Origin: an uncultured archaeon
Lineage (GTDB): Archaea; Altiarchaeota; Altiarchaeia; JAFGQM01
NCBI GenBank assembly: GCA_964619365.1
Contig: CAZUDQ010000001.1
Coordinates: forward strand, 1-18,828
Length of the DNA stretch: 18,828 nt
Direction: 5' to 3'
Made by a program: the position numbers and the translations under genes. Positions 1-18,828 of the stretch are shown piece by piece (positions within the stretch are counted from its first letter, which is position 1; each line of letters opens with the position of its first letter). The notes under the pieces are model-generated. The model did no database searches, was not told where the DNA came from, and saw nothing but the letters and a program-made list of their open reading frames with translations.

Positions 1-3000
1 TTAGAGTCCAGGTTGTGCTGCCCGTTTCTTTGATAATGCTCGGATTTGCGCTAAAGCTTATTGTGAAGTTTGTTGCGTTTGTTACAGGTGAGTACCCACC
101 ACAATCTGATTCGTTTACTAGGTCTTGCCAGGCAAGAGGTTGGTAGCCCACACCATCGCAGAAATTATCCCATGGGGGGAAGTACCACTCTGCGATTGGT
201 TCGTGAGAGATATAAAAGAAGTAGCGTTCTTCAGTTTTTTCTGTGCAGTTCTCGTTTCCTCCGGGATAACATGAACTTGCATTGTCGCCGGTGTGATTTA
301 ACCAGTATGCGTTCACGATTTTTGAGCTTGAGTCTAAGGTGCCCAGGAAGCCACCCACGCTTGAATTTCCTGTGACGTTTCCTGTCGAATATGAGTTGTT
401 TATAATTGAACTTGTGGATAGTTCTCCGGCGAGGCCACCTACGTAGTCATCAGTTCCATTGACGTTTCCTGTGGCATAAGTGCTATTGACTGTTGATCCT
501 TCGGTTATCTGTCCGACAAGGCCTCCTGTGTAAAGGTTTCCTGTTATGTTTCCTGTGGCGTAAGAATCTGAGATATTTGAACCCAGTTCTAAGGAACCTG
601 CGAGGCCTCCTGTGTATCGATACCCAGTGACGTTTCCGGCGGCAAACGATGTTAAAATTGTTGAGTTAATATTCACCCATCCCGCGAGACCGCCTGTGTT
701 GTTCTCACCTGTGATGTTTGCTGTGGAATAAGAGTTGTTAACTATTGCATTAGTGTACAAATAACCGGTGAGGCCTCCAACATATAAAGTTCCGCTGACA
801 TTTCCTGAGGAATATGAATTGTTGATTATTGAATTTTGGGATATTCCACCAGTCAAACCGCCCACATAAGTGGTTCCCGCAACATTTGCTGTAGAATATG
901 AATTTATGATTGTCGAATTGGTGGACGCCCCGCCGGCGAGGCCGCCGATTCCACGGGTTCCTGTAACATTTCCTGTTGAATAAGAATTGTTGATTGTTGC
1001 ATTAATATATAACCCGCCGGCGAGGCCGCCAGTGTTAGCTGTTCCTGTTATGTTTCCGATAGAGTACGAGTTGTTGATTATTGAATACTCTCTTAGGTAT
1101 CCGGCGAGGCCACCTGTGTAATAGTTGGTGCCCATGACAGTTCCTGCCAAATATGAATCAAGTATTGAGGAATTTGTAATCAAGTATCCAGCGAGGCCAC
1201 CTGTATACTGGTGTCCCGTAACAGTTCCGGTTAACGATGAGTTTATGATTGTAGCTTGATCTAAGTATCCTGAGAGGCCGCCCGTGTAATGGTAATCCCC
1301 TGAGACAGTTCCGGTTAACGATGAGTTTATGATTGTAGCTTGATCTAAGTATCCTGAGAGGCCGCCTGTATACTGGTATCCTGATACTGATCCCGAGGCA
1401 GAGGAGTTTGATATTGTTGAGGCTGGGTACATATATCCAGTGATACCTCCTGTATTGTAACCTAACCCAGTAGTATTTCCTCTAGAAAAAGAATCTGATA
1501 CCAACCCTCCAAGAGATCCTACTAATCCACCTACATTATTGTGATTGGAAGTGCCAGTTCCGGTTACAGTTGCTAGTGAAGTGGAATTTAAGATTATTCC
1601 ACCACAATAGCCTGCAAAAGCCCCAACATGATTCTCTGCGGTAATATCTCCGGATATATAAACATTTGAAATCGTTGAACTTGAATAAATATTCCCTGCA
1701 AGCGCGCCAACATACTGAATATTGTTACCTCCAGTCACATCAACGGAGGTTAGACTCAAATCACTTATATTTGAATTGATAATCCTTTCAAAAAGACCAA
1801 CATTCCCATTATATATGTTACTATTTATGTACAAACCACTTATTGTATGATTGGTGCCATCAAAACTTCCAGTAAATGGTTGAAACAGATACTCTACACT
1901 ACCTATTGGCAACCATCCGTCCCCTGTATTGTATGGGGCGATATCAAGATCTATGTCTGCTGTTAATGTGTAGTTGCAACCCAGACAAAGCCTTGAAGCA
2001 TTAAGGTCGGCAGCACCAGTAATCTGACAAGGATCTTCAATCGTTCCCGAACCAGCCATATTGTTTGGGCATCCCATACTCAAAACCTGTAATGTTGGAT
2101 AATAACTACCTTCATTTGAATCATTCCAAATATCTGTAAAGTCCCAGGAGTTCATAGGACTGTGAGAATAGTCAAAGAAATACGATCCAGAGGATACTGC
2201 AGTACATCCCGTATTCTCATAATCGCCATCTAGAACATAACAAAATTTTGCATCATCTCCTGTATGATTTACCCAGTGGGCATTTTGGACTGAACCGCTG
2301 TTTAAATTTACTGCAATTCCGCGCGCACCCGCAGAAGAAATAGAGCCAGTCGCATAAGAAGAAGATATTTGTACATAATTTTGCATATTTCCTGTTAGGC
2401 CACCTGCACCAGAGGTTCCCGTGATGCTTCCTGTTGCGTATGACCTAGATATTAACCCATAAATGTAGGCACTCCCCGCAAGACCACCTATATTCGAGGT
2501 TCCTGTGACGCTTCCTGTTGCGTATGAGTCATTAACCGTTGAGAATGTATACAGATATCCAACTAATCCGCCAACTTGTGATTCTCCTGTGACGCTTCCT
2601 GTTGCGTATGATTTTAGGACAGTTGCTCCAATACTAGCACTGGGATCTGTGCCACCCACAAGTCCACCGACTTCAATAGTTCCTATCACATTACCAGTTG
2701 CATGTGAATTTGATATCGTACCTTCATAGAATCCTACAAGACCGCCTACTCTACTTGAAGTTCCTGTAACGCTTCCTGTTGCATGTGAATTTGAGATTTG
2801 GCCAGAGCTTTGTCCTGAGAGACCCCCTACACCACTAGTTCCCTGAATATTTCCGGTCGCGTAGGAATTAAAAATAGTTGAACCTTGTGAATATCCTTCA
2901 AGGCCTCCGGCAAAGCTTGTATCTGATGTAACTGATCCCGTAGAATACGAATTTGTAATTACGCCCCCTGTGGAATGTCCTACAAGGCCTCCTACTTTAT

Positions 3001-3829
3001 AATGACCCTCAACATTGGCTGTAGTGTAAGAATCCAAAATTAATGAACCATCATAGGGTTCTCCCACAAGACCTCCCGTGATATCATAACCTGTTACGCT
3101 ACCAGTTACATATGTATTTGAGATTGCTGATTCATCTGCATATCCTGTTATTCCGCCAGTATAATACTCTGTTCCGGTTATACTCCCAGCCACATAGCAG
3201 TCTATAATTGTTGACCTGGTATGCATAGCTCCTGCAATGCCCCCAGTATAGCGTGCCCCGGTAATATCTGCTGAGATTATTCCTATCCCAGTAACATCCG
3301 CATTATCTAGTCCTCCAAAAAGACCGATTGCACTTTCACTGGGTCTATTTATATAAAGATTACTTATAGTGTGACCAAGTCCGTCAAAACTTCCTACAAA
3401 CGGTTTTGAGAATGAGGGGTAATATCTGGAATAATTGCCCATAGGTTTCCACCCCTCTCCTGTCGTGTAACTGGCATCACAAGCCGAGAAATCTATGTCG
3501 TTTTGTAGTTCATATTCCCAATTGAGGTGATTTCTTATGTTATTCAGGTCGTCACACGAGCATATCGGATGCGGACTTATGCTGTCGTTCCAGCAGTCGA
3601 CTGTGGAACTTCCCTGAGGCTGTGATATTGGTTCGGTTTCGTTTCCGTCCTCGCCTCCAGTCTCATCTGATTCTGGAGGAGTTATAAAGTATTCATAGAT
3701 GTCATCATCGCCGATTGCAAGGCCTTGTGGTGATTTTAGGTTCTCGCCTGAAGGATTCAGTAGACTCATTGAGAGTGCTAACGCCGCAAGGATTATGATG
3801 AGGGTGAATAATACGGCTTTTTGTTGCAT
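1..3829 (-). CDS. Large secreted/surface GLUG-repeat protein (>1276 aa, C-terminus beyond the left edge of the window)
   Basis: Manual minus-strand translation from ATG at 3829: MQQKAVLFTLIIILAALALSMSLL (signal/TM), an acidic linker, then PHPICSCDDLNNIRNHLNWEYELQNDIDFS..GEGWKPMG..FVGSFDGLGHTISNLYINR and ~11 GG(L/I)xG repeats of 27-28 aa. A second module (MAGSGTIEDPCQITGAADLN..FTGSFDGTNHTISGLYIN) has ~17 repeats. The frame was spot-checked at 3829, ~1984 and the left edge and is the same. No stop was seen in the window, which would explain its absence from the ORF track. Confidence 0.9.
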   Translation of the reverse strand, partial: MQQKAVLFTLIIILAALALSMSLLNPSGENLKSPQGLAIGDDDIYEYFITPPESDETGGEDGNETEPISQPQGSSTVDCWNDSISPHPICSCDDLNNIRNHLNWEYELQNDIDFSACDASYTTGEGWKPMGNYSRYYPSFSKPFVGSFDGLGHTISNLYINRPSESAIGLFGGLDNADVTGIGIISADITGARYTGGIAGAMHTRSTIIDCYVAGSITGTEYYTGGITGYADESAISNTYVTGSVTGYDITGGLVGEPYDGSLILDSYTTANVEGHYKVGGLVGHSTGGVITNSYSTGSVTSDTSFAGGLEGYSQGSTIFNSYATGNIQGTSGVGGLSGQSSGQISNSHATGSVTGTSSRVGGLVGFYEGTISNSHATGNVIGTIEVGGLVGGTDPSASIGATVLKSYATGSVTGESQVGGLVGYLYTFSTVNDSYATGSVTGTSNIGGLAGSAYIYGLISRSYATGSITGTSGAGGLTGNMQNYVQISSSYATGSISSAGARGIAVNLNSGSVQNAHWVNHTGDDAKFCYVLDGDYENTGCTAVSSGSYFFDYSHSPMNSWDFTDIWNDSNEGSYYPTLQVLSMGCPNNMAGSGTIEDPCQITGAADLNASRLCLGCNYTLTADIDLDIAPYNTGDGWLPIGSVEYLFQPFTGSFDGTNHTISGLYINSNIYNGNVGLFERIINSNISDLSLTSVDVTGGNNIQYVGALAGNIYSSSTISNVYISGDITAENHVGAFAGYCGGIILNSTSLATVTGTGTSNHNNVGGLVGSLGGLVSDSFSRGNTTGLGYNTGGITGYMYPASTISNSSASGSVSGYQYTGGLSGYLDQATIINSSLTGTVSGDYHYTGGLSGYLDQATIINSSLTGTVTGHQYTGGLAGYLITNSSILDSYLAGTVMGTNYYTGGLAGYLREYSIINNSYSIGNITGTANTGGLAGGLYINATINNSYSTGNVTGTRGIGGLAGGASTNSTIINSYSTANVAGTTYVGGLTGGISQNSIINNSYSSGNVSGTLYVGGLTGYLYTNAIVNNSYSTANITGENNTGGLAGWVNINSTILTSFAAGNVTGYRYTGGLAGSLELGSNISDSYATGNITGNLYTGGLVGQITEGSTVNSTYATGNVNGTDDYVGGLAGELSTSSIINNSYSTGNVTGNSSVGGFLGTLDSSSKIVNAYWLNHTGDNASSCYPGGNENCTEKTEERYFFYISHEPIAEWYFPPWDNFCDGVGYQPLAWQDLVNESDCGGYSPVTNATNFTISFSANPSIIKETGSTTWTL
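1221..1366. repeat. Exact 62-bp direct repeat with 84-bp period within the GLUG gene
   Basis: acagttccggttaacgatgagtttatgattgtagcttgatctaagtatcctgagaggccgcc occurs at 1221-1282 and 1305-1366. The 84-bp offset equals one 28-aa repeat. Confidence 0.95.
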
Positions 3830-3933
3830 TCTCTATGGATTAACTTTAGAATCTAATACTGGAAGACTTAAAAATCTTAGTTATGTGATTACTTGTTATA
3901 TCATTGTTAATATAAGCCCATAATCCTAGGGAT

Positions 3934-4545
3934 TCAATCTACCTTTATCGAATTTATATATTCTTTTACGCCGCTTGACATACTAGGACCATGTCCGGGG
4001 AAAGCCTCGTTTACATCAAGCTTGCCAAGACGTGCAATGGATTTCTTTAACTTTTCCTTGTTTCCACCAGGAAGGTCATATCTGCCATAGCTTCCCGCAA
4101 ATATCATGTCACCTGAGAAAAGGAGTTTATTCTGTGGTTCGTAGAGGCTTATTCCACCCGGACTGTGACCTGGCGTCTCAATAACCTCTAACTTAAGTTC
4201 GCCTAAGTCTATTATGTCTCCGTCTTTTAGCCTGCGGTCAACTTTGAAAAGATGGTCTTCTGCCTTTGCCCCAAGAATGTCTGCAACGCTGTTTCCCTGC
4301 GGGTCCGCCTCAAAAAAGTCAGCATCAATCCCGCTCATAAGGATTTCACATCCCGTTCTTCTTTGGATGTCTTTTGCCATTGCTATGTGATCAAAGTGGC
4401 AATGCGTTAGTAAAAGCATGTCAGGATTTAATCCTTCTGGGTCCATGCTGGCATCAATCATAAGGGATTTTGCGCCTTCTCCTTCGCCCTGCAGGAAAAA
4501 TACATTCGACCCGGCATCCTTTGAAATAATTGGAACTAATTTCAT
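3934..4545 (-). CDS. MBL-fold metallo-hydrolase (glyoxalase II-like)
   Basis: THCHFDH metal motif, TPGHSPG, LFSGD, GRYDLPGG and PGHG; 203 aa. Confidence 0.9.
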   Translation of the reverse strand: MKLVPIISKDAGSNVFFLQGEGEGAKSLMIDASMDPEGLNPDMLLLTHCHFDHIAMAKDIQRRTGCEILMSGIDADFFEADPQGNSVADILGAKAEDHLFKVDRRLKDGDIIDLGELKLEVIETPGHSPGGISLYEPQNKLLFSGDMIFAGSYGRYDLPGGNKEKLKKSIARLGKLDVNEAFPGHGPSMSSGVKEYINSIKVD

Positions 4546-4600
4546 TTTTATGCGTATTTTTTTGTAGCGTTTTATTTGAGTCCCTTCAAATTAAACCACG

Positions 4601-6764
<2,164 letters not shown>

Positions 6765-6773
6765 AGGTAAAAA

Positions 6774-7079
6774 GTGGCTTTTCCTCGGGCAGGGGCATAT
6801 AACCTCTATGCAAAAGGGAGAACGCGACCCATGCGCCCAGCAGAAGCTAAATGGAAGAACCTTGGCGCAAGCTCCCCTCAGATGATAAACCCAGCTAGGT
6901 TGCGCGCGGCAAGACAACAGGCACACTGGAACGCCCTTAGAATGCGAATAGGAATAAGTATGGGAAAACATCCGTTTGATCCCTTAGGGACAATACCTAT
7001 TAAGACAAAACGCGTGATGGAAAAACACTTTAAGAGACGGGAAGCTAAAAAGATTATGATTGGGGCGACGTTTGGTTAA
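6774..7079 (+). CDS. Hypothetical small, strongly basic protein
   Basis: 101-aa ORF (GTG start, AAGGT upstream) that fills the gap between the eno stop and the convergent RNase stop. No recognised family. Confidence 0.55.
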   Translation: MAFPRAGAYNLYAKGRTRPMRPAEAKWKNLGASSPQMINPARLRAARQQAHWNALRMRIGISMGKHPFDPLGTIPIKTKRVMEKHFKRREAKKIMIGATFG

Positions 7080-7082
7080 TGC

Positions 7083-8456
7083 TTAGAGCTCTTCAGGGTG
7101 AAGCATTTTTGGCACCTTGCAGGAAAGTCCTTTTGCTTCAAGCTTTTCTTTTAAGGCTTCAGATGCCTTGGGCTCGCCATGGACTATAAAGATTTTTTTG
7201 GGGCGCTTTTGGAATCCTGTTGCCCATTTTACAAGACCGTTTTGATCGGCGTGTGCCGAGAAGCCATCAATCTTTCTAATTGAGGCGTTTATCTCAACTT
7301 CCTTACCCATCATCTTTATCATCTTATCTCCGCTTAAGATTTTTCTGCCGGGCGTTCCTTGTGCCTGATATCCAACAAAAAGTATTGTTGTCCTTGGGTC
7401 TTTTGCATTATTGTATAAATGATGGCGTATTCGCCCTCCGGTGCACATTCCAGAACCTGCGATGACCATACATGGCATGTCGTAATTGTTTATCTTCTTT
7501 GAGTCTTTGACAGATTGAGTGAGAATCAGGTTTTTGGGGTTGAATGGGTCCGGGTTCTTTGCCGCCTCTTTATCGTAGCATTCCCTGTGGGTGCTAAATA
7601 CTTTTGTTGCTTTTATTGCAAGCGGGGAATCAAGGTATATCCTCTCTTTTGGGAACTTGGTTTTTTCAAGCTTCTTTATGCTATAAAGTATTTCCTGAGT
7701 CCTTTCAACTGCAAAGGAAGGAACAAGCAACTTTCCCCCATTTCTGTGAGCTTCTTTTGCGTATTGTAAGAGAAGCGCTTCCCTTTCTTCAATATTCTCA
7801 TGCAAGCGGTCGCCGTAGGTTGATTCTATCACGACGTAATCTGCCTCGTCAATAAGCTCTGGGTCGCGGACTATCGGATTATCCCACTGCCCTAAGTCTC
7901 CAGAAAAGACTATCTTTTTTTGTCCTCCGCCGTTTATTGCCCACATTTCAACAATCGCTGAGCCTAAGATGTGGCCAGCGTCACGGAAGCGCACCTCAAT
8001 GTTTTTTAATGCGCGGTATCGCTCGTTATAATTAACTGTGTAAAAAAACCTCATTACAGCTTGGGCATCTGAAAGCGAATAAAGCGGCGTTCTGGGTGGA
8101 AGGTCATCAAGTTCGCGCCGCTGATTCTCTTTTCTGGTCTCAAGTTCCTGCATGTGGGCGGCATCCTCAAGCATTATCGCGCAAAGATCTTTTGTTGCGT
8201 GGGTACAGATTATTTTTCCGCGGAAACCGTGTTTGTAAAGCTTGGGTAAAAGACCTGAGTGGTCGATATGGGCGTGGGTTAAAAATACATGAGAAATCTC
8301 TTTTGGGTCGAAAGGAAAGGGTTCGTAGTTAAGGCGAGTTATATCCTTTGATCCTTGGAACATCCCGCAGTCTACAAGGACTTTTGCGTCCCAAGCCTCA
8401 AGCAGGTGGCATGAGCCTGTAACAATACGGGTTGCACCGCAAAATGTGAGCTTCAC
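7083..8456 (-). CDS. MBL-fold beta-CASP ribonuclease (CPSF/Ysh1-like RNA-processing family)
   Basis: VTGSCHL, VDCGMFQG, THAHIDHSG, AGHILGSA, FSGDLG, ESTYGDR, PSFAVERTQE, GSGMCTGGRI, FSAHAD and VHGE; GTG start. Confidence 0.93.
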   Translation of the reverse strand: MKLTFCGATRIVTGSCHLLEAWDAKVLVDCGMFQGSKDITRLNYEPFPFDPKEISHVFLTHAHIDHSGLLPKLYKHGFRGKIICTHATKDLCAIMLEDAAHMQELETRKENQRRELDDLPPRTPLYSLSDAQAVMRFFYTVNYNERYRALKNIEVRFRDAGHILGSAIVEMWAINGGGQKKIVFSGDLGQWDNPIVRDPELIDEADYVVIESTYGDRLHENIEEREALLLQYAKEAHRNGGKLLVPSFAVERTQEILYSIKKLEKTKFPKERIYLDSPLAIKATKVFSTHRECYDKEAAKNPDPFNPKNLILTQSVKDSKKINNYDMPCMVIAGSGMCTGGRIRHHLYNNAKDPRTTILFVGYQAQGTPGRKILSGDKMIKMMGKEVEINASIRKIDGFSAHADQNGLVKWATGFQKRPKKIFIVHGEPKASEALKEKLEAKGLSCKVPKMLHPEEL

Positions 8457-8511
8457 TTTTGCTTAAGTATAACAAGGGCGCAGTGTTTAAAAATGTGAGA
8501 GGAAAGCACAC

Positions 8512-8772
8512 CTAATATGCATTATCATGATGCTCATATTCTAATAACTTTACGACCCTTCTTGTTTCGTCAATAGAATAAATTAGAACAAACCTCCCAA
8601 TGTGCACACGACGCCTTCCAACTAATGGTTTTTTTAGTGGCTTCCCCACATATGGGTTTGTGATTATTTCGGAGATTTTCTTATTTATCTGCTCTAGCTG
8701 TTTTCTATCTTTTTTTAGAAGTCTAGTAAAGACCTTGTCAAGTTGCTCAGAGACTTCAAGGTCGTATGTCAT
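8512..8772 (-). CDS. Type II toxin, RelE/ParE superfamily mRNA interferase
   Basis: 86 aa, basic; GKPLKKPLVGRRRVHIGRFVLIYSID..HHDNAY; ATGA overlap with the upstream antitoxin. Confidence 0.88.
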   Translation of the reverse strand: MTYDLEVSEQLDKVFTRLLKKDRKQLEQINKKISEIITNPYVGKPLKKPLVGRRRVHIGRFVLIYSIDETRRVVKLLEYEHHDNAY

Positions 8773-8999
8773 TTAAGATATCTTGCGGCAAAATCGTCTA
8801 CTTTTATAAACTTACCGCTTTCTGCAGCCTTTATTCTCTCAACAAAATCCGGCCTTAATTCAGGTTGCGAGGAAATCTCTGCATATTCATCAAGAACATA
8901 TCCTACAGCTTCGGATTTATTCTTAAAATTATGTTGGGCCTTTATTATATTTAGTACTCTATTGGCATCGTCAGTCAAATCGATTATAGCTTGGACCAT
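8769..8999 (-). CDS. Antitoxin, DUF2683-like
   Basis: MVQAIIDL..NRVLNIIKA..KNKSEAV..PELRPDF resembles archaeal DUF2683 proteins (from recall). It lies directly upstream of the RelE-like gene and overlaps it. Confidence 0.78.
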   Translation of the reverse strand: MVQAIIDLTDDANRVLNIIKAQHNFKNKSEAVGYVLDEYAEISSQPELRPDFVERIKAAESGKFIKVDDFAARYLK

Positions 9000-9015
9000 A
9001 TTAGTTCACGTTATA

Positions 9016-9039
9016 TTTTATAAGTTCAAATTATAAAAA
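9016..9039 (-). promoter_or_regulatory. Putative TATA box and operator of the TA operon
   Basis: Inverted repeat TTTTATAA-N7-TTATAAAA (9016-9038). The minus-strand TTTTTATAA lies ~30-40 nt upstream of the antitoxin ATG. Confidence 0.45.
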
Positions 9040-9078
9040 TTAGATGGCATAACGCTACTAAGTAGGTTCTTTGCCTTA

Positions 9079-9357
9079 TTACTGCTTTTTTTTGAGCTTC
9101 GCGTATTCTTTTTCTGAGAGTGGGGGTGTCCCATCTTCACCCTTAAACACATAAACAGAAAGACCATGGAAGACAAGACCTATTCCCCAAAAGACGCTCA
9201 CCCAATAAAACCACAGGGTGTTTGGTGATGTGATAAGATTGATTGCAATAAGCATGACGTTGATAACGCAATAAACTGTCAGGTGTATCTTGAACTCTGC
9301 GCGCATCTTTGCAAGTTTCCAGAGTTTAGGATCTTTCTTTTCTGTCTCTTTGGCCAT
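9079..9357 (-). CDS. 2TM-domain small membrane protein
   Basis: FKIHLTVYCVINVMLIAINL..LWFYWVSVFWGIGLVFHGLSVY is the typical 2TM-domain pattern. Confidence 0.85.
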   Translation of the reverse strand: MAKETEKKDPKLWKLAKMRAEFKIHLTVYCVINVMLIAINLITSPNTLWFYWVSVFWGIGLVFHGLSVYVFKGEDGTPPLSEKEYAKLKKKQ

Positions 9358-9447
9358 TTTTTATTAGATTACTTACGAAGGCGTTTATAAAAGGAGGATT
9401 GGGTCTTGGCCAACTTAAAAACAATAAAACCATAAATTAGATGAGGA

Positions 9448-10061
9448 ATGGAATTTAGACAAAGAAAGGCAGTTGACAAAGACGCCAAAACCTTAAGTAC
9501 TCTGGTACTGTCCACCGCGCCTGAGGCCTATTCATATATGTTTTTAAGCTCGGAGAAGGCACTTTACTGTATTGAAGCTTGTGTTAAAAGTCCAAATAAT
9601 CCATTTTCTAAAGAGTTTGTTCGGGTTCTTGTTGATGAGAATGACAATATTCTTTCTTTTGTTGCAACTTATCCGACAAAAAATGAAAAAAAACTTTGGG
9701 ATAATACTGAAAAACCTGTAAAAGAGACTTTGGGACTTAGTGGTCTTTTAACTTATGCAAAACGAGGGAAAGAGCTTGAATCAATTGCGGCAAGATTCAG
9801 TGGAGATTCGTTGTATATATTGCATCTTGCAACAATTCCTGCCGCACGAAAACATGGCCTTGGAACATATCTTCTTGATTATGAAATAGAGTGTGCGAAA
9901 AAAATGGCTATGGTAAAGTGTACATAGAAGTGGCAGACAACAAGCCAAACGCGAGGGATTTATACTTTAAAGTGGGTTTTAAACTAGAATCAATAAACAG
10001 GGATGCCGAACTATTAGAAAAGGGAATTCCAGGTTTTATGAGGCTTTTTATGGAAATCTAA
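9448..10061 (+). pseudogene. GNAT N-acetyltransferase interrupted by a frameshift at an A7 run (9898-9904)
   Basis: Frame 1 contains motif A (LYILHLATIPAARKHGLGTYLL) and stops at 9927. The -1 frame continues NGYGKVYIEVADNKPNARDLYFKVGFKLES..LFMEI* to TAA at 10059-10061, which is the missing GNAT C-terminus. Confidence 0.85.
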
Positions 10062-10477
10062 TCGCCGATAATTGTCAAAACGAGCTTTCTTTCCCGCGGA
10101 CGTGTATCATGGTCGATTACAACTATCTGCTGCCAGTCGCCAAGTATCGGCTTTTTTTCTGCAAAAGGAACTGTGATTCCAGGGCCCATGATTGTTGCGC
10201 GCACATGGCTTGCACCGTTATCATCATGCCAGGTTGCATGGTGAGCGTAATTAGGGCCGAATGGTGCTATCTTATCAAGAGCGCGTGGGACGTCCTCTTC
10301 AAGACCTGGCTCAAATTCGACAGTTGAAACTGACGCAGTTGACCCTGGGACAAATATATTTATTATCCCCTCGTTTATCCCTGACTCCTTAAGCGCATTT
10401 TCTATGTCACCTGTGATATCAAGCATCTCACTTTTCCCTGCAGTTGGGACGTTAAGCTCCAAGGTTCTAACGGCCAT
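10058..10477 (-). CDS. yjbQ: YjbQ/UPF0047 family protein (secondary thiamine-phosphate synthase-like)
   Basis: DITGDI, FVPGSTAS, EFEPGL, YAHH..DNGASHVRA and LGDWQQIVVID. The likely start is ATG 10477 (MAVRTLEL), not 10534. Confidence 0.88.
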   Translation of the reverse strand: MAVRTLELNVPTAGKSEMLDITGDIENALKESGINEGIINIFVPGSTASVSTVEFEPGLEEDVPRALDKIAPFGPNYAHHATWHDDNGASHVRATIMGPGITVPFAEKKPILGDWQQIVVIDHDTRPRERKLVLTIIGD

Positions 10478-10514
10478 AGTTATTTTTATACCAGTAGCTT
10501 CAAAAACACAACAG

Positions 10515-10582
10515 GTGGGAATTATTTCCCACATCGGAAATTCCCGATGAGAATGGTGCCATTAAAGATGGCACGGGGGAAT
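10515..10582 (+). promoter_or_regulatory. Three adjacent inverted repeats in the leader of the regulator-his operon
   Basis: GTGGGAA-ttat-TTCCCAC (10515-10532), CATCGG-aaattc-CCGATG (10532-10549) and GTGCCAT-taaag-ATGGCAC (10556-10574). A TATA-like TTTTTATA lies at ~10483-10490. Confidence 0.65.
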
Positions 10583-10593
10583 CTAAACTAAAA

Positions 10594-10974
10594 ATGCAGG
10601 AAACATCAAAAATCGACGGCAAGGGAAGACTCCTTATCCCCTCAGGCGTCAGGCGCGCTCTTGGCCTTGAAGAAGGCGTGGAAGTAGTTATCGCAGTTGA
10701 AGGAAGGCAAGCTGTGATTTCGCCTGTTTTTGATAAAAAGCTCTGCGAGATGAAAGTTATGATTGGCGACTCGCCCGGTTCCTTAGCGCGTGTTGCAGAC
10801 TTCCTTTCTAAAGAAGGATTTGATATCATAATGAGTGAGTCCCGTGCCCTTGAGCGTGAAAAACGAGCTGAGTGGGACATACTTGGCAAGTACGACGGAG
10901 ATTTTAATGCGCTCGCGCGAAAATTAAAGGCTAATGTTTTTGTATCAGACGTCATAGTAAAAGAATCAACATGA
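10594..10974 (+). CDS. AbrB/MraZ-type DNA-binding domain fused to ACT domain (putative amino-acid-sensing regulator)
   Basis: N-terminal KIDGKGRLLIPSGVRRALGL (swapped-hairpin signature) and C-terminal DSPGSLARVADFLSKEGFDI (ACT signature). ATGA overlap with hisS. Confidence 0.85.
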   Translation: MQETSKIDGKGRLLIPSGVRRALGLEEGVEVVIAVEGRQAVISPVFDKKLCEMKVMIGDSPGSLARVADFLSKEGFDIIMSESRALEREKRAEWDILGKYDGDFNALARKLKANVFVSDVIVKEST

Positions 10975-12230
10975 AACTAGAAACGCCTCCAGGGGTAAGA
11001 GATTTTCTCCCGGAAGAAATGGCTAAGCGCCAGGAAGTAATCGACAGAATCAGGCGCTCCTTTGAACTTTACGGATTCTCTCCGGCTGAAACGCCAGCTT
11101 TTGAATACGCCGAGCTTCTTGAAAACAAGTACGGGGAGGATGAGAAACTCATCTATAAATTTGAAGATTTGGGGGGGAGAAAACTTGCCCTGCGCTATGA
11201 CCTGACTGTACCTCTTGTAAGGCTTGCTGGCATGAACCAGCTTCCTTCACCATTTAAACGTTATTGCATCGCGCGTGTCTGGCGCTTTGACCGCCCGCAG
11301 AAAGGGCGTTACCGCGAGTTCTGGCAGTGTGATGTGGATATCTTAGGTGTAAAGGGGCCAGAGGCCGATGCTGAAGTTTTGTCATGCGCCATTGACGCCC
11401 TTGACTCTCTTGGACTTAAGGATTACACACTAAGAATTAATGACCGGCGCCTTCTTGACCAGGTCTTTGGAGCTATGGCAAAAGAAGCGGGCTGCGGTCT
11501 TGAGTCTGTTCTTCGCGCGCTAGATAAACTTAATAAACAGGGTGCAAAGGAAGTAAAAAGGGAGCTTGAGACAAGCGGATTTTCAAACGATGCAAGTGAT
11601 AGGATTCTTAAGCTTGCCGAAACACAAGGGCTTGACGAGCTAAAGGGAACTTGCCCTGAAGTGAAAGGTGCGACATCTGATATTGAAGAAATCCTTAGAA
11701 TACTTAAATCGCGCGGCAAAGATGAGTGTGTAAAATTCGACTTTTCCTTAGCGCGCGGTCTTGATTATTACACCGGACCCATATTTGAAGTATCACTTGG
11801 GAACTTTGGTTCGATTGCAGGCGGAGGAAGATATGACAATCTAATCGAAGAGATTGCAGGGAAGAACTGTCCTGCTGTTGGAATCAGTCTGGGAATTGAA
11901 CGTATTATAGAAGTTATGCGCGAAGCTGGTATGCTTGAGGATCTCGGAACTGCCTCAGAAATATATGTACTTTGTGCTGATGAAAAATCCAAAAAAGACG
12001 CTGATAGCATACTTTCAAGGATACGCTCAGGAGGTATTTCGGGAGAAGGCGACCTTGTGGGGCGCAATTTCTCAGGACAGATGAAATATGCAAATAGAAT
12101 CGGGGCAAGAAAAGTTGTAATTGTCGGGCAAAAAGATCTTTCTCTTGGCAAAGTCACAATAAAGGATATGAAAGAAGGGAGTCAGGAGCTAGTTCTCCTT
12201 AAAGACTTAATTTCAAAACTTAAGAAATGA
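10971..12230 (+). CDS. hisS: Histidine--tRNA ligase
   Basis: PGVRDFLP, LRYDLT, motif 2 VWRFDRPQKGRYREFWQCDVD, LARGLDYYTG, GGGRYD, GIERI and a C-terminal anticodon-binding domain. Confidence 0.96.
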   Translation: MKLETPPGVRDFLPEEMAKRQEVIDRIRRSFELYGFSPAETPAFEYAELLENKYGEDEKLIYKFEDLGGRKLALRYDLTVPLVRLAGMNQLPSPFKRYCIARVWRFDRPQKGRYREFWQCDVDILGVKGPEADAEVLSCAIDALDSLGLKDYTLRINDRRLLDQVFGAMAKEAGCGLESVLRALDKLNKQGAKEVKRELETSGFSNDASDRILKLAETQGLDELKGTCPEVKGATSDIEEILRILKSRGKDECVKFDFSLARGLDYYTGPIFEVSLGNFGSIAGGGRYDNLIEEIAGKNCPAVGISLGIERIIEVMREAGMLEDLGTASEIYVLCADEKSKKDADSILSRIRSGGISGEGDLVGRNFSGQMKYANRIGARKVVIVGQKDLSLGKVTIKDMKEGSQELVLLKDLISKLKK

Positions 12231-13075
12231 CAACAAGAATCGCAATACCAAACAAGGGGCGCATGAAAGAACCCTGCATCGAGCTTCTAAAAAGCGCGGG
12301 GATAAAACCAAAAGTTTATGATGAAAAGGCTCTTTTTGCAAAGACGACAAGGGATGACGTAGAGGTTCTTTTTGTCCGTGTTGAAGATATCCCGCAGTTT
12401 GTAGAAGATGATGTTGCCGACCTTGGTATGGTGGGTCAGGACATAATCGCTGAAAAAGGCGCTAAAGTAAAAGAGATTACAGGCCTTGGTTTTGGAAATT
12501 GCTCTCTTGTCCTTGCAGGAAAAAAGAACGGCTCGGATTCAGTTTCAAAAATACCAAACGGCGCGCGAGTTGCGACAAAGTTTGTCAAAAGCGCAAAGAA
12601 ATACTTCGGTGAAAAGGGCAAGGAAGTCGAGATAATCGAGCTTTCAGGCGCTGTTGAAATCGCACCAGTCATCGGGATTGCTGATTACATTGTAGACCTC
12701 AGTTCAAGCGGTTCGACCTTAAAGTCACACGGTCTTGTGGTGATGGATACCATTCTTGAAAGCGAGTTTGCCTTGATTTCAAAACCGGGAGCAAAAAGTG
12801 AGGCAATTGACGACCTTCTTTTAGGCATTGAAAGCGTGACCTCGGCTGACAAGAAAAAATACCTCATGGTAAACCTACCTGAAGGAAAGCTTTCGGAGCT
12901 TGAATCAAGTGAGAAAGGTGCTCTTTCCCCGACAGTAACAAAGCTTGACAAAGAAGGGTGGATTTCGGTGCAAATGGTAGTTGAAGAAAAAAAGATATTT
13001 AGTTTTATTAAGAGCCTAAAGAAGCTTGGCGGGCGAGATATCTTGGTTCTTCCAATTGAAAGACTTGTAAAATGA
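12227..13075 (+). CDS. hisG: ATP phosphoribosyltransferase, long form
   Basis: IAIPNKGRM, VRVEDIP, ADLGMVGQD, VATKF, LSGAVEIAP, IVDLSSSGSTL and a C-terminal regulatory domain (SPTVTKL..LKKLGGRDILVLPIE). Confidence 0.96.
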   Translation: MTTRIAIPNKGRMKEPCIELLKSAGIKPKVYDEKALFAKTTRDDVEVLFVRVEDIPQFVEDDVADLGMVGQDIIAEKGAKVKEITGLGFGNCSLVLAGKKNGSDSVSKIPNGARVATKFVKSAKKYFGEKGKEVEIIELSGAVEIAPVIGIADYIVDLSSSGSTLKSHGLVVMDTILESEFALISKPGAKSEAIDDLLLGIESVTSADKKKYLMVNLPEGKLSELESSEKGALSPTVTKLDKEGWISVQMVVEEKKIFSFIKSLKKLGGRDILVLPIERLVK

Positions 13076-14367
13076 GCGAGCTTCTACTGCCAATACTTGC
13101 ACCTGAAGAGGTATCTGACGAATTTATGAATCGCGCTGAAACTGATGTTTCAAATGCGGGCGCAGCTGCCACAAAAGTCATTGAAGATGTCAGGAAAAGA
13201 GGCGATGTTGCAGTTCTTGAGTACACTGAGAAGTTTGACGGACAGAAACTTGATTCTCTTTTGGTGTCTAGGGGGGAAATAGAAAATGCGTACAGGGAAA
13301 TAGACCCAAAGCTCTTATCGGCAATAAAGCTTGCATATAAGAATATCAAAAAATTCCATGAAACATGCATGCCTAAGGAACTCTCAATTGAGATTTCACC
13401 CGGAGTCGAAGCAAGGCAAAGAGTAATCCCTTTGGCGCGCGCAGGGCTTTATATCCCAGGTGGAAAAGCAATATATCCTTCTGTCATGCTTATGCTCGCA
13501 ACTCCGGCGCAGGTTGCAGGGGTGGATGAAATTATTGCGTGTTCCCCCCCACAAAGTGGCGGGAAGCTTGACATGGCAACAATGGTCGCAGCAGATATTT
13601 GCGGCGTTACAAAACTCTTTAAAGTCGGAGGCGTGCAGTCTATTGCCGCAATGGCTTATGGGACCGAATCAATCCCAAAATGCGATTCTATTGCAGGGCC
13701 GGGCGGACCTTACGTTTCAGCGGCCCAAAGGCTCGTTAAGGGCGATGTTCGAATGGACTTCCCGGCAGGGCCTAGTGAGGGAATGGTTATTGCAGACAAG
13801 TCGGCAACGCCAGAATTTGTCGCAGCAGACGTCTTAAGCGAGGCTGAACACGGACCAGATTCAGCAGCCGTCCTTGTCACAGACTCAAAGGAACTGACAG
13901 AAAAAGTGCAACGGATATTTTCTGATATGGCAAAAAAGCTTCCTGAAAAAAAGCAGGAATATATCCAAGAGAATATCGCAAAATATTCTGGAATCGTCCT
14001 TTGCAAAGATATGGACGAAGCAATCAATTTTACAAATGACTATGCTGTTGAGCACTTGGTAGTTGACACTACAGATCCTGAAAAGACGCTTTTGCGCCTG
14101 AGGACTGCTGGCACGTATTGCCTTGGTGAATATTCACCGATAAGTGCAGGGAACTTTGCCGTCGGACCAAATGCGATTCTTCCAACAGGGGGCTACGGGC
14201 GCATGTTTTCAGGGGTTTCAGTAGACTCATTCCTCAAAAAACCAACAGTAGAAAAGTTATCTAAGGAAGGTCTTAGGTCCCTTAGGGCGGCAATAACAAC
14301 GCTTTCAGAGTTTGAAGGCTTCCCAGCGCACACAAATTCGGTCGAAGTAAGGTTTAAGGAAAAGTAA
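13072..14367 (+). CDS. hisD: Histidinol dehydrogenase family protein (non-canonical active-site motifs)
   Basis: GLYIPGG, PAQVAGV, GGVQSIAAMAYGTE, PAGPSE, AEH, VEHL and EGFPAH are present, but SEAEH and GNFAVGPNAILPT deviate from the canonical motifs. Confidence 0.9.
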   Translation: MSELLLPILAPEEVSDEFMNRAETDVSNAGAAATKVIEDVRKRGDVAVLEYTEKFDGQKLDSLLVSRGEIENAYREIDPKLLSAIKLAYKNIKKFHETCMPKELSIEISPGVEARQRVIPLARAGLYIPGGKAIYPSVMLMLATPAQVAGVDEIIACSPPQSGGKLDMATMVAADICGVTKLFKVGGVQSIAAMAYGTESIPKCDSIAGPGGPYVSAAQRLVKGDVRMDFPAGPSEGMVIADKSATPEFVAADVLSEAEHGPDSAAVLVTDSKELTEKVQRIFSDMAKKLPEKKQEYIQENIAKYSGIVLCKDMDEAINFTNDYAVEHLVVDTTDPEKTLLRLRTAGTYCLGEYSPISAGNFAVGPNAILPTGGYGRMFSGVSVDSFLKKPTVEKLSKEGLRSLRAAITTLSEFEGFPAHTNSVEVRFKEK

Positions 14368-14421
14368 GATTTTCTTACTTTTCTAAATTATGCTAAAAAC
14401 AAGTAAGAAAATCTTACTTTT
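14359..14421. repeat. Pair of palindromes AAGTAAGA-N3-TCTTACTT that together form a 21-bp inverted repeat
   Basis: GAAAAGTAAGA-ttt-TCTTACTTTTC (14359-14383) and AAGTAAGA-aaa-TCTTACTT (14401-14419). 14360-14380 is the exact reverse complement of 14401-14421. Confidence 0.9.
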
Positions 14422-14449
14422 TGCCAAAAATAACGCTAAATAAGAGAAA

Positions 14450-15082
14450 ATGGTATCAGCAGACATAAGAAAGGCAAGTTCTAAGGAGGTTATCGCAGAA
14501 AGAGCCACTCGCGAGTCAAAGATTTATTGTAGAATAGATTGCAACGCGCGCCGCGAGACAAAGATAGACACCGGCTTGCAGTTTCTAAACCACATGATTG
14601 AGACTATTGCCTGGCGAATGTGTGTTAATATAGAGTTTAAGTTTGAGGCGACAAACTTCAAGCTGACCCACGTCATCGCAGAAGACTCGGGAATCGTGCT
14701 TGGCTCGGCTCTCCGCGCACTTTATGAAGCAAGGATTGAGACTAAAGACGGCGCAAGAGGAAGCTCAAGAAGTATAATTGATGAAGGCTGCGCAACCGCG
14801 GCAGTCTCAATCGAAGGGCGACCAAAGCTCTTTTTAGAAGGAAACGCGGCAACAGGCTTAGAGCTGGTCGAAGACACTAAGGCGTGTGACCTTGATGACT
14901 TCCTTGACGGTCTGGCTCTCGGACTTGGCGCGACAATCAGAATAGTTGTAGAATCCGGGAAAGACCCGCACCACAGTTGGGAGGCAATCTTTCGCGCTCT
15001 TGGCGAAGCACTAGGACAGGCATTTGAGCCTTGTCCCTTCCGTTCTGGAGCGTGCGCTGGTGTCAAAGGAACCTTAAAATAA
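14450..15082 (+). CDS. hisB: Imidazoleglycerol-phosphate dehydratase family protein (divergent)
   Basis: RATRES, IDTGLQFLNHMI, THVIAEDSGIVLGSAL, IDE, GRP, DPHHSWEAIFRALGEAL and a C-terminal KGTL. Confidence 0.85.
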   Translation: MVSADIRKASSKEVIAERATRESKIYCRIDCNARRETKIDTGLQFLNHMIETIAWRMCVNIEFKFEATNFKLTHVIAEDSGIVLGSALRALYEARIETKDGARGSSRSIIDEGCATAAVSIEGRPKLFLEGNAATGLELVEDTKACDLDDFLDGLALGLGATIRIVVESGKDPHHSWEAIFRALGEALGQAFEPCPFRSGACAGVKGTLK

Positions 15083-15096
15083 AGTAATTATCAGAC

Positions 15097-15990
15097 ATGA
15101 AAGCAATACTTTTTGATCTTGACGGAGTCATAACTTCAGAAAGAATCTATTGGAACACTGCAGGCATAATAATCGCAGAAAAAAAGGGCGCAATTCTGCC
15201 TGAAAACTGCGAAGAACTAGCTAAGCTTGCAGGCAAGTCTCTACCTGATGATGAAATCCGCAGGTTTAAGGAGCTTGGTATAAATTCAAATAAAGATATT
15301 GCCTACTGTGGTCTTATGGCATACAAGACTGGGAAGAGTAATTCTGAACTTCTAATTGGAATGGAAAATGAAGGCCTTAAAGGCCTTGCCTACCTAAAAT
15401 ATCTTGATAAGATTGACCCTGGAACAACGCACCTGAGGCATGGTGAAGTATTTGATGACATCGACAATACATTTAGGGCTTGCTATCAAAAACTCTCGGG
15501 GATTGAAAAACCTCCAGTTTCCTTAGACGCGATAAGGGAAACTCTTGAAAAGCTCAAATCAAATGGATGGAAACTCGGGATTGTCACTGGAAGAAACCTG
15601 CCTGAAAGTAAGGCGCCCTTAGAGAAATGGGGAATATTTGATTACTTTGACCCATGCATGATAATAACTGATGACGAAGTCGAAGAAGAGAGTAAAAAAC
15701 GGGGAGAACACGTCGGAAAACCGCATGCTTGGCCAATACTCCGCGCAATTTTTGGCTGCGAAACATTTGTCTCGGACGGCGAAGCAATAAAACGCCTTAA
15801 GTCCAAAGGCGACTTTGTCTTTGTGGGGGACTCGGTATCTGATGTCCTTGCGGCAAAAGCAGCCGGGATGCCTGTAATATGTGTCAATACGGGAATTGCA
15901 AGCAAAGAGTCCCTTATAAGAGCTGGGGCAGATATTATAGTAAAGGATGTAACTTTTGTTCCGGGTGCGCTTAAGGAACTTGGATTTTAA
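15097..15990 (+). CDS. HAD-superfamily phosphatase (candidate histidinol-phosphate phosphatase)
   Basis: Motif I LFDLDGVI, motif II IVTGR, motif III KPH and motif IV VGDSVSD. It starts 14 nt after hisB. The substrate is inferred from context only. Confidence 0.85.
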   Translation: MKAILFDLDGVITSERIYWNTAGIIIAEKKGAILPENCEELAKLAGKSLPDDEIRRFKELGINSNKDIAYCGLMAYKTGKSNSELLIGMENEGLKGLAYLKYLDKIDPGTTHLRHGEVFDDIDNTFRACYQKLSGIEKPPVSLDAIRETLEKLKSNGWKLGIVTGRNLPESKAPLEKWGIFDYFDPCMIITDDEVEEESKKRGEHVGKPHAWPILRAIFGCETFVSDGEAIKRLKSKGDFVFVGDSVSDVLAAKAAGMPVICVNTGIASKESLIRAGADIIVKDVTFVPGALKELGF

Positions 15991-15991
15991 A

Positions 15992-16933
15992 TTAAAAATC
16001 GATTTCTTTTCCGATTCCTTCCTCTTTTGCCTTATCATACACAAGGCGCGCTATTGCAAGATCCTGGAGAGCTGTTCCAACCGACTTAAAAATCGTGACA
16101 TCTGACTCGCTTTTTCTGCCAGGTGCTTTTCCTGATAAGACTTCTTGAATCTCTGTTATGTCCCCTACTTTACAGGTCTTTAAATCTCCGCTCTTAAAAC
16201 AATCCGGGGTATCAATTACAACAATTGATGAAGTCACAAGGTCTGAGCCTATCTCACTGGTGTCTGGAGTGTGTGCGCCAATTGATGTTATGTGCGTTCC
16301 GGGCTTTATCCACTCGCTTTTTATAACAGGAGTACTTGCTCCAGTTGCAGTAACAAGTATATCACATGATGCCGCATCCTTTGGAGTTCCCTTGCTTATT
16401 AGGATTCCTAAAAATGACATATCAGAGATAAATGCGTCCATGCGCTCTTCGTTTAAGTCTGAAATGACTGTTTTTTTAATCTTTCTTACCTGGGCAAGTC
16501 CTTCAAGCTGCGTTCTTGCCTGAACGCCACAACCGATTATACCCACAGTCTCTGCATCTTTTCTAGAAAGTGCGTCTGCTGCAAGTGCGCAAAGGGCGCC
16601 CGTCCTGATTGCCGTAAGCTGCGTTGCCTCGATTATTGCAATTACATTCCCAGTATCTACATCTGCAAGGTTTATTGTCGCAATTATAGTTGGGAGACCA
16701 CGCTTCTTGTTCTCAGGATAGTCACATACGACCTTACACGCAACGCCCATTCCTTCGGCATAAACGGGCATGAATCCCCACCATTTCCATTCGGATGTCG
16801 GAAGCATGAACTGGTCTTTTGGCGGATAGACTGTTTTTCCCTGCGCGTGTTTGATAAACACTTTGTGGCATGCTTTAATCACTTCACCCATCGGTGCAAG
16901 TGACTTTGCTTCATCGCCAGTTATAAAAATCAT
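15992..16933 (-). CDS. Ornithine cyclodeaminase / mu-crystallin / archaeal alanine dehydrogenase family NAD(P)H oxidoreductase
   Basis: FMP, KVV, LTAIRTGA, IIGCGVQARTQ, GTHITSIGA, GRKSESDVTIFKSVG and QDLA. Confidence 0.92.
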   Translation of the reverse strand: MIFITGDEAKSLAPMGEVIKACHKVFIKHAQGKTVYPPKDQFMLPTSEWKWWGFMPVYAEGMGVACKVVCDYPENKKRGLPTIIATINLADVDTGNVIAIIEATQLTAIRTGALCALAADALSRKDAETVGIIGCGVQARTQLEGLAQVRKIKKTVISDLNEERMDAFISDMSFLGILISKGTPKDAASCDILVTATGASTPVIKSEWIKPGTHITSIGAHTPDTSEIGSDLVTSSIVVIDTPDCFKSGDLKTCKVGDITEIQEVLSGKAPGRKSESDVTIFKSVGTALQDLAIARLVYDKAKEEGIGKEIDF

Positions 16934-16953
16934 TGTTTTATTCCTTTAAAAAA

Positions 16954-18054
16954 TTATTCTGCCAAGGACTTAAGAGTCGATATTATCTCGTCGTTTATCT
17001 CCCGCTTTCCTGTTGCAAAACTTATGTACTTGTTCTCAAGCTCGGTAAATGTGGATGCCACATTGCGTACGAGTATTCCATGGTCATCGCGAAGTATTGC
17101 CTGTACTTTGTCGCCAGGGAGGCCTGAAGCTGAAATATCTATAAATCCGAATATGCCGCCGGACTTCCAGACTTTATATCCAACGCTAGAAAGTTCCTTG
17201 CGGGTCCTTTCTTTTTCTGAATTTATCTCGTTCCAGATGGCCTGGTACTCTTTAATTGAATCTAATGCGGCAAGTGCGCCTGCCGTGCCAAAGCGATTAT
17301 ACTCAAAGCCGCTCATAATTTTATTGTATATGGCTGTGTTCTCTGGATTTGAGATTATGTATGACATCTTGGCTCCAGCCAGACCAAAACCTTTTGAAAA
17401 GCTCCTTAGAACGTAAAGATTGGGGTAATTGTTGACTTCATCTGCAACCGTTTCCTGACAATACTCGTAATAACATTCGTCGACGAGAACAACGCATGGC
17501 GCGTTTTCTACAACCTTCATTATATCTTCTTTTGGCGCGACAACGCCTGTCGGATTATTTGGCGAGCAAAGGAATATCATGCGTGTGTCCTTATCACATG
17601 CTTCAAGAATCCTGTCCGGGTTCATGTCGAATTCCGGCATGTCAAGAGCTACTTTTTTTGTAACGCCGCCAGCTCGCCTGTTGCCGTAGAAAAGCTCTGG
17701 GTAAGTCGGAGACATCATAATGATGTTCTCGCCCTTGTTGACAAATATCTTTGGAAGGCGGTTTAAGGCCTGGTCAAGCGACTCGTCAAGTGCTATGCAG
17801 TCTGGTGTTACACCAACATACTCTGCTGTCTTTTCAATCAGCTTGCCTGTTAGGCCGTCGCCATAATAAACATATTTTGAAGCAGTTACTGCCTCGTTTT
17901 TTATCGCTTCAACAACCTTTTTTGGAAGGTCATACTGAAACTCGTTTAGATTAAGGACTGCTTTGAGTGGTTTTTCCAGTTTTTTAGCATACTGCTTTGG
18001 CTCTGACTCGCTAAGAGTTGAAACCATAAAATCTTTGGCATAAACTTTAGACAT
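16954..18054 (-). CDS. hisC: HisC-like PLP-dependent aminotransferase (class I/II, divergent)
   Basis: LNLNE, FLCSPNNPTG, VDECYYE, LRSFSKGFGLAG (PLP lysine) and GILVR; adjacent to his genes. Confidence 0.8.
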   Translation of the reverse strand: MSKVYAKDFMVSTLSESEPKQYAKKLEKPLKAVLNLNEFQYDLPKKVVEAIKNEAVTASKYVYYGDGLTGKLIEKTAEYVGVTPDCIALDESLDQALNRLPKIFVNKGENIIMMSPTYPELFYGNRRAGGVTKKVALDMPEFDMNPDRILEACDKDTRMIFLCSPNNPTGVVAPKEDIMKVVENAPCVVLVDECYYEYCQETVADEVNNYPNLYVLRSFSKGFGLAGAKMSYIISNPENTAIYNKIMSGFEYNRFGTAGALAALDSIKEYQAIWNEINSEKERTRKELSSVGYKVWKSGGIFGFIDISASGLPGDKVQAILRDDHGILVRNVASTFTELENKYISFATGKREINDEIISTLKSLAE

Positions 18055-18116
18055 TTCAATAATAGATTCCTAAAATAACGCTTAATTTGAAAATAAACCA
18101 ATAAGAATAAGAACCT

Positions 18117-18698
18117 TTAGTTTTTTCTCCTTAGAAAGAAGACTGCGCCAAGAACTGCAATCGCCACAATTATTGCCAGGGGGAATAACAAGTCTAATGA
18201 TTCTTCGTTCTTAGTATAGGTTCCTCCACTTACTTCCTTAGACTCGTTTTTAGGATACTCTTTTGGACTTGGGATGGACTCATTAGCATTTTTGTCTTTT
18301 TCTATCGGTGTGAGATAGAATGTGTGGTTAAGGAAGCATTCCTGAGAAGGATCATGAGCTTCGAAGAAAAAGGTATTGTTAAAAGTTAATGGATTTGTAT
18401 TGTAGTAATCACTATGACTAATTGTAATTGTCACATTATTTTCGCCTGTGTCTGGGGTGGCAATTAAGCTCCAAATACCAAAATTTAATTTGGTTGGGGA
18501 AATTAAATAATCATACTCTAATGTACCTTTATAGAAACCAGTATGGTTAATTACTCCATGGGCCATAGCGATATGTTCTCCGTTTTGCTCGTTAATAATA
18601 GAAATACAAACATCTGTGCCTTCTATTGGAGGTCTAGCTGCTTCAGTAATTTGGCAAACAAGCAAACAAGCAAACAAGCAAAACATAGTCCTTTTCAT
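18117..18698 (-). CDS. Hypothetical secreted, C-terminally membrane-anchored glycoprotein
   Basis: MKRTMFCLFACLLVCQITEA signal-like N-terminus (ATG 18698), several N-x-S/T sequons (NHT, NVT, NNT, NES), C-terminal TM LLFPLAIIVAIAVLGAVFFL and a basic RRKN tail. Confidence 0.8.
   Translation of the reverse strand: MKRTMFCLFACLLVCQITEAARPPIEGTDVCISIINEQNGEHIAMAHGVINHTGFYKGTLEYDYLISPTKLNFGIWSLIATPDTGENNVTITISHSDYYNTNPLTFNNTFFFEAHDPSQECFLNHTFYLTPIEKDKNANESIPSPKEYPKNESKEVSGGTYTKNEESLDLLFPLAIIVAIAVLGAVFFLRRKN
18654..18682. repeat. Octanucleotide tandem repeat (GCAAACAA)x3.6 in signal-peptide coding region
   Basis: gcaaacaa at 18654, 18662 and 18670, plus gcaaa at 18678. Confidence 0.9.
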
Positions 18699-18700
18699 TC

Positions 18701-18828
18701 TCAAAATCTCTCAGGTTTTAAAACGTTGCCTTGTCCTATAATCTCTCCAACAGCGTACATATTATTGTTATCAGAGTCCATATAAACTCGGAAATACCCG
18801 AGGAGTATGGTCCTATTGCCTTTAGGCA
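18701..18828 (-). CDS. 3' end of an upstream hypothetical gene (partial)
   Basis: Open minus frame ..PKGNRTILLGYFRVYMDSDNNNMYAVGEIIGQGNVLKPERF* ending at TGA 18701-18703, 2 nt before the next ATG. Confidence 0.55.
   Translation of the reverse strand, partial: PKGNRTILLGYFRVYMDSDNNNMYAVGEIIGQGNVLKPERF

Follow-up and report, generated by a model that had tools for sequence, protein, structure and literature searches.

Do the histidine-type genes of this cluster serve ordinary histidine biosynthesis, or has their chemistry been turned to something else? The cluster lies in a window of 18,828 nt (the whole stretch of DNA analysed) from an uncultured archaeon. A preliminary description had reported changes at conserved positions in all three late enzymes, and proposed either a co-diverged variant route to histidine or the same chemistry on a different substrate, with an OCD-family reductase as an extra step. 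The changes themselves are borne out by alignments and by comparisons with consensus sequences. We consider it very likely that this is the organism's histidine biosynthesis cluster, built with displaced variants of imidazoleglycerol-phosphate dehydratase (IGPD) and HisD in an otherwise standard pathway. What was observed directly is which genes are present and in how many copies genome-wide, the residue states, the co-occurrence of the variants, and their settings in operons and fusions; from there the reading would have the enzymes act on their standard substrates. The variant forms of the two metal enzymes are little known.

Table 1. Features of the cluster and the evidence on which each assignment is based.
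Feature	Position	Strand	Evidence
Candidate promoter and operator region	10484-10532	+	TATA-like element, then palindrome
Regulator (AbrB/SpoVT-ACT, small)	10594-10974	+	ORF call and domain scores
HisS (histidyl-tRNA synthetase)	10971-12230	+	TIGR00442, 402 bits (cut-off 286.75)
HisG (ATP phosphoribosyltransferase, step 1)	12227-13075	+	TIGR00070, 194.6 bits (cut-off 75.75)
HisD, 'type A' variant (last two steps)	13072-14367	+	TIGR00069, 490.3 bits (cut-off 243.8)
Spacer, 82 nt, with hairpin	14368-14449	+	Sequence and fold
IGPD (imidazoleglycerol-phosphate dehydratase), variant clade	14450-15082	+	Pfam, 88.1 bits (cut-off 27)
HAD-IA phosphatase	15097-15990	+	Catalytic motifs, position, predicted structure
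OCD/mu-crystallin family NAD(P) enzyme	15992-16933	-	PF02423, 228.9 bits
HisC-family aminotransferase, divergent	16954-18054	-	TIGR01141, 200.5 bits (under cut-off 276.55)

The layout first described, in which regulator, hisS, hisG, hisD, hisB and HAD genes converge on the hisC-like and OCD genes of the opposite strand, is confirmed by the ORF coordinates, by ATGA overlaps at 10971, 12227 and 13072 (the joints between regulator, HisS, HisG and HisD), and by the single base (15991) between the stop codons of the HAD and OCD genes. Since the gene arrangement recurs in relatives, it is far more than chance. HisS and HisG were taken to be canonical members of their families, and both score above the family cut-offs (Table 1). 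No second HisS copy was found in the genome by tblastn. HisG, also present in a single copy, is of the long form (C-terminal regulatory domain TIGR03455, 83.5 bits, above cut-off), so that HisS is not needed in the role of HisZ.

The regulator matches PF04014 (28.4 bits, above cut-off) and TIGR01439 (30.7 bits), and its ACT domain scores 20.3 bits, under the cut-off. Homologues head his clusters in three relatives (L016, L018 and L020) at 65-69% identity, and in L024, L050 and L077 at 33-38%. A TATA-like element, TTTTATACC, is found upstream of the regulator gene at 10484-10492, with the palindrome GTGGGA-N6-TCCCAC on its 3' side at 10515-10532. This palindrome occurs once in the 1.21-Mb genome, even with one mismatch allowed, and it also precedes the regulator gene in the three closer relatives (L016, L018 (=L169) and L020 (=L170)). 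It is a putative operator, through which the AbrB-ACT regulator, a candidate histidine-sensing repressor, may control the cluster. The spacer between the HisD and IGPD genes contains a 16-bp hairpin with a T-run on its 3' side (-15.3 kcal/mol, z-score -3.4, 2 of 200 shuffles equally good), a possible internal terminator or attenuator; the spacer measures just 3-5 nt in L016 and L018.

The absence of hisE, hisI, hisA, hisH and hisF was remarked on from the start. This is true of the window itself, but the pathway is not incomplete, as hisF (276 bits), hisA (219 bits), hisI, hisE and hisH are encoded on contigs other than the window's (C7, C10, C6 and C9). Scattered his genes are common in archaea. 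The genome has no IGPD or HisD besides those of the window, a statement that covers its assembled part (85% complete). None of the seven other genomes of the window's family (f1) has a canonical IGPD copy either, and hisA and hisF are both present in seven of the eight f1 genomes, the exception being 63% complete. The preliminary description had itself set an ordinary split pathway against its proposal, to be recognised on the computational side by middle genes elsewhere in the genome and by single copies of hisB, hisC and hisD; this is what the genome contains.

The window's IGPD falls under the cut-offs of all 13 NCBIfam HisB models (best 101.6 versus 189 bits). Aligned with the M. tuberculosis enzyme, it has HV for HH, Asp for the His of 'RHVF', and SIEGR for DLSGR. 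The eight Mn ligands described for Medicago HISN5 are H115, H141, H142, E145, H213, H237, H238 and E241 (PMC10978614). Six of these positions are kept in the window's enzyme (H48, H74, E78, H174, H175 and E178), and two are lost by alignment and motif spacing: H142 is V75 (H74-V75 in place of HH), and H213 is D150 (the His of 'EHFF'). The variant thus lacks one ligand of each Mn site, as the sites are defined in Medicago HISN5 (PMC10978614), and for this reason its activity is not to be taken for granted.

The active-site changes are not private to the window's genome; the variant pair of IGPD and HisD is found in many uncultured microbes of many phyla. At all 80 retained loci that encode a relative of the window's IGPD the variant motif is present, and none has His at the V75 position. 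Across the clade, V, T, L, M, P or I takes the place of the second His in the first HH motif, and the 'EHFF' His is not conserved. A long branch splits the variant sequences from 34 canonical ones (FastTree, support 99), and the nearest clade outside the window's family is from Micrarchaeota (L026 and L037) and includes a his operon that holds the variant IGPD. It is barely credible that the variant IGPD is an inactive relic in a histidine auxotroph, a reading suggested by the loss of two of the eight Mn ligands and by the small genome (1.2 Mb). Against it, variant IGPDs of archaea and bacteria have kept 38-80% identity, with 27 invariant and 20 nearly invariant positions, six of the eight Mn-ligand sites among them; operons and fusions retain the gene, and the other pathway genes are all intact. 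We infer that the window's IGPD is a functional enzyme of a deep-branching variant clade with a re-arranged metal site, presumably active on the standard substrate.

In an alignment with the E. coli and Medicago enzymes, the window's HisD has LSEAEH for LSQAEH, AGNFAVG for AGDYASG and PNAILPT for TNHVLPT, and the triplet E257/N361/A368 replaces Q259/D360/H367 of E. coli. The zinc ligands described for HisD are Gln259, His262, Asp360 and His419 (Medicago Q299, H302, D401 and H460; PMC5585171). His262 and His419 are kept, with Glu in place of Gln259 and Asn in place of Asp360; the catalytic Glu326/His327 and the equivalent of Glu414 are also present. This HisD would likewise be a functional enzyme of a deep-branching variant clade, acting on the standard substrate.

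The preliminary description proposed a check on whether the variant forms occur together, and for IGPD and HisD they do so at 68 of 68 loci where a HisD lies nearby. The HisD near a variant IGPD has Glu at the Gln259 position at 48 loci and Arg or Lys at 20, and Gln at none; the second of these types keeps D360 and H367. The variant hisD and hisB genes are adjacent at 41 of the 80 loci and fused as a single ORF at 10 (also in P0347 and P0348), and at 24 the pair lies inside a his operon with hisH, hisA and hisF, often with hisI and hisE too. HAD-IGPD fusions were seen in 8 of the 16 long representatives tested, along with one HisC-HAD-IGPD fusion. In Actinomycetota, the HisD adjoining a canonical IGPD is Q/D/H in five of five genomes, and two of these carry the variant pair as well, which provides a within-genome control. 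The window's own class comprises ten genomes with variant IGPD only, 18 with canonical only and none with both; HisD is E/N/A in all ten genomes of f1 and its sister family f3, and Q/D/H in 17 of 17 genomes from other families. The 81 Nitrososphaeria genomes, a class that includes cultured ammonia oxidisers, divide into 67 with canonical IGPD only, seven with variant only, none with both and seven with neither. The variant is the sole IGPD in eight more genomes (G001, G004, G005 and G136-G140); of these, G001, G004 and G005 were confirmed to have hisA and hisF. No cultured histidine prototroph with the variant pair alone was identified. The two variants were probably passed on together, adjacent or fused, as a hisD-hisB module that displaced the canonical pair in some lineages.

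One sub-clade of the pair, found in Thermoleophilia and Chloroflexia, is an extra copy in catabolic-looking clusters. In two Thermoleophilia-type genomes the variant pair exists alongside a canonical his operon and sits with genes for an ADH, an SDR and an aminotransferase and with hutH and hutU; at least this sub-clade may therefore act on something else. It is very improbable that the window's whole late set (IGPD, HisC-like protein, HAD and HisD) also acts on a non-histidine substrate, although such extra copies exist, conserved positions are changed in all three late enzymes, and the HisD family includes members with other substrates (sulfopropanediol and DHPS dehydrogenases, 234-258 bits against the window's HisD). 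The genome has every other his gene but no further IGPD or HisD, the overlaps point to co-transcription with hisG and hisS, the variant pair occurs inside his operons, in two archaeal classes no genome combines the variant with the canonical form, and HisD reaches 321 bits to plant HisD and 490 bits to TIGR00069. The earlier suggestion of a different substrate, with the OCD enzyme as an extra step, finds no support in this window, given the middle genes in the genome, the sole hisB and hisD, the pair's presence in his operons, and the canonical HisC of f3 (see below). The suggestion of a co-diverged variant route holds to a limited extent: IGPD and HisD co-occur as variants across many phyla, whereas the rest of the pathway is standard.

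The HisC-like protein has TIGR01141 as its best family, with a score under a cut-off that also leaves 4 of 14 control genomes under it. It keeps the PLP lysine motif SFSK. The GNGSDE motif of HisC is replaced by LDESLDQ (LDEALDQ in the family consensus), and in the C-terminal 'R..vG' motif, where at least 90% of 92 ordinary HisC proteins have Arg, at least 90% of 25 close family members have Ser. Three other aminotransferases in the window's genome match AspAT-like or DapL models, which leaves this as its only HisC-family protein. The textbook histidine pathway has no place for an OCD-family gene. The best solved relatives of the OCD protein are delta1-pyrroline-2-carboxylate (Pyr2C) reductase (6t3e, 199.5 bits) and archaeal alanine dehydrogenase (1omo, 187 bits), and it falls under the cut-offs of the NCBIfam equivalog models for alanine dehydrogenase, Pyr2C/Pip2C reductase, OCD and others.

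The HisC-like and OCD genes could form a separate two-enzyme module next to the his cluster, with another aminotransferase handling histidinol phosphate. A candidate route would be alpha-transamination of ornithine or lysine and then cyclic imine reduction, yielding proline or pipecolate; the plant ALD1/SARD4 route likewise passes from transamination to cyclic imine reduction. The relation to Pyr2C reductase agrees with this, as does the loss of the conserved substrate-binding Arg. The two genes are adjacent and co-directional in all eight f1 genomes, a pairing specific to this family and, in the window, flipped as a unit relative to L016, L018 and L020, and proC was found in none of the eight. 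However, proC is likewise absent in f2, f3, f4 and f6, families that for the most part have no OCD, so this absence does not single out f1. Moreover, the HisC-like gene is the only HisC-family gene in eight of eight f1 genomes, where the pathway is otherwise kept; it stays linked to his genes, immediately 3' of HAD in L016 and L020 and of HisD in G108; and it shares 30-35% identity with the canonical HisC of f3 but only 25-26% with that family's second HisC-like copy. We regard a separate module as rather unlikely, and the HisC-like protein as the probable histidinol-phosphate aminotransferase, with some reserve.

Alternatively, and much like the extra step of the preliminary description, the late pathway of f1 may be truly remodelled, with the OCD dehydrogenase regenerating the amino donor or carrying out a reductive amination with the altered HisC-like protein. 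A divergent HisC-like protein, a lost canonical HisC and an adjacent OCD gene do coincide in all eight f1 genomes, and f3, with the same IGPD and HisD variants, has a canonical HisC (331-337 bits) and OCD in none of four genomes. We nevertheless hold this to be quite doubtful: it concerns a single family and probably a single evolutionary event, no OCD homologue was found within 10 kb of the variant IGPD at 77 other loci (tblastn, E <=1e-8, >=50% coverage), and no precedent for an OCD-family enzyme in histidine synthesis was found in the literature searched. Because f3 pairs variant IGPD and HisD with a canonical HisC, the intermediates are probably standard. A bolder reading joins several of these elements: the hisD-hisB module as an alternative solution, with another metal requirement or physically coupled HisD and IGPD, transamination re-invented in f1 by the Arg-less HisC-like protein and OCD, and the Thermoleophilia/Chloroflexia sister sub-clade feeding an imidazole compound into the Hut pathway. 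It is improbable as a whole; if true, the module and the HisC-like/OCD transamination would make a genuinely different late route to histidine.

The catalytic motifs of the HAD protein (D7/D9, K208, D245 and D249) are invariant among 32 homologues, and its predicted structure (pLDDT 92.4) places seven helices in a single large cap between residues 16 and 136. The gene lies 3' of the IGPD gene in L016, L017, L018 and L020, and is partial at a contig end in L019. Other his operons, too, have a HAD gene beside the variant IGPD (L030 and L025, 75-78 bits; L021, 51.5 bits); the matches in L055, L060 and L088 are weak (23-25 bits), and the HAD domains fused to variant IGPDs have only the HAD core in common with the window's protein, whose nearest solved structure is the uncharacterised protein 1qyi. 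A PHP-type phosphatase was not found in the genome (best 21 bits versus a cut-off of 90.2). We regard the HAD protein as a candidate for the histidinol-phosphate phosphatase, more likely than not.

In the favoured reading of a histidine biosynthesis cluster, HisG would carry out step 1, the products of hisE, I, A, H and F from elsewhere in the genome would supply the middle steps, and IGPD, the HisC-family aminotransferase, the HAD phosphatase and HisD would complete the late ones. IGPD and HisD would work with re-arranged metal sites, the former without two Mn ligands and the latter with Glu/Asn for Gln/Asp, as a module that would replace the canonical pair in some lineages.

Several known systems offer a comparison. 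A HAD hydrolase of N. maritimus, encoded between hisB and hisC, is described as a demonstrated histidinol-phosphate phosphatase (PMC10804674). The window's HAD resembles this enzyme, nmHisN (Nmar_1556), and toHisN in its catalytic motifs, its position between hisB and hisC, and its single large all-helical cap, which has seven helices in the model; that paper describes nine for nmHisN and seven for toHisN. The fingerprint given there for nmHisN is Y24-D25-K56-E64 (PMC10804674), and the window's protein has Y18 followed by W19-N20. In the bifunctional HisB of E. coli (phosphatase-IGPD) and other his fusions, IGPD is linked to a phosphatase, and in the variant lineages also to HisD, which places all of them in the same functional neighbourhood; unlike in E. 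coli, IGPD and HAD are separate genes in the window. With canonical IGPD (HisB/HISN5; PF00475), the window's enzyme shares the fold family, six of eight Mn-ligand positions, the SGR arginine and the hisB position in the operon, and it differs in Val for Medicago His142, Asp for His213, SxEGR for DxSGR, and T/R for the Q/H of DHMLxQLxxH. The window's HisD agrees with the E. coli and Medicago enzymes in a TIGR00069 score far above cut-off and in the catalytic Glu-His, His262, Glu414 and His419, but has an amide/carboxylate swap at two zinc ligands and Ala for His367. The sulfopropanediol and (R)-DHPS dehydrogenases (PDB 8v35 and 8wwe) belong to the same family, yet true HisD enzymes are closer to the window's (313-321 bits), which, unlike these dehydrogenases, is co-transcribed with hisG and is the sole HisD of its genome.

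An ORF map and profile scans bore out the gene layout proposed in the preliminary description. The genes for the regulator, HisS, HisG and HisD, which are the first four of the cluster, are joined by ATGA overlaps, and the stop codons of the HAD hydrolase and OCD genes lie 1 base apart. The other window genes include the housekeeping genes for enolase, an OMP-decarboxylase-family protein and a beta-CASP RNase. A giant GLUG-repeat protein (>1276 aa) runs past the window end, a ParE-family toxin ORF is present, and a search of the window for tRNA genes found none.

Features of the window, with coordinates, strand and basis of assignment
Feature	Coordinates	Strand	Basis or remark
GLUG-repeat giant protein	2-3829	-	
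ParE-family toxin ORF	8512-8772	-	
TATA-like box plus palindrome	10484-10532		
Palindrome GTGGGA-N6-TCCCAC	10515-10532		
AbrB/SpoVT-ACT regulator	10594-10974	+	ORF map, profile scans
HisS	10971-12230	+	TIGR00442, 402 bits, above cut-off
HisG, long form	12227-13075	+	ORF map, profile scans
HisD	13072-14367	+	TIGR00069, 490 bits
hisD-IGPD spacer	14368-14449		82 nt
IGPD homologue	14450-15082	+	ORF map, profile scans
HAD hydrolase	15097-15990	+	ORF map, profile scans
OCD/mu-crystallin protein	16933-15992	-	ORF map, profile scans
HisC-family aminotransferase	18054-16954	-	ORF map, profile scans; OCD gene next

The suggestion that the pathway is truncated, with its middle genes absent, is refuted by the genome of origin (1.21 Mb, 17 contigs, 85% complete). 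hisF and hisA are found on contigs C7 and C10 (276 and 219 bits), hisI on C7, hisE on C6 and hisH on C9. IGPD and HisD occur in exactly one copy each, both within the window, and HisS, HisG, the window's type of HAD and OCD are likewise single. The divergent HisC-like protein alone represents the HisC family, and the remaining three class-I aminotransferases have their best matches in AspAT-like or LL-diaminopimelate aminotransferase models; the proposed search for second hisB, hisD or hisC copies thus returned none. With the middle genes located elsewhere and IGPD, HisD and HisC-like each in single copy, the computational half of the findings that the preliminary description had associated with an ordinary split pathway is therefore in place. 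We consider it likely that the cluster is, in function, such an ordinary split histidine pathway. Its distinctive parts are a variant hisD-hisB module, uncharacterised and inherited as a unit, and a HisC-like/OCD pair specific to the family.

The changes reported at conserved positions of the late enzymes are real and clade-wide, as seen in the IGPD and HisD alignments and in the consensus of the HisC-like clade. IGPD serves as a target for herbicides and antimicrobials, and its eight Mn ligands are regarded as invariant. Aligned to the M. tuberculosis enzyme, the window's IGPD retains H48, H74, E78, H174, H175 and E178, replaces the second His of the first HH pair by V75 and the 'RHVF/EHFF' His by D150, and has SxEGR for DxSGR and T and R for the Q and H of DHMLxQLxxH. 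The Mn ligands described for Medicago HISN5 include His142 and His213 (PMC10978614); judging from the M. tuberculosis alignment and identical motif spacing, these would be the positions taken by V75 and D150. Clade-specific residues that may stand in for the two lost His ligands are E51, E122 and D147. The variant states are common to ~100 homologues and to all 80 checked loci, which are those kept from 377 stretches that encode a relative in a scan of species genomes. A long branch (support 99) separates variant from canonical forms in a FastTree phylogeny that combines 81 variant sequences with 34 canonical ones, the latter mostly from Actinomycetota and including two genomes flagged unpublished (G023 and G053), on which nothing rests. 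At E ≤1e-30, the variant-family profile picked up 98 out of 5,479 representative clusters of IGPD-like proteins, and the clade is therefore a small minority of IGPD diversity. Proteins of ~390-450 aa with two tandem variant-type IGPD-like domains were also seen (G108:C60:11251-12372; P0349, P0351, P0370, P0379 and P0388); in G108, a 0.8 Mb genome of the window's family, this is the only IGPD-like match.

Relative to the E. coli and Medicago enzymes, the window's HisD has Glu for Gln259, Asn for Asp360 and Ala for His367, and retains the equivalents of His262, Glu326/His327, Glu414 and His419. In Medicago HDH, zinc is described as bound by Gln299, His302, Asp401 and His460, and His408 as contacting the substrate through its carbonyl alone (PMC5585171). 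Given Gln to Glu and Asp to Asn, the zinc site of the window's HisD therefore has one carboxylate and one amide with their places exchanged. The proposed co-occurrence of variant IGPD and HisD holds throughout: HisD is present in 68 of the 80 loci, and position 259 is altered in all 68 (E in 48, R or K in 20, Q in none). Type A HisD, with E at 259, has N or C at 360 and mostly A at 367; type B, with R or K, retains D360 and H367. Ten loci have the two genes as a single fused ORF, HisD lies directly upstream in 41 and elsewhere within 10 kb in 17, and it was not found in 12 loci, many of them short contigs. As a control, HisD adjoining canonical IGPD was Q/D/H in 5/5 Actinomycetota genomes, two of which (G002 and G003) also carry variant IGPD with type A HisD elsewhere and so provide a control inside a single genome. 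Type B forms one clade (support 100) in a HisD tree made with FastTree only, and type A and canonical HisD each form nearly one clade. A second HisD-family gene with Q259 and Cys at the Asp360 position lies away from the variant pair in a 7.3 Mb Vecturithrix genome (G001:C1:3405299-3406528, L126). No description of the variant IGPD/HisD class or of a HisD-IGPD fusion was found in the main texts of the literature consulted, including PMC11237513, PMC10978614, PMC7284861 and PMC1963479.

Distribution of variant and canonical IGPD among genomes; related genomes are not independent, and the counts therefore describe a pattern and are no statistic
Group	Genomes	Variant only	Canonical only	Both	None
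Window's class	31	10 (f1, f3; 89-113 bits)	18 (f2, f4, f5, f6; 187-206 bits)	0	2; a further genome has two 28-bit matches
Nitrososphaeria	81	7	67	0	7
Actinomycetota (four genomes flagged unpublished)	101	0	95	1	5

Among families f1-f6 of the window's class, all 10 genomes of the window's own family (f1) and its sister family (f3) have an E/N/A HisD, and 17/17 of the other families have Q/D/H. The variant is the sole IGPD in eight more genomes reached via the loci, among them two 7.3 Mb bacteria and a Thermoprotei, a Bathyarchaeia, a Thermoplasmatales and a Peregrinibacteria genome; three of the eight were checked for hisA and hisF, and all three have both. An argument from ammonia-oxidising archaea as cultured prototrophs with variant IGPD does not stand, 67 of the 81 Nitrososphaeria being canonical.

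The his-gene context of the variant IGPD points to histidine biosynthesis. In 24 of the 80 loci it shares one operon with hisH, hisA and hisF, often together with hisG, hisI and hisE, in Peribacteria, Micrarchaeia, Iainarchaeum, Thermoplasmata, Thermoprotei, Woesearchaeota and Thermodesulfobacteriota. Type A and type B HisD alike are found in such operons, one of which belongs to the nearest clade outside the window's family (Micrarchaeota L026/L037). In the sister family, a canonical HisC (331-337 bits) occurs alongside variant IGPD and HisD, a combination that speaks for the usual phosphorylated intermediates. Gene fusions agree. HisD and variant IGPD form a single ORF of ~650 aa in L044, L045, L046, L048, L062, L075, L079, L085, L094 and L095, in Marsarchaeota, Thermoprotei, KSB3/Moduliflexota, Dormibacterota and a Micrarchaeia-labelled genome. 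Sixteen long IGPD representatives comprised two HisD-IGPD, eight HAD plus IGPD-like, five double IGPD-like and one HisC-HAD-IGPD protein, the IGPD of the last scoring in the canonical range.

The idea of a different substrate, raised in the preliminary description, does not hold for the window and may hold for the variant IGPDs of Thermoleophilia, Solirubrobacterales and Chloroflexia, which form one sub-clade (support 91). In both genomes checked, the variant is an extra copy besides a canonical his operon. Extra IGPDs with type A HisD (L049:7000-16000, L064:7000-15000, L063:4500-11000, L080:3500-13500) neighbour genes for Zn-ADH, SDR, aminotransferase, FMN-dependent dehydrogenase, ABC transporters and an IclR regulator, to which L049 adds hutH (histidine ammonia-lyase) and hutU (urocanase). 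These clusters may be catabolic, leading from an imidazole compound via histidine to urocanate, and offer a possible, testable candidate.

The HisC-like clade is confined to the window's family, with 45-63% identity within it and the next relatives at 33%. All eight f1 genomes have this form only (157-215 bits), and canonical HisC was found in none of them. The clade consensus has LDEALDQ for GNGSDE, and Ser for a C-terminal Arg that ≥90% of the 92 ordinary HisC sequences retain; the clade retains the PLP-phosphate Arg, which is Lys in the window. We favour the HisC-like protein as the aminotransferase of the pathway because it is the sole candidate, is his-linked and is closest to canonical HisC; orthology with the second HisC copy of the sister family was ruled out, since it is nearer to that family's canonical HisC. 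An OCD-family gene directly follows in 8/8 f1 genomes, and the pair may instead be a separate transaminase/imine-reductase module. The best solved relatives of OCD are Pyr2C reductase and archaeal alanine dehydrogenase, and OCD was found in 0/13 genomes of f2, f3, f5 and f6; 3 of 10 f4 genomes carry another, higher-scoring type. Three relatives have the pair after HAD and co-directional with it; in the window the pair is inverted. With HisC-like as the aminotransferase of the pathway, OCD may alternatively take a real part in a remodelled late step. Absence of proC as a mark of the OCD-bearing family was ruled out, proC being found in f5 only.

In the window's family and in Micrarchaeia/Thermoplasmata loci L024, L050 and L077, a homologue of the AbrB-ACT regulator stands first in the his cluster; these small proteins may represent an archaeal his regulator not yet described. 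Ahead of the regulator gene, a TATA-like box is followed ~22 nt further on by the palindrome. Three relatives conserve this palindrome, and the 1.21 Mb genome has a single occurrence of it; regulator and site together are a testable candidate. In the window, ~55 additional bases with two further palindromes precede the regulator ATG. The hisD-IGPD spacer, just 3-5 nt in relatives, contains a hairpin of 16 bp and, after it, a T-run (-15.3 kcal/mol, z-score -3.4).

The window's variant IGPD falls below every NCBIfam HisB cut-off, and six of eight named homologue matches (Peregrinibacteria, Diapherotrites, Woesearchaeota) are called 'hypothetical protein' at NCBI. Reconstructions can therefore miss hisB, and DPANN, CPR, Altiarchaeota and other genomes can be mis-scored as hisB-less histidine auxotrophs. 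A widespread natural IGPD clade without two Mn ligands, always together with a rebuilt HisD zinc site, would be a useful test case for metal-site function and for how uncultured lineages, most of them from the subsurface, use metals.

On balance, the window's HAD hydrolase is likely to be the histidinol-phosphate phosphatase. Its motifs are intact, with D7, D9, K208, D245 and D249 invariant in 32 homologues; it belongs to a family-specific clade (47-54% identity) encoded after the IGPD gene in relatives, and no PHP-type phosphatase was found in the genome. The enzyme is often missing in archaea, and this HAD is a testable candidate. Smaller HADs adjoin variant IGPD in other his operons (L030 and L025, 75-78 bits; L021, 51.5 bits), with weak matches (23-25 bits) beside it in L055, L060 and L088. 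At Nitrososphaerales L083, a thaumarchaeal HolPase arrangement was rejected, the ORF after IGPD encoding a TackOD1-domain protein and not a HAD. An AlphaFold model (pLDDT 92.4) has a single large seven-helix insertion between motif I and the core, and its Foldseek matches were confined to generic C1-cap HAD enzymes and 1qyi, an uncharacterised protein. Kinateder et al. (PMC10804674) describe an N. maritimus HAD hydrolase, whose gene lies between hisB and hisC, as a proven histidinol-phosphate phosphatase with one large all-helical cap. The window's HAD matches the paper's description in gene position and architecture. Eight N-terminal HAD fusions to variant-kind IGPD-like domains and the HisC-HAD-IGPD triple fusion (P0373, P0375, P0383, P0392, P0404, P0405, P0409, P0412 and P0433) are independent parallels to the phosphatase-IGPD fusion of E. 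coli.
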